This document shows positions 1 through 64,000 of a stretch of DNA of 64,000 nucleotides, one piece after another. Source of the stretch: an uncultured virus (IMG/VR IMGVR_UViG_2061766007_000718) (lineage: Duplodnaviria > Heunggongvirae > Uroviricota > Caudoviricetes). The first letter of the stretch is position 1. Every line of letters begins with the position of its first letter. A program made the position numbers and the translations under genes. The notes below the pieces were generated by a model, which saw only the letters and a program-made list of their open reading frames with translations, had not been told where the DNA came from and searched no databases. The stretch lies in the IMG/VR virus record IMGVR_UViG_2061766007_000718. One strand, written 5' to 3'.

Positions 1-2012
1 TAGTTCCCGAATGTGTTCCATTGGAAGTAGTTCCCGAACGTATTATTTTCAACATTATTACCAAATACGTTGGAATAACATATAAGATTTCCATTGTCAT
101 TTACAAATACATTGTCGCCAATGACAAATTTGCCTTTGCTAGTATATCCGATAACATTCTTGCCCGCACCAGAGCCGTTGCCATTGATATAATTATAATC
201 AAATGACAATGTAGCATCTATCACTTCTCCCTTGTCAACAGACGAGAATGTGAAAAACCATTCTGATGTTTCCGTATCTACATCTATCCTGCCACTAATA
301 GGTAACCCCCATTTACCGATAAGTTCACTCGACTGACCGCTACCATCAGTATATGATGTCTGTCCATCACCTTTATAAACGGTAGTTATTTCATACCGCT
401 TGAACTGGATGTTCTTGAAATCATAGTACAATTCATTATCATACTCATCCTTCATCCACCATATAACACCAGTTCCTGTTGTTCCGGAAACTTCACCAGT
501 TCCTGTAATTGTAAACGCAACGGTTGTCAATGTTTCGTCCGAATAAATAGAATCACCTATTTGGGGATTTTCAGCCGTATAATAAACATCCTTTTCTCCT
601 GTATCATACACCCATACAGTTTGTTTGCCATCTATTATAGAAGTCCTCATAAGTGTGACGGCATCTTTATCTGTATATTGGACATAGAATCCGCCAACAC
701 CGTCACAAGCCCATCCGAACCGAGACTTATCATTGTCTATGCAGTATTTCAACTGCCATGCGTTAATATTAACGTTGTCGAAATAGTGTTCATCTGGATC
801 GCCACTTTCAAATGCATGCTTAATGGCCCGAGCATTTTCATTCAATGTACTTTCGTCATCAGCAATAACTATAATATCAAACTGGTGCCCTGCACTTCGT
901 GTATCTTGCTGTGAAGTAGTCGTGTGATAGTCTGTAATGCGGTACTGCTGTCCGGGAACCAAATTGCCACCATCGCGCAACGCCTTGAGTTGTGCCCAAG
1001 TGGTTTCGACTAGTAGTTCAGTATCTGCGGATGCAGCAGCTTCCTCTTCTACTTCCACCTCTCCAGTTGTGCCGATGGTCATCTTGTAAATGCCAGCAGG
1101 AGTTGTAATGTATGCAAATACATTGCTACTTTCAGCATGGAACATCACATTCGAAGAGTTGAATGCTATGCCATTCATATCACCTAAAACAAATACAGGA
1201 ACACCATCCTCAATGCTTTCTGCTATTTGCTCAGATGTAAGGCTGCTTGTATAGTCTCCATCGTCTTCTGTAATTATTGCTACTTCTACACTATTGACAG
1301 TAACATTTCCATCTCCGCCACTTTCGCCATTTCCACTGCCACCATTGTCACCATCTCCACTGCCACTTTCTCCGCTGCCAGCATTGCCACCTTGAAATAC
1401 TCGGAACAAAAGAGACGCATCATTAGGATTTGTAAAAACGCGACCTTTCTCCTGCGTTGTTAAAAAATGAAGCCGGCAAGGGACTGAACTATCTATCGGC
1501 TCTACGCAAAACATAATAAGACTTCCTGCCTGAACAGACATTTCACCGCCTGCCACAATATCAGTCGAATTGGACTTGTTGTCATCAATTATGCCCAACA
1601 GCGAATGCATATTATACATGCTTTCGTCAATTGACGCACTGCCAATATCACCCGCTATTGCGGAAACTGGTACTATCACGCTTGGTATTGAGTCCCCTGC
1701 GCAATCATCTTCAAACTCCATATTGTCCTGCTCTGCTGCCGAAAGCAGACGGCAGTTTTCAAGCAACAATCGGTATGTTCCGCCGAGAGTATCAACAATA
1801 CATCCGTAAAGTCTCGTTGCACTACCTGCCGAACCAATGTTAACTGTAATGTCCTGTATGTTTGGCTTACGATTAGGACGTTTCGCAATAGCGGCAGACA
1901 CTGCTGCTGAGACCGCCGACGAAACGATCTCCTGTATCGAACTTCCATCTTTGCCTACTTCTTTAGTAACCACAGGCATTTCCACATTTGCATCAATGTT
2001 GTAATCTTCCAT
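1..2012 (-). CDS. Tail fibre / receptor-binding-like protein, 3' end runs off the window (absent from the ORF track)
   Basis: ATG at 2012 overlaps the upstream TAA and the frame appears open to position 1. MEDYNIDANVEMP start, Gly/Ser/Asp linker near 1310-1390, LKALRDGGNLVPGQQYRITDY...AGHQFDIIVIAD domain typical of Bacteroidales phage tail proteins, and NTFGNY repeats starting at the window edge. Confidence 0.7.
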   Translation of the reverse strand, partial: MEDYNIDANVEMPVVTKEVGKDGSSIQEIVSSAVSAAVSAAIAKRPNRKPNIQDITVNIGSAGSATRLYGCIVDTLGGTYRLLLENCRLLSAAEQDNMEFEDDCAGDSIPSVIVPVSAIAGDIGSASIDESMYNMHSLLGIIDDNKSNSTDIVAGGEMSVQAGSLIMFCVEPIDSSVPCRLHFLTTQEKGRVFTNPNDASLLFRVFQGGNAGSGESGSGDGDNGGSGNGESGGDGNVTVNSVEVAIITEDDGDYTSSLTSEQIAESIEDGVPVFVLGDMNGIAFNSSNVMFHAESSNVFAYITTPAGIYKMTIGTTGEVEVEEEAAASADTELLVETTWAQLKALRDGGNLVPGQQYRITDYHTTTSQQDTRSAGHQFDIIVIADDESTLNENARAIKHAFESGDPDEHYFDNVNINAWQLKYCIDNDKSRFGWACDGVGGFYVQYTDKDAVTLMRTSIIDGKQTVWVYDTGEKDVYYTAENPQIGDSIYSDETLTTVAFTITGTGEVSGTTGTGVIWWMKDEYDNELYYDFKNIQFKRYEITTVYKGDGQTSYTDGSGQSSELIGKWGLPISGRIDVDTETSEWFFTFSSVDKGEVIDATLSFDYNYINGNGSGAGKNVIGYTSKGKFVIGDNVFVNDNGNLICYSNVFGNNVENNTFGNYFQWNTFGN

Positions 2013-2395
2013 TATTCTATAAGTTTTAAATTAATCCTTTCCTTTCTTGTACAAACATCCCAATAGCCATCGTCAAAGTCCGAATCAGCAACTCGTGTAA
2101 AGCACTTGCAATACATCCATCCCTTTACAAAATCTGTTGTAGGGACGAGCAGCCTCAAATAGTCTTCTTCCTGATAATATGCCGTATTCTTGCTGTTGAT
2201 ACCACTTGGATCGTGAATGCATTCTACTTCCGTACCATCCTTATCAGAAAAGACAAACTTGAAATAGTTTTCCTCAAACAATACTTTTTCTCCATTTTCG
2301 TCAAGTATCTGATTGACAACTATTGCAATGTCGCTCGGTATTACTACCGTGATTGCTGTTCCATCGCTCTTTAATGGTATGTTGAATGCTCCCAT
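2012..2395 (-). CDS. Hypothetical virion-associated protein
   Basis: 127 aa ORF translationally coupled between the lysis genes and the fibre gene. Confidence 0.6.
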   Translation of the reverse strand: MGAFNIPLKSDGTAITVVIPSDIAIVVNQILDENGEKVLFEENYFKFVFSDKDGTEVECIHDPSGINSKNTAYYQEEDYLRLLVPTTDFVKGWMYCKCFTRVADSDFDDGYWDVCTRKERINLKLIE

Positions 2396-2398
2396 AAA

Positions 2399-2917
2399 CT
2401 ATCCTTTCAGTTTTTTGTAGAACTTATATCCGAAATACAGGCAAATGCCTAAAACAATGACCAGCAATGCCCAGAATCCGTTCTTCTGGAATCGTTGCCA
2501 TGCTGTCAATGGTTTCGGCACTTCCTTTATCTGCTCCCTGTACTCAACAAGAGTATCTACCTTGATGTCGGTAAAAAATACAGTGTCGTGCTTTTCCTTT
2601 AGCACATCCCTATATCTAACCGACCAGCGTTCTACGAATACCGTGTCCGCCTTTTCCTTAATGAATATGCTGTCCTTTTCGTACAGATATATGCTATCCA
2701 GCTTTGTACTATAAACAATGCTGTCTCTGTACTCAATCCTTACTTCTGTCTTTCTGTGCTTCTCGATGAGCTTGCACGAGTTGAACACAAAAACAGAACA
2801 GAGTACCATCAGGACAAGACAGAAGGTCAGTCCCAGGCTTTGGAGGTTAATACTTGGCTTTCCGTTATGACCGTCATTTGATACTCTGTTCCGCATAGTA
2901 ATGAATTTTAAAGACAT
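2399..2917 (-). CDS. Lipoprotein, candidate unimolecular spanin
   Basis: Hydrophobic stretch plus lipobox-like FNSC, C-terminal TM helix FWALLVIVLGICLYFGY, directly after the endolysin. Confidence 0.6.
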   Translation of the reverse strand: MSLKFITMRNRVSNDGHNGKPSINLQSLGLTFCLVLMVLCSVFVFNSCKLIEKHRKTEVRIEYRDSIVYSTKLDSIYLYEKDSIFIKEKADTVFVERWSVRYRDVLKEKHDTVFFTDIKVDTLVEYREQIKEVPKPLTAWQRFQKNGFWALLVIVLGICLYFGYKFYKKLKG

Positions 2918-2925
2918 GAGATTTT

Positions 2926-3614
2926 TTATTTCAAGAAATCAATAATCAGTTTTGCTATCGCTTCCGCAAGTTTCTCCCTATTTGAGAAGTAGCGCTTGCA
3001 ATCCTGCTCGTTGGTACAGAAGCACACTTCAAGCAACACATTTACACACACAGGAAAACTTGACAACATTGCAAGGCTACCGTGTTGTCCACTATCCTCC
3101 AATTTTACACCTCTGCTTCTAATATCCAAAGTATCACACACAAGGTCGTGGAGTTTAGAAGCAAACTTTATTTCTTCATTGGTAGGCTTCATGGGAATAA
3201 GCACCTCGCAGCCGTTTGCCTGCGTTGATGCTGCTGCATTGAAATGAATATCAAGGCTCAAATCTCCAGTCTTGGCGTTCTTTCGCATAAAGGAAACTAC
3301 NNNNNNNNNNAGGGAATAAGCACCTCGCAGCCGTTTGCTTGCGTTGATGCTGCTGCATTGAAATGAATGTCAAGGCTCAAATCTCCAGTCTTGGCGTTCT
3401 TTCGCATAAAGGAAACTACACTTGACAGCTTCGTGTTGTCGGCTATTCCAGATGTTCCATCGTCAAGGACATAATCCAGAAAACCTAAGCGCGTAAGGTT
3501 CAATCCTATGAGGTCGCGGAGAACAATAGTTTCACTTCCCTCGTCAAGCCATTTTGAACTTGCTCCAGTTCCTTTTCCGTTGTGTCCGGCTATTATGTAT
3601 GCTTTCTTTGCCAT
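2926..3614 (-). CDS. Endolysin, N-acetylmuramoyl-L-alanine amidase (Amidase_3 type); split by a gap with duplicated overlap
   Basis: IIAGH...E, LDIHFNA and LLEVCF zinc-amidase motifs. Confidence 0.9.
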
Positions 3615-4081
3615 TATTGTATTGCTAATCTTTGAACATCCTCTGTTTCGATTGTATTCTGCTCGTCATTTACCTCGTCAATGTCCCTTGACGGCTTTCT
3701 TAGACCACATCCTTTTACTACACACTTATGCCATCTGAGAGATTGGTTTTCCAATTCAAGTTCTCCTATGCGGTATTGCTGTTGAATATACTTGCCGTGT
3801 AATTCGTCTTTGGACTCTATTTGCTTTGAGAGTTTTTCCTGTAATTCTTTTCGCTCTTCTTCACTCTCGTTGTAAAGGCGTTTCCATTCATCCGCTTGGG
3901 TGTGTATCAGCTGGATCTCTGCCTGTTTGTTCTCTATCTCTGCCAATCTTGCTTCTGCTTGCGCCCTTCTTGCATCTGCAGCCTTTATTCTTTTGTTACT
4001 TTTCACGAAGAAAAAAGAGCCACCGCCCAATACTCCGAGTAGAGTACATAACACCGTTATTATAGTTGAGAATGTGTCCAT
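3614..4081 (-). CDS. Holin-like membrane protein with coiled coil
   Basis: N-terminal TM segment, coiled coil, coupled to the amidase start. Confidence 0.55.
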   Translation of the reverse strand: MDTFSTIITVLCTLLGVLGGGSFFFVKSNKRIKAADARRAQAEARLAEIENKQAEIQLIHTQADEWKRLYNESEEERKELQEKLSKQIESKDELHGKYIQQQYRIGELELENQSLRWHKCVVKGCGLRKPSRDIDEVNDEQNTIETEDVQRLAIQ

Positions 4082-4103
4082 TTACTTTTGTAATTTTCTC
4101 CAA

Positions 4104-4139
4104 CAAAGGTAAATGGCAGAGTGTTTATAGTCCAAACAC
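4104..4139 (-). promoter_or_regulatory. Late-type promoter of the lysis/fibre operon
   Basis: Palindrome GTGTTT-N7-AAACAC at 4121-4139 and -7 box TACCTTTG at 4104-4111. Confidence 0.7.
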
Positions 4140-4151
4140 TTTTATTTTTTT

Positions 4152-5675
4152 TCAAAGCAGATTGCTCAACAAATCTTCACAGTCGAAATTGCTTATGTCG
4201 TGCGGATAAAAAGTATTGGCAAGCGAATCAAAGAAGTCGGGCGACCTCTTTATTCGTTGCTTTATCTTTTCCTTTGGCTCTATCATTATTGAACCATTAC
4301 TTTGAAAGAACCACCTTATGTTAGTTGCTTCTTCCATAAACTTTTCACATGGCGGTATAGCAGCATTACATTTATTCTTTGGGTTGAGCCAATCTCTTAC
4401 CGCCCAGAATAAGTATGCCCTCATATTGGCAAACTTGTACTGGCCAGTCATATCGGTAAGCCCATTTGCACCCTCCGAAAACTTACACGAGAAAGCATTG
4501 CGGATATTGAGTTCAATAAGTCTGGAGTAAACGCCAGCACCCTCGCCAATGGTATCAATGAACGCCTTGACATTCTTGTTAGTCCGCATATCCGCCACAA
4601 GTTTGCCTGCTATATGCATGTGGTCTGCCTTGCCTCCAGACTGGTGTGCATAGAACTCGCTTACGAAATTGCCATACCTGCGACAGAACACACTTGAATC
4701 CCTGCCCATACCTGCGACATCTACGCCTACCCTTGCATCGGCGTCAGGCAATGGCTTATATTTGGATTCCATAAGTTCCTCCCATCGCTTGTTTGCTATT
4801 TCAATCCATTCGTAAGGAACAAGGACATCCTCAGAAACTTTCGGAAACATACCAAGCACCTTTACCCTGAAAAGGTCGTTGGGTCTGTACATACCATTCT
4901 CCCACTTAAAGTCGCCTTCCGATTCGTCAAAACTATCCTCGTCAACAGGCGAACACCATGTTTTTACCTTATCCTTTACCCATTCATAATCGACTTGTCC
5001 TGGAATAACTACCTTCTTCCGAACAACATTCTCTGCATTCAGTGAGTTCAATCTAAACTTCTTGAACCTTTCCGATACCATTGCCCGTGCAGCATACCCA
5101 GTTGTTATGTTAGGATTGAATACTATAAGCAACCGTGAATTGCCTTGCAGATTGCCCTCGATAGCGTTGAAAGTAACTTCGCTGACACCGGAAGCCTCCG
5201 TTATGACAAACATTGTATTTGTGGCGTGGAATCCAGACCAAGCCTCCGTTGCATCGTCGCCAGCCTTGAAACCAGTAAGAAACCATTCTTCGTATTCCGT
5301 GCGAATATCACAGGCGACAGTTCTCCCCGGCAATATCTTGGCGTTTCTGAATAATCTTCGTATTTCTGGAGACATAATGTTATACACTTGCCTGCCAGTT
5401 GGCGCAGTCAAAGCCACCTTCGTATTCTTGACAAGGTTTCCATTCCTGTCGAACCGAGGCGTAAGATACAAGAAGCACATCGCGGCACATGCAGCAACAT
5501 AATCCTTTCCCCTTGCCGTTCCAGATGAAACTGCAACTAAAGGATTATACTGAACAGCAGAAATGATGTTCTGCTGCTCTTTGTCCAATCGAGCTTTTAG
5601 AACATCATATACAAAGCGGTTCCAGTCGTTCCGCCATATCTCCATATACTTTATTCCCTTCTCCTTATTATTCAT
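4152..5675 (-). CDS. terL: Terminase large subunit (module 1)
   Basis: SGTARGKD Walker A-like, MFVITEASG Walker B, VGVDVAGMGRDSS and RSPDFFDSLA nuclease motifs. Confidence 0.9.
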   Translation of the reverse strand: MNNKEKGIKYMEIWRNDWNRFVYDVLKARLDKEQQNIISAVQYNPLVAVSSGTARGKDYVAACAAMCFLYLTPRFDRNGNLVKNTKVALTAPTGRQVYNIMSPEIRRLFRNAKILPGRTVACDIRTEYEEWFLTGFKAGDDATEAWSGFHATNTMFVITEASGVSEVTFNAIEGNLQGNSRLLIVFNPNITTGYAARAMVSERFKKFRLNSLNAENVVRKKVVIPGQVDYEWVKDKVKTWCSPVDEDSFDESEGDFKWENGMYRPNDLFRVKVLGMFPKVSEDVLVPYEWIEIANKRWEELMESKYKPLPDADARVGVDVAGMGRDSSVFCRRYGNFVSEFYAHQSGGKADHMHIAGKLVADMRTNKNVKAFIDTIGEGAGVYSRLIELNIRNAFSCKFSEGANGLTDMTGQYKFANMRAYLFWAVRDWLNPKNKCNAAIPPCEKFMEEATNIRWFFQSNGSIMIEPKEKIKQRIKRSPDFFDSLANTFYPHDISNFDCEDLLSNLL

Positions 5676-6030
5676 CTACATCTGGTAGTTCTTTCATCAG
5701 TTGCTCAAATGGACTAATCATAATATTCTGCTCTATGGTTTCTTGATACCCGCGGTTCTTGCCTTTAGTCTTCAAATAGAAAAATATTGATGATTCTTTG
5801 CCTTCCCTTATGTTCTTCTTCAACATTGTTTCTGCAAAATCAACAGAAGCCTCGTCTATCTCTGTCACCTTTTCTGCGAAAATAGGATTCTCCCGTTTCC
5901 ATCTATAAAAGGTTTCGCGAGCTAAGTTGCAATTCTTTACTGCTGCTGATACATTCCCAATTGCGTTCTCATAAGCTTGGAGCAATGACTTTTGTTTCTG
6001 TGTCAGTCTAAAGCCTTTTTTATCTGTCAT
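5668..6030 (-). CDS. Terminase small subunit-like HTH protein (module 1)
   Basis: GNVSAAVKNCNLARETFYRW HTH and IFFYLKTKGKNRGY motif; overlaps the terL start. Confidence 0.75.
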   Translation of the reverse strand: MTDKKGFRLTQKQKSLLQAYENAIGNVSAAVKNCNLARETFYRWKRENPIFAEKVTEIDEASVDFAETMLKKNIREGKESSIFFYLKTKGKNRGYQETIEQNIMISPFEQLMKELPDVDE

Positions 6031-6041
6031 ATTTGTACTTT

Positions 6042-6716
6042 TTAAAACAAACTTCCTTGAACAAGAATGCCATCACTACTATCACCTGTCGAATTGGCAT
6101 TACTCTTACTTTGCGCAGCTTCTCTTCTTGCTTTCTCAGCATTTGCCTTCTGGCACCATTGCTTGTTGGTCCAGCGCTTGTGACATTCTTCCTTGTAGAA
6201 CTGTTCGTATTCCATTTCCTTGTTATTCTTGACTATACTTCCTTCCGTGAAGAAATCCTCAATCGTCTTTCCCATCATCTTTCCTCGTCTGGTATGAATG
6301 TCAAGCGCATAATCAGGAATTGGTCTATCCTGCTCGTTGCCAAGATGACTATCGAACCAGTAGTTCAATGCCCAATCCGTATGACGGCTTTTCTTTGCAT
6401 GAGTAAGGTACAAGATTGCTTGAACATACGGCAGACGGTACTGCTTCTTCTTGTCGAAGTTTTTGCTCAATTCTTCATACTGGCTATGCAGTGCATTTAT
6501 TACGACTGGAGCCATCGGATCTGCAAGACCAATATCCTCCGTACTCATCACCACCATTCTTTTCCAAGCAAACTTTACATATCCGCTTTCGTATAGTTCA
6601 ACACCCCAAAACATTGCATCTGCCTCTATACCTCTTCTTATAGATTTCTGGAATGCCGATATGACTTCAAACAAGTCATAGCCCTTAATTGTCTTGATGC
6701 TATTATCCATTTTCAA
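6042..6716 (-). CDS. Stand-alone RarA/MgsA C-terminal-like domain protein (no AAA+ domain)
   Basis: EVISAFQKSIRRG...WKRMVVMSTEDIGLADP...LTHAKKS resembles the RarA C-terminal region; no Walker motifs. Confidence 0.8.
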   Translation of the reverse strand: MKMDNSIKTIKGYDLFEVISAFQKSIRRGIEADAMFWGVELYESGYVKFAWKRMVVMSTEDIGLADPMAPVVINALHSQYEELSKNFDKKKQYRLPYVQAILYLTHAKKSRHTDWALNYWFDSHLGNEQDRPIPDYALDIHTRRGKMMGKTIEDFFTEGSIVKNNKEMEYEQFYKEECHKRWTNKQWCQKANAEKARREAAQSKSNANSTGDSSDGILVQGSLF

Positions 6717-6732
6717 TACATATAGTTAATTA

Positions 6733-7563
6733 TCAAACAAACTTACTCATTTTAAGTATGTTGTGCAATCTTTCATCATCTGAATTTATACACTCATATC
6801 CATATTTTTCTGTATAAGCAGAAATATCCACATCAACGCCAAACCAACTGCTACCTTCCTTTTCTTTTACTAACGGAAAGGTTTCCTTTAACTTCTCTAT
6901 GGTACAGACACCGTCATTTTTCCTGTCGTGAGTTTGGCAACCGCCCTTGTTGGCATTCTGAACAACCTTTAGTCCGCTCAATCCGTAGTTGAGAGTAACA
7001 AAGCCGTTTGCCCAGATGTTCAACGAGGTTACCGTATCTGTATATTCCTTCAATTCGTCATCTATGTGAGGGACTGCCGACAACCGCAACATACAAATGC
7101 CTTGCAACGGTCTGTTAATGTGCGTCCACTTGTACATATTCTTCTTGCTATACAACCAGTATCTGTATTGCGTGAAACGAATACCGCCAATCTTTTCAAA
7201 AGTTTCCATCGCCTCATAGCACTCTTCTACAGTCTTCTCGAAAGCGGCAACTGGATCTGCATCGTCCACTCTTTCAAAACCATCTACATCATCGTCCAAC
7301 TGGAACAAGTATTTGTAGCCGTTATTTCTGGCAAAGTCGCGAATGCTATTGAGCGAAAACATCAACCCCTGCCCAGACTTGTCAAGCACTTGCACACAAT
7401 TGCCGTTATACTGCTTGTAAAGGAACTTCTCTTGTGGCTCTACAAATATACGGAAGTCAAAGCCCGTATCTTTTAGCCACTTCATTGTCTTCTTCGTGAT
7501 GTACTCCGGCCTCGACAATGACGGCACACCTACGAATACATCTTTTCTAATATTATCGTTCAT
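6733..7563 (-). CDS. GT-A fold glycosyltransferase, TAGT/GREB1-like
   Basis: VGVPSLSRP, LFQLDDDV DxD motif, NKGGC; likely ATG at 7563 overlaps the upstream TGA. Confidence 0.75.
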   Translation of the reverse strand: MNDNIRKDVFVGVPSLSRPEYITKKTMKWLKDTGFDFRIFVEPQEKFLYKQYNGNCVQVLDKSGQGLMFSLNSIRDFARNNGYKYLFQLDDDVDGFERVDDADPVAAFEKTVEECYEAMETFEKIGGIRFTQYRYWLYSKKNMYKWTHINRPLQGICMLRLSAVPHIDDELKEYTDTVTSLNIWANGFVTLNYGLSGLKVVQNANKGGCQTHDRKNDGVCTIEKLKETFPLVKEKEGSSWFGVDVDISAYTEKYGYECINSDDERLHNILKMSKFV

Positions 7564-8309
7564 CAGTATGGAAATTTTAATGTTCGTTCTCCAATATTTA
7601 CNNNNNNNNNNNNNNNNNNTTCCTTGCAAGCGATTACCTCTCCAAAGATTTCGCGCAAATGCATTGTGTTGCGAATCATACTTTCTCTGGTCCGCTGTCC
7701 GTTGCAACCTCCAAGCGACTTAAAATTGCCATCAGTCAAGAAAGAATACCTTTCGTCTATAAGGCAATAGCGGTGCTTNNNNNNNNNNNNNNNNNNGTCT
7801 TCTCCTTCATTCATCGTCAAGTCGTATGACATGCCATGACCTTTGAGAAATCCACAATACGAGGCATTCATATAGCCAGTATGGGAAAACAATTCGTGTC
7901 CGCTAAACGACAAGGGATTGACGGTACGGCTAAACGAAAACATCTTTGCACCTATTTCTTTCGCTATATACACCGTTTCGTTGATGATTTCAAGAATTTG
8001 CCCGACATCCGTTACCATTGATTTGGGAGATTCGTTTTCAAAGTTCTTCCTTACATTTACAACATCATCGTCTATCATGAACACCTCTTCGTAATTATCG
8101 AGAATCCACTGCCGCGTTTTGGTAATTCCACGAACTTCCGGCGGAGTAGCAACGACCTTGGTGTTGGGATTGAACTTCTTATAGTCTTCCTCCTCTGAAC
8201 TTGGCACTATCAAGACCAAAGACGGTATCAGAGATATTGTCTTCACATTGCTGCATCGTCCTTTTGACGGACAGACTATTGTTATTCCTTTTCTGTTATT
8301 CTTTCCCAT
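7563..8309 (-). CDS. GT-A fold glycosyltransferase, TAGT/GREB1-like (contains gaps)
   Basis: IVCPSKGR, GITKTRQWILD, FMIDDDV, GED and LGGC motifs. Confidence 0.8.
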   Translation of the reverse strand: MGKNNRKGITIVCPSKGRCSNVKTISLIPSLVLIVPSSEEEDYKKFNPNTKVVATPPEVRGITKTRQWILDNYEEVFMIDDDVVNVRKNFENESPKSMVTDVGQILEIINETVYIAKEIGAKMFSFSRTVNPLSFSGHELFSHTGYMNASYCGFLKGHGMSYDLTMNEGEDXXXXXXKHRYCLIDERYSFLTDGNFKSLGGCNGQRTRESMIRNTMHLREIFGEVIACKEXXXXXXVNIGERTLKFPY

Positions 8310-8923
8310 ATCTCTTGAAATTTCTTGATGTGCATTACATAAGTATCACCGATGGTCTTGTTCTTGTAGCTGACAGACCTGTCAAGCATCAGTACATTTT
8401 TAATCCAGTTCAAATCCAATTCGTTATCTACGAATATAACTACCGAATGGTAACTTTCATTGAACTTCTTCACTATAGGCATTTCGCAGTTGTCGTTGTT
8501 GATGGCATTGAACTTCTGGTCAAATTCAGAAATCTGCTTTCCGACCTCCTTTTCCGAAAAGCCGACATCCAACATCATATCCCTATCAAAGAACTTAACC
8601 AGAGCATCAAAATCAAATTGCGCCTGATTCTTGTTCATCCTAAGATTCAACTCCTTTTCCTTGACTTCATCAAGACATACCTCGACACATGGAGCTGTTG
8701 TCATACCAAGGCTTTTTGCTATTGCAAGACGCTGATTCCCAGAAACCACTATATTTTCACGACCTTTGAATGTGTTAACTACAAGCGGTTCAACAAAACC
8801 AAAATTCTCGATAGACTTCTGTATGTCCCTGCGTTCTTTCGGAGTTATTTTTCGCGGATTGTAATCTGGAGTAACCAGTTCGTCAACTTTACGATATACT
8901 ACACGTAATTCTTTTTCGTCCAT
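8282..8923 (-). CDS. ParB/Srx N-terminal domain protein
   Basis: YNPRKI...SIENFGFVEPLVVN...VVSGNQRL. Confidence 0.85.
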   Translation of the reverse strand: MDEKELRVVYRKVDELVTPDYNPRKITPKERRDIQKSIENFGFVEPLVVNTFKGRENIVVSGNQRLAIAKSLGMTTAPCVEVCLDEVKEKELNLRMNKNQAQFDFDALVKFFDRDMMLDVGFSEKEVGKQISEFDQKFNAINNDNCEMPIVKKFNESYHSVVIFVDNELDLNWIKNVLMLDRSVSYKNKTIGDTYVMHIKKFQEIWERITEKE

Positions 8924-8939
8924 ATACATACATTTTATA

Positions 8940-9194
8940 TTAACTCTCAAACTCTTTGGGCGCAAATAGATTTCTTAAAATCTCCTTGCTATGTTCTATA
9001 ATCTGTTCGGTATCAATACCTATACTTCTGTAGAAACTTTCATTGCCAGTCATACATTCGTATGCAATCTGCATATCTCGCCTGTTAACTTCCGGCACGC
9101 CTATACGGAAGTTCCTACATATTCTCAAAGCGGAGACATAGTTTCCGCTTTCATACAGCTGCCTTGCCATTTCTGTTTTGTTTATTTTTCGCAT
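8940..9194 (-). CDS. Small hypothetical protein, first gene of the ParB-GT-terminase operon
   Basis: MRKINKTEMARQ ORF starting just after a gap. Confidence 0.6.
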   Translation of the reverse strand: MRKINKTEMARQLYESGNYVSALRICRNFRIGVPEVNRRDMQIAYECMTGNESFYRSIGIDTEQIIEHSKEILRNLFAPKEFES

Positions 9195-9232
9195 TGCNNN
9201 NNNNNNNNNNNNNNACACTTTTAAAAATATTT

Positions 9233-10760
9233 TTACAAGCCCATTGAGATTCGATATTCCTCGCTTATACAAGCATCGTGATATGCAGCATTAAATGCCA
9301 CATGGTCATATCGTCTGAGCATTGTCCCGTAATTACCATTCCGATGCCTTTTGGCGATAACCAAATCTTCATCCGATACTGGCAACTCATTCAGAACTTC
9401 CTCAAATTCCTTTCTGCTCAACCTATTCATAATTACTCCAATTTCCACATCATTAAAACCAATCTATGTAGATGAAATCCGCATCGGAATAGCAATTCTC
9501 ATTGCTGGACAACTCAATCCACGACTTAAACAAATCAACTAATTTCCTGACGGTAAAACCTTCGAAAAGGATTTCATTGTATTCCATCTGCTCTAACTTT
9601 TTCACAAGCTCATTCAAACCGCTTTTGGAAATCTGCCAGTTGGGATTGTAACTACACCAATCAGCATCAACTTCTGAATATGTAGTTATAATGCCTTCTT
9701 CAACCAAGAAATTTTCAAGGTTTTCACAATCGTGATTGAACAACGGAATACTCTTGTATTCCACTATGCTTTTCGTTCTTATCTTTGCCTGTCTGCTCAT
9801 TTTTCTACATTTTATTTGTTGCTAATTCTTATTACTCAAATGCTGAGAAATCAAACCATCAAGGACGCGCGACAGACCACGAGGTCTGCGCTCAATACCA
9901 GTCTTTGTAACTGCACATTTTTGTAACAGCAGCTTTTGTCGCTGTAACAATAACATATTATCTATCAGCTTAATTTCCGACAAACATTCCTGTGCAGTCT
10001 GTACTGGTGGAACATCATCCGTTCCCTCAAACATAACATCAGCAAGAACCTCGAACTCCTTTTCCTTAATCACTTTAAAACCTTTCTTTGCTTTCATATC
10101 TTTACTAATTTTTGAACTTGTTACCATACTATATCGTTAAGGTCCAGATTCGCTGATATAACAGCAACACCCTCACCTCTGTATTTTCTGCAAAATTTCT
10201 GAACGGCCTTTGAAACCGCATTAGTCGTATCCGCTTCTTTTCCCTGCTTTAATATCACATCTTCAAAAAAGCATTCCATCTTGCTAAAACTCATTGCTTC
10301 AATTGTTACTTTCATAATCAATATTTTTATCTTGTCCGTTAACTATTCTTAATCCCATTCTTCATAATCTTCTTCGTCATCCTCCAGTTCTTCCGGCCTT
10401 TCGTTGCTTTTATATACACGGCTATCAATATCATTGGGAACATCATAATTACCATCATTGATTTGGTCAATTAGCAAAGAAACCATAACGTGGAGCTTTT
10501 GGTTGTACTCTTCATCATTTTTGCAAAAGTCGAGTTCCACAGCAAGATCTGTGACCTCTTTGCTGGCTTTGTCCATAATNNNNNNNNNNNNNNNNNNNNN
10601 NNNNNNNNNNNNNNNNNNNNNNNNNNNNNNNTGTAAACCATTCTCATTGCAGCCCTTACAAATTCTCCTTTTAAGGTATTGCACATTCCTGAGATTGGCA
10701 CCAACTGCTGGTGCAATGAATTCAATTTTTCGTCAATTGCATCTACTTGATTTTGATTNN
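9233..10760 (-). CDS. Cluster of about five small hypothetical genes (9233-9448, 9453-9800, 9822-10127, 10121-10321, 10349 to about 10760)
   Basis: Closely packed co-oriented ORFs, several acidic; the first is broken by gaps. Confidence 0.55.
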
Positions 10761-10777
10761 NNNNNNNNATTACTTTT

Positions 10778-11227
10778 GTGAAAAAATTCAACAGCATGAT
10801 TGACATACGAACAGTAATGGAAAAATATGGGTACTCGAAACAGATGCTCGCAGATAAACTTGGTTGCTCACATCAGTCTATAATGCAACTTGTTAACCCA
10901 GGCTCAAATCCGACCTACAAAAAAATGCAACTTATAGCAGATGCAATGGGTGCCGATATTCGCGAGTTCTTCCCGAGTGCAGAAGACATCAAGATGTCAA
11001 AGGAAATACGAGGCTCTTTCGATTGTCCCGTATGCGGAAAGCCCTTGTTGGTCTCTGTTGAACAATATGCAGAAACGGAAAACAACCGAGGTCGGAAACC
11101 AAGCAAGGATTTAGTATGCCCTCATTGCGGCAAACCTATCTCCATAGTCGTATCAAAAAACAGAAACACCACTCGCTGCATAAGGCGACAGGAAGTTGTC
11201 AGGCAGCAAATGCAGCAAACAGATTAG
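10778..11227 (+). CDS. XRE-type HTH regulator with two zinc ribbons
   Basis: SKQMLADKLGCSHQSI HTH, CPVCGK and CPHCGK. Confidence 0.8.
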   Translation: MKKFNSMIDIRTVMEKYGYSKQMLADKLGCSHQSIMQLVNPGSNPTYKKMQLIADAMGADIREFFPSAEDIKMSKEIRGSFDCPVCGKPLLVSVEQYAETENNRGRKPSKDLVCPHCGKPISIVVSKNRNTTRCIRRQEVVRQQMQQTD

Positions 11228-11685
11228 CATACAAACGAAATCCTGCCTCTATCGGAATACGAATAGTATTCATTAGGCGTTATTATAAGGTGTTCAACAA
11301 ACTCAATACCGATTATATCAAACGCTTCCTTTATGGATTTTGTAAGCAGATCATCATGCCTTGATGGCAGTATGCTTCCGCTCGGATGATTATGCACTAG
11401 GATTACCGACGATGCCAATGTGTCAATAGCATATTTGAGCAAAACCCTTTTATCTATGAAACAACAATCTATCCCGCCTATCGAAACCAAAGCATAGCCG
11501 ATAACCTTATTGCTTCTATTCAGCATAATCATATATGCCTTCTCAATACAACTAATGCTGCTGTCGTACAGGTTCAACGCAAAATTGTACACATCCTCCG
11601 ACTTTAAAACCTGAGAACTCTCAAAAGCAGTATAACATCCTGTTACACTAATCTGATATTCCTTTACTGATTCTTCTTTCATCAT
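11224..11685 (-). CDS. RadC-like JAB domain protein
   Basis: ILVHNHPSGSILPSRHD motif. Confidence 0.9.
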   Translation of the reverse strand: MMKEESVKEYQISVTGCYTAFESSQVLKSEDVYNFALNLYDSSISCIEKAYMIMLNRSNKVIGYALVSIGGIDCCFIDKRVLLKYAIDTLASSVILVHNHPSGSILPSRHDDLLTKSIKEAFDIIGIEFVEHLIITPNEYYSYSDRGRISFVC

Positions 11686-11811
11686 TCATCTATTATTTTG
11701 ATGTAAACTTACTATGTTTCAATAGTTTATGCAAATTATTTAACATAAATTTTGCTTCCCGAATGTAGAAAAGTGCTTGACTTTTAATCACGTATCCGTT
11801 TCATTTGCGAC

Positions 11812-12065
11812 ATGAACAAATCGCAACACATACAACAGCAAGCACAAGACCTATTCTGCCGTATGGTCAAAGCGACCTGCGGTTTTTCCTGCATACGCGA
11901 GTACAAGTTCCACCCTACGCGCAAGTGGCGTTTCGACTACTGCATCCCGGAACGGAAGATAGCAATCGAGGTCGAGGGCGGTGCGTGGATTCAAGGACGG
12001 CACAACCGCGCAGAGGGATTCATTGGAGACATGGAAAAGTACAATACTGCCGCCAGTATGGGGTG
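11812..12065 (+). CDS. PD-(D/E)XK endonuclease (Vsr/DUF559-like); 3' end in gap
   Basis: REYKFHPTRKWRFDY...AIEVEGG...GRH...DMEKYN; palindrome promoter at 11773-11807. Confidence 0.8.
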
Positions 12066-12299
12066 NNNNNNNNNNTTTTTTGCTTTGCGTGAATGTGACA
12101 AAGCGCATCTTCATATTGCCGAGGAGNNNNNNNNNNACAGCAACTACATACCACAGCATTTCTCAACATCGTAAAAGCGACAGCAGAGTATTCTTACACT
12201 CCAGAACTTACATTGTTTTAAAATATCGAAGTATAAAAAATATGCATTTGCTGTTTCGTTTTTCCGCGATTAGAGAAAACAAGTATAACAGATTTGCAT

Positions 12300-13851
12300 T
12301 TACAACAATGCGTCAAGGACTTCCTCGTCCGACATAATTTGCACACTCTCTCCAAAATGTTCGCACATGCCAGAAAGCACATCGGGACCATCATCGTGCG
12401 CATTATGTCCCTCCCTGCGGAACGCCTTGATGTCGTGAGCGAACTCCGGCCAGCGTCTTTCCCAGCCTGTCGGAAAGTACACAAGATTCTGCACTTCTGC
12501 CGAGCGCGTGTATATGCGGACATTCTTGTTTTTGCTTTGCGTGAATGTGACAAAGCGCATCTTCATATTGCCGAGGAGACGGACATTGTGTTCAACATTA
12601 CGCGCAAATCCGCGCCCACCGTTGTTCCCTTCAATAAGCGCTAAAGCAGTATCATTGCGAACAAGCATTTCGGCAGTCACATTTTCCGTGTATTCCATCG
12701 GCTTNNNNNNNNNNTCCTTCGATAAGCGCTAAAGCAGTATCGTTGCGAACAAGCATTTCGGCAGTCACATTTTCCGTGTATTCCATCGGCTTCTTGGTGT
12801 ATATCACATCAGTAACATACATTGCCGTTGGATATTCGACATAACTTATAGAGCACAAGAAGTCCGAACCAGTATCAGCCGTATCGGTGTAGTTTTTGTA
12901 GAACTTCTTCCTGTTGTCTTCGAGAGGCATAATATCATAGGTTCTGAAACTTTCGTACATAAGTCCCTCCATCGGTCTCGGATTCTGCTGATACTGGGTT
13001 TCGTACACAAACGAGTCCGCGCCACGAAGCCGGTGCAATTCTTCAACGGTATGCTTGAACGGCCAAAGCGAATGTTCCTCGCCGTTGTCATCAACCATCA
13101 GGCAAGGCAAAGAAACGACATCCCACAGGTCCGGTTCTATTTCCATAAGATAACCGCAAAGGTCGTGCTCGTGAAGCCTCTGCATTATGATTATTATCGG
13201 AGTGTTCCTATTGTTGGTACGGCTACGGATAGTATTTTCAAACCTTTGGTTGACCTGTTCACGGACATTGTCAGACAACGCCTCGACAGGCTTTATCGGA
13301 TCGTCAATGACGATGGCGCCGCTAAATTCATATTGTCCACCTTCGTCCCGGACAACGCCAGCACCGAATCCTGTTATTTGCCCAAGTGTAGAAGTCGCAT
13401 ACATACAACCGCCTGCAGTTGTAGCCCATTCCGCCTTTGTGTCCTCTCCAGCCTTGATAGCAGTCCAAGGAAACAGCCTCTGGTACTCATCGCTTTCTAT
13501 TATGTCCTTGACAGCAACGGAATTTTGCGTAGCAAGGCTTTTGGAATATGACAGATGAAGAAAGTTTGACTTCGGGTTGACGGCCATTCCCAAGGCAATG
13601 AACATTTGTGACACAAGTAATGTCTTGCCATATCGAGGTGCAATGTTTATGATGAGCTTATTGGTCGGATGGGTTCCGTTCAGTATCTGCGACAACTTGT
13701 CTGCTATTATTGCATGATGATTCCCGACAACAAAACGCCTATTGCTTGTCGCCTTGAACAGATGCCTTGTAAACGCCAACGGGTCTTTACGAAACAGGTT
13801 GAACAGGCATAGGTTGACCTTATCTTCACGCGATAGTTTAGTCATCGGCAA
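12300..13851 (-). CDS. terL: Terminase large subunit (module 2); one gene split by a gap with duplicated overlap
   Basis: INIAPRYGKT Walker A, IVIDDP Walker B, MQRLHEHDL, YTDTADTGSD and HDDGPD nuclease motifs. Confidence 0.9.
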
Positions 13852-14257
13852 GCCTCTTCTTCATTTCTTCTATATCCTCATCCGCCATTATAAATGGCTG
13901 TGTAGGTATTAGCCTTTCTCCATTGTTGCCTGTAATCTCCTGCTTCTCCACCATTTCACCAGTTAGCTTGAACAGCAGTTCACCGCTTTTCGTATTGCCA
14001 TTGAGCGCATCGGTAAGAAAGCGTGCAAGCACCGCCATTCTGTTCGACTGGTCGGCGTCTTTGATTTGCAGCTTGTCAAGATTAGATTTTATTTTCTTGT
14101 TTGAAACTGGTAACGAAAGAAGCATAAGGGCAAGTTCTTTGGCTTCCTTCTTGTTCCTTCGAACCTTGCCACTTGCGATTCCTCCTTTTCTGCCGTTTCT
14201 CTTGGCTTCCTCTCGGCTTTGGTCGCTTGTCTTCGGTATAAGATTTTTATCGTTCAT
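13838..14257 (-). CDS. Terminase small subunit-like protein (module 2)
   Basis: NLIP...REEAKRNGRKGGIASGKVRR motif; overlaps the terL start. Confidence 0.7.
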   Translation of the reverse strand: MNDKNLIPKTSDQSREEAKRNGRKGGIASGKVRRNKKEAKELALMLLSLPVSNKKIKSNLDKLQIKDADQSNRMAVLARFLTDALNGNTKSGELLFKLTGEMVEKQEITGNNGERLIPTQPFIMADEDIEEMKKRLADD

Positions 14258-14306
14258 ATTATAAAATCCTTTCTTGTTTTTCTATTGGTAATTCGTGATT
14301 TATTAG

Positions 14307-14427
14307 TATCTTTGCACCCGGAACAGATGCGGGTCGGAATGCAGGCAATCCCCCGCGAGACCGTAGGTAGTTAATCCTATATCTGGTATGTTCGCTGCAA
14401 AGCCAACCTGCACTGCCCTTTGCTTTA
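14307..14427 (+). ncRNA. Candidate structured small RNA convergent on the CdiA-like nuclease gene
   Basis: -7 box TATCTTTG at 14307-14314, GC-rich multi-stem sequence, 3' hairpin GCAAAG/CTTTGC followed by Ts. Confidence 0.5.
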
Positions 14428-14492
14428 TAATATTGAAAACAAAAATCAACAACATATTTGAAGGAAAAGCACACATTGGTAATTCTCCTAAT

Positions 14493-15005
14493 TTACTTGT
14501 CGTTATGAGAATGCTCATAAACATTTCCAGCTTTTGATATTACGATTATACGCTTAAAGCGATAACTTTTATGCTTCTCATATTCTATTATGCCATCTTC
14601 AACTTCTTGTCTATGGTAATTACTATGTTTATCGTAAACTACGGCCACTTCTGCTCGTTTGTCAGAGGCATGTTCAATAGCTTTCTTAAATGAGGCGCCA
14701 CCTTTTTTGGGCGTTTTTTGTTCAAACGTAAATGAATAGATATAACCTTCTTTTGTTTGAACTGAACCAGTTTCGTCTTTCAATATTACACGATAGCCAG
14801 CTCTGGCCATGTGCCTACCAGCCTCAACCTCTTCGATTTTATGCTTTGCCTTACCTTTCTCTATAGCGAATACACCTCCACTAGTAGTCATTTCTACCTG
14901 TTTATATCTGCCAGACGCATTCATTTCCTCAACAAGTGATTTCACTTCTGCATTAGGCAGACTATATTTATCTACCATCCTATCAGAGCCAAAATCCTTA
15001 GCCAT
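14493..15005 (-). CDS. Stand-alone CdiA C-terminal-like (tRNase-type PD-(D/E)XK) nuclease
   Basis: EVEAGRHMARAGYRVIL...FEQKTP...IEHASDKRAEVAVV resembles CdiA_C family domains. Confidence 0.55.
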   Translation of the reverse strand: MAKDFGSDRMVDKYSLPNAEVKSLVEEMNASGRYKQVEMTTSGGVFAIEKGKAKHKIEEVEAGRHMARAGYRVILKDETGSVQTKEGYIYSFTFEQKTPKKGGASFKKAIEHASDKRAEVAVVYDKHSNYHRQEVEDGIIEYEKHKSYRFKRIIVISKAGNVYEHSHNDK

Positions 15006-15606
15006 TGTTCCGTTCTCCTTTCTCCGTCATAAAGTCTGTAACATAGAGTAGCGAATGTTTCATACAATATTCGTGAATCTCACTTCCGCCACCATACACT
15101 ATCATATTTGGAATATCACGTCCCGAAATATGACAGGCCATCTGGTGTTCCATCTGTAAAGCTTCTAGTTTGCCTCGATACCCACGCGTGGCAAAGGCAT
15201 TGTAGCCATCTGGAATGCCAAGACGATTGTAATCGTAAAACTTTGCGCTAACATTGAGGTCGGCATAAATTGCTATGCCATGGTCCTGCCAAAAGCGGGA
15301 AATCCAACGCTTCCGGTAAATTCTCTCTATTCCACGAGCCACTGGTGTTGTATCAAACAAAGAATAATTTACTTCTACTGCTTGTACTATACCGTTGGCA
15401 ATTATTTTTGCAGGGTTATCCCATATAGTTGCAAACCTATAATCTTCAACATAATAGTGAATTGTTTTTGCTGTCTTCATTTTGAATGCAGTCCCATAAG
15501 GAACAAACGGAAGTTCCAGTTGTCCGGCTTGGCAGTCTATACGCAAGACAGGAATATCAAACTCATTGTCACTTGCAAATAATATGTCTTTGATTTTCTC
15601 TGCCAT
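14998..15606 (-). CDS. DUF4417 family protein
   Basis: FDIPVL...IHYYVEDYRFATIWDNP...NYSLF...IYRKRW; this family commonly lies beside terminases. Confidence 0.8.
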   Translation of the reverse strand: MAEKIKDILFASDNEFDIPVLRIDCQAGQLELPFVPYGTAFKMKTAKTIHYYVEDYRFATIWDNPAKIIANGIVQAVEVNYSLFDTTPVARGIERIYRKRWISRFWQDHGIAIYADLNVSAKFYDYNRLGIPDGYNAFATRGYRGKLEALQMEHQMACHISGRDIPNMIVYGGGSEIHEYCMKHSLLYVTDFMTEKGERNNG

Positions 15607-15644
15607 TGTAATTTATAAACTGTCTATATCATTCATCAACATTG

Positions 15645-15679
15645 CAAAAGAAATGAAAAAGTATTTATAATACAAACAC
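15645..15679 (-). promoter_or_regulatory. Late-type promoter of the DUF4417-nuclease-terminase 2 operon
   Basis: Palindrome GTATTT-N7-AAACAC at 15661-15679, 8 nt spacer, TTCTTTTG box. Confidence 0.65.
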
Positions 15680-15749
15680 TTTTATTTTCAAAAAAGAAGA
15701 AGCCACCAGAATTTATTCCGAATGGCTTCCTGTAATAAAACATATTTTA

Positions 15750-15839
15750 GGGTGGCGGGCAGGAGTCGAACCTGCCTAAGTTGCGAAAAATCTTAACTTG
15801 CAATTTACGCGATGGCTCGCCGTTGCACCATTCGCCACC
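15750..15839 (-). tRNA. tRNA-like element with degenerate anticodon arm
   Basis: Acceptor GGTGGCG/CGCCACC and T-arm GCAGG-TTCGACT-CCTGC intact; no canonical anticodon stem-loop. Confidence 0.55.
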
Positions 15840-16232
15840 TCGTGGAATCTTAATCTTTCTGCAAGTTCACAAGTCTCAACAACCTGCCACACCATTGTTT
15901 GNNNNNNNNNNTGTAGCAAGGCTTTTGGAATATGACAGATGAAGAAAGTTTGACTTCGGGTTNNNNNNNNNNNNNNNNNNNNNNNNNNNNNNNNGTGCAG
16001 ATATTTTAATTCTATATGTAGAGGTACAAAAAAACTGACTTTTAATGTCAGGTGGCATTGCACCGCGTAATTGTTTTAGCGATGCAATGATATTGCATTT
16101 TTTTGATATGGCAAAAAAAATGTACTATTTCATGCATCTTTTTATAAAGTATTTATGTNNNNNNNNNNNNNNNNNNNNGCGATTTCACCGCTTTGCAATA
16201 AATTTGCTCCGAATAACTTAAATGACATAAAT

Positions 16233-16858
16233 ATGAGAAAGATTTTTATGGTATTGATGCTCGGCCTTGTCAGCATCATTTGTTTCGGACAGAACATTGG
16301 GACAGGAACAGCGACTGCAACAGAAACAGTTGAATTTGCAGACAACAGCGAAAGCGAAATTGTAAAACTGATGAACAATGGAAGCACCCTGACAAAAAAG
16401 GAATTTTTTGACCTTCCAGATGTAAAGGGAGTGTCATTCGAAGTCATAATAATCACAGATATGGTAAAGGGCAGCAAGTATGGCGGTCNNNNNNNNNNNN
16501 NNNNNNNNNNNNNNNNNNNNNNNNNNNNNCATATATAGGAACTCTTGACTATTCGGAAATTGACGACTGCATAAATTCAATGAATGTAATCAAAAATGAC
16601 ATATTGCCGACAACTCCAAGCATCTATACCGAAGTCAGATACAAGACAAAAGACTATGTAGAGATGGGCGCTTTATTCTCTCCAAATAATAGCTGGGCAC
16701 TTATACAGGCTCCATCTACAGGGAAATGGTTTGTTTACATATCAACGAAATCGTATCTAAACAATTCTACGGCTATTATTCCGGCAAAGCAGATTGATGC
16801 AATCATAAGCAACCTGCAAGAATCCAAAAGAATAATCGAAGAACAAACTAACAAGTAG
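16233..16858 (+). CDS. Secreted moron protein (gap inside)
   Basis: Signal peptide MRKIFMVLMLGLVSIICFG, own TAAATTTG promoter at 16199, downstream terminator. Confidence 0.65.
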
Positions 16859-16890
16859 GTGCAATGTCGGCAAACTAACTTCACAATCAT

Positions 16891-16920
16891 AAAAATGTGG
16901 GTAAGTTGCCCACATTTTTT
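16891..16920. terminator. Bidirectional rho-independent terminator
   Basis: AAAAATGTGGG-TAAGTTG-CCCACATTTTT between convergent genes. Confidence 0.8.
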
Positions 16921-16923
16921 GTT

Positions 16924-17986
16924 TCATTTTTCCAACTTATCAAGTCGTTGTTGCCACTTGTCAATTATCGGATAAGGATTGTACAATTCATACACGCCTG
17001 AATAATATGTAATCTTCTCTCCATTCCTAATCTTGTCTGCTGCAAAATTTTCTTTGCCATACTTCTTTGCCAACGCCATAACATAATCTTTCTGTCGTTC
17101 CCTCAACCCTGAAAAAAATAATATGGCATATTTCAAAACCCTTTTTTCTTCATCTTTCAACTTTGCCCGCGAATAGATTTTTATAAGACGTTCGTATGCC
17201 GTTGTACCTTGGTATTGATGTGCAAGCAATTCTTCATACCTCCTTGCAGCAGTCTCATAGTCATACTTGCTTTCTGCAACCTTGCCGTCATTGAGCATTT
17301 TGGAAAACTCCCTTTGAATTGCCCACACATTTTTTACTGCTGGACTTTTGAATGCCTTATCAGCCCTGGAGTCATCGCCACTGTTGTAAAAATCAAACTC
17401 CAACATCTTTGATTTGGCAAGTTCAAATTTTTCTCCGAGTGTAACGCCATCAACTTTATACGGTTCTGCTTTTGCAGGAAACNNNNNNNNNNNNNNNGAA
17501 CCTTCTGCTTTTTGCAACATTACCTGCAGTTCCTCGCTATCTCCGAAAACCTCTATCTTCCTACGAATAACCCTGCACAAGTCTTCTTTCCTTTCCAGTC
17601 TTCTATATAGGACAATAAGCCTATCGTAAGATTGAGTAGCCTTGTACCCTATGGCAATATTATCTTCGTATGCCTTTATCGCATCATCTATTCTGCCTTC
17701 TTTTTCGGCAGCACTACCAATATTGTTCAGTTCTGCCGTGCGTTTCAGTCTCTTCTCAAGCTCCTTGTATCTTTTACTTTCGGCTATTGCGCCATCATAT
17801 ATATTGCGAGGCACAAAGAAAANNNNNNNNNNNNNNNNNNNNNNNNNNNNNNNNNNNNNNNNNNNNNNNNNNNNNNNNNNNNNNNNNNNNNNNNNNNNNN
17901 NNNNNNNNNNNNNNNNNNNNNNNNNNNNNNNNNNNNNNNNNNNNNNNNNNNNNNNNNNNNNNNNNNNNNNTATTAAATATACCCAT
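16924..17986 (-). CDS. Moron protein with two TPR-like helical domains (gaps)
   Basis: Repeated units NNIGSAAEKEGRIDDAIKAYE...SYDRL and NDGKVAESKYDYETAARRYE...AYERL; likely start MGIFN at 17986. Confidence 0.65.
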
Positions 17987-18132
17987 AACTATTTTTTTGC
18001 AAATATGGAGATTTTTTTTGACCCTGCAAAAACTGGTGTTAGTCCTACTGGGAATTGAATTGGCGCTGATTATCAAACGGCAAGCAAAAAGACGGACTAA
18101 AACAGGGACTAAACGGAGCGAAGTTCACCATT

Positions 18133-19461
18133 TCACTTGTTGGCGTTTGCATAGTCCCTGCACACATAACTTGTTGATTCCAAGATGTATGAATAGTGCT
18201 TTCTGCAATAGCAGGCATCTTTCGCCTCGACAGTCCCATCGTTTGGCTTATGGAACCAGCAGTTCCTGCAGCAATGTTTTACTTTTTCTCTCATTGGTTG
18301 TTTACTTTTTGTCATTATACCTACATTCCACAAGATTCAGGATAAACAAAGCTTGTTCGTCAAGTTGGTAGGTCTCTTTTAATCTTTTTATTACATCACT
18401 AAAGCATTTGTCTTTCCATTCTGCCATTAACATTGCAGAATTATAGCGTTGCAATTTAATCATTATCTCTTCTCGGAATTTTGTTTCATATTTAGCAAAA
18501 TTAACGCTTAGTACTCTTGCTTTTTCTTCATTTGTCATTGTCCATCCCTTTCAGTATCTTCGTTTTTTAAAAATCTTTCCGCCGTGTCTAATGCCCTGCG
18601 AACTACCTCGATACTTTTCAAATTGTCAAATACCAATTGCACTTGTATGGGGTATTTAGGCGCGTCTTCTTCAAAATCTTCTCCACATTCAAGTTGTTTT
18701 TTCAGTTCTGAGAATGCAACAACTGCTTCTTTTTTATTAACACTATATCCGGACTGGACTGCTATTCCTCCGCCAAATACTACGACGGCAGAACCATTAA
18801 TGTACGATGTTTTTTTCATATCATTATTTTAATAAGTTTTCATCTATAAACTTACCACAGCAAGGACAAATGATATACCTGCCATCTCGATCCATTTGAA
18901 TATCGCTTTCGCTTACTTTCAGTTTAGATTTACAACGTGGGCATTTGACCTTAAATGTGGTTTCCTTATAATTGTTCTTTATAATTTTCATAGTGTTTCT
19001 CCTTTCATCCATTCTTTGGTATTGTTAAAATAAGTATCGTATTTGTACTTTGAAAGGTCTTCATTTGCAATATTATCAAGCCTATACTGGTACTTGTCTC
19101 TTTTTTCAACAAGGTCTTGCTTTCCATATCCAAACAAATCATCCGCACAAGCCTCAATCTTCCTATTCATCTCTGTAACTTTTGCCTTCAAACTCCTCTC
19201 TATACTTTTCCGTTTATCTTGCAGATATTTTTCCGAAAACCAGTATTTTAGTTCTGGCGTGACTTGATAACAACGCAAATAAACTCGCCTTTTCGGATGA
19301 ACCACTTGTATTCGCGCTGTCAAATAGCGGAAGAACCAACTATACCTTTCATAAAAAAAGTAAGGTATAAGATTAAAATAAACCATTTTGTCAGGTATGT
19401 TAGAATTTTTGATACACACCGTAATCTTTACACAAACCTCTATGTCTTTAAGGCTAAACAT
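18133..19461 (-). CDS. Five small accessory genes, including Cys-rich/zinc-finger proteins (18133-18333, 18824-19012)
   Basis: Overlapping co-oriented ORFs with CxxC motifs. Confidence 0.55.
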
Positions 19462-19462
19462 A

Positions 19463-19849
19463 TTACTTCTTTTTTATTAGTTCTGGATTATCATGTATAT
19501 TGCCAACCACTTCCAAGTCCGGCCATTTTTTTAAGAACATTCCGAGCACATCACTGCTAAGGAAGCCTTTCGGCCATCTAAGGCGGAATGCAGCTTCTTT
19601 CTTGCTGAACACTACGGTAAGATAATAATCCCTTTCTTCGTCCCTTAGCAACAGCAGGTCGTGTTCAAATATAGGCACATTCCTCGAATCGGACAATCCT
19701 GTATATTGTCCTACAGTTTTTCTATCTACGGAATACAACGCACCGCCACACTGTTCGATTATCCACCATTGATGGTTTCCGAATACAATGCCGCCATGCT
19801 TCCATGTTCCATAGTCAATGCTTTTTCCTCTGAAAATAAATGGTCTCAT
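19463..19849 (-). CDS. YopX family protein
   Basis: FRGKS...W..G, VGQYTGL.D, IFEHD, EVVGNIHDNPEL. Confidence 0.9.
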   Translation of the reverse strand: MRPFIFRGKSIDYGTWKHGGIVFGNHQWWIIEQCGGALYSVDRKTVGQYTGLSDSRNVPIFEHDLLLLRDEERDYYLTVVFSKKEAAFRLRWPKGFLSSDVLGMFLKKWPDLEVVGNIHDNPELIKKK

Positions 19850-19854
19850 AAATT

Positions 19855-20280
19855 CTATTGTTTTAATAATTCTTGGTTATCGTAGGTGTTACCTATTACC
19901 TTTGTCGGTCTCACATAATGCTTGGTCTCGTGGTCCTTTCTGTTGCACCATGCCAAAAGTGCAGACCAATTACTTCTGATGGACTTTACCACGAAAGAAT
20001 CAGCCTCAAACATTACAACTCCTTTTATCTCTCCGTTAAAATCATCATCAGGAATATGCAGTATGTCACCTTCGTAAATTTCATTTCCATAAGCATCATT
20101 CGCACCTGTAAACTGACCGACTGACTCTGGTTTTACTGCAATACCTTTATATGCAATCTTACCATTATCGTTTGGATATGATACTATTATCTCTGGATAG
20201 TAACCTATGCGCTGAAATAAATCGCCGTATATCCATTCGCCAGTTTCTACATCTTTACCTCTAAACTTAATTGCTCTCAT
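19855..20280 (-). CDS. YopX family protein
   Basis: MRAIKFRGK...GEWIYGDL, VGQFTG, EIYEGDI, VIGNTYDN. Confidence 0.9.
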   Translation of the reverse strand: MRAIKFRGKDVETGEWIYGDLFQRIGYYPEIIVSYPNDNGKIAYKGIAVKPESVGQFTGANDAYGNEIYEGDILHIPDDDFNGEIKGVVMFEADSFVVKSIRSNWSALLAWCNRKDHETKHYVRPTKVIGNTYDNQELLKQ

Positions 20281-20575
20281 ATTTATTCCTCCTGCATTGC
20301 TATTTCAAAATCGTCAAGAAATTCTGTAACATTCACTTTTCTCCGGCTTGCAACCCAATGTTCCGCTCCGCTATAAAACAGATACAACTCTTTTTCTAAC
20401 CATTTACGAGCGCGTTCTATCATACTTTTGTCCGCCCATTTTGCACCTTCAATAACCCCGATTCCATAGGCACTATTAACTCCAAGAGATAGAGGAGATT
20501 TAACTAAGTCACAGAAAACCTGTGATTCTTCTTTTTGTTTTGCTATATTTACAATTTCTTCGTCTCGTTTCATCG

Positions 20576-20994
20576 CTACTCTTTCTTTAAAAGGTCCTCG
20601 TTATCATAAACATTTCCAATCACATACAGCTCAGTTACCGTAAGCATATATCCAAGTGACGAGCAGTCGGGTTCCTGGTCAATATCAGAGTTGTAATATT
20701 GATTTATATAGAAGTAGCTTTTACTATTCCAAGTTACTATACCTACAAAATTTCCTTTGCCCTTTATAATATCCCCTTCATAAATCTTCTTACCATTCTT
20801 ATCAACCAAGCCAGTAAACTGACCGACTGTTTCTTCNNNNNNNNNNNNNNNNNNNNATCTTCAACATCGCCAATCATAACACACTTGTACGCCTGTGCCG
20901 TTTCTGGCACTGGAGAATCCATTTCGCGAACAATCAGGTTTCCGTAGTACCATTGTCCGCACAAATGCCTACCTCTAAATTCTATCGTTCTCAT
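20576..20994 (-). CDS. YopX family protein (split by gap)
   Basis: MRTIEFRG...WYYGNL N-terminal half plus KNGKKIYEGDI...VIGNVYDN C-terminal half. Confidence 0.85.
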
Positions 20995-21004
20995 AACACA
21001 TTAT

Positions 21005-21632
21005 TTAATCAACTACTTTATAATCATATACTACCACCCACGGATTGCCTTCCCAAGTGCCCTTGCCCGAAACCTTGTCGATAAGAGCTGCAAAGGCTTT
21101 TCGTGGAGTATGGAAAAGCAAAGGCTTGTTGTTAACCTTTATTACATACTCTCCTGCAAACCCGATCATACATCTGTATTCCAAAACTCCCTCTGCCAAG
21201 CAATCTTCATCCGAAATGTCCTGCAATCGCTCTAAATCGATTCCAGTTATCTTGATATGGTGCGGCATAAGGTCAGCACGGACAAACATCTTATTGGTCC
21301 AGCCAGCCGTTTCTGTCATAAACTCAGTTCCGACCATCTCAAAATCTGCATCTGGGAAAATCTCTTTGTAACATTGCGCCACAGCTACTACTTCACCAAC
21401 CTTGTATTGTGTAGGCATAAAAAAACAATCGTCTGGGGTATCAACTTGAAGCAATCCATATCCGCCATTTCCAGCAGCAATTATCTNNNNNNNNNNNNNN
21501 NNGTCTTCTGTTTTTCTCATAATCACTTATGAACTTTTGTATCTTCTTTTCCGCCCGTCTGGTCTTGTTCTTATAACCTTGCAGGGTCAATTCTGTAAGG
21601 TTGCACCTGTCGTTAAACATTATAATGTTCAT
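21005..21632 (-). CDS. ASCH-like phage protein (gap)
   Basis: IMFND...G.K..TRR, YKVGEVVAVAQ, ERLQDISDEDCLAEG, NPWVVVY. Confidence 0.75.
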
Positions 21633-22030
21633 AATACAATCTGTTTATCAATTCCACAAAGTTTTAAAGCATGCTGCAGCTCGTGAACGTATTGGCAGTC
21701 GATATGAATTTCATTTTCTATCGCACCATCGCCCTTGCATATCCATAAACGACAAACTTTTGCGTAATAACGAATAATAGTATACTCGCCAGTAGTGTCG
21801 ATTTTACTATTATCGAACAAAACAAACTCATCTCCATCCTTAGTTTCCATTCCGTTCTTTGCCAAAATCTCAGGTGTTAGCGGAATAGGCTTAACCCTAT
21901 TCAAATCAAAAATCTCACCGTCAATACCAATTTCGTCATCCATTTCGTTAATAAAATCCACTCTATGTCCTCCGCAATTAGAGGAGTAACATTTCACCCA
22001 ATCTCCAATCATTAAATCTGTCGCTTTCAT
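21629..22030 (-). CDS. Phage protein of the MKATDLMIGDWV family
   Basis: LMIGD, PIPLTPEIL, YVHELQHALKLCGI. Confidence 0.8.
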   Translation of the reverse strand: MKATDLMIGDWVKCYSSNCGGHRVDFINEMDDEIGIDGEIFDLNRVKPIPLTPEILAKNGMETKDGDEFVLFDNSKIDTTGEYTIIRYYAKVCRLWICKGDGAIENEIHIDCQYVHELQHALKLCGIDKQIVL

Positions 22031-22449
22031 AGTTCAATCTCTATATTGATTCCACAAAGTTTTAACGCGTGTTGCAGCTCATGAACATTTTCAATAGAAA
22101 ACCAACCATTAAATTGCGGTGTATCATAAGAATCATTCATTCTCCCGATAGAGAAACCGTTCTTTTCTTCCATAACAAGAAAACTACAATAACTCTTATT
22201 CTTGTATATTTTTTTATCACAATCGGGTTCAAAATCAAAATTCTTTTCTAAAATATCAGCAGTTAGTGGAATCGGCATATAAGTTTCTTCGCAATGAAAA
22301 ACATCACTTTCTGCTGTTTGCACATACCTCTGGTCATTTCCTTCGTCTATTATTGCAGTTACTTTTTCATATCGTAGTTCTCTTCCTTCAAAAAACTGCA
22401 CATAGTCACCAATCATCAATCCTGTTGCTTTCATTTCTAATCCTTCCAT
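22027..22449 (-). CDS. Phage protein of the MKATDLMIGDWV family (paralog)
   Basis: LMIGD, PIPLTADIL, VHELQHALKLCGI. Confidence 0.8.
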   Translation of the reverse strand: MEGLEMKATGLMIGDYVQFFEGRELRYEKVTAIIDEGNDQRYVQTAESDVFHCEETYMPIPLTADILEKNFDFEPDCDKKIYKNKSYCSFLVMEEKNGFSIGRMNDSYDTPQFNGWFSIENVHELQHALKLCGINIEIEL

Positions 22450-22823
22450 TCAATTTTAATTGTGTCAACGCATTCACTTTCTTTTCCGTTTTCTGCTTCT
22501 TCTTTTGTCAAGTAAATTGTATTTCCGCTATAAGTAACATTTCCCGTTTTGTATATATTTACCCATCCATTGCACCTTTCTCTGGACAGGAATAGGTCAA
22601 ACTCGTGAGGGCTCTTATCTTCGTGAATGAAACCATCGAGTGACCATACTTTCAATTCTTCTTCTCCATCGTCCAGTTTCACTTTTCCAACGATAGTCTG
22701 TCGCGTTACGTTATCCGAAAAATAATGACATTTATAGTCATAATCAAGGATTTGCACTTCGTGCCCATCCCTTGTGCAAACACATCTTCCTTTCTTTGCT
22801 TGTTCTAAATCAAATGCTTTCAT
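22437..22823 (-). CDS. Phage protein of the FDLE.AK.G..VCTRDG family
   Basis: MKAFDLEQAKKGRCVCTRDG...GWVNIY...TIKIEW. Confidence 0.8.
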   Translation of the reverse strand: MKAFDLEQAKKGRCVCTRDGHEVQILDYDYKCHYFSDNVTRQTIVGKVKLDDGEEELKVWSLDGFIHEDKSPHEFDLFLSRERCNGWVNIYKTGNVTYSGNTIYLTKEEAENGKESECVDTIKIEWKD

Positions 22824-22835
22824 TTATATTCCCTT

Positions 22836-23243
22836 TCAAATTTTCATAAGTTCTGGATTGTCGTGAATGTTGCCAATGACTTCCATATTTGTAAGTTTTT
22901 TTGCATCTATACTAACATAGCACTCTATCAGATGACTTATTTTTATGTTGAAACCTGATGTGGTGGAGCCACAATTTCCCCAAACAATTGCTCCCTCATG
23001 ATATAATTGTTCTTTAAAAAATACAATAGGACCGTGTACAATATCGCCCTCATATATCTCTTTTCCATTTTTGTCACAGATGCCTATGAACTGACCTACA
23101 GTCTCTGGTTCAACTTCAACTCTATTTCTGAAACATTCATTATCTTGATACCAAATGTCTGTATATCTATCACATTGCAATAATGAGCCATACACCCATT
23201 CTCCGTTATCTTTTCACTTTCCTCTGAATTTAATCGTTCTCAT
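22836..23243 (-). pseudogene. YopX family gene with in-frame TGA at codon 10
   Basis: MRTIKFRGK*KDNGEWVYG; TGA at 23214-23216; rest of the frame intact. Confidence 0.75.
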
Positions 23244-23245
23244 TG

Positions 23246-23609
23246 CTATTCCTCCCATTCAATTTTAGTGGTTGTGATATAGGTACGATAATCTTTACCA
23301 ATAGCGACTGCCTCTTCTTCTGTATTAAAAATATTGCTTGGTAATCTNNNNNNNNNNNNNNNNNNTCACCCAGCCTACGTGCTTTTCGGGAGCCATAAAT
23401 AAATCTACACTATGCTCAACCCTGTGGTTATAAATGAAACGCCCATCAGCACAATAACTGGCAACATATTCTTTATCACCATCGTCAATAAGTGCGATGA
23501 TTGGACAATGTTCTCGTTTTGCGTCAAAACATATAATACGGGCATTTCTGCCGTCTCTTGTGCATACTGGCTTCCCAGCCTTTGCTTTTTGTAAATTAAA
23601 TTCTTTCAT
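23246..23609 (-). CDS. Phage protein of the VCTRDG family (paralog, gap)
   Basis: MKEFNLQKAKAGKPVCTRDG...GWV...TTKIEWEE. Confidence 0.8.
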
Positions 23610-23623
23610 TTCTATTCCTCCGA

Positions 23624-24357
23624 TTATTCTGTATATCCACCTTCTATTATTACTTGCGGCTCGTTTCCGTTCCAAACAAGGTTCTCTATCTCGTGCCAAT
23701 TTTCCTTTGGGTAGTAGTCAGAACTGAAAAACTCAAAGTTACCTACATGAGTATCGAAATACTCATCTTCCCAATGGAACATGTACTCTGTTTCTGGATT
23801 CTTGGCTGCTGTTACTATTGCTTCCTCTATTGAGTTTGCAGCAACTAGTATAACGCCACCGCTATAACCGTCAGTTCTTTTTGCGCCAAATACTTTCATA
23901 ATATCTTCCCTTCAAATTCTTCTTGATGATAGGTATAATAAGGTTGGGGGTATTCTATTCCGCTATTCCAGTCAATACACAGGAACCGATACATAGTTCT
24001 GTCCAATATTGGGCAGTCCTTATATAAATCATTCAGTATTCTGCCAGCATGACTAATATGCCTGCTGCCAATAGCACACTGATTGAATAAATCTCGATAT
24101 GTAGTGAACACATCGCCACATAGTTCCATAAATCTGAAAAACGCCTTGTGTACATTTCCCTTTTCCTGTCTAACGGCAATGTCATAGACATCATCACGCG
24201 CTTTCATAACTGACATAACATCTGCTACCTTGTCGCAAATATCTTCGTAGTCTTTGCACTTTCCCTTATCATCAAAGCGAGTTCCGTCATTCGCTTCGTA
24301 AATAATTATCTCTTTCATTTCTGTATCTCCTTTCTGTCTATTATCTTTAAAATTCAA
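23624..24357 (-). CDS. Two hypothetical accessory genes (23624-23899, 23896-24357)
   Basis: Coupled ORFs within the array. Confidence 0.6.
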
Positions 24358-24360
24358 CTT

Positions 24361-24942
24361 TCATTCATTTTCAATCAATTTATGAACTTCCTTTTTGTCA
24401 ATGCCTTGGCTCATTATTATGGCACGAAACAACATTTGCTTTTCTTCTAGTGATAGTTCTTTTTCATCTCCTTTTGCATCACCAAGCAGACTATTTCTCT
24501 TATAATACGCATAAAGGAATGACTCAATATGCTTATCAAAATCTGGTTTATAAATCAAGAACAAGGTTTTTACCTCGATAAACTCTGACTTTGTGCATTG
24601 TATAACCACATCAGGCTTTTGGTCTCCCATTCGCAAAATTTCAAGATCCTTTACAATTCTTTTAGGAAACTGCTTCACATCCCAGACACCTCTTTCTTCG
24701 CTTGCGAATGTCTTTAGATATATTTGCACAAACAATTTTGTGTAAATACCACCACCTGTACAAACTCCATAACAGTGAACTTTCTCATCTAACAAATCTT
24801 CATCGCTTATGTTATGCTTTTTCATAAGTTCATTAAGCAACACCTGTGCGGCGTCTCGCTCTCCGGCTACGCCTTGCTCTGCAAGGACTTTAACCTTCCT
24901 TATCCTCTCTATAATTTTACTTCTTTCCTTGTCCATTCTCAT
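24361..24942 (-). CDS. DUF2786 domain protein
   Basis: IIERIRKVKVLAEQGVAGERDAAQVLLNELMKKHNI. Confidence 0.75.
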   Translation of the reverse strand: MRMDKERSKIIERIRKVKVLAEQGVAGERDAAQVLLNELMKKHNISDEDLLDEKVHCYGVCTGGGIYTKLFVQIYLKTFASEERGVWDVKQFPKRIVKDLEILRMGDQKPDVVIQCTKSEFIEVKTLFLIYKPDFDKHIESFLYAYYKRNSLLGDAKGDEKELSLEEKQMLFRAIIMSQGIDKKEVHKLIENE

Positions 24943-25053
24943 TCATTTTACATGCGCAGCACTTTTCCTCAAAAGAATCTCCTATGAACACATGAAGCCT
25001 ACAACCGCAAGACCTTTCCAAAATTATATGGTCCTTGCTTACTGTCGTCATTA

Positions 25054-25536
25054 CTACTCTCTTTGCCATTCCGTTGCCCTTTCCAACAAATCCTTATTGT
25101 CATACATATTGCCGACAACCTTTTTCTTGAACTCGTCAATCCATTTTTGGTAAACACTACTAGAATTAGTGTCAAAAATCCTGTCGCCAACATACCGCAG
25201 TTCTGTTGCTGTAAAATGCGCTTCTTGTTCGTTATACCTAACAAGGTGCTGATATTTGTACTCTCCTTGAATAATGTCACCTTCATATATGTGAGTTCCA
25301 TCAATATCGTGCAATCCCGTGAACTGACCTATGGTTTCTTCAACGACATCGACACTCATTACTTCGCCGTCAATCTCCGTCTGGATTACATACGAATCCA
25401 TCTCACGCTTCTCGCAGGAGTGGACAGACTTGAACAACCACCCATACACCCAATCGCCCTTTTCATACAGAGGCTTATCGCGACCTATCCTATGGCAGGT
25501 CATAGCGGCTTTCGCCCTAAATCTAATTACTCTCAT
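25054..25536 (-). CDS. YopX family protein
   Basis: IRFRAK...GDWVYG, TIGQFTGLHD, IYEGDI, VVGNMYDN. Confidence 0.9.
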   Translation of the reverse strand: MRVIRFRAKAAMTCHRIGRDKPLYEKGDWVYGWLFKSVHSCEKREMDSYVIQTEIDGEVMSVDVVEETIGQFTGLHDIDGTHIYEGDIIQGEYKYQHLVRYNEQEAHFTATELRYVGDRIFDTNSSSVYQKWIDEFKKKVVGNMYDNKDLLERATEWQRE

Positions 25537-25961
25537 AGCTTAACCTCCAACGGAATATCCAACATTCCAGTTATATGCTGTAATTCATGCACATATCCTA
25601 TTGTACGATAAACCCTGTTATCGTTTTCAATGCCGAACGCAGACACCATATACCTGTGCTCAATATTCTCTATAATCGAAAGCACTTCTCCATCTGGAAA
25701 GAATTTCGCATAGGTTCTGTTACCCTTGCGCCTCTCAACCCCCAAATCCTCCAGTATCTGTGTTGTCAGCGGAATCGGTTCTATTATTCTATAGGTAGGA
25801 TTGTCTTCCGCAAGTCTGCCCACCGACATCCTATACATCAGGTCAAGTATTTCTGGCGTGACTTGATGCCGGGATTTCACACTGCTTAATGGGTGGTAGC
25901 AAAATACCCAATCGCCAACCATTAAGTCAGTAACATTGAGTTTAAAATTTTCTTTATCCAT
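25533..25961 (-). CDS. Phage protein of the MKATDLMIGDWV family (paralog)
   Basis: TDLMVGDWV, PIPLTTQIL, YVHELQH. Confidence 0.75.
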   Translation of the reverse strand: MDKENFKLNVTDLMVGDWVFCYHPLSSVKSRHQVTPEILDLMYRMSVGRLAEDNPTYRIIEPIPLTTQILEDLGVERRKGNRTYAKFFPDGEVLSIIENIEHRYMVSAFGIENDNRVYRTIGYVHELQHITGMLDIPLEVKL

Positions 25962-25975
25962 GTCTTTAAAATTTT

Positions 25976-26021
25976 TGTAAAAGTAATATAAATATTTGAT
26001 TTAGCAAAAATATTTTTAATA
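25976..26021 (-). promoter_or_regulatory. Promoter/operator, near-identical copy at 32845-32890
   Basis: 46 bp repeat with one mismatch; both copies lie upstream of leftward operons. Confidence 0.7.
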
Positions 26022-26052
26022 AATTTTATAAGTGCTTTAATCTCAAACACCT

Positions 26053-27699
26053 TTGCGCTATGTTTGTGCCATAAAAATGATGTCAATGGACTACAGTAAG
26101 AAGCAGAAACAGAAATATAAGGAACTAAACAGGCGACTTATGCAGTATGTTGCAATGGTAAATCAGATTTACCAGTCGTACAACGAGGAAGCAAGCAGAA
26201 TAGCAATGACTACTGGCTACAACTCCGACAGCGAGGGAGACTTCAAGTTCTCCGACTATCCAAAGACAAAATACTCGATAGAGAAACTGCAGAGGAACTT
26301 CGCTGACAATATGCAGGCTCTAATCTATTCCGGCATATCAAAGGAATGGAAGAACAGCAACGATGCGCAGGATCTGCTCGCCAACGAGATATTGAAGAAA
26401 TACAAGGGACAAGTTAACGGAGAGAAGCAGAAGATAATATACCAGACCAACAGCGATGCGATGAAAGCATTCGCAAACAGAACGGACAAGGGACTTGACT
26501 TGTCCGACAAGGTATGGAAGCAGTCAGATGAATATGTCCGCGCACTCGAAGCTGCTATATCAACCGCAATAAGCAAGGGCACATCAGCCGTAACACTATC
26601 GAAGCAGATAAGCAAGTACCTTATCGACTTTGACAAGCTGCAGAAGGACTACAAGTCGCAGTTCGGCCAGGCAACCGACATCCACGACTGCGAGTACAGG
26701 TCGGCAAGACTGGCGCGTAGCGAAATAAATATGGCATACCGCACGGCAGAACAGACGCGGTGGAACGAAATGGACTTTGTGCGTGGCTATAGGATTGAAC
26801 TGAGCAACAACCACAGCGACAGGAGAAAGAAACACGGAGAATACTCCGACATCTGCGATGAACTACAAGGCGACTACCCGAAGGACTTCAAGTGGACCGG
26901 CTGGCATCCGAACTGCCGTTGCCACGCTGTTCCGCTTCTGATGAGCGAGGAAGATTTCATCAGGTGGAACAACGGCGAATCAGTTGACAAGAACCTAATC
27001 AAAGATGTGCCGGAAAACTACAAGCGGTGGGCTGCCGAGAATGCCGACAAGATAGAACAGGCTGGCGCAAGAGGCACACAGCCGTACTTCGTGAGGGATA
27101 ACAAGAAGTATATGCAGGAAGCGAAAAGGTCTGCGGAAAACAAAAAGGGATTAGAAGCACAAAGCAAACCAGATCTTACCAACGAAGCAATATTCAAAAA
27201 ACATTTTACCACGAGAAAAAAATTTGAGAATGGCGGTAGTGTAAATCTAATGAATGATATAGATAAGAGCAAATCCGATTATAAGGATATACTTACAATC
27301 TCAACTCAGTTTGCAAAAGAAGGCAAAACTGTAGGAATCCTATCGCGAACTCACTATAAGAGCGACACATACAAAGAAGTCTTTGCCAGCCTTATTGGAA
27401 CAAAATACGATAGGAAATGTCCTGACATACTCATAGGAAACAAATTTTACGAATATGAAAGTTTTAACGGTCAATGGTCAAGGAGAAAAATTAGCAATAT
27501 GCTTTCTCATGGATTGCTGCAATCTAATTACCTAATAATTGACAACACAAAGGGTGGTGCAGACAGAATTATAAGGAAAGCTATTCTGGCACGGCTTAAA
27601 ATAAATCAACAAATATCAGAGGTTTATTTATTCGAAAAGGGAATACTTAGACTATTTTTTAAGGATGGCAAGTTTATAAAAAACAACAGGGAGTTTTAA
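26053..27699 (+). CDS. MuF (SPP1 gp7-like) minor head protein with C-terminal CdiA-like nuclease toxin domain
   Basis: RLARSEINMAY, ICDELQG, WHPNCRC MuF motifs; C-terminal CPDILIG..FYEYES PD-(D/E)XK-like domain; palindrome promoter at 26032-26066. Confidence 0.85.
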   Translation: MRYVCAIKMMSMDYSKKQKQKYKELNRRLMQYVAMVNQIYQSYNEEASRIAMTTGYNSDSEGDFKFSDYPKTKYSIEKLQRNFADNMQALIYSGISKEWKNSNDAQDLLANEILKKYKGQVNGEKQKIIYQTNSDAMKAFANRTDKGLDLSDKVWKQSDEYVRALEAAISTAISKGTSAVTLSKQISKYLIDFDKLQKDYKSQFGQATDIHDCEYRSARLARSEINMAYRTAEQTRWNEMDFVRGYRIELSNNHSDRRKKHGEYSDICDELQGDYPKDFKWTGWHPNCRCHAVPLLMSEEDFIRWNNGESVDKNLIKDVPENYKRWAAENADKIEQAGARGTQPYFVRDNKKYMQEAKRSAENKKGLEAQSKPDLTNEAIFKKHFTTRKKFENGGSVNLMNDIDKSKSDYKDILTISTQFAKEGKTVGILSRTHYKSDTYKEVFASLIGTKYDRKCPDILIGNKFYEYESFNGQWSRRKISNMLSHGLLQSNYLIIDNTKGGADRIIRKAILARLKINQQISEVYLFEKGILRLFFKDGKFIKNNREF

Positions 27700-27763
27700 T
27701 CTCCCTGCACATGCTCGCGCCGTAGCGTTGGCTTACTTATTTTATTAAGTCGATGCAAAGTTA
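27678..27763 (-). ncRNA. Candidate small RNA antisense to the end of the MuF toxin gene
   Basis: -7 box TAACTTTG at 27756-27763, three hairpins including a cUACGg tetraloop, terminator CAGGGAG/CTCCCTG plus U-tract. Confidence 0.5.
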
Positions 27764-27778
27764 ATGTAATTATTTTAA

Positions 27779-28204
27779 TTGTACAAGTATTTTTCAAAAA
27801 AAATGTCATCTTTAAGTAAATTATACCGAGAGTTCAAGCAATGGTGCGCAACCGCACCGAGAAATTATGTACTCTTCTGGAACTGGAACCAATGGGAATG
27901 GTCAGAGCCGTTTCACTACTACCTGACGGCCGACATACTTCCAATTATAGGAGAATACAGCATAGATGGTAACGGCACACTGCACTGCACATCGGTAATG
28001 GGCGGACACGACACTTTCCCATTCGGCACATACATCGTATGTTCTGACCGCAGAACCGCAACCCAATACAGAAAAGACATATACAGCATACGCGACAATC
28101 TCATATATCCGCAAATGCCACAGAAATTTGTTGCTATGTCGAAAGCGCAAGAAGGAATGCCCAAGATAGTCCAGTTACAACTGTTATTTTCTCATCGGCA
28201 GTAA
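27779..28204 (+). CDS. Hypothetical protein downstream of MuF (possible immunity protein)
   Basis: 141 aa ORF followed by a hairpin near 28220-28240; no recognised motif. Confidence 0.45.
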   Translation: MYKYFSKKMSSLSKLYREFKQWCATAPRNYVLFWNWNQWEWSEPFHYYLTADILPIIGEYSIDGNGTLHCTSVMGGHDTFPFGTYIVCSDRRTATQYRKDIYSIRDNLIYPQMPQKFVAMSKAQEGMPKIVQLQLLFSHRQ

Positions 28205-28554
28205 AATTAACGACAAAAAAGCCTGTATCTCTACAGGCCAAACTAAATAAATATTATGAATGAACAAGTATGAATCAATCCGTTTTCATTATGTTATAAC
28301 AATTTCTTACCATTTACATTTGTATTAAAGCACGTTGCCTATCAGTTAATTTTGATTTATCTTCAATATATTTACCGTAATAGCGGTAATAATCATCAAT
28401 AGGTTCTGTTCCAATGCTACGAATCATTTTTTCAAGTTCTGACTCTTTATACTCAATTTCTTCCAATTGTAAAGGAACATAATCCTTTTTTATCTCGGGA
28501 AACAACTCAATAAAATTTAATTGCTTATACTGAGGCTTTCTATATTTTCTTTGT

Positions 28555-29937
28555 TTAGAACTCATCTGCAAGACCTTTTAGTGCTGCCATTCCTGTTTCT
28601 TTCTCCTCCTTCTGTATCTGCTCGTAGGTTTCCTGCGGATTCGACGAGAAGCCTGCCATCTTGATTGAATCGATATGGCTGACCAACGGCTTTCCGCCAT
28701 TTGCACTCAACCACTTCTGAACTTCTGCAGCTTCATCATTCTGTATGAACGGACTTATGACATGCTCCACTCCGATACCATCAATCTGTTCCGCCCAGTT
28801 TGCGTTAAGTTCTTTTAGGAATGCCTTGACAACATTTGTCTCCCTGTCGAAGAACTCAAGGAAAACACCTTTCTCATCACCAACTTTCAGATGTGCATCC
28901 GTCAGCAATGTCTTCCTTGCCTCGCCAGACACAGCACCAAGCCCCTTGATATTCTCAAACGACAGATCTGGCAATTGCAACTGCATCCATATAAGGCGTA
29001 GAATCATATTGACTTGGTCCTGCACGGCCTGCGTTGACTGCGACCATGATACATAAGACACGTCGCCACCGCTGCTGACACGGAGAATACGCTTCGCCAT
29101 ATCCTTGTCATCCTGACCAATAAGGTCTCCGACAACCTTAATCATCGGTGCAGAATTATAGGCAATAACATCAGAGTTACGCGACAGAGTAAATTCCAGT
29201 TCATTGATTAGGTGCTGAACTCCATCCCATATAGGGTTTTGGCGATGTGCATATATGAACGGTATCTTTCCGACTGGATTTTCCAATTCATCAACTTTTA
29301 CTCCGTTCTCGAACTTGTAATGCTTGTCAGCCGTATATGTTTCAAAATAAGAAATGGATTTGCCAGTACCTTTGGTTGCCGTGTATTCCACAGACATTGC
29401 AATCATATCATCGTATTCGTCAAACAACGGATATAGACCATAGCCAGACATAGGCGAATAGGTCCTTACACGAAGTTTCTTAGTTGCAGGGAAACCATAA
29501 TCGCTGTGTCTCTTGTCAACTGGAATCCACTGCGTACATATCTCACAAGCAGAAAAGAACTCCTTTGCTCGTTTCAAGTTCTCGCTGTCAATTCTATTCT
29601 TGACAAAAATCTGCTCAATGGCATTGGCAATCTTCTGCTTCGTCTCGTCGCCGTCAATCCCCGAGTATATCCTCTTCACAGGCAGGGCAAACATGAACTC
29701 CGTCATCCTCTGCGCTATCAGTTTTTCAAAGTCCAGACGAATCCTCGACACCTCTTCGAACTTGCCACCTGACAGTTTTCTGTCCTTCCTCTTTTCTCGG
29801 TTCATAATGTCGTGGTGCTTGCTGTCGTACTCTTCAAGTATGGACGACCAGGGTCTTACCTTGACATCCTTCTGCTTCAACGCTGCAATAACCTCGGAAT
29901 CAGGCTTTCTAAAATCAACGTAATCTTCAATTGCCAT
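28555..29937 (-). CDS. Portal protein, SPP1 type
   Basis: 460 aa; NPVGKIPF, LPDLSFENIKGLGAVSGEARK motifs; palindrome promoter at 29957-29991. Confidence 0.9.
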   Translation of the reverse strand: MAIEDYVDFRKPDSEVIAALKQKDVKVRPWSSILEEYDSKHHDIMNREKRKDRKLSGGKFEEVSRIRLDFEKLIAQRMTEFMFALPVKRIYSGIDGDETKQKIANAIEQIFVKNRIDSENLKRAKEFFSACEICTQWIPVDKRHSDYGFPATKKLRVRTYSPMSGYGLYPLFDEYDDMIAMSVEYTATKGTGKSISYFETYTADKHYKFENGVKVDELENPVGKIPFIYAHRQNPIWDGVQHLINELEFTLSRNSDVIAYNSAPMIKVVGDLIGQDDKDMAKRILRVSSGGDVSYVSWSQSTQAVQDQVNMILRLIWMQLQLPDLSFENIKGLGAVSGEARKTLLTDAHLKVGDEKGVFLEFFDRETNVVKAFLKELNANWAEQIDGIGVEHVISPFIQNDEAAEVQKWLSANGGKPLVSHIDSIKMAGFSSNPQETYEQIQKEEKETGMAALKGLADEF

Positions 29938-29983
29938 TTTTTCTAAAATTTTGCAACAAAACTAACATCGCAATGTTTAACTA

Positions 29984-31237
29984 TCAAGCACTTTTGAACA
30001 ACTGTCTGTTGCACTCAATAGTGGAGATTATTTTGTCATAGTCTTCTGGTTCCTTGTTGCACAAACCTCTGCATTGCAGAACCTTGCCGGACTTTAGCGA
30101 ATATTCTACTGTAGCCACGCGCCCTGCACTATTTGTTACCGACATAATCAGCGAGTTCTTCTTTTTGTAGTACTCCATGGCATATACGCAATGGTGCATT
30201 GCCTGTCCTTCCTCGAAAATCTCTTTTACGCTGTTCAGTACGCTAATACGCATATCTCCATTGACAATAACAATGCCGAGCCATTTCTTCTTCGCCTTAT
30301 GGTATTGGTTTTCATACTTCTTAATATCTTCCTTCTTCCTTTCGTACTCGGCTCTGTCCTCTAACTTTTCTTTTCTTGCAACCCACAAATCGTGCGCCTG
30401 CGACAGGTTGTCAGGACATACATTCTTTCTGTTAAGCAAATCCTGTCCACAGAACTCCATCGCCCTTATGGTGTCTTTCCACAATGCAAAATCCTCAACT
30501 ACATATCCGTTCCTTATGCATATCTTAATTGTTCCCCAGTGGTCATTGATGAACTTGTGGTCTTCTCTGTACGCATCGAGCAAATTGAACTGACCAGCCT
30601 TGAGCAAAGTTTCTGCATGCGGTTCATTCATCACATTGTAGAACATAGTACTTACTGGAGTAGTCTTCAATGTTGCAGCTTCCTTTACAAAACAGCCTAT
30701 GTTCCTTTTGAGTATGGGTATCAAGTTCATTTTGGGATAGGTAATCTGTTCCGCCACATACAATTTCTTTCTTACCTCCATATCTGACCACAGGCTATAA
30801 ATGGTGTTATACGACAATGGAGTTGCAAGCCTCGATACTATACAATACGACTTTTCATTAAACCATTCCTGCGCCACTTCGTGGAACTCGTAGTTTGCCG
30901 TACTTTTCCTGACACACAACCTTTTCACATAGAAATACCTGACTACTTGATAGTTCCTGCACTTGCTTACTATAGCATAATAGCCAGCATCCCTTATCTT
31001 CCTTGTTTTGCTGTCAATGACTTCAATCTGGTTGTCGCACGAACTACACTTATGATTTTGTATTTCGCTTTCGGACAATCGTTTACCGCAAGTCATACAA
31101 TACACTACAGAACCGTTCCTGTAGGCTACGTGACTGAAAAGGTGCTTTCCTGCGTACCTTTTCTGCCGTTCACTGATGGGAGTGAGTTTGGGAACCAAAC
31201 TCATAACCTCCCGTTGTACTTTTGTCTTCGGTTTCAT
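29984..31237 (-). CDS. PcfJ-like protein
   Basis: MKPKTK start, CxxC, AHD, EEGQAMHHCV, QCRGLCN. Confidence 0.9.
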   Translation of the reverse strand: MKPKTKVQREVMSLVPKLTPISERQKRYAGKHLFSHVAYRNGSVVYCMTCGKRLSESEIQNHKCSSCDNQIEVIDSKTRKIRDAGYYAIVSKCRNYQVVRYFYVKRLCVRKSTANYEFHEVAQEWFNEKSYCIVSRLATPLSYNTIYSLWSDMEVRKKLYVAEQITYPKMNLIPILKRNIGCFVKEAATLKTTPVSTMFYNVMNEPHAETLLKAGQFNLLDAYREDHKFINDHWGTIKICIRNGYVVEDFALWKDTIRAMEFCGQDLLNRKNVCPDNLSQAHDLWVARKEKLEDRAEYERKKEDIKKYENQYHKAKKKWLGIVIVNGDMRISVLNSVKEIFEEGQAMHHCVYAMEYYKKKNSLIMSVTNSAGRVATVEYSLKSGKVLQCRGLCNKEPEDYDKIISTIECNRQLFKSA

Positions 31238-31238
31238 A

Positions 31239-31658
31239 TCAGAACAAACTCAACTGATTTTCGTTGCAACTGCTCTTCGAACTAGAACTCTTTGCTGACG
31301 GCTTCGATTTCATTTTGCTGTAAGCCTCTTCCTCTGCACGCCTCATTGCTGCTTCCTTTGCCTGCTGTTTCTCCTCGTCAGTAAGTTCTACCGAATGGTT
31401 TACTACTACGTCGCACTCAACATCTTCTATCTTGCCAAGATTCTCCTCGTCGTAGTAATGCACTGCCATTCCAAAGATTTCATCATCTGCAAATCCGTTA
31501 ATACCAGACTTCCTGACTTCATTAAGGATAAACATGCAACATTCCTTTATCGACTTCTTTTCGTTTGCATACTTCTCCGCAAACAGCTTGTCGGTCTTTG
31601 CACGATTGTCAAGATAGAACTTGATTGCCTTTTCAAAATTTTCTGAACACTTATTCAT
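31239..31658 (-). CDS. PcfK-like protein (family that includes AcrIIA9)
   Basis: YLDNRAKTDKLFA...DDEIFGMAVHYYDE...QLSLF. Confidence 0.9.
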   Translation of the reverse strand: MNKCSENFEKAIKFYLDNRAKTDKLFAEKYANEKKSIKECCMFILNEVRKSGINGFADDEIFGMAVHYYDEENLGKIEDVECDVVVNHSVELTDEEKQQAKEAAMRRAEEEAYSKMKSKPSAKSSSSKSSCNENQLSLF

Positions 31659-31664
31659 AACTAT

Positions 31665-32802
31665 TTAATTTAACAAAACATTTCTAACCTTATCTTCCAT
31701 TCTCTTGCTGAATATCCATCCAGCTCCGCAACTCAACCTTGCATTGAATCTTCCACCAAGGCTTTTCAAGGTGTCCTTTATGCTTCTTGTATCGCCTATT
31801 ACGGCAATCGCCTTGTCCGAATAGTCAAATATCTTTATTCCTTGAACTTCGGTGCAGTCGCATTTCTTTTCTTGCTTCTCCTCGACAATATCAAGGTGGT
31901 ATAGAATCGTCATTGCGGCATTGTGCTCATCATACTCGTCAAATCTGTCGAGGCTCAACCCGTCAGCATCCGCGCCAAGTCTTTCCGCTGCCTTATATAT
32001 GGTTGTCCTGTCGTATTTTTCAGAGTCAACGCCACGCTCATTTTTTACTGATTTCAGCACATCCACTACTTTCTGCATTGTCTTGTCGGAAAATCCTCTA
32101 CTTACAAAAGTATATGAGAATCCGCCAAATAGCGTATTGAAGTCTGACGGATCATAATCCCAATAGTCGCCAGTAAAGTCACTATGGGAATCCTGCCACA
32201 GACGAACAGCCGGACTNNNNNNNNNNNNNNNNNTCGTATGAAACCTGTAATGTATCACAGCTCTCCTTTCTCACCGAAAACTTAATGTCTGGGAAACGCC
32301 TCTTCAAAAACAACCTTACATTGTCAGTCCGTTCCTTAGTGGTCTGTGGATTGAGTTTCAGGTAACTATACTTCTTCTTCAGTTCCTCGCAGTGTATATC
32401 TCTCTGGCGCTGTCTCTCAATCTCTTCCTGCTTTTCTTTTTCTTCCTGCGCCTTGCAGTTCTGATAGAGCCTTTGCAGTTCGTCTGCCGACATCCTGTAC
32501 GACTTGCCGTCTTCGCTGTCGTCATAATAGTACCCGATTCCGAACTTCTTCGAATACGGTCTGTCATCATGCTTGCACTCCCAGTTGGCAAACCTATTCC
32601 GACCTCCATCTTCCACCATCAACTGCACTCCCTTTTCGTTTGGTTCCGAATAGACATAGAACACTCCGCTGTCGTTAAATGCGAAACCTAATTCTCCATA
32701 TACTCTCTGGCCGACTTCCAATATAGTCGGTTTGATTTCTACGAACTCACCCTTTTCCCAATCCATCCTCATAGGATTTGATGCTTTAAAAATTACTTCC
32801 AT
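31665..32802 (-). CDS. LPD29-like polyvalent-associated domain protein (one gene split by gap)
   Basis: LKRRFPDIKFSVRK, DYWDY...FN.LFGG, DYSDKAIAVIGDTR..KD.LK.LGGRFN..L.CGAGWIF. Confidence 0.75.
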
Positions 32803-32908
32803 CTCTTTGTCCTTTCTTTAAATTCATTACTTGTTTATATTTGATGTAAAAGTAATATAAATATTTGATTTTGCAAAAATATTTTTAATATTTTTTCAGC
32901 TCAAAATC

Positions 32909-33435
32909 CTAATTTTCAGGGGTTATCGTATCAACAAGTTTCCAATACCGCAATGACATCAATCGAGCACATTTAGCGACTTCCTCTAAGAACAACCTGC
33001 GACCATTATAGACATAACTATTGCGTTCATTCCAGACAATACCGCCATCGTCATCATAATACAGGACTGCTGGTCTATTTGCCGCTAAACACAAATCGCC
33101 GTATAAGTCGGCCAGTTTTTTATATTCGACTTGAAATAACTNNNNNNNNNNNNNNNNNNNNNNNNNNNNNNNNNNNAAATTGGTAATGCAAAGTAAAAAT
33201 TACAAACCTTTTCATCCTTATGAAACACTTCCTTTGAGAAGTCCGCCTTTAAGTCCGAATAAGACCTCTTTATTTCAATTTCTGTAAGCCTATTCGACTT
33301 ATTTATGATTGCCAGGTCCGCTTCGTGATTAAGCAACCCAAACGACAAATTTGGAACTACTATACAATCGTTTCTTCTATCTATATACTCAATTACAATC
33401 TTTTGGATTTGCCTAATATTCAACCTTGTATCCAT
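32909..33435 (-). CDS. MmcB-like PD-(D/E)XK endonuclease (gap)
   Basis: HEADL...TEIEIKRSYSDLKADF; continues after the gap into the 32909-33094 frame. Confidence 0.7.
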
Positions 33436-33436
33436 A

Positions 33437-34201
33437 TTATTCTTTTTTAAATTTCTTTTGTTTTTCATTAAACAGAGCATCAATAGTCTGACGCTGCAAT
33501 TCCATCATTTTTTGTATCTTTTTGAATCCTACAAGCAAAGCATTAAATTGGGCATCAGTAATCTCAATAACAGTCTCGTCGTTAATCCTCGAATTAACAT
33601 ACATAAAACTATCGCTTACCATATTGCCGCACAATCCCATTATATCTATACGCATAAAACCTCCGTCATGGGGACATTGCTTGTCGCTAATACAATAGTG
33701 CATTCCTTTCCTATATGCCAGTTTCATAATACAATCTGCTTAACATTTGGCATCCGATGGATGGCATAATATCCGTTCTTCTGGTCTGTTCTTTCATCGG
33801 CATTGCAGGGAGCAAACAGACATTCATCGCCGTCTGTCTGCTCGTCCTTGCGCTTCCACAACAGGCAATGCTTACAGCAGTCAGACCATTTGTCGCTCTT
33901 TGTAGGAAAGAACTGCAACATACCCCACCTGCGACTATAGAACTGCTGCTCATCGAAATCTGAAAACAGATCCAACTGCCTATTCGTCTTTTCCATTGCC
34001 AGTAAAATTTTTCCTGTTCATACGGCTGTGGATTGTAAGGATTACATCACAATCATACTGACCGGGAAGAGCCTCCAGCACCTCTGCAGGGTACTGAAAT
34101 GCTTCCATTTCGATATGCACAACCTTCCTCTGCTTGTTGTAGTTGCCTACGCACAGACGGCTATTTCCGTAATTGTCACTTATCACATTGTTAAAGTCCA
34201 T
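33437..34201 (-). CDS. Three small hypothetical genes (33437-33727, 33724-33996, 33980-34201)
   Basis: Overlapping co-oriented ORFs. Confidence 0.55.
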
Positions 34202-34239
34202 AACATTTATCCTTTCTCGCTAATATTGTTTGAAATCAT

Positions 34240-35896
34240 TTAGTTTATAGCACAATTGAGCCTTGTATATAAAGATTCACACAAGACACGGCTCATATTT
34301 ACTTCAACCGCGTTTCCTATGAATTTTTTCTGTTCCGACTGCGTACCAATCAGAACATAGTCTTTCGGAAATCCCATAATTAGTTTCAACTCGTCAACTT
34401 TCAGCATACGCATCTTGATGTCAACTATTCCGTATATTGCCATAAATTCCTTAATCTTCTGTGTCATTGGACTGTCCGTATCATAAACCTTTATACCAAT
34501 ATTGCCTTTCTCGGTACTGATAAGGTAAGGGGGCATCTTATCCATACTCGCAATCAAAGTAAAGCAAGGCTCATCAACAGAGCCACCTTTACTGGCAAAC
34601 TGCGGATTCATCAAGTAGTGAGTATTGGACATTTCCTGTTCTACGGTCACTAATTGGTACTTTGGATTGACTGTTGCCGTCGGTGCCGGGGCGTTGATAG
34701 ATGAGGGTGTGCCGTTGCCATACTGCATATCAAGAAAGCACGGCTTGACTATCTGGAATCTGTCTTTTGTCGGAATGGTGGGGCAGGGTTTTTCTGTTGA
34801 CACCTCGTAACCGTTACCATAGTAGGCGGACAGAAAATCGACATCTAAAAGGGCGTGATGGTCTTTGCAGGTCAAAGTTCCTGCAGGACCTTCGATAGAT
34901 ATATTCTTGTCTGCAGGATTTCCTGAGAACTGCTTTGAAAGAAAAAATACTTTTACGACACCCAAACGATTCTGACACGCAACCGTAGGACACGGTTCGT
35001 CGATTGACGGAGCCACATATTTGCCGTTAGAGTTCATGGAGTTGTATTTCACGAGGAAAGAAACAAAGTCTTTCTGAGACATTCTCGCTATGAATTTAAT
35101 GAGCCCTGCGTATATGCGTTCGAGAGTACGCTCGCACAGCGGTTTCTCGCGTGTGAATATGCTTTCTCCCTCGTCCTGCAAGTCCAAGACTTCGCGCACT
35201 GGCTTCCATTTGGAAAGTCTGTAGTCAAAAAGACCAGTTTCTGCAAGTCCGTTTTTGCAGTGTGTGCGTTCCGGGAACGAATGTGGCAAACCTGTACGGG
35301 CAAACTGCCCGAAGAACCTCTTTCGCGAAGTATATGCGCCAAAGTCAGCAGCATTAAGGATTCTCCAGTCGTAGGTATATCCATAACCCTTTACCTTGTT
35401 GCACCAGCGTATATATGAAGTTCCTTTGCGTTTGCTCAAAGGTTTGCCGTTTTCGTCCATATCTCCCCAGCACATAAATTCCTCCACATTTTCAATCTCT
35501 ATATAGTCTGGGTTAAGAGCCTCGATGTAACGGAACAAATGTTCGGCCAATGTGCGGCTGTCGGCATCGCGTGGCTTTCCACCTTTTGCTCTGCTGAAAT
35601 TGGTACATTCCAGGCTTGCCCATAAAACAACCTTTGCTTCTGGATAATGAAGCTTGCATTGTTCAAGATGGGCAACCAATGGTGCAACATCGAGAGTTCT
35701 TATATCTTCCGTGAAATGTAATGCTTCGCTATGGTTGGCAGCGTGTGAAGCAATCGCGTTCGGATCGTGATTGACACAAGCAACAACCGTTGCGCACTTC
35801 CGTCCATCAATTCTGGCAGATTCCACACCTGTCGTTGTTCCTCCTGCTCCACAGAAGAGGAGCAACATATAGCAATTTAATATCTTCTTTTCCCAT
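34240..35896 (-). CDS. C5 DNA cytosine methyltransferase with apparent +1 frameshift just before motif I
   Basis: LFCGAGG, SLEC, ENV, YTSRKRFF, GFP, IGNAV motifs; the natural-looking start MGKEDIKLLYV is in another frame. Confidence 0.85.
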
Positions 35897-35912
35897 GTCT
35901 TTATCCTTTCGT

Positions 35913-37038
35913 TTAATCGAACAGCCTCAACTGCCTGTCATCGACATTTCTATACACATAGCGCACCTGCCTCGAACTGGTTCCTGTATCTCCGTCAGGG
36001 AGGTCCGTCCATTCGGACTTTATCTGGACACCACGCGCACGCAACTTGTGAACTATCGACGATAGCGAGCGTATTCCGTACTTCTCTATAGCCTGCCAGC
36101 AGGTTATACTGCCGTAGGTGCTCAAATGCTGCTCTATCTGCTTTGTCTTTGTCATAAACTATTGCTCCTTATCGTCAAGTAATCTGTCTATAGGAGTCCT
36201 GTATTTGTCACAATCCTGCGACAACTGCGCCAGTTGTTCTTTCGTCAGGTGCAACTGCGTACACAATGTCTTCCAGAACGCATCGAAAGCGTCTTCCATC
36301 AGATTGTTAGCCTTGCTTATTGCTAGCTTTGTGAATCCAGTCGTTTCTACAATGTCAAGCGCATTCTCGAAGTAGGAGAAGGCAAGCGATATCAGCACAA
36401 ACCCCTTGGAATATCCGTTTCCTGCCATTTTCAGTATAGTCTCCGTAGGAACGAGCTGTGCCAGTGGCTTCCTTACGCTTCTGCTTGACAGCAGTTTGTT
36501 GAGTTCTCCTCTCAATCTGTTATACTCTCTTTCCTGTTCACTCATCTATTTGTCCTCCATCTTTTTAAAAACCCTTCCGTCATACTCCATGCATACAGAC
36601 TGTTGTGCCGGTGTGCAGTTACCATTGAAGCAACATCCGTCACACGATGTCTGTATTTTCAATTCGTACTTCTGTCCGTTGAACATTGCGACATAGCGCA
36701 CCATCTTGCCCTCGCCAACTTTCCTGTTCTTCCTGACGAAATCAGGACAAGCCAACTGGCTGTGTCCGCCAGAGTACGGACATCGCTTAACCCTTGCACA
36801 ATCAATACACCTCTCCATAGTCTTTGATATTCTTGAAAACAACATTCTCACCATCTTCTCGCAACAGCGACTTGCAGTAGCCGACTATCGTCATAGCATT
36901 GCACCCGTTTCCATCCATAAATACACATCCATCGCACGGACTTGTAATACTGGTAGCCCTCTCAACAACCATTGCGTTTCGGTTGTAGCGGAAAACACTG
37001 CCTATCTCTCGTCCATAATTTACAATACCGCCGTCCAT
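35913..37038 (-). CDS. HTH protein (35913-36155) and three small hypothetical or Cys-rich genes
   Basis: GSITCWQAIEKYGIRSLSSIVHKLR winged-HTH-like segment; coupled ORFs. Confidence 0.6.
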
Positions 37039-37113
37039 AGTCTTTAAATCTTACTAATTTTATAANNNNNNNNNNNNNNNNNTCTTTATCGTAATGCGTA
37101 AAAAAAAATCCCA

Positions 37114-37788
37114 TTACTTGATTTTTCTATAGTCGGTTTCATGCGATAGGTTCACGCTGTTGAATAGAGAATACATCCTGCTTATAATCCTATCATCGTA
37201 ACATTCGCTCAGCCTTGCCACATTGGTAGTCGCAAATGTCAGCAGCTTTGTTTCTGCACGGTTGGCAAGTATCTCGCTAACTACGGAGCATTTGTTGCCA
37301 TAATTGCTCGACAACATAGGCTCACTGCCCAAGTCATCAATACAAAGGCATGGGATTCTGGAATATTTTGCAATTACACTTCCCTCGCTTTGTTGAGCAT
37401 ACTCAAATGCAATGTTTCTTGCCGATGCAATTGACAGTTCCAGCCTATATCGTTTACCTCCGACAATATACCAGTTGGAATCATATTGTACAAATTCTTT
37501 CAGTGCGTACATAAGCAATGTTTTCCCTCGACCTGTCTCTCCTCGAATAAGGAAACCCTTCCGGCAATCTATTTCATCAACACTTGTGTCGTAGGTCCAA
37601 TGCACAAGCTTGTTGATTATATCGGCTGTGTGGGTTTGGTCATACTCTTTTCCGCATACAGCAGATGCCATACTCACGAACAGGTTGATGGCTGTCGGGT
37701 ATTTGTTAGGTTCCAGAAAAGAAGAAACCCGCCTTAATTCATAGCGCGACTTGATGTCACCGATAATTTCATTCAAATTTTCAATCAT
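37114..37788 (-). CDS. DnaC/IstB-like AAA+ helicase loader
   Basis: GETGRGKT, LCIDDLGSE, TTN, RIISR. Confidence 0.85.
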   Translation of the reverse strand: MIENLNEIIGDIKSRYELRRVSSFLEPNKYPTAINLFVSMASAVCGKEYDQTHTADIINKLVHWTYDTSVDEIDCRKGFLIRGETGRGKTLLMYALKEFVQYDSNWYIVGGKRYRLELSIASARNIAFEYAQQSEGSVIAKYSRIPCLCIDDLGSEPMLSSNYGNKCSVVSEILANRAETKLLTFATTNVARLSECYDDRIISRMYSLFNSVNLSHETDYRKIK

Positions 37789-37792
37789 ATCT

Positions 37793-38710
37793 TTAAAATT
37801 TAGTTTTACTATAATCGTTATCTGTATTCCTAAAAAGCTGCGCAGACTGGTTGTTGGGTGGAACAGTTTCCCTATTAGCATAGTTGCCGGAAATTACTTT
37901 CTCAAAGTTTGACGGCTTTATCAGCCAGTCGAAACTCATCCCTTTCCAACTTTTAAGGAAGTTGCTTTCAACGGCCATCTTTATTGCTTTAATAAAAGTT
38001 TCTTTTCCGTATGTTGCAATCCGCGCCCTCACCATTTTCTTTCGAGCGTCGCCCATTGGCTTCACAAGTTTTCCGAAAATCCCATTGGTGGTGGTATTCC
38101 AATAATCTACAAGCCCATCATAATTTATCTGTACTTTCTCCGATGCATTGTCGGACGCAAAGTCCGATAATGAAGATTTATCTTCATCTATATTATCTAT
38201 TATATTACTTATACTACTTATATGTTTGTGGCGATTTGGTTGGTCATTCAGTTGGTCATTAGGTTGGCTATTAGGTTGGTCATTAGGTTGGCGGTCATTA
38301 TGTGCAATCCCTTGATTTTGACTGTTGTTAGGTTGGTGATTTGGTTGGCGATTTGGTTGGTCATTCAGTTGGTCATTAGGTTGGCTATTAGGTTGGTCAT
38401 TTTTTGACGACAAGTATTCACTGATATACACCACTTCCACAAGCGACTTAGTGTGACTTGCCGTAACCTTAATTGCTCCGTTCTTTTCCAGGACTGAAAG
38501 TGCCGTCCTTACCTTGCTCTCCGAATATCCGTATTCCTTTGCGAATGACAGCCTACCGAAATAACAGCATCCGACAGGCACACCGTAGTCATTACTACTA
38601 CTGTATGCGACTCGCTCAGAAAGGTCAAAATACAAAGTCCTTACGACTTCGTTCCTTTTCCACCAATCGGAACTAATTATGTCTGCTGGTATCGGTATAA
38701 ATCGTCTCAT
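37793..38710 (-). CDS. Replication initiator with internal iterons
   Basis: N-terminal wHTH-like region, QPND repeats, C-terminal FDWLIKPSNFEKVISGNY; upstream of the loader. Confidence 0.85.
   Translation of the reverse strand: MRRFIPIPADIISSDWWKRNEVVRTLYFDLSERVAYSSSNDYGVPVGCCYFGRLSFAKEYGYSESKVRTALSVLEKNGAIKVTASHTKSLVEVVYISEYLSSKNDQPNSQPNDQLNDQPNRQPNHQPNNSQNQGIAHNDRQPNDQPNSQPNDQLNDQPNRHKHISSISNIIDNIDEDKSSLSDFASDNASEKVQINYDGLVDYWNTTTNGIFGKLVKPMGDARKKMVRARIATYGKETFIKAIKMAVESNFLKSWKGMSFDWLIKPSNFEKVISGNYANRETVPPNNQSAQLFRNTDNDYSKTKF
38229..38401. repeat. 12-bp iteron-like tandem repeats, probable origin
   Basis: AATGACCAACCT-type units; a 56 bp block is exactly duplicated (38229-38284, 38346-38401). 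Confidence 0.75.
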
Positions 38711-39143
38711 CTTGCTATTATGTCATAATCAGCCGTTTTGCTGAATAAAAAAGCCCGCAGCCGTTTGCAGCCGGCCACGAGCAAGGAAAAAAGGTGTGTT
38801 ATAGTAACAATTATTCCCGAATGCTTGAAAGTATCTATCTCAAAAGTCTTCATCGTCTGCAACCGATTAGTGTCAAATATTTCAAATGCAAACATAAACA
38901 TTTTTTTATAAATAGCCAGTAATTTATAAATATTTTTTTATTCTTTTCTCTAAAAGCCTGTAATATAGCTCAGTACATTCAACAGAAACCACTTGTCCTG
39001 ACTTCTTGTCCTTTGCAGTCACTCTAACAATGGTATCTTCTCCGACATTGAATATAGGCTTCATCACTATATTGCAGTACTCGCCACTGCAAAGTATCTT
39101 TGTCAATGTAGGCTTCCGACTATTACTCCACCTTGTTCCCATA

Positions 39144-39329
39144 TCACACATTGCAAGCTTCAACTCGTCCTCTGCTTATGTATGCGTCCAAATCGTCTTT
39201 CATCATGTAAATCTTTCCTTTCGGGTTCGGTCTGCAGTATGCTAGACGACCAGACCGTATCTCTGCATAAAGCGTTGCCACAGATATGTTCAGGTATTGG
39301 GCTGCTTCCTTTACTGTCATAGTATTCAT
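39144..39329 (-). CDS. Excisionase-like HTH protein
   Basis: MTVKEAAQYLNISVATLY. Confidence 0.75.
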   Translation of the reverse strand: MNTMTVKEAAQYLNISVATLYAEIRSGRLAYCRPNPKGKIYMMKDDLDAYISRGRVEACNV

Positions 39330-39349
39330 AAAATCTTCCTTTCTTTTTG

Positions 39350-40364
39350 TTATTTGAAATTAGTAATAGCGTCAAGAATTTCCGCATCAAACCTTTCGCG
39401 GAACGATTCTTCTCCATCGTCTCCGGACAGAAGATAGTCAAGCCTTTTCGCCGCCACTTTCGACATCAGGAGAATGTTGCGTATGCATCGGATCTTGTCA
39501 ATGGTATCATCATCGTAGTCGTAATGATATACTGGTCCGTCATCATCACAGTCCCTGCCGTATGGCGACAGTTTATCTTTAGGAATCTCCACCTTGTTAA
39601 GTGAAATCACTTCGTCAATCTTTTCAAGAATCCTTTCTATTCCGCAACGCTCGTAGGACAATACATCTCCGCTCATAACTAATAGCCTGTTCTTGTTAAC
39701 TTTAACTCTTCCTTTGCATACGAAATCTGAGTGCGAATATTGTCGCCGATGTGTACACAAGCTGCATTTAGCCTGTCGAGTCTGTTTACTAGGTAGTTGA
39801 CATCATACAGTTGTGATTCCACATACTTCTTTAATGCGCTTGCAGGAAGCTGCACGGCACCGTCAATATATTCGCGATATGCCCTATATGTATAGATGTC
39901 CTGCACCTGCTTCGCTTCTGCAAGCATTATTGCCGACCTTGCAAGCCACACATTAAGTTCAGACAATCTGACTACCAGTTCCTCCGGCTCGTTGCTTGTC
40001 GTTATCGAAAGGAACTCCTGCAGCTTGTAGCACTCCTTATCCAGTCTGTCAATAACTTCCTTCATAGTTAGAATGGTAAATCACCCATATCGTCTGCATC
40101 CATTTCTGGAAGTTCCTCAACCGCTTCTGGTGTATTGGGTGCTTCGGACTTGAACTCAAGCACCTTTCCTGCGCCAATATAGTTCTTGTCAGCCTTTGCC
40201 TCGCGTTCCTCCTTGGACTGCTGTACCCATACCGTTAATGAGTTCCCGAACTTGTCAGGTTCTTTCCTTTCTCTTACAACAATGTTCAGATACATCTTTC
40301 CGTTGCTTCCCTTTTTGATTTTCGTCTTGTCTATGTCCGACAAGCATAATGATAAAAGTTCCAT
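39350..40364 (-). CDS. Three small genes; 40068-40364 is a probable ssDNA-binding protein
   Basis: Acidic C-terminal tail ending DDMGDLPF in 40068-40364. Confidence 0.6.
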
Positions 40365-40384
40365 TTCTATTACTTTTTAAAATT

Positions 40385-41119
40385 CTACAATTCCTTGTTA
40401 ATCTCTATTTCAACTCCCTTCTTCGCCACACAGACCTTTCTGCCAGTATGAGCCTCGACAGCCTTGCGGAACATATTTTCGTCGGCATTGTCGTCACTAA
40501 GATGCAACAGCACTATATTGTTTACAGCCGACAGGTCGTTGGCTTCAAGCGCCTCGATGCAGGTCTTTAGCGAGAAATGGCTCTGCCGAATGCGTTTCGA
40601 CAAGACCGGATGGACTTTGCCAGACTTTACATTTCCATCAAGTATTCCATCATCAAAATTGGCTTCAATCATTATGTTGGTCAACTTTGGGAAAGTGTAC
40701 TTCAAAAAAGCGGTGTCGGTGGCAAACAGAAGATTGCCAATCTCGTCGTGCCGTATCAGAAACCCGAACGGCTCTTTGCTGTCGTGATGAACATCAAAGG
40801 GAATAACATAGAAACCGCCTATCCTTACCGTCTCCAACGGCTTCATCCTTACGATTCCGTGTTTGCCGTTATTCCTCGTTTCTTCTGCCGTTCCCTCCGA
40901 CATGTACACAGGTGCAAACACAGAGTACTTCGATATATATTTTGCGTGGTCGCCGTGTCCGTGAGAAACTATGCTTCCTCGCAATTTCCTTATGTTGAAA
41001 CCAAGTGCATTCTTCATTGCCATAACTGGCATACCGCACTCAATTACCAGTGCTTCACTATCATTCTGTAGCACATATCCGTTACCACTGCTTCCGCTTC
41101 CCAATACTGTCAGTCTCAT
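40385..41119 (-). CDS. MBL-fold metallo-hydrolase (YycJ-like exonuclease)
   Basis: LGSGSSGN, SHGHGDH, HD, ATDT, LLHLS. Confidence 0.9.
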   Translation of the reverse strand: MRLTVLGSGSSGNGYVLQNDSEALVIECGMPVMAMKNALGFNIRKLRGSIVSHGHGDHAKYISKYSVFAPVYMSEGTAEETRNNGKHGIVRMKPLETVRIGGFYVIPFDVHHDSKEPFGFLIRHDEIGNLLFATDTAFLKYTFPKLTNIMIEANFDDGILDGNVKSGKVHPVLSKRIRQSHFSLKTCIEALEANDLSAVNNIVLLHLSDDNADENMFRKAVEAHTGRKVCVAKKGVEIEINKEL

Positions 41120-41179
41120 TGCTAGTTTGCTTTAATGGAGGCAGGACTAATCCCGCCTCCGGTCTGTATAGATGAATAA

Positions 41180-41932
41180 TTAAAAGGGCACTTCCTCCTT
41201 TTCCTTTTCTGCCGTTGGTTCTACCGATGGAGCTGGCTTTGGCTCTGGTTTAGGCTCCTGGTCCTGGACTGGGAACTGAACGCTGTTTGCCGTCTTCTCC
41301 TTTACTTCCTCGAACGGAACATCTTCAACTTCTCGTTCCTGCACTTCCTCCGACACATAGAGCGCACCCAACTTGGTAGGGAACGCCTCTCTTAACGCCT
41401 GCACCTTTGCTATCTTGGCGATCATTGTCTTTGGCATCGATAACCAAGTAGATTTCTTTTTGTCGTACTCATCGAGATTTACCCTTGCTACTGCTGGGTA
41501 CTTCCTGTCTTTCCTGTAAACAAAAGCCCATCCGCCAACCAAAGTTTCGTCTTTGGGACAGAAGCTTCCCTCTCTCTCGACTATTACTCCGTTCTTGTCT
41601 ACGGTAATGATACCAGCCTGATAGCCGTCGTAGTTCTCATCTGCCTCCGCTCTCTTGAAATACGCTTCCTTGCTCGTGATTATCTGTGCAGGACTGCCTG
41701 CAAACTTCACAAGGTGGGCTTCGTTAAGGAACGGATTCAACTGCTGGTACTTGCACACTGCCATAAACTGCACAATATCTGTGTCAGATACCTTGTCGTT
41801 GCCCTTCGTGAGATAGCTCCTTACTATCTCCTTGCTAAGTTTCACTTCCTCGCCATTGGCGATGTAAGTAGTCACTCCGTTACCGTTCTGCTGCGTTGCT
41901 GCTACGGCTGCTGTTGTTGCTTCTTTTGCCAT
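41180..41932 (-). CDS. bet: RecT/Bet-family ssDNA annealing protein
   Basis: CKYQQLNPFLNEAHLVKF, LVGGWA, MIAKIAKVQALREAFP. Confidence 0.9.
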   Translation of the reverse strand: MAKEATTAAVAATQQNGNGVTTYIANGEEVKLSKEIVRSYLTKGNDKVSDTDIVQFMAVCKYQQLNPFLNEAHLVKFAGSPAQIITSKEAYFKRAEADENYDGYQAGIITVDKNGVIVEREGSFCPKDETLVGGWAFVYRKDRKYPAVARVNLDEYDKKKSTWLSMPKTMIAKIAKVQALREAFPTKLGALYVSEEVQEREVEDVPFEEVKEKTANSVQFPVQDQEPKPEPKPAPSVEPTAEKEKEEVPF

Positions 41933-41957
41933 CTTCTTATATCTTTAAAATTAAACA

Positions 41958-43946
41958 TTACATTATTCTTAAATCGCTGTTCTTGTCAACTTCAAGTGTT
42001 ATCGTCTGCTGTCTGGTTCCGATCAGCACCGATACGCTTTCCTTGTTGTCAACGAATATCGGAACTTGAACTCCAAGTGCTTCGCTGATACCGTTGATGA
42101 TGTCAACGCCAGCATTTACTCTCGAGGCTGTATTTAGAAGTTCGTATGGGACACCATCAACTATTGGCTTGCAGATTTCCTTTTCTCCATCATTGGTGAG
42201 GTTTGGCTCGTACATCTTGAACCTAACAATCTTGAACAAGCTGTTTACCCTATTCTCAACCATAGTCATCTTGGCTTTCTTGAATAGCATAATATCATTC
42301 AACATCTTCTCGCAGTCTGCAACCGCCTGTAGCAGGTCTTTGTTTTCCTTTTCGAGTTCAAGTCTCTGCTTGTCGCACCTTTCGTTTGCCTGCTTCTGTG
42401 CAAGCTTGTCGCGAACTTCCTTCAATTTTCCTTCAAGTTCCTTTACACGAGCCTTGCGCGATTCGTTTTCATTCTTCCTGCCATCATCCTGACCGATAGA
42501 ACTTACTTGCTGTTTCAACTCTTCATGCTTTGCTGTCAAGGACTTGTATTCCTCATTTTTCGATATTGCCGATTCGTATGTCTCGCATTTGGAAAGTTTT
42601 TCGTCACACTCCTTTATCGTAGTGCTATAGGATTCAAGTTTCTCGCGTTCCTGCTTTATGAGTTCGGCATTGCTTTCCAACATTCTTTCGCGTTCTTCAA
42701 TCTTCGCCTTTACCGATTTAGCTTCCGATTCTATTGAGCGAAGTTCCGATACCTTATCTCCGTTAATCTTATTCCTATATCCTTCAACAGCAATGTTTCT
42801 GCTGTTCTCCACCATTTCAACCGGCAGAGCCTGTCCGCAGGTGGGACAAACAGTTGCAACATCGTCTGCATGTTCTTCCGCCCATCTGTTCACTTCCGAT
42901 TCCGTGTCCCTGCTGTTGCACTCCTTCCACTTGGTACGGAGAGAGTTTAACTTACATTCAAAACCGCCGTCACCGTGAATCTCCGAGTAGTACTGCTTTT
43001 CAAGATTCTCCAAAGAAGTAATCTTGCCTTGTGATGTTTTGTAACGAATTTCAGCATCAGACTTCTTCGTGTTGATTTCCGATATTGCCCTGCTCACCTC
43101 GCTACGAACCTTATCTTCCAGATTGCACATTTCCTTTGCAACTGCCGAAAGTTTCTTTCTCAATTCTTCCGACTTTTCAAGGTCACGGTCAACTGATGAA
43201 CTTTCTATCTCGTGGCGGAGTGCAGATATTTCTGTGTCTATGGTGTTTGCTTCCGCTTCAAGAGCATTGAAGTCATAGTTGACTTTCAGTTTTTCATTCT
43301 GATCCATTCGAGCCGGCATCAACTGCAAGTCATTATCAGCCTTCTTCTTGCTCATCTTTGCAGTTACAGCAATGTCCTCTATGGTCTTACCCTTTCTAAG
43401 TTCGGCAAGCAGAATGGGAAAATCTTCGGCCAAGTCTTCATCGCTTACGGCAAGAACAAGTTTCATCAACCGTCTGCGCCTGTCTTCCATCTTCATCGAC
43501 ATAAAAGCGGAGATAGATGACAGCATAAACCAGTCGTCTGTATTGAGCATTTCATTCAGACGGTTACCAAATTCCTGCACGCCAAGAGGAACACCATCAA
43601 TAAACCTTTCCTGCTTATAGCCTTTCAACTGCTCAACGGTCGTTCCTGTAGGCTTCGACCAGTCCTCCGACTGCGTTCTCTTTACCGATACCTCAACGCC
43701 ATTGTTGTCAAGTATCAACTCGACACTGGTCTGAACCTTATGTATAGGCTCGTTGTTCTTGTCAAGCGGATATGCTACGAACTGGCTTCCTTGTCCGTTC
43801 TTATTAAACAGGCACCAGAAGTAAGCATCCATCACAGACGACTTTCCGCTTCCGTTGCGACCCGAGATACATACAGCATCGTCGAAATCTGCTTCAAGGC
43901 TCTTTATTCCTTTGAAGTTTTCAATCAAAATCTTTTTAATCTTCAT
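41958..43946 (-). CDS. SbcC/SMC-like ATPase with zinc hook
   Basis: ENFKG, GRNGSGKS, CPTCGQ, coiled coils, PIFVDNKES. Confidence 0.9.
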   Translation of the reverse strand: MKIKKILIENFKGIKSLEADFDDAVCISGRNGSGKSSVMDAYFWCLFNKNGQGSQFVAYPLDKNNEPIHKVQTSVELILDNNGVEVSVKRTQSEDWSKPTGTTVEQLKGYKQERFIDGVPLGVQEFGNRLNEMLNTDDWFMLSSISAFMSMKMEDRRRRLMKLVLAVSDEDLAEDFPILLAELRKGKTIEDIAVTAKMSKKKADNDLQLMPARMDQNEKLKVNYDFNALEAEANTIDTEISALRHEIESSSVDRDLEKSEELRKKLSAVAKEMCNLEDKVRSEVSRAISEINTKKSDAEIRYKTSQGKITSLENLEKQYYSEIHGDGGFECKLNSLRTKWKECNSRDTESEVNRWAEEHADDVATVCPTCGQALPVEMVENSRNIAVEGYRNKINGDKVSELRSIESEAKSVKAKIEERERMLESNAELIKQEREKLESYSTTIKECDEKLSKCETYESAISKNEEYKSLTAKHEELKQQVSSIGQDDGRKNENESRKARVKELEGKLKEVRDKLAQKQANERCDKQRLELEKENKDLLQAVADCEKMLNDIMLFKKAKMTMVENRVNSLFKIVRFKMYEPNLTNDGEKEICKPIVDGVPYELLNTASRVNAGVDIINGISEALGVQVPIFVDNKESVSVLIGTRQQTITLEVDKNSDLRIM

Positions 43947-43974
43947 CTTTACTAAACTTTAAAATTCATTATTG

Positions 43975-44047
43975 TGGCCAGACTGGGAATCGAACCCAGA
44001 ACATCCGAGGCTTTTNNNNNNNNNNNNNNNNNNNNNNNNNNNNGACC
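43975..44047 (-). tRNA. Phage tRNA, middle in gap, anticodon undetermined
   Basis: 5' GGTC pairs with 3' TCTGGCC-A; T-arm CTGGG-TTCGATT-CCCAG; 73 nt span. Confidence 0.65.
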
Positions 44048-44117
44048 GTCATTAAACCTCGCACTATTATCACGACAGGACGAGGTTGGAAATGCTTATG
44101 GAAAAAGTCGAATAAAA

Positions 44118-44285
44118 TCATTCTACCTCGTGTTTAGCCTCGTATGCATAAACAAATGCAAACAACACCTCTGGAATAAGCAGAAAATAGTGATGAGTTG
44201 CATCATAGAACAACGCTCCGCCCAAACTGCATAATGCGCATAGGCTCATCAGGCCAGATGTAAACCAGCAAAAAAACTTTCTCAT
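44118..44285 (-). CDS. 55 aa membrane protein (below the ORF track cutoff)
   Basis: MRKFFCWFTSGLMSLCALCSLGGALFYDATHHYFLLIPEVLFAFVYAYEAKHEVE; start overlaps the upstream stop. Confidence 0.6.
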   Translation of the reverse strand: MRKFFCWFTSGLMSLCALCSLGGALFYDATHHYFLLIPEVLFAFVYAYEAKHEVE

Positions 44286-44564
44286 TTCTTACACTTTTTT
44301 GAAGTTAGCAAATCCAAGGACTTAGCCTTGTTTATCATTATCATTCTCCCTACTTGAACAACCGCATCGTCTATCTTACCGCTTGACTTTATCTTGTTGG
44401 CAGTCCCTAACGAACAGCCGAGAAAATCAGCGAACTCCTGCAAACCTCGGCACCAGCCGNNNNNNNNNNNNNNNNNNNNNNNNNNNNNNNNNNNNNNNNN
44501 CCTTAGCGATGAGCAACTGGAGGTCTGCAACTGTCAGGTCTATTATTCTTGTACTATCTTCCAT
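44282..44564 (-). CDS. DUF3853 / excisionase-like protein (gap)
   Basis: RIIDLTVADL...GLQEFADFLGCSLGTANKIKSSGKIDDAVVQVGR. Confidence 0.8.
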
Positions 44565-44659
44565 TGATGCAGTCTTTAAAATTCAATGCAAAAATAAACA
44601 AATTTTTATAAATTACAAAATTTTATAAAAATATTTTTATGATTTTTTCAAAAAAAATT

Positions 44660-45205
44660 TCAGAACATCTTGTTCTTATGGGCATAATTCATAAACTCCG
44701 CCCTGCTATGAACGCCTAATTTTCCGTATGCATTACTGATATGATTCCGTATTGTGTACGGAGATCTGCTCAGTTTGTCGGATATTTCGTCAATGCTGTA
44801 TCCGTCAAACACTAGTTTCAGCACCTGCTTTTCCGTTTCGCTAACCTTTGAGTTAAAGGTAGGATTACATATAACATTCTCATACTTGCACTCCCCTCGC
44901 AATGGGCACTGAACAAACTCGAAGTTTACACTTTCGTCAATATCAATGTCAAGTTTCTGGTCAATAACACCGAAGTTGCAGCGCACAAATCTTGACACAA
45001 TCCAGAACCGCTTGCTACGGACGCTCTCAATCTTTACATAAATCTTGCACAGAGCATTGTAGGCTTCCGTACATCTGTTGACAAGGAAGTTCATCATATA
45101 GTCTATAATCTCGTCACTGTCCTCGGTAAGCATTTCGTGCTTGTCGGCATACCTGTACCAGACCTCGCTGTTATACCTGTAAAATTCTACTCCTGCTATT
45201 CTCAT
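44660..45205 (-). CDS. LuxR-type HTH regulator
   Basis: CPLRGEC, SETEKQVLKL...ISDKLSRSPYTIRNHISNAYGKLGV. Confidence 0.85.
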   Translation of the reverse strand: MRIAGVEFYRYNSEVWYRYADKHEMLTEDSDEIIDYMMNFLVNRCTEAYNALCKIYVKIESVRSKRFWIVSRFVRCNFGVIDQKLDIDIDESVNFEFVQCPLRGECKYENVICNPTFNSKVSETEKQVLKLVFDGYSIDEISDKLSRSPYTIRNHISNAYGKLGVHSRAEFMNYAHKNKMF

Positions 45206-45215
45206 AACTATATAC

Positions 45216-45443
45216 CTATTTGTGTTCTAAAAACAACTCATCTGCTGGAATACCAGTTATTTTAGCGAGCGCGTCAAGGTTGCTTTCGTTAGGCTTGCAA
45301 TCGAACTTGCTCCATAGTACAAATGTGGAATAACCTATCGCTATTCCCTTGTTTCCGTCCTTCAGGTTTTCTCTCCAAAACCGTACTTTTGGATAATCAA
45401 GACCATTCAAAAAATCCTTGAAATTTTGGTGTGTCTGCTTCAT
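45216..45443 (-). CDS. Cro-like regulator
   Basis: Small HTH-like protein ending LAKITGIPADELF, divergent from the repressor. Confidence 0.65.
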   Translation of the reverse strand: MKQTHQNFKDFLNGLDYPKVRFWRENLKDGNKGIAIGYSTFVLWSKFDCKPNESNLDALAKITGIPADELFLEHK

Positions 45444-45497
45444 TTTCTTAATTTTTTTGTGGCAGGTATTTGAAATACAAATCGTTTNNNNNNNNNN

Positions 45498-46302
45498 CCA
45501 TTTCCGCCGAAGTGAATATCTGCTGCGAAAGCGACCATTTATTGTTAGTAGTCAACGGCAAACCGACCCTGCTATGCGAAACATCTGTTCCGACCTGCCT
45601 GTACGAATCCGTATCAACTACATCTATTTCAGGTTCTGTTGGCTCAACATACTCTGTACCAAACCTTACATTATTTCTCTTGTATGACATCGACCCATAC
45701 ATATACGAATCAAATCCAAACCAATCACTATCAACATACGAGAGATTCTGAGCAGATTCAGTTTCTGAACAATAGAAAGTCCTTTCTGACACAGAATTTC
45801 CAGAAAGGTCGTACACGGCAAGCACAAGATTGTCGGTTCCGTTGTAGACAAATGGCGTTTCAAGCACTATAGTAGCCCACGACGATTCGGCAGGAATTGT
45901 CATAATTCCAGAGAACACCTTTGTCATTTCTGGAACAGACACAAAATTGTATGAGTATAAAAATTCCGACATCTGCGTATGCCCCATAAATACCTTCACC
46001 TGTCGGCTTGTTTCCTCGGTTTCGTTGCCCGAATAGTTGAACGACAGAGTATAGATGGTCTTTCCTCCACCCATTTCCGACGAGAGAAAAATCTGCTGCG
46101 AATAACCATATCCGTATGATGTATTAACAGGGAAGGCAGCAAGTTCTTCGCCCAAGCCAACCTGACGGTAAGAATCAGTTTCTACGAAATTTATAACCGG
46201 TTCATATTCCTTCAACACAATGTCGTCGAGCAAAAAGCCATAGCCCCACTTGGGAATACCGACAAATGCTATCTGAAAGTTTTCTGGCAAATCGGACACG
46301 GA
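45498..46302 (-). CDS. Misplaced internal fragment of the host adhesin-like gene
   Basis: Gap-flanked; FQIAFVGIPKWGYGFLLDD completes the second domain of the 48727-49567 gene. Confidence 0.7.
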
Positions 46303-46412
46303 NNNNNNNNNNNNNNNNNNNNNNNNNNNNNNNNNNNNNNNNNNNNNNNNNNNNNNNNNCAAATTTTTATAACTGACAAAATTTTATAAACTTTTTTTTA
46401 TAAACATACAAA

Positions 46413-46847
46413 ATGGACGAACTCGAAAAGAGAATACTCAATGAACTGATGACCTACAAGGGGTTTAGAAAACATAGCCAGTTTGCAAAGTTCTTGGACA
46501 TTACACCACAACTGCTGAACAACTGGTACCAGCGCGGTCACTTTGACTTGAAAATTCTGATACAAAAGTTTCCGGAAGTAAGCGTTGACTTTCTTATGAA
46601 CGGTACACAACCAATGCTAAAGAAATATGTAAAGGTAGAACCAACTCCAAAAGAAGAGGAACAGGACATTCCATTGGAAAACAACCAAAATGCTGATGTC
46701 GAATATTCGCTGTTCAAGGAACTTGACCAGAAGAACGCACACATCGACCAGCTCATAAGACAGCAAGACAAACTTATAGACGAAAACAAAGAAATGCGAA
46801 AGCAGATAGGAATGCTTCTTGAAAAACTAGTCAATAAACTCGATTAA
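46413..46847 (+). CDS. CI-like repressor
   Basis: FAKFLDITPQLLNNWYQRG HTH, VSVDFLMNG, C-terminal coiled coil. Confidence 0.8.
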   Translation: MDELEKRILNELMTYKGFRKHSQFAKFLDITPQLLNNWYQRGHFDLKILIQKFPEVSVDFLMNGTQPMLKKYVKVEPTPKEEEQDIPLENNQNADVEYSLFKELDQKNAHIDQLIRQQDKLIDENKEMRKQIGMLLEKLVNKLD

Positions 46848-46849
46848 CA

Positions 46850-47306
46850 ATGAATCTGACACAAACAAGATACCTGCTCGACATATACAAGCGAATCGCA
46901 ACCGGCTTGCCAGTTGACCTTGACAATGTGGAATCGGAACGCAGAAAGGCAGTTCTGGAAAAAGACAAACTTGTAGTGGCCGGATCCGACACGAGCGGAA
47001 TAGATGAATACATATCGGAATTAGAAAACATATTATACTATGACAATCACTCAGACAGGAATTGAAATTACGCAGAGGTTCTTCAAGGCAATAGACAAAC
47101 TGAAAGAGGATGGCAAAATCCGTGGAATGCAGACTTTCACACGGAAGCACGATATAAATCGCTGGAATCTGGTCTCCGTGAAGAACAACCCGCACAACAC
47201 TATGCTCAAATGCGAATACATCGCCATGCTGTGCGAGGACTTCAATGTTTCTGCAAAGTGGATATTGTTAGGAAAAGGCGATTTCTATGATAGTGTACAG
47301 GATTAA
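46850..47306 (+). CDS. Hypothetical protein (46850-47065) and HTH-like protein (47040-47306)
   Basis: Coupled ORFs; VSAKWILLGKG motif in the second. Confidence 0.65.
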
Positions 47307-48561
47307 CTGGGTACAAGACAAAATCAATGCGACATCATTCCGTCTCCGTATGCGAGTAAAATGGAATGGCAGCAAGTGCATTGCTGCATTTGCACTCGGA
47401 TATGCCATAGAAAGCAACAAGTATCTCAAAGACCAAAACCGCGCACGAATAAACACTACTCATGGACCAGACAAAATACCTGCAAGCGAGATCAACAGGA
47501 AAATGACACTCTTCGAGCAGACTGCCGAAGAAATATTCCAGCAGTTCTACAACAAAAGTCTAGTACCGACCGTTGACGAGTTCAAGCAGTCCTTTAATGC
47601 AACATTCGGAAAGATAGAAGTATCAGACATCCGTACCATACTTGACACATACGACACCTTTGTCAAGAAGATGAGCCTGCAGAACGAATGGCAGAGCGGA
47701 ACAATAGCGGAGTTCAAACGGCTTCGCAACCTGCTAAATGATTTCTGCCCAAACATACAGGTAAACTCTATCACGGAAGACACTATGCTTGGTTTTCAGA
47801 AATACCTTATTGACAAAGGTAATCAAAACACAACGATTGCAAAGAACATAAAGTTATTCCTCTGGTTCCTGCGCTGGTGTTCAAAGAGTGGACTATATAA
47901 CGGCAAGGCACACGAAAACTTCAAACCTCGCCTAAAGAAAGCGGATGCGCCTATAATCTACCTTACTTGGGAGGAACTGCAAAGGCTTTACAATATGGAT
48001 TTCGACAGAGTTAAGTATTCGCAGGCTCGCGATGTATTCTGCTTCTGCTGTTTCTCTGGACTTCGATACTCCGATGTTCGCAAGCTGCAGAAATCCGACA
48101 TCGTTGACGGCAAGATAAAATTTACGACACAGAAAACAACCGACAGCCTTGAAGTGGAACTAAACAAATATTCAAAGGCAATACTCGACAAGTACGAAGA
48201 TGTTCCTCTGCCAAATAACAAAGCTCTGCCAGTGTTCTGCAACCAAAAGGAAAACGAGCACCTAAAGACTATCTGCCGTATGGCTGAAATGAACGACAAG
48301 ATTAAAATCGTCCAGTACAGCGGAAGCAAACGCGAAGAAAAAGTGTATGAGAAATGGCAACTTATCACAACGCACTGCGGAAGGAAAACTTTTGTCGTAA
48401 ATTCTCTATACTTGGGAATACCAGCAGAAGTCATAATGCGATGGACTGGTCATTCAGACTACAACTCTATGAAACCTTACATCGACATTGTTGACGAACT
48501 CAAAAAAAAGGAGATGGACAAGTTCAACACGTTCGGAACGGACGGACTAAAAACGGACTAA
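47287..48561 (+). CDS. int: Tyrosine integrase
   Basis: SGLRYSD, QKT, HCGRK, GHS and PY catalytic residues. Confidence 0.95.
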   Translation: MIVYRINWVQDKINATSFRLRMRVKWNGSKCIAAFALGYAIESNKYLKDQNRARINTTHGPDKIPASEINRKMTLFEQTAEEIFQQFYNKSLVPTVDEFKQSFNATFGKIEVSDIRTILDTYDTFVKKMSLQNEWQSGTIAEFKRLRNLLNDFCPNIQVNSITEDTMLGFQKYLIDKGNQNTTIAKNIKLFLWFLRWCSKSGLYNGKAHENFKPRLKKADAPIIYLTWEELQRLYNMDFDRVKYSQARDVFCFCCFSGLRYSDVRKLQKSDIVDGKIKFTTQKTTDSLEVELNKYSKAILDKYEDVPLPNNKALPVFCNQKENEHLKTICRMAEMNDKIKIVQYSGSKREEKVYEKWQLITTHCGRKTFVVNSLYLGIPAEVIMRWTGHSDYNSMKPYIDIVDELKKKEMDKFNTFGTDGLKTD

Positions 48562-48689
48562 AAGTCTTTCAGTTCATTAAATTTTGTTGTATTTAGATGA
48601 ATTTTGAACCGTATATAAATTTACAAAATATATTCAGTTTCAGCGAATTAACTTTCGTTGAAAATATGACTATGGTTCAGGAGGTACCA
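48543..48689 (+). mobile_element. attR: arm repeats and tRNA 3' end core
   Basis: CGGACTAAAA twice at 48543-48563; AGGTACCA at 48682-48689 complements the GGTACCT 5' end of the tRNA at 50782. Confidence 0.75.
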
Positions 48690-48726
48690 CAATTCTAGAA
48701 GGTTGCTTAGGCGACCNNNNNNNNNN

Positions 48727-49567
48727 ATCAGTTCCATCGACCAACCTGACAATCATCTGGTCGTAGTCGCCACCCCAGTTGGGATTGGCATAGAAGAACG
48801 AAAGTTCGAGAGTATCAATGTCGGCAGGACGCACAAATATCGGAGAAAGAATCACTGCGGTATCCTCAACNNNNNNNNNNNNNNNNNNNACCACTATGAG
48901 CAGTTGTAACATCACCGCCGTGGACAGAACCAGTTGCAATTGTCCAGTTGACATTTCCTGATAATATGCTGGTTGTACAACCGTTACTTCCAAAACTTCC
49001 GCTNNNNNNNNNNNNNNNNNNNNNNNNNNNNNNTCGATTGGTGTCCCCACTATACTTTCTTCGAAATCAAGCGTAACATCATCGAGCAAAAAACCGTAGC
49101 CATATTTTGGCACCCCGACAAAACCTATTTGGAAAGTTTCGGCAAGACCGGATACTGGCAAGTCGACAGTTGCCAAAGTCCAATCATAGGTAATTTCTGA
49201 AATAGTCAATAGNNNNNNNNNNNNNNNNATATATTTAACTATTAACTCATCGAAGTCGCCACTCCAGTCTGGACTCGCATAATAGAACGATATTTTTATC
49301 GTGCCATTAGCACTAGGACGCGCAAAAACAGGAGAAAGTAACAAAGCAGTATCTCCTTCATATTCGCTATTACTAATAATTGCATTAGTTGTTCCACTAT
49401 GAGCCGAAGGCAACGTACCTTGAGTATCACCTGTACCTAGACCCCACTCAGCACTTCCTGTTATAATGCTGGTAGTCCAACCGTTAGTTCCAAAACTTCC
49501 GCTCTCGAAATCCTCACTCCACGGATATGTATTCACCTGAGCGAAAGCGCACTGCACAAACATAAGC
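48727..49567 (-). CDS. Host secreted protein with cleaved-adhesin/MAM-like domains (fragmentary)
   Basis: AFAQ signal end, YPWSEDFESG, LLSPVF, GFLLDDV; repeated domain. Confidence 0.7.
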
Positions 49568-49675
49568 ANNNNNNNNNNTCTTTTTTTGCAAAAAAATCAC
49601 CATAAACCTTAACCCCAACAATGATTCCTTTCTCTATATTCAGATGAATTTCAATATTTCCTCCTTTAGTCCTTA

Positions 49676-50534
49676 TCATCTTCGAGTACGAATATTTAGG
49701 AGAANNNNNNNNNNNNNNNNNNNNNNNNNNNNNNNNNNNNNNNNNNNNNNNNNNNNNNNNNNNNNNNNNNNNNNNNNNNNNNNNNNNNNATGCTTTGTAT
49801 CCATTATATGCTTCATTATCAAATCACTGAACTGCAATACAGTAAGAGGTTGATTCAGATGCTCGCTGATATTTGTTACACGTTTGCGCACCGATTTCAC
49901 TGCCTTATCCTCGAACTTAAGCGGATTCACTTTCAAAGCATTAGACANNNNNNNNNNAAAGCAAAGTCCCATGATGCAAAATACGTCCGTTGCTCACGCA
50001 CTGTGCATTGCCAGAAAACTTACGTCCGTCAATCATAAGGTCGTTGCGCCCTTCGAAACGGGCATCAACGCCAAGACCGTTAAGCACTTCGAGTATCGGC
50101 TGCGTAAAAGTTCGGAAATTNNNNNNNNNNCATTACCAGAAAACTTCCGTCCGTCAATCATAAGGTCGTTGCGACCTTCGAAACGAGCATCAACACCTAA
50201 ACCGTTAAGCACTTCAAGTATCGGTTGCGTAAAAGTCCGAAAATTGCCTGTGCTATTGCTTTCACAAAAAGTAAAGTTCAAGTTTTGCAAATCGTGGAAC
50301 ACNNNNNNNNNNAAAGTTCAAGTTCTGCAAATCGTGGAACACAGCCCCTCCTCCTGTGAGACGGCGAACCACCTTAATTCCTTTTTCCTTGACAAAATCG
50401 AGATTTATCTCGGCAAGCGAATTCTGGAATCGCCCCACAATAATCGCCGGCTCGTTGCGCCATAGCATAAAAATATCTTCAGAAAAATGAGTAAAAACAT
50501 ATTCCTCAACAGCCATATTGAAATAGGCATCGTT
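49676..50534 (-). CDS. lplA: Host lipoate-protein ligase A (fragmentary, strain-duplicated pieces)
   Basis: NMAVEEY, MLWRN, RRLTGGGAVFHDLQNLN, GRNDL, KFSGN, KSVRKRVTNI. Confidence 0.9.
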
Positions 50535-50781
50535 NNNNNNNNNNTGTAATCGTTTCGTACACTTTGGAAAATTTTGCGCAAAAATACAATATTATTTACG
50601 ATTTACGATTTTAGATTTACGATTTATTAGGCACAAAGCATACCCTATGAACATATCGAACGAAAGCCAATCTTCTGTAAATCATTTCACTTTCAATCTT
50701 ACTCAAAAAAATCGACATTTTTTGAAATAAAATTTTGCCAGTTCAAAAAAATGCTATACCTTTGCAACCGCAAAATTGACT

Positions 50782-50805
50782 GGTACCTTAGCTCAGTTGG
50801 TAGAG
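50782..50805 (+). tRNA. Host tRNA 5' end, probably tRNA-Phe; integration target
   Basis: GGTACCTTAGCTCAGTTGGTAGAG after a TACCTTTG promoter; anticodon lies in the gap. Confidence 0.7.
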
Positions 50806-51011
50806 NNNNNNNNNNTCATCCTTCATATAAATACCTAGAAATAAACATCATAAAGTTACATTTCAAAAATTTAAACATTTTTTGAAATAAAATTTTGCCA
50901 GTTTCAAAAAATGGCATACCTTNNNNNNNNNNNNNNNNNNNNNNNNNNNNNNNNNNNNNNNNNNNNNNNNNNNNNNNNNNNNNNNNNNNNNNNNNNNNNN
51001 NNNNNNNNNNN

Positions 51012-51065
51012 ACCAAGGTTGAAAATCAACAAGTTACAAATAGTCCGGACTAAAATCCGGACTAT
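51012..51065 (+). mobile_element. attL: tRNA end ACCA followed by integrase arm repeats
   Basis: ACCA, TGAAAATCAA, CGGACTAAAA and CGGACTA. Confidence 0.7.
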
Positions 51066-51085
51066 TTTGATTTAGTTCCCCTGCT

Positions 51086-53509
51086 TTACATCTTACTCAG
51101 ACGATCATAGATGTCACTTATTTGCCCAGCCATCTTGTCAACTTGTGATTCTAAATTATCATGTCTTAACACAAGAACAGACTGGTTGTCATCAACACCT
51201 TCTATTGAACTTTGAAGTTGCAGTTTCGTACTTTCAAGATTAGCATTATTCGCAGAAATCATTTCATAGTTATTTGTGACAGCAACGCCTAAATCAATTA
51301 TCGAATGTGTAAATTCGTCAATCCTGCTTTTCTTTCGCTTTACATTGCTAATCTCTATTGTCGGAGAGTTTTCATTGTTATAGGGACGCTTAACATTGAC
51401 TATTCTGAAAGTACGCGCTGGCGTCATAAACGAACTGTCCTGTATCTTCAAGCATAGTCCGGAACTTAGTCCCTGATTGATTGTATCGTTGTTGTTCATG
51501 AACGTGCCGTCAACTTCAACAGAATAGGTTGTGCCGTCTGCCTGATACTCTGCCAACTGCTTTACTGCTTCCTTGAAAAGTTTTAACTCTGATGCTCCGA
51601 TATATGAAGCTGGCATTTCACAATTAACTATTACATAGTGGTCGCCAACTGCTGGGTGCAATGTAGCATTGGGTACATCGACTCCGCCAATTTGAATTTG
51701 TCCAATCGTGAAATTCTTGGTATATTCTTGAATATTGCCAGTTACATAAGTTCTTATATGCGCTCTATACGCATTTGTCAATGTTCCTGTTACTACTAAT
51801 GTAAAGGTAAGCTCTATTACCAATTCGTATGTTCCTGATGTTAATTCTTCTGTTCTTACAATGGCATACCCATCATCAATTTTACATGAAGTAGGCCAAT
51901 AACTATTGGGGTTGAGGTTATATGGTAGATTCTGGCTGAATACCTCACTATTACCCTTCTTTAGATAACATCTTGCAGATAAGGTCGTTTGTGGAAGAAA
52001 TTCCGTAACAAAATTCAAATTGAAATAAGGATTGATATTGAAACTTACACTCTTTGTTCCACTAACGGTAAAACTATGTACAGTTCGGCTATAAGTGTAT
52101 TGAGTGTTTTGTGCCATAGGATAAAAGATAGTTCCATCCGAACTATCTGGTGCTGTCTTTAACAAATGATAGTTTCCTGTGTTGCCATACTCCACATTAA
52201 ACTCCATGCCAGCCAATGCTCCGTCCTGGAAGATTATCTTCATGCTCTGTTCTCTCAAAGCGGTGTAATCAAAATTTAATGAAGAATCTGTGATAACATA
52301 TAAGTCTCGATTATCGGTTGTCACTCCCGAAACCGTACCTACTCTGCTTGGATATACATCTGGGAAACTGGCGGTTTCCTCCCTTTCAAATCCGTTCATA
52401 GTTCCGAGTTTCATCACAGCCGTTCCATTCTTAGAAGCAACATACTCAACATATCCAGCAGGGACAGAATAATTGTCATAACGTTCCCTATATACACCTG
52501 ATACTGGAAGAAAATCTACTCCGTTATAGAGCAAAATCGCCCTGCACATAAAACTACCACCGTTAATATTATGGTCCACTGCAACTGGCATGTGAAGCAC
52601 ATTGGATTCATAATCGTTTGTTCCGTATGTGATAATGTTCTTTTCAGAGCCTACTACATGCAGAACACCAACAATATCTTGTGCGCCTGTTGCCTTGATT
52701 GACTTCAAGCCATTGTACTTGCCATACATTAAGGCTGTGCTGTTCTCTGCCGTGTCCGAATATAACCTTATACCATATCTGCCGCTTTCATCTACCCACG
52801 GAATACCACCGCCATTAGGAATGTAGAAATAGTCAAGCAATTCGAAATTGTAGTTGTAGGCGTGTCCGTATAGTTCCGACAACTGTTCAAGCGCATCTGC
52901 ACAAGTTATGCTGTCGTAGGATATGGTCTTTAAGTCGCTACTTGCCTGCCAGAACGGAGAAGCATTGTAAGTTGATGCACCGGCATAATTGGACCTATAT
53001 GCAGTTCCAGAGAACTGACCCAAATATATTTTCAAAATGTTATCATCGTTTATATCCCAATCAACGACACTTCTTATTACACATTCGAGTTGCTGCAACT
53101 CAGTACCAGTAAGAGAGAATGTAACGCTTTTGGTCTGCGGATCCTTTACGAACTTTCGTCTATATTTCTCTCTCCAAGCATTATAAAACTTCAATGTGTA
53201 TTCGTAATGGGTTTCCGAATACTTTGTAAAAGTAGGCTCTTCAAGTGTAACTATGTTGTCTTTTCTTGACAGACTGCCGCCAAGACCTACTTTGATATAA
53301 AGATGATGCTCCAACCGCGAATACTTCTTGAAGTCGTAGTAGTGGTCTAACTTGAAGTGCAACTCAATGAATGTGCTGTTCTGGTAGCTGTCCTGATAAT
53401 AGGAACTATCGTCTGCTTCAATCTCTACTATTTCGTAGCCTTGCGGAAAAGTCGGCTCATTGTTCGCCATGCCAGTTTCCAAATACTTAGGCGGATAAAT
53501 CTTTGTCAT
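51086..53509 (-). CDS. Tail tip / baseplate hub protein
   Basis: 807 aa, DVYPSRVGTVSGV and IIFQDGALAGMEF motifs; follows the Dit-like gene and TMP. Confidence 0.75.
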   Translation of the reverse strand: MTKIYPPKYLETGMANNEPTFPQGYEIVEIEADDSSYYQDSYQNSTFIELHFKLDHYYDFKKYSRLEHHLYIKVGLGGSLSRKDNIVTLEEPTFTKYSETHYEYTLKFYNAWREKYRRKFVKDPQTKSVTFSLTGTELQQLECVIRSVVDWDINDDNILKIYLGQFSGTAYRSNYAGASTYNASPFWQASSDLKTISYDSITCADALEQLSELYGHAYNYNFELLDYFYIPNGGGIPWVDESGRYGIRLYSDTAENSTALMYGKYNGLKSIKATGAQDIVGVLHVVGSEKNIITYGTNDYESNVLHMPVAVDHNINGGSFMCRAILLYNGVDFLPVSGVYRERYDNYSVPAGYVEYVASKNGTAVMKLGTMNGFEREETASFPDVYPSRVGTVSGVTTDNRDLYVITDSSLNFDYTALREQSMKIIFQDGALAGMEFNVEYGNTGNYHLLKTAPDSSDGTIFYPMAQNTQYTYSRTVHSFTVSGTKSVSFNINPYFNLNFVTEFLPQTTLSARCYLKKGNSEVFSQNLPYNLNPNSYWPTSCKIDDGYAIVRTEELTSGTYELVIELTFTLVVTGTLTNAYRAHIRTYVTGNIQEYTKNFTIGQIQIGGVDVPNATLHPAVGDHYVIVNCEMPASYIGASELKLFKEAVKQLAEYQADGTTYSVEVDGTFMNNNDTINQGLSSGLCLKIQDSSFMTPARTFRIVNVKRPYNNENSPTIEISNVKRKKSRIDEFTHSIIDLGVAVTNNYEMISANNANLESTKLQLQSSIEGVDDNQSVLVLRHDNLESQVDKMAGQISDIYDRLSKM

Positions 53510-53510
53510 A

Positions 53511-54677
53511 CTAAACTAATGTTGGTGTGTTATAAACTTTGAATGTCAACGAGAAATCCCAGTATATCTGAGTGTAATTGCCATTCTTCTGTATGTGGAA
53601 TTTTTTGCTGTTGCACGATTCGTAGTAGCATTGGAGTTGCAAGGTCTTTTTATACCCTATGTCTAAACGAATATACTGCCAAAATCCGAACAGATTTTCC
53701 GTTGTATCTCCGTCAGAAACTCCACCAGTATATTCTGTTGGAACTAAACCTCTGAACAACTCCCACAGCAAGGCTTGGTAGTTAATCCAGAAAATCAGTC
53801 GCGATGGTGCCCGTAGCAGGCAGTTGAGAGTTATCGAATAACCTGCCGTGCTTGTCAATGCCCTTATAGTCTGCCCTGCTGAAAATTCCGATGTGATGTC
53901 GTAGCTTGTTTTCAACGATGGCTTTCCCTGCACCGATAAACTTGTCCCTCGTAGCAAACACACGCCATACCTCAACGAATTTATCAAGGCTACACCTCCA
54001 TTAGTTACAGATCTGCCAATATAAAATGGCTGTCCGTTATACTTCAAGTGATTTCCTGTCTGCTGGTCTATTACATCGCTGTCGAGCCAAGCAGGATTCA
54101 GACTAAACGCAGCTCTGTATCTGCTTGCATTCGAATCCCAGGTCATAGACATAACATTGACAGGTATAGTCGGCTTGTCAATCGTGAAAGTGTAGGTAAT
54201 GGAATGCTGTGTGGCGAGTTCTTGAAATTCGCTCACATAGTTAACCTTGGGGGTTACAATACGCAATGTGATAGGCGGAAACGCATCAACGGAAGTTGCA
54301 CCAAAGTAGGTCAAGGTATGTGTTGCACTTGCAGTCATAAACGAATGAAATGCTTCAAAGCTGTCGTACTGACTTTTCTTGCAGTAGAATGTCAGGTCGA
54401 ATGTTTTGCTTGCTGGGAGCAAGACTCTGTTGAAATCAACATCAAGTCCGCTGTGTTCGTCCCATTCGTTGTACTGAACTCCTTTCGAGTTTGGAAACTG
54501 CAATATCTTCGCATAACTGCCATCGGCAAGGTAAACGCCATATTCCTGCGCTATGTCGTAGCCGTCTATAAGTATTGCAGGAATGTTCTCTGCCGGCAAT
54601 ACAGGAATTACAGGTCTGATTTCCTGTAGCAAATCCTGACTGCTGTCGTATATCGGGTAAATGTTAATAGCCGCCAT
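53511..54677 (-). CDS. Distal tail-like protein
   Basis: IDGYDIAQEYGV...NEWDEHSGLDVD; directly after the TMP. Confidence 0.7.
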   Translation of the reverse strand: MAAINIYPIYDSSQDLLQEIRPVIPVLPAENIPAILIDGYDIAQEYGVYLADGSYAKILQFPNSKGVQYNEWDEHSGLDVDFNRVLLPASKTFDLTFYCKKSQYDSFEAFHSFMTASATHTLTYFGATSVDAFPPITLRIVTPKVNYVSEFQELATQHSITYTFTIDKPTIPVNVMSMTWDSNASRYRAAFSLNPAWLDSDVIDQQTGNHLKYNGQPFYIGRSVTNGGVALINSLRYGVCLLRGTSLSVQGKPSLKTSYDITSEFSAGQTIRALTSTAGYSITLNCLLRAPSRLIFWINYQALLWELFRGLVPTEYTGGVSDGDTTENLFGFWQYIRLDIGYKKTLQLQCYYESCNSKKFHIQKNGNYTQIYWDFSLTFKVYNTPTLV

Positions 54678-54678
54678 A

Positions 54679-57600
54679 TCAGTTCATTCTTATTCCGTTG
54701 TTAACAATATCTTGCATATAACCGTTCATCGCGTCAATCTTTCCGCTGATGTTCTCTTGGAATCCTCGTATGTCGGACACATCGCGCATTATGCTTGTGC
54801 TGTTCTGGTAGAGCCTTTCAACCGAACCGCTAATGCTTGCCGTGAACATCTGAACAGACAAGAACCTGCCGTTANNNNNNNNNNNNNNNNNNNNNNNNNN
54901 NNNNNNNNNNNNNTTCCCTTCGTTCCTTCAAGCGCTATGTCGTTGGCAAGTCCCATAGATTCCATAAGGTTGGCGTAGAACTTTTCTCCTCGTTCTGCTA
55001 ATGCCGTAATCTTGTTTTGGAATTCCACTTGCTCCGCTTCAGAAAGTCCATCACCGGTTATCTGTTCGTAGTAGTCGTTGAATATGCCCTCGAACTGCTT
55101 GCTCATAAAGTCTGACAGAAACTTCTGCTTGGCAAAGTTCTTTAGCATATCCTCCCAAGTACCCATCGCTTCATCAGCAGCACTTGTTCCGTTCTCCCAC
55201 GCCTTGATTATTGCATTGCCGAATGCAGTGACAGCATCAGAACTTGTGGAATATCCAGTAAGCATTTCCATACGCCTTTCCTGTTCGTCTGTAATCTTCT
55301 TCTGGGTTTCAAGGATTCTTTCATCTATTTCGGCAATCTCACCTTCCAGTTGTTCCCTTTGCTCTGTGGTAAGATTTCCTTTTAGCAACTCCTTCAACTC
55401 TTCTTTTTCTTTATTGAGAGCCTCGATTTCTTCATTAAACTTTCTCTCAATGAAATTGGAATAAGCGACAGCGGTCAAGCCTACGCTATTGTCGCGAACA
55501 TTTGATAGCCTTTCTATCATATCTGCAATCTTGTCAACCGCCTCGTTACCTTTTTTTTCTAGAGCGTCAATATGTTCTGTAAACATAGCATCAGACCATT
55601 TGATAGTATTGCTAATCAGATTAGTGACCATTCCAATAGCGGAAGCTGCTGCTCCGACATAGTTGCCTTGTGCTGCATTCTGAATGATATTAAGACCATC
55701 GGAAAACATCTGGAGACTTGTTTCCATTGCCACCTTTTCAGAATCTGTCATATCATCAAATGCTCCGGCTAAATCCGCTACGGCATCAGTCATTTCCTTG
55801 ATTTTGCCTATGGTTTCGTCTGTCGTCTTGCCAAATATCTTCTCCGAAATAGACGTATCTTCTTCTGTCTCCTCCTGAGTATTTGCTATCGCTTCATTTA
55901 CCGCATTCAATGCCACTGTCAATTTATTAACTTTCTCTACATCATCTTCATCTGTACAATTTTCGAGTTCTTCAGCTAAATCATTAGCAAGTTCTATCAT
56001 GCTTTCTAAACTAACTCCAAGTGTTCCAGTAAGTATTAACGATAATTGTCTCACCTGCTCTGGATCAAGACTTTCATTCAATGCTTCTACTTGCTTGTTG
56101 TAATCTTTTGTAACTGCATCAATAACTGACTTATTTGCTCCATTCTTTTCAAGTTTAGCAATCTTATCATTCTTTTCCTTGGTCAACTGGACATACTTGT
56201 CGGCATAGGACTTGTATTTGTTCAACTGCTCATCATAAATTTTGGCAGTCTCTTCCTTAATTTTATTTGCAGTTTCAACCTCCTTGTTGTTAGATATTTT
56301 TTCGTGCATTTCTTCTTTTGTAAATCTGCCTTGCTTCTCCCTCTGTTCCGAAATGTACTTGTCTATTTCCGACTGCACAGCAAGCGGGTGCTGCTTCTTA
56401 TAGTCGTATGTGAGAAGTTCAACCCACTTGTCATCTATCTCCTTGTAGGTGGCATCAAGAGCTGCAATCTCCTTGTCCTTTGCCTCGTTGAGTTGGTCCG
56501 TAATCTGCTTTACCCTGTCGGCTAGATACTTTGCAGTTTCACTCTTCTTGTTCTTCAATGAAGTTTCAAAGAATTTATCCTGCCTTGCTGCATTGTCTTC
56601 CAGTGACTTCTGATACCTTGATGTTTCTTCGTCAAGTCTCTTCTGTTCTGCCGTTATACGCTGGTTGAGGTCTTCAAGTTTCTCTTTATCTTTTTTCTTT
56701 CCGCTATCAGCAATATTGTCCTCGTTGGCATCTATCTTGGCTCTTTCTTTTTTCAAATAGTCAAGATAATCGGTGCCGTATGCTTTTAGTTTCTCATATT
56801 TCTGACGACCACTTTCTGCAATCTGCTTGTCAGAAGATGCCATTTGCTCAAAGGCTTCCTTGTAAGCCTTTGACATCTTATCCAATTCATTTTCATTCTG
56901 CTTGGTACTTGCAGTAAACTTGTCGCTTGCATCCCTCGCCTCGTCAAGCGGTTGCCTTAGATTGGAGAGTGTTTCCATTTCCGATTTCAACCCTGCTTCA
57001 AATGCTTCTGCAGTACGACCTAAATCGGCTTTGATATTCGATACTACACCTTGAATTCCATTGGTAGCTGCCCTATATTCTTTTTCATCAGTAGTCCTCT
57101 GGGCGTGCATATAATGAGCAAGCAAATCTACCTGATCTTGCGTAACACCATATTCTTCCTTGAGGTTTTCTAATGCTTCCTCCCTGTCATCATAACTAAG
57201 ACCGTTGATTCTTCTGATTTCTGTTTCAACAGCAAGCTGATCTGCTCTTGTTTCTGCAAGCCTCTTGGCATATTCATCGGCAATGGCTTGAGACTTTGCG
57301 ACTTGCATCCATACAGTTGCCAAATCCTTTACCTTGTCAATATTTTTGATGAGCCAATCGCGAGAAACCCCCAACTTTTTTGCTGTACTATCTACGGCAT
57401 CAGTCCATTCCCTTGTTCCTTTCTTAGCCTTGTCAATTGTGGTAATGTTTCTCTGCATCTCAACTATATCCTGCTGGACGCTTCGTACACCTTCCGACCT
57501 TGCTTCGTTGAGAAGTTGCTGATTCTTTATCCTCTGCTGTTCAAGATAATCGCCACGCTCTTCCTCGTCGTTTGCTTGAACAATAAGTGTAATGAGAGTA

Positions 57601-58660
57601 ACTAATGCCGAAATTGCCGCCAATATCCAACCTATCACAGGTATAGACTTAATGGCAACTCCTACTGCCTTGATACCACCGACCAATCCGACTGATGAAG
57701 CTGTAGCGACATTCTCTCCGGCTGCAAATGCCGTGGTTGCTGCCGTTCCCGATGCTGTTNNNNNNNNNNNNNNNNNNNNNNNNNNNNNNNNNNNNNNNCA
57801 GTTTTCATTTTGGTCCACAGAGTACTCAGTTTCATTCGCAAAGCACTCTCTTTCTGCAGTTGGTTCTGGATGACTGTTAGGGAATTTGTCAAGGCTAATA
57901 CTCCCTGCAACTTTGTCATAACAACAGCAAGTTCCTCCGAGTCTTCACCAAACAGAGCCATAGAACCCTGAACAGCGCCAAACGAAGCTGCCATAAGGTT
58001 TATTCCTCCTACAGCAGCATCCAAGTTGCCAGTATCACTTGCCGTGTTCTTTATCGTTGAGTTGACATCATCCATTGTGTCGCGAAGAGCACCAGCCTTT
58101 TGTGTGAGTTCATCAATCTTCATTTTTAGAGCCTGACCTTCCGCACTTGCCTGTTCTGCAGCAGACATTTCTCGGTACTTCATAAGCAGATTGCCAAGTT
58201 CTATTGTGGTTTCACGCAACTTTGCCTTTAAGGTTTCATCTGCACTACCCGAAGCCATCTTGTCCCGTTGAGCATTGAGTTCTTTAAGCTTGTCGTACTG
58301 CTCATCGTATTGCCCGGAGAGTTGTATTTCAGATTCTATCAGATTCTTGATGGCGTCTTCCGTTTTCTTCATATCGATATAAAGGACACTACCAGCATCA
58401 AAGTCCCCTGCTGCAAATGCAGACTGCAGTTCTCCAAGTCTTTTTTGAAGCCTCTCAAGTTCCTTGTCCTTATTCTCCAGTTCTGTGCTTGTGGCACTCA
58501 TAGCATTCTTTACTGATTCTATTTCCTTGTCAAGTGCCTTGAATGCATTAGAACCGGAAGTTCCTACAGAATCAAGATTCGCCTTTATTCCAGCGATTTC
58601 TTCCTGCATTTTCTGTATGTCGAACTTAATTTCAAATATGAGTTCATTTGAATCTGCCAT
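54679..58660 (-). CDS. Tape measure protein (one gene across two gaps)
   Basis: About 1300 aa helical, Ala-rich protein with TM segment IPVIGWILAAI; position in the tail operon. Confidence 0.85.
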
Positions 58661-58684
58661 CTTCGTAATGTTTAAATTTCCCAA

Positions 58685-58719
58685 CAAAAGTAAAAGGACG
58701 GTGTTTTAAAGTCAAACAC
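58685..58719 (-). promoter_or_regulatory. Late-type promoter of the TMP operon
   Basis: GTGTTT-N7-AAACAC at 58701-58719, 8 nt spacer, TACTTTTG. Confidence 0.75.
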
Positions 58720-58723
58720 TTTC

Positions 58724-58935
58724 AAAAATGACGGACGACACTATATTATGGGTAGCCGTTAATATACATTAATAGCCTTTAATAGCCTTTAATAGCCTCT
58801 TCAAAACAGGCTATTTAACAATAACACCACACAATTGCCCATTGTGGGGGTAATGTAGGGTAAAATGTAGGGGTAAATGTAGGGTAAATGTAGGGTAAAA
58901 AATGACGGACGACACTAACAAAAGCATCGTCCGCC
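58724..58935. repeat. Intergenic repeat block and terminator
   Basis: 20 bp direct repeats flank (TAATAGCCTT)x3 and about five AATGTAGGGTA-type units; GGACGA/TCGTCC hairpin. Confidence 0.8.
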
Positions 58936-58976
58936 GTGATAATTATGGAGATACATCTACTGGTAAGAAAGCCGTA

Positions 58977-59644
58977 TCAGTTGAACAGCGACAGGTACGC
59001 GCTACGGCCTTCCTCGCTGTCTATGTCAACGCTATCGTCCTTGTCGTAATCGTAACTCGGCAACACCGATTCGTACAATATCAGATTGGCGTATGAAACT
59101 TCGTACAACGCATAGTCGAAACTTACATTGAACGACTTTACAAAACCTGCGACTACTGCCCAGATACTGTCGTTTGGTTCGTCTTTCCGTCCACTTCCCT
59201 TCTTGCCTTTAGAAGATTTATTTCTATCAGGGAAGTGGTAGTTACGAAAAAATACTCAACCTGCAAACCGTCGAGAAGTGCGCGAAGAGCAAGGTTGATT
59301 TCTATCTGCGTAGCCTTGTCTGTTATTATTCTAACAATCCTACGGAATCTAATCCTGTATAGCAGTCCCTTGTGCTTCTTTCCTCCAAGCAGCATTGCTG
59401 CAATCACCTTTGCTATGGACGAGCAGTCGGAAGCAATAGACAGGCTGTCGAATACTGGATTTTTACCTTCCATCTTGAACTTCGGAAGTTCCGATATATA
59501 CCTGCTCGCATCTATCAGCGTTGCAAGTGTCGGCTTGGCGGNNNNNNNNNNNNNNNNNNNNNNNNNNNNNNNNNNNNCCTGAAGTATGGCACTCGCCACC
59601 TTGCTTTCAAGCGTTTCTTTTTCCTTGTTGATTTCCTTTTGCAT
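58977..59644 (-). CDS. Tail assembly chaperone G (59153-59644) with -1 frameshift extension GT to 58977
   Basis: Slippery T TTT TTC at 59246-59252; the -1 frame is open to TGA at 58977. Confidence 0.8.
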
Positions 59645-59731
59645 ATTCGGTCATTTTTGATTTTTGAAATTGTAAAAATCTTGGGGATTGCTCCCCAAGA
59701 CAAAATAATAGTTATGAGAAAAGAAGTACTC

Positions 59732-60478
59732 CTACTGAGATGCACCAGCCTGTGTCACTTCAATGACAACTTCGCTTCCCCAACTGTCTTTTAGTACAAG
59801 TTTACCTGTACGCGGACTGGTTGACGAGTTGCCACCAGTGCTTGCTTTGGCTTTTGGCGTTACGCTGTTGGTTGATATTGTAGCATCGAGCCAAGCATCA
59901 GTTTTGCTTGTGTCAACAGAAACAGTACCAACAGCATCGCTCATAGTGATTGCCGGAGAAGCAGAAGAACCTGCCGCGGCTGCTACACTTGCTGAATATG
60001 CACTTGCCGACATAGCCTTGAACTTCTGCATCATAGTTCCTGTAGTAGGAACGAGAGCATCAAAGGTATATGTGGTTGTAGTACCGTCTGCTGGCGTGTA
60101 CTGGTCTGTTGCTGATACAGATGCACACTTGAAAATGAAGCCTGGCAATGTCCCGTCCTCTGGAATCAGACGAAGAGCATAGTTGTCGAGGATTACACCG
60201 TCAACATCTTCTATTGGTTTCACAAAGTCCTTACCATAGTGGTAGATGTCAAACGCCAACGAATAGGTTGACTTGCCGTGCTTGGTATCAATTACTGCAC
60301 CACCTTCTTCTTTTGCCTCGGTCTTGTCTCCAGCCGTAGTTGTCAGGCTTGTAGAATTTTCCTTTATCTTGTAGTTATTGGAAATGTCAGTCCATACAGC
60401 GTTGTCTGACGGGTGCGTTTCCGCAGGTCCCAACTTTGTAATGAAAATTTTGGGTTTGCCCCATGTTATTTTTGACAT
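59732..60478 (-). CDS. Major tail protein with C-terminal BACON-like domain
   Basis: ITWGKPKI, IKENSTSLTTTAGDKTEAKEEGG; WL...RTGKLVL...VTQAG. Confidence 0.85.
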   Translation of the reverse strand: MSKITWGKPKIFITKLGPAETHPSDNAVWTDISNNYKIKENSTSLTTTAGDKTEAKEEGGAVIDTKHGKSTYSLAFDIYHYGKDFVKPIEDVDGVILDNYALRLIPEDGTLPGFIFKCASVSATDQYTPADGTTTTYTFDALVPTTGTMMQKFKAMSASAYSASVAAAAGSSASPAITMSDAVGTVSVDTSKTDAWLDATISTNSVTPKAKASTGGNSSTSPRTGKLVLKDSWGSEVVIEVTQAGASQ

Positions 60479-60499
60479 AATTCTATAAATTTTAAGTTA

Positions 60500-62073
60500 C
60501 TAAATCAAATTCTTGAATCTCAATTTCAACGAAACGAAATGCTGTTTTATCTCTCTCTCCTCAATGGTCATAATCATTCCGCTCTTTTCAAAACGCACAT
60601 CGTTGCCGATATTCATTTTGTCTGGAAGCGAAATGAGAACCTGTTCAAGTTCCTTGCACCGTGCAGTGTCCTTGTAGAACATTCCGTTGCCAGCCTTGAT
60701 GTCTGGAACATACACATTGACTACGACAGCGCCCTGTTGCATCTGCTCTGATGTGCCTGTGACGAATGCGACAACGCAGTCTTCCTGCTTGCTGTCGAGT
60801 GGTCTGGTATCGCGCTTGTAGCAGTCTCCACCGATTGCCGAGGCAAGTTCCGACCTTACCCTTGCAAATACCAAGTCCTCTATCATCTGTCCAGTGTACT
60901 CCATAGCCTTATGCCTCCGTGTCCTTCAAGTCAATTGTCATACCGCCATTATTTAAGCCTTGCACAAGTCTCTTTGCAACTTCGGAAGCCTCTATTGATG
61001 CTCCTTCAATCACATCGTAGCCCCTGCGCTCAACCGCTGCTGCATAGTTCATTCCAGCAACAACGACAAGTACGAATGGTGCAGTTTCCTGCTGTGCAAC
61101 CTTCTGTGCAAGTGCAAGTCCGACTTCTCCGCCGTTAAGTTCAACATTGTTCTTGTTGTTCTTGGCCGGAACTTGCTCGAAAGCACTTCTCAATGCAAGT
61201 TGCCCGTTCTTGTATATGACATAGCCAATAGAAGAACGCAAATTGCCAGTCTGGTCCTTATAGGTGTCAAGTGTCTTCGCATACGCAATGGCCTTTTCCC
61301 CAGCATATTCTAGGAGATTGATAATTCTCTCCTCAACACTCGCCACATACTGGAGAACCGTTTGTTCCACCTTGTCAGTTCCTTTCAGGTTGCACTCAAT
61401 CATAATCAGATCCAAATTACTATCGTCCTTGTCAAGTCGTAGAACTCTATCCTTTGCACGGTAAACGAACCCAAGTCGCCTTTCCTGTCGTGAATTATGG
61501 AAATGTCGGTAGGTTTGAATTTCACTGGCACATCGTCATAGTCAAGACTGACCTCGTAACTTGCGTTTGTGTATCGCCCGTCATCATAGCGACCTTTCTT
61601 GTCTTCTGAAAGAGCATCTATGAAAACACGAACTTTGCGCAAATTGCCTTCTTCCTTACGCATAGGATTACCATCAGCGTCAAAGGAGATTTCGCGGTCT
61701 GTTGACCTGCCGTAGTTCATTATGCCGTTTGTGAACAACTTCATACCTACCAAGTATCCATAATTACTACTTTCGGAGAATTGCCGCTTTCCCCAATCAA
61801 AGGTTCGCCATACTCTTCATATATGGCGTTGGCAGTGCCTTCAAGAGCACTTACGCTCGCCTGCGTTACACTTCCACCCTGATTGAGATTTACCATCGTG
61901 ACTACATAGCGAAGCATATCAGCGTATGCAAGCCTATATGCACGGCTGTTGGCAATTTCCTCGGTAAAGTCTTCCTCCGTATCGGAAAATCCGCGAGCGA
62001 TGAGACGCGATTCCGCATTCCCATCACTCAACGGATAATTGACCGAATATTTAAGGGCTTCAAGAATAGTCAT
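60500..62073 (-). CDS. Four head-tail joining / tail completion genes (60500-60904, 60909-61415 HK97 gp10-like, 61406-61753, 61747-62073)
   Basis: YKDQTGNLRSSIGY and AGMNYAAAVE in 60909-61415; synteny between capsid and tail tube. Confidence 0.8.
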
Positions 62074-62094
62074 TCCGTTCCGCTTTAATTATTA

Positions 62095-63636
62095 CTATCC
62101 AGCCTGTTCAACTGTCAAGGTTGCAGTCTTTGTTCCAACGGTTACTGTGATGTCACCAGTACGCTTTGCAGAAGTGCCGTTTGCACCTACTGTTACGGTA
62201 ACAGCTCCAGTTGTTTCATTGCGGCTTGCACTCAACCACGAAGAAGCTGCTGCTGCAACTGCTACGCTTGGAGTATTAGTCTTGTCGTTGGTACCAACTG
62301 TGAAAGTCTTGCCAGTAGCATCCGCACTAGCAGTGAACGACAACGAAGTTGGGTTCAATTCTGGCAGATATACAAGCGATGCAATCAAAGCATCCTTGCT
62401 CGACTTGTTCAGGCTGTTGATAGCCTTCTGCAAGTTGGCATCAGTAATGTCGTTTGCCAAAGTTGCGCCAGTTACGGCAGCGTAAGCTGTCATTACTTCG
62501 CTCTTTACATACTGGTGTCCGCCAAAGTCGAAGTTGCTGTCATTTTCAGTCTGCTCCGAACCATCAGTCATTGTAGCATCGAGAATATAGATTGCATCTA
62601 CATTTTCGATTACTGGAAGTACGAGAGCCTGACCTGCTGTGATTTCTTCCATCGGGTCGGTGTTGCCGAAACGGCTGATGAGCTTGTACTGGTCAACTGT
62701 TTGGTAGATTACACCTTCTACAGGGTGGTTCATCTCTGCGAGAGTACCCCATACGAGCTTGCCGACATTCTTGCTAGGAATGAAGACCATTCTGTTGACA
62801 TTGAACGGCTTCCAAGTTGTCTGCTGTCCGTTCTTCTCGCTGATTACCTGACGGTCAATCTCATCAATCTGGATTCCGTTGAACCTGTCGGCAAAAGCTT
62901 CCTTGAAGATTGCAAGACCAGGAGTCTGCAACTGAGTTTCAGCCGTAAATGCCAAGCCTCTGTACGAAGCAACCATTTCCTGTGCCCATCTTTCGTGGCG
63001 GATCTTGTTCAGCAACGCCTTGCTTACTTCAACAAAAGCGAAAGAACGACCCTTTGCTTCTGCTGCGTCAATAATGCGCGAAATGTCATTCTCGCTGATA
63101 TGACCTGCGGTTTCTACACCAAAGGTGTTTTCAGGACGATAGCCGAAGTCGATGCGAAGACCAGTTCCAGTATTGTTGCCGTCATCAACAAGGACAACAC
63201 CATCGGACAATGCCTGCAGGAAGTTTGCCTCGTTCTTTTCGTCAATACCTACTGCTACCTTTACCGGGTCTTCTGCAAGTTTCGACACTATAGTAGTAAA
63301 CGCATCGCCACGCGACCTCATAAGGTCAACTGCATTAAAGTCGCTTTCGGTCATTCTGCGCTTGCTACCAACCTTCGGCAACTTACCGCTTGCTACAGAG
63401 ATTCTGTCGCGCTTCTTGATTGGAAGTGGAGAATCCATTGCAACTACATCTGCAGTAACATAGGTGGTGTCTGCGCTTCCGCTGTTCCACTTCTGGTCAA
63501 CAGAATACTCCTTGGTCAACATCTGCTTGTGCAAATATACAGGGGCATTCGGTTTGCCATTGATTTTCTCAACAATGTTTCCAAGTGACGGAAACATCTT
63601 TTCGATATATTCGCTAAAAAGTGATTTTTGTGCCAT
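62095..63636 (-). CDS. Major capsid protein with C-terminal BACON-like extension
   Basis: ADVVAMDSPLPIKKR..SGKLPKVG, RIDFGY; tail PTSLSF...WL...RTGDITV...VEQAG. Confidence 0.9.
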   Translation of the reverse strand: MAQKSLFSEYIEKMFPSLGNIVEKINGKPNAPVYLHKQMLTKEYSVDQKWNSGSADTTYVTADVVAMDSPLPIKKRDRISVASGKLPKVGSKRRMTESDFNAVDLMRSRGDAFTTIVSKLAEDPVKVAVGIDEKNEANFLQALSDGVVLVDDGNNTGTGLRIDFGYRPENTFGVETAGHISENDISRIIDAAEAKGRSFAFVEVSKALLNKIRHERWAQEMVASYRGLAFTAETQLQTPGLAIFKEAFADRFNGIQIDEIDRQVISEKNGQQTTWKPFNVNRMVFIPSKNVGKLVWGTLAEMNHPVEGVIYQTVDQYKLISRFGNTDPMEEITAGQALVLPVIENVDAIYILDATMTDGSEQTENDSNFDFGGHQYVKSEVMTAYAAVTGATLANDITDANLQKAINSLNKSSKDALIASLVYLPELNPTSLSFTASADATGKTFTVGTNDKTNTPSVAVAAAASSWLSASRNETTGAVTVTVGANGTSAKRTGDITVTVGTKTATLTVEQAG

Positions 63637-63653
63637 AGTTCTTTTTCCTCCAA

Positions 63654-64000
63654 TTAATCGTGTTCAAAAATTAAGGTTGGTACAGCAGACTTCAAAGCAC
63701 TCTTGATGCTCGATACAGGATAAGGACCTGCAACCTCGTTGACGCTTCCTGCGGTCATAATGCCAGCGAATGGCTTCGATACTGGAATGTCGTTTACGAG
63801 AACACCAATGTACTCGTGATTTGCTGGTAGTGAATCGTAAGACGAGCCACTAATAGGCATCGGCTTNNNNNNNNNNNNNNNNNNNNNNNTAATCACGTGA
63901 CCTGCTTTGAGAGTGTCAAGTGAAACATTGTCGCAATCCAAAGTACGACCGCCCTTGATTCCATCTACATACTTTCTAATTACCACAGAACCAGAACCCA
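63654..64000 (-). CDS. Head decoration / head fibre protein (5' end outside the window)
   Basis: VIRKYVDGIKGGRTLD...KAGHVI...KPMP, upstream of the MCP. Confidence 0.75.
   Translation of the reverse strand, partial: GSGSVVIRKYVDGIKGGRTLDCDNVSLDTLKAGHVIXXXXXXXXKPMPISGSSYDSLPANHEYIGVLVNDIPVSKPFAGIMTAGSVNEVAGPYPVSSIKSALKSAVPTLIFEHD

Follow-up and report, generated by a model that had tools for sequence, protein, structure and literature searches.

Type III toxin-antitoxin systems, including ToxIN, CptIN, and TenpIN, consist of a nuclease protein as the toxin and a noncoding RNA with a pseudoknot, which directly inhibits the protein. In these systems, the antitoxin is encoded as short tandem repeats upstream of the toxin gene and is co-transcribed with it. 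The type I systems txpA/RatA and bsrG/SR4 of Bacillus prophages employ antisense RNAs that overlap the 3′ end of the toxin gene, and RalR/RalA is reported to have a nuclease as the toxin in an RNA-antidote pair. Phage lambda produces a short antisense RNA, OOP, which overlaps the coding end of cII. Polymorphic toxins, together with the proteins that protect against them, are central to the conflicts of bacteria and phages, and in the survey of Jamet et al. (2017; PMC5576092) small immunity ORFs followed 89.4% of 191 MuF polymorphic toxins. The account given of the Bacteroidales MuF toxins, Bxa of Bacteroides, likewise places immunity ORFs after the toxin genes (PMC11699363). In the literature searched, no description was found of an RNA acting as the immunity factor of a polymorphic toxin, and immunity there was always attributed to a protein.

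The stretch of DNA analyzed here, referred to as the window, comprises 64,000 nucleotides of an uncultured virus (IMGVR_UViG_2061766007_000718), and its source element is a prophage of a Bacteroidales bacterium. It contains a nuclease gene and an opposite-strand RNA gene, a combination that is repeated in many related phages. Together with a DUF4417 gene, these genes constitute an accessory cassette of 1.4 kb (1,402 nt; 14255..15656, minus strand). In the nearest genome compared (G001, locus L001), the cassette is absent and 46 nt stand in its place; blastn of 13001-17500 found flanks that are 97-98% identical over 13001-14254 and 15657-15901, while the 1,402 nt between them had no counterpart. 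The downstream neighbor of the cassette is a gene for a 139-aa small-terminase-like protein (terS; 13838..14257, minus strand), which matches phrog_2412 (annotated function unknown), immediately precedes the gene for the large terminase (12652-13851; phrog_38, E 1.4e-67), and is divergent from the RNA promoter. The terS-like gene is common to G001, with 94-97% identity, and lies outside the cassette. The preliminary description of this locus had proposed an insertion in a packaging operon, which fits the lack of this block, beside packaging genes, from a prophage with nearly identical flanks. Searches of the phage GenBank collection with the window module returned no DNA match and no protein match. 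In two other loci (L002 and L021), Tad2-like anti-Thoeris genes adjoin the module, as at an accessory hot spot.

The nuclease gene (14493..15005, minus strand) encodes a 170-aa PD-(D/E)xK protein with a toxin-type domain resembling that of CdiA-CT from Burkholderia pseudomallei 1026b. An AlphaFold2 model of this protein (pLDDT 83.5) was matched by VIA-align to chain A of 4G6V with a Z of 9.8 (rmsd 3.1 Å, 115 of 132 residues), the next match having a Z of 5.8, and Foldseek likewise ranked 4g6v_A first (E 1.9e-3). By sequence, the protein is only marginally similar to 4G6V (E 0.12). The Pfam family CdiA_C (PF18451) matches the window protein at 21.2 bits (E 3.4e-4), short of the curated cut-off of 26.6 bits, which is exceeded by the relatives L088 and L093 (39.2 and 39.4 bits) and P0165 (27.7). 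The catalytic residues of CdiA-CT 1026b are given as E187, D214, D223, and K242 in Table 1 of a review (PMC9086364), and E59, E86 (D in relatives), and E95 of the window protein, all invariant or nearly so, align with the three acidic residues. The equivalent of K242 is only approximate, as it adjoins the invariant H112, and an invariant lysine, K116, is found one helical turn further. As modeled, the nuclease has the fold of the CdiA-CT 1026b PD-(D/E)xK tRNase with its acidic catalytic residues kept, in line with the CdiA-like nuclease originally proposed. According to the same review (PMC9086364), tRNA in its folded form is bound by the enzyme's nearest relatives of known structure. The nuclease stands alone as a protein of 170 aa with an extra N-terminal part of ~45 residues relative to 4G6V, and no longer fused forms were found among its near relatives, which is weak evidence. 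It matches phrog_36422 (E 5.7e-43; annotated function unknown). A scan of viral contigs with the single protein gave no match, whereas alignment-based scans did, and PADLOC found no defense-system match for the nuclease or the DUF4417 protein.

The nuclease had at first been termed an orphan, a label that is no longer tenable, since a DUF4417 gene (14998..15606, minus strand; 202 aa; Pfam PF14386, E 2.1e-34) lies upstream and runs 8 nt into the start of the nuclease gene. The encoded protein matches the C-terminal part of phrog_940, which is named ‘nuclease’, and is 72-78% identical to eight of nine relatives and 43% identical to the ninth, with many invariant polar residues. A DUF4417 gene is found upstream of the nuclease in most homologous loci and is thus a usual but not a constant companion. 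Of 16 distinct loci, 12 have the same 8-nt overlap and one more has the two genes side by side; in the L009 group, DUF4417 has moved downstream, with the RNA still positioned after the nuclease. No DUF4417 gene was found within 2.5 kb in loci of the L007 type, nor beside the MuF fusions discussed below, although the convergent RNA is still there.

The absence of an immunity gene between the nuclease and terS, noted at the outset, was borne out, as the gap consists of a noncoding RNA gene at the position where toxin cassettes usually place the immunity gene. This type A small RNA (14316..14429, plus strand) is ~110 nt in length and is supported by covariation, by the covariance model R1, and by the strand bias of G·U over A·C pairs. 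The promoter-like region that precedes it (14284..14314, plus strand) includes a TTG at 14285-14287, a 19-nt spacer, and the -7 box TATCTTTG at 14307-14314. The TAnnTTTG box is presumably the Bacteroides sigma-A consensus; this motif occurs 55 times in the window versus 57 expected, with a chance of ~0.08 per 200 nt. The predicted fold of the RNA is a three-way junction of helices P1 (14321-14328/14381-14393, with a GGUAU bulge), P2 (14329-14333/14352-14356), and P3 (14363-14367/14376-14380), in which the P2 loop forms a kissing interaction with the loop of a 3′ hairpin, P4 (14397-14402/14418-14423), that is followed by a U-run and doubles as the terminator. The two halves of the resulting pseudoknot are UGCAGG in the P2 loop (14340..14345) and CCUGCA in the P4 loop (14407..14412). 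These elements had largely been recognized in the preliminary description, and its assignments hold for the promoter motifs (ATTG at 14284-14287 and the -7 box, with 19 nt from TTG to TA), for the stems GAAC/GTTC (14321-14324/14390-14393), GCGGG/CCCGC (P2), and GCAAAG/CTTTGC (P4), and for the loop-loop pair TGCAGG/CCTGCA; the proposed CAGATG/TATCTG stem has a core of AGAT/ATCT (14325-14328/14381-14384), and TAGG/CCTA, with an additional G·U pair, corresponds to P3. The segment is also GC-rich, as described, with a G+C content of 0.50 in 14300-14399 versus 0.31-0.37 in the flanks. When the window RNA was folded alone as a single sequence and compared with shuffles, its stability was not beyond chance (z = -1.08 for the plus strand and -1.35 for the minus strand). 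The predicted 3′ end, marked by the hairpin and U-run, falls ~65 nt short of the nuclease stop codon in the window and at the stop codon itself in most homologous loci, and a second hairpin and T-run follow P4 in L004, L007, L008, and L017b, in the RNA orientation only. Because the terminator of the RNA gene is oriented for the RNA only, the nuclease mRNA is left without one and must read through toward terS.

This structure was assessed on 11 homologous elements, 10 of them distinct, which provided 296 cells of paired positions, with slid partners and 500 shuffles serving as controls. All five stems and the pseudoknot of the preliminary description are kept across the 10 distinct homologues. 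Pairing was retained in 94.9% of the 296 cells, compared with 35.6-47.6% when the partners were slid, both sides had changed in 18 of 30 pairs, and the covariation score was reached by none of the 500 shuffles. Compensatory changes with pairing retained occur in all six helices. The pseudoknot, also part of the earlier proposal, is paired in 60 of 60 cells (15-43% when slid), and two of its six pairs are compensatory, the natural variants being UGCAUG/CAUGCA in L008 and L017b and AGCAGG/CCUGCU in L024. The fold belongs to the plus strand, as indicated by 19 G·U cells versus 0 A·C cells. Sixteen unpaired nucleotides are invariant and retained while the helices covary, and a TAnnTTTG box is found at the same position in all 18 upstream regions examined, which precede homologous or analogous elements. 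Model R1 scored 114.1 bits in the window and 102-121 bits in 11 other loci. In four comparisons, conservation of the RNA exceeded that of the nuclease coding sequence in two (89% versus 66% in L006; 72% versus 64% in L024). These comparisons of sequences confirm a conserved, structured small-RNA gene, with a predicted pseudoknot, that is convergent to the nuclease gene.

Other identities for the element were considered. The core lengths of 97-108 nt and the lack of any conserved open frame across the RNA members indicate that it is noncoding; the elements of L024 and L005 contain stops in all six frames, element length is not divisible by three, and a small coding ORF in the gap was rejected because no reading frame is open across the members. 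Rfam 15, a scan suggested with the initial proposal, gave no match at E <= 1 in 10000-20000, and none where the RNA lies in 12 related loci. A tRNA-like identity was likewise rejected, since ARAGORN called no tRNA or tmRNA and Rfam gave no tRNA match. A packaging RNA similar to the phi29 pRNA, to which complementary loops beside terS could point, was set aside because the RNA tracks the nuclease and not the terminase genes in other genomes. The gap between the nuclease and terS contains no tandem repeats. In five loci, complementarity in trans between the RNA and the start regions of the nuclease or DUF4417 genes gave no consistent signal above shuffles.

The association of the RNA with the nuclease extends across loci. 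Among 35 sources, model R1 gave 12 strong matches, each of them immediately 3′ of a nuclease homologue or a remnant of one and on the opposite strand, and type A copies keep to the nuclease 3′ end whatever gene comes next (terS, Tad2-like, or others). An unbiased pattern scan of viral contigs produced three matches, all three beside a nuclease gene. A convergent TAnnTTTG box with a G+C-rich element is present in 16 of 16 distinct loci that have an intact gene and sufficient downstream DNA, and no intact nuclease gene without the RNA element was seen among the loci examined. The pairing was seen in gut and rumen Bacteroidales phages, as well as in one cultured flavobacterium phage. The RNA element is rare outside the phage loci examined; model R1 found no match in 151 genomes of the order, a set that contained no positive control. 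Intact RNAs also stand next to nuclease genes that have been cut down so as to lose the catalytic half (L004, L005, L017b, and L036-39), and this would be the decay pattern expected of antidotes. Several unrelated RNA types, A, B, and C, occupy the one position after the nuclease, representing at least three architectures, none of which is in Rfam; the element of the cultured phage TCUEAP3 is of type C. In the type B RNAs, a kissing interaction is no more than suggested, as each loop-loop complement was no better than that of shuffled loops. RNA type does not follow protein sequence: L017 and L019, the C-terminal halves of which are 84-87% identical to L008, have type B and not type A RNAs, and proteins with N-terminal halves that are 87-98% identical carry A, B, or A-variant RNAs. 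Judged from these sequences, such a mismatch would be unexpected for tight cognate recognition.

Distant relatives of the nuclease serve as C-terminal toxin domains of Phage_Mu_F proteins (16 of 24 longer homologues tested, in a profile search of representatives); no Phage_Mu_F domain is present in the window protein. Representative homologues number 238. Two MuF loci, L046 (MuF plus nuclease domain) and L056 (MuF only), are 82-92% identical and differ by one block, which in L046 (2145-2774; 44 nt in L056) contains the nuclease domain and the RNA element together. The nuclease domain and the RNA are thus gained or lost jointly, both here and between the window and G001, and act as parts of one cassette. 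A convergent promoter box follows within <=200 nt in 29 of 35 MuF frames of 390-480 aa versus 1 of 25 frames of <=310 aa, and short MuF genes in otherwise syntenic phages are without the convergent RNA. No small immunity ORF was found after the MuF fusions; what follows them is either a conserved phage gene or a gene in convergent orientation, and such genes also occur beside toxin-less MuF genes. An RNA position of this kind is not limited to the nuclease, since a convergent box also comes after MuF proteins with LPD3 (three) or PBECR2 (one) as the terminal domain. The MuF fusion architecture of its homologues, the predicted CdiA-CT 1026b fold, and the conserved acidic residues point to a toxin-type protein, and the nuclease is presumably toxic.

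The explanation that we favor, to which we assign a probability of about 0.4, is that the RNA is the immunity or antitoxin partner of the nuclease and binds it directly. The RNA would be transcribed from its own Bacteroidetes-type promoter toward the nuclease 3′ end, and it would be the dedicated partner of a phage-borne PD-(D/E)xK toxin-type nuclease, in the role otherwise held by a small immunity protein. Most likely, the folded RNA would act as a pseudo-substrate that the nuclease binds but cleaves slowly or not at all, and the bound nuclease would be kept inactive in the prophage-carrying cell. We infer from the sequence comparisons that the RNA is expressed and neutralizes the nuclease, and that it probably does so by direct binding, which is favored over simple antisense pairing by the retention of 16 invariant unpaired nucleotides amid covarying helices, by the RNA being better conserved than the coding sequence in two of the four comparisons, and by the binding of folded tRNA by the closest solved relatives of the enzyme.

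Cis-antisense control, in the manner of type I systems or lambda OOP, is the leading alternative and somewhat less probable as the function of this RNA. The RNA would pair with the intercistronic stretch of a DUF4417-nuclease-terS read-through transcript without ever touching the protein, and either the duplex would be cut by an RNase III-type activity, leading to decay of the upstream toxin message, or read-through would be tuned. Reading of the nuclease mRNA through the RNA gene to terS automatically makes the RNA a perfect antisense, which would suffice for such a mechanism, and the convergent layout, the RNA’s own promoter, its one-way terminator, and the finding of 0 TAnnTTTG boxes on the minus strand between the RNA and terS are all consistent with it. 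The unrelated RNA types at one position, incongruent with protein sequence, would also be expected if antisense identity alone mattered, and RalR/RalA, the 3′-overlap type I systems of Bacillus, and lambda OOP provide precedents. However, antisense pairing requires no conserved tertiary fold, whereas type A keeps its predicted kissing-loop pseudoknot and invariant unpaired bases despite turnover of the stems. The RNA reaches the stop codon at most, and not the coding or ribosome-binding region; its complementarity to the nuclease and DUF4417 start regions is inconsistent; orphan RNAs beside catalytically dead remnants have little to repress; and in the MuF fusions, an essential head protein would likewise suffer from a destabilized message. 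It is unlikely that the RNA has a job of its own, as a trans-acting phage regulator, an anti-defense RNA, or an insulator of the early/packaging boundary, and is a mere fellow traveler in the cassette. A complex fold would suit a trans-acting partner, and the accessory hot spot with its Tad2-like genes in L002 and L021, the boxes after MuF proteins with other C-terminal domains, and the independence of RNA type from nuclease sequence could be explained in this way; yet every type A copy (12 of 12) abuts a nuclease 3′ end or remnant, the RNA is gained and lost with the nuclease domain, R1 is not found in the 151 genomes of the order, and short MuF genes in syntenic phages do without it.

A role for the DUF4417 protein as the actual antitoxin or immunity partner, or as a subunit of a harmless two-subunit enzyme with the nuclease, would reduce the RNA element to a terminator or processing structure, and is very improbable. 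An upstream overlapping gene is the usual place of a type II antitoxin, and DUF4417, overlapping in 12 of 16 loci and adjacent in another, would be translationally coupled to the nuclease. Against this, the DUF4417 protein is better conserved than the nuclease and enzyme-like in its many invariant polar residues, it is absent (<=2.5 kb) from the L007 type and the MuF fusions, which retain the convergent RNA, and a plain terminator needs no promoter box, three-way junction, or pseudoknot. DUF4417 also occurs widely without this nuclease, including in fusions to ParB-type domains, according to a preprint (bioRxiv 10.1101/2025.10.10.680097; phrog_940). It is scarcely credible that no functional RNA exists and that the element acts at the level of DNA, for example in recombination or as a packaging signal, or that its palindromes cluster by chance. 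Such a reading could draw on the fold of the window sequence, which does not surpass shuffles, on the frequency of the promoter motif in the window, and on the position of the element beside terS, where pac or cos sites often occur, but compensatory changes maintain pairing in all six helices, the excess of G·U over A·C cells marks a single-stranded RNA of one strand, and the element tracks the nuclease, not terS, in other genomes.

A broader proposal, more tentative than direct binding by the window RNA, is that Bacteroidota phages use folded RNAs, and not proteins, as immunity to polymorphic-toxin nucleases, whether the nuclease domain is alone or fused to MuF. Such RNAs would act as pseudo-substrates, and orphan RNAs beside dead toxin genes may represent stored immunity against the toxins of related phages. 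If the RNA neutralizes the enzyme, it would define a new class of antidote and offer a handle on the uncharacterized phage protein family phrog_36422, and screens for immunity genes that consider only ORFs would miss part of the picture. RNA-based immunity would then be the first in a polymorphic toxin system, in a toxin-antitoxin layout that matches neither type I nor type III. Even as an antisense RNA, it would be the first toxin-linked small-RNA family described in Bacteroidota phages. The module is a ready test case, having a predicted pseudoknot for which natural compensatory variants are already known.

In relation to known systems, the module shares with type III a nuclease and a pseudoknotted RNA, together with direct inhibition of protein by RNA as the proposed mode of action by analogy. 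The type III parallel drawn at the outset holds for the predicted pseudoknot, paired in all cells, but not for the defining anatomy: there is no repeat array, the single-copy RNA has a promoter of its own and is encoded downstream of the nuclease on the other strand, and the PD-(D/E)xK protein does not resemble ToxN. In its convergent 3′ layout, the module comes nearer to type I systems; in txpA/RatA and bsrG/SR4, a small RNA with its own promoter and terminator converges on the 3′ end of a prophage toxin gene, as is predicted for the window RNA. Unlike the small hydrophobic membrane peptides of type I, the candidate toxin here has 170 aa and a soluble enzyme fold, RalR reportedly being a nuclease exception among type I toxins, and the RNA lies outside the coding region and has a predicted conserved tertiary fold and invariant loops. 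Lambda OOP is similarly a short phage RNA directed against a polycistronic operon, its promoter lying immediately before the next gene and its end at the 3′ end of the preceding gene; OOP, however, extends into the coding end of cII, lacks a complex conserved fold, and lies outside any mobile toxin cassette. CdiA-CT/CdiI of 1026b (4G6V), a tRNase toxin with a protein as its immunity partner, provides the best structural match, the aligned acidic residues, and the weak CdiA_C match, whereas the window protein is not a domain of any CdiA or two-partner secretion protein, its distant relatives are fused to Phage_Mu_F and not to CdiA, and a convergent RNA gene takes the place of a CdiI-like or other conserved ORF after the nuclease. 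The window protein differs from MuF polymorphic toxins in being without a MuF domain, and the small immunity ORFs of the published examples are here replaced by a noncoding convergent RNA. It resembles them in the homologues of its domain at MuF C-termini, in its location in the packaging/head region, and in the exchange of toxin domain and downstream element as one cassette.

The genes surrounding the RNA element all lie on the minus strand. A DUF4417 gene (14998-15606) precedes the 170-aa gene (14493-15005), the two sharing 8 nt where the first ends and the second begins, and a gap of 235 nt separates the latter from a small-terminase-like gene encoding 139 aa (13838-14257), which is followed by the large terminase gene (12652-13851). 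The flanks of the window are 97-98% identical to those in G001, the nearest genome compared, and window 14255-15656, comprising DUF4417, nuclease and RNA, stands in place of 46 nt of G001. These three elements travel together.

The preliminary description had taken the 170-aa protein for a CdiA-like nuclease, and the predicted structure supports this identity. The AlphaFold2 model (pLDDT 83.5) aligned in VIA-align with the CdiA-CT toxin of B. pseudomallei 1026b (Z 9.8, rmsd 3.1 Å, 115 residues; runner-up, Z 5.8), and Foldseek ranked the same chain at the top; a Pfam match to CdiA_C was below threshold, and PHROGs assigned the protein to phrog_36422, function unknown. CdiA-CT 1026b cleaves tRNA-Ala in a Mg-dependent manner, and its catalytic residues are E187, D214, D223, and K242 (review PMC9086364). 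In a profile alignment, the three acidic residues among these coincide with E59 and E95, both invariant in the family, and with position 86, nearly always D but E in the window; the K242 position adjoins invariant H112, with invariant K116 one helical turn away. Among 58 candidates, 37 relatives were of similar length, and the few with source names came from Bacteroidales metagenome bins; scans of genome, viral and metagenome collections with the alignment of these relatives yielded the loci analyzed here. A profile search of 1.8 billion representatives returned 238 clusters, mostly of 170-200 aa, and in distant clusters the nuclease forms the C-terminal domain of proteins of 320-510 aa.

Every motif that the preliminary description had listed is present at its position in the gap, and no Rfam family and no tRNA or tmRNA matched there. 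The segment 14286-14435 recurs directly 3' of the homologous gene in many of the collected loci, and 11 such elements (10 distinct) were aligned for covariation. Pairing was maintained in 94.9% of 296 cells, compared with 35.6-47.6% when partners were slid by 1-3 columns, and 18 of the 30 pairs showed two-sided changes, which upheld the five stems and the loop-loop pairing proposed earlier. In the pseudoknot, which joins the P2 loop (14340-14345) to the loop of the 3' hairpin P4 (14407-14412), all 60 cells were paired (slid controls, 15-43%) and two of the six pairs were altered on both sides, giving UGCAUG/CAUGCA and AGCAGG/CCUGCU; the divergent element of L021 apparently has GCGGGC/GCCCGC in these places, as judged by eye. 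In this RNA (type A, 14316-14429), 16 unpaired nucleotides are invariant and a tertiary loop-loop contact is kept despite sequence turnover in the helices. A covariance model derived from these aligned elements found 12 places at 102-121 bits among 35 sources, all directly 3' of the nuclease gene or a remnant of it and on the opposite strand. Judged by this comparative evidence, the RNA element is real.

Among the paired cells of type A, 19 are G·U and none is A·C, which indicates that it is selected on the plus strand of the window, antisense to the genes. A TAnnTTTG box, which we take to be the Bacteroides -7 promoter consensus, was found at a fixed distance upstream of the RNA in 18 of 18 regions examined; over the whole window this motif occurs 55 times against 57 expected. 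An additional hairpin and T-run follow P4 at four loci (L004, L007, L008, and L017b) in the RNA orientation only, and TTTAT follows P4 in the window. Stops in all six frames of the element (L024 and L005) and a core length varying from 97 to 108 nt indicate that it is not coding. The box, terminator and non-coding features fit an RNA presumably transcribed from the plus strand.

Two further architectures occupy the same position. The type B RNAs, unlike type A in sequence, share its plan of promoter box, long closing helix, and 3' terminator hairpin; they lie on the minus strand of their loci at L002:3003-3114, L017:1772-1879, L019:3005-3107, L030:1203-1317, L031:888-1000, L032:3071-3185, L036:832-945, and L009:2960-3090. 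Their common motifs are GUAC and GYRAGGAAA, and the terminator-hairpin loop is complementary to an internal segment, a match that is not significant locus by locus. Type C elements, found 3' of genes for MuF-nuclease fusions (L046, L048, L049, L053, L055, L076, and L126), are shorter, with one interrupted hairpin and a terminator in about 70 nt. The sequence ACCAG/CAGGG is conserved in the region of the loop, and the other strand carries a TATATTTG box; 11 of the 22 predicted pairs are compensatory. One follows the 'minor head protein' gene of the cultured Elizabethkingia phage TCUEAP3 (L126, OK632026.1) in an unannotated gap of 96 nt (2353-2448). In four contexts, an intact RNA lies beside a truncated nuclease gene from which at least the catalytic half is missing (type A in L004, L005, and L017b; type B in L036-39), and among the loci examined every intact nuclease gene seen had an RNA element. 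Such a one-sided pattern of decay would be predicted for an RNA that protects against the protein. A double cassette at L017 (1268-2172) begins with an intact nuclease gene and a type B RNA. Of the gene that comes next, only a truncated 5' part is left; it is fused to 8 codons remaining from a second nuclease gene, whose type A RNA and promoter box are still intact. This arrangement reads as a record of cassette displacement.

Phage_Mu_F was present in 16 of 24 tested long homologues (320-510 aa), and its combination with a C-terminal nuclease is the architecture of the MuF polymorphic toxins of temperate phages. Small immunity ORFs normally come next downstream of such toxin genes (PMC5576092, PMC11699363); no description of an RNA partner for these toxins was found in the main texts of the papers searched. 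L046, which encodes MuF and nuclease, and L056, which encodes MuF only, are collinear at 82-92% identity and differ in one block, in which both the nuclease domain and the RNA element are found. For 78 MuF loci, enough downstream sequence was available to look for a convergent box within 200 nt; one followed 29 of 35 frames of 390-480 aa, 1 of 25 that were 310 aa or shorter, and 3 of the remaining 18 (chance rate, about 0.08 per 200 nt), these counts and those of RNA-nuclease linkage being non-independent because many loci are related. The first profile missed 19 longer MuF proteins, of which 9 have CdiA_C matches, 3 end in LPD3, 1 ends in PBECR2, and 6 have no extra match. A convergent TAnnTTTG box lies 53-116 nt after the MuF stop where the C-terminal domain is LPD3 (L069, L072, and L116) or PBECR2 (L122), so RNA partners may extend beyond the CdiA_C-like nuclease.

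Several features mark the surroundings of the module. Just outside the cassette, and common to the G001 prophage, is an 89-nt tRNA-like gene (15750-15838, minus strand), called tRNA-Thr (CGT) by ARAGORN and weakly tRNA-Sec-like by Rfam (26.6 bits; cut-off, 47), which may be relevant should the nuclease act on tRNA. Beyond it, window 15912-15962 is a 51-nt exact copy of an internal stretch of the G001 large terminase gene, and ORF fragments in 15776-16063, an area broken by masked N runs, repeat terminase peptides. The large terminase frame itself (12300-12698 and 12652-13851, minus strand) is apparently split into pieces of 399 and 132 aa around masked bases, possibly an effect of masking, and past the terminase genes, adjoining masked repeats, is a RadC-like JAB domain gene (11224-11685, minus strand; Pfam E 4.6e-33). 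Tad2-like (anti-Thoeris) genes directly downstream of the module at two loci (L002:3150-3476 and L021:2637-2963) suggest a hot spot for accessory or anti-defence genes at this site. On the short contig L030, some 260 nt separate a 5S rRNA gene (6-114) from a partial DUF4417 frame, which is followed by the nuclease gene and type B RNA.

Direct inhibition of the nuclease by the RNA, in the manner of immunity proteins or type III antitoxins, is the preferred reading, with a probability of roughly 0.4. It is favored by the invariant unpaired nucleotides and tertiary contact of type A, by greater conservation of the RNA than of the coding sequence in two of four comparisons, and, by analogy, by the folded tRNA that the closest solved relatives of the enzyme recognize. 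A MuF-fused toxin, moreover, has to be produced and then kept inactive, not merely left unmade, and orphan RNAs would serve as stored immunity, both of which favor the same reading. The anatomy fits this model and also cis-antisense control, for which type I antitoxins and lambda OOP would be the models, a tentative and somewhat unlikely alternative. A nuclease message without its own terminator must read through the RNA gene, making the RNA its perfect antisense; in addition, RNAs of several unrelated types are found at this one position, and RNA type does not track protein sequence, as in L017 and L019, where the C-terminal halves are 84-87% identical to that of L008 and the RNA is type B rather than type A. 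No trans complementarity of the RNA to start regions was found, which argues against antisense control.

A function of the RNA unrelated to the nuclease is improbable. Wherever the gene was intact and sufficient DNA followed it (16 distinct loci), the convergent box and a G+C-rich element were present, a count biased because loci were mostly gathered through the protein; the exception is a set of motif scans of viral contigs, in which all three matches lay beside the nuclease gene. That DUF4417 is the true partner of the nuclease is very improbable. Its gene overlaps the nuclease start at 12 of the 16 distinct loci, but in the L009 group it is found on the far side of the RNA, downstream, and at loci of the L007 type it was not found within 2.5 kb; the RNA, in contrast, is always 3' of the nuclease gene. 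The gap alone folded no better than shuffles (z = -1.08 and -1.35 on the plus and minus strands), as would be expected were there no RNA at all, and the covariation score of the alignment was matched by none of 500 shuffles; this last reading is close to negligible.

With respect to known systems, the module differs from CDI in having neither CdiA nor CdiI, and the type III analogy of the preliminary description fails in that there is no repeat array, the RNA is antisense to the nuclease gene, and the toxin has another fold. It departs from typical type I systems in that the toxin is an enzyme, its coding region is not overlapped by the RNA, and a tertiary fold is conserved in the RNA, and from MuF polymorphic toxins in that the window protein has no MuF domain. 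The module belongs to none of the defined toxin classes and, by analogy, would work most like a toxin-immunity or toxin-antitoxin pair.
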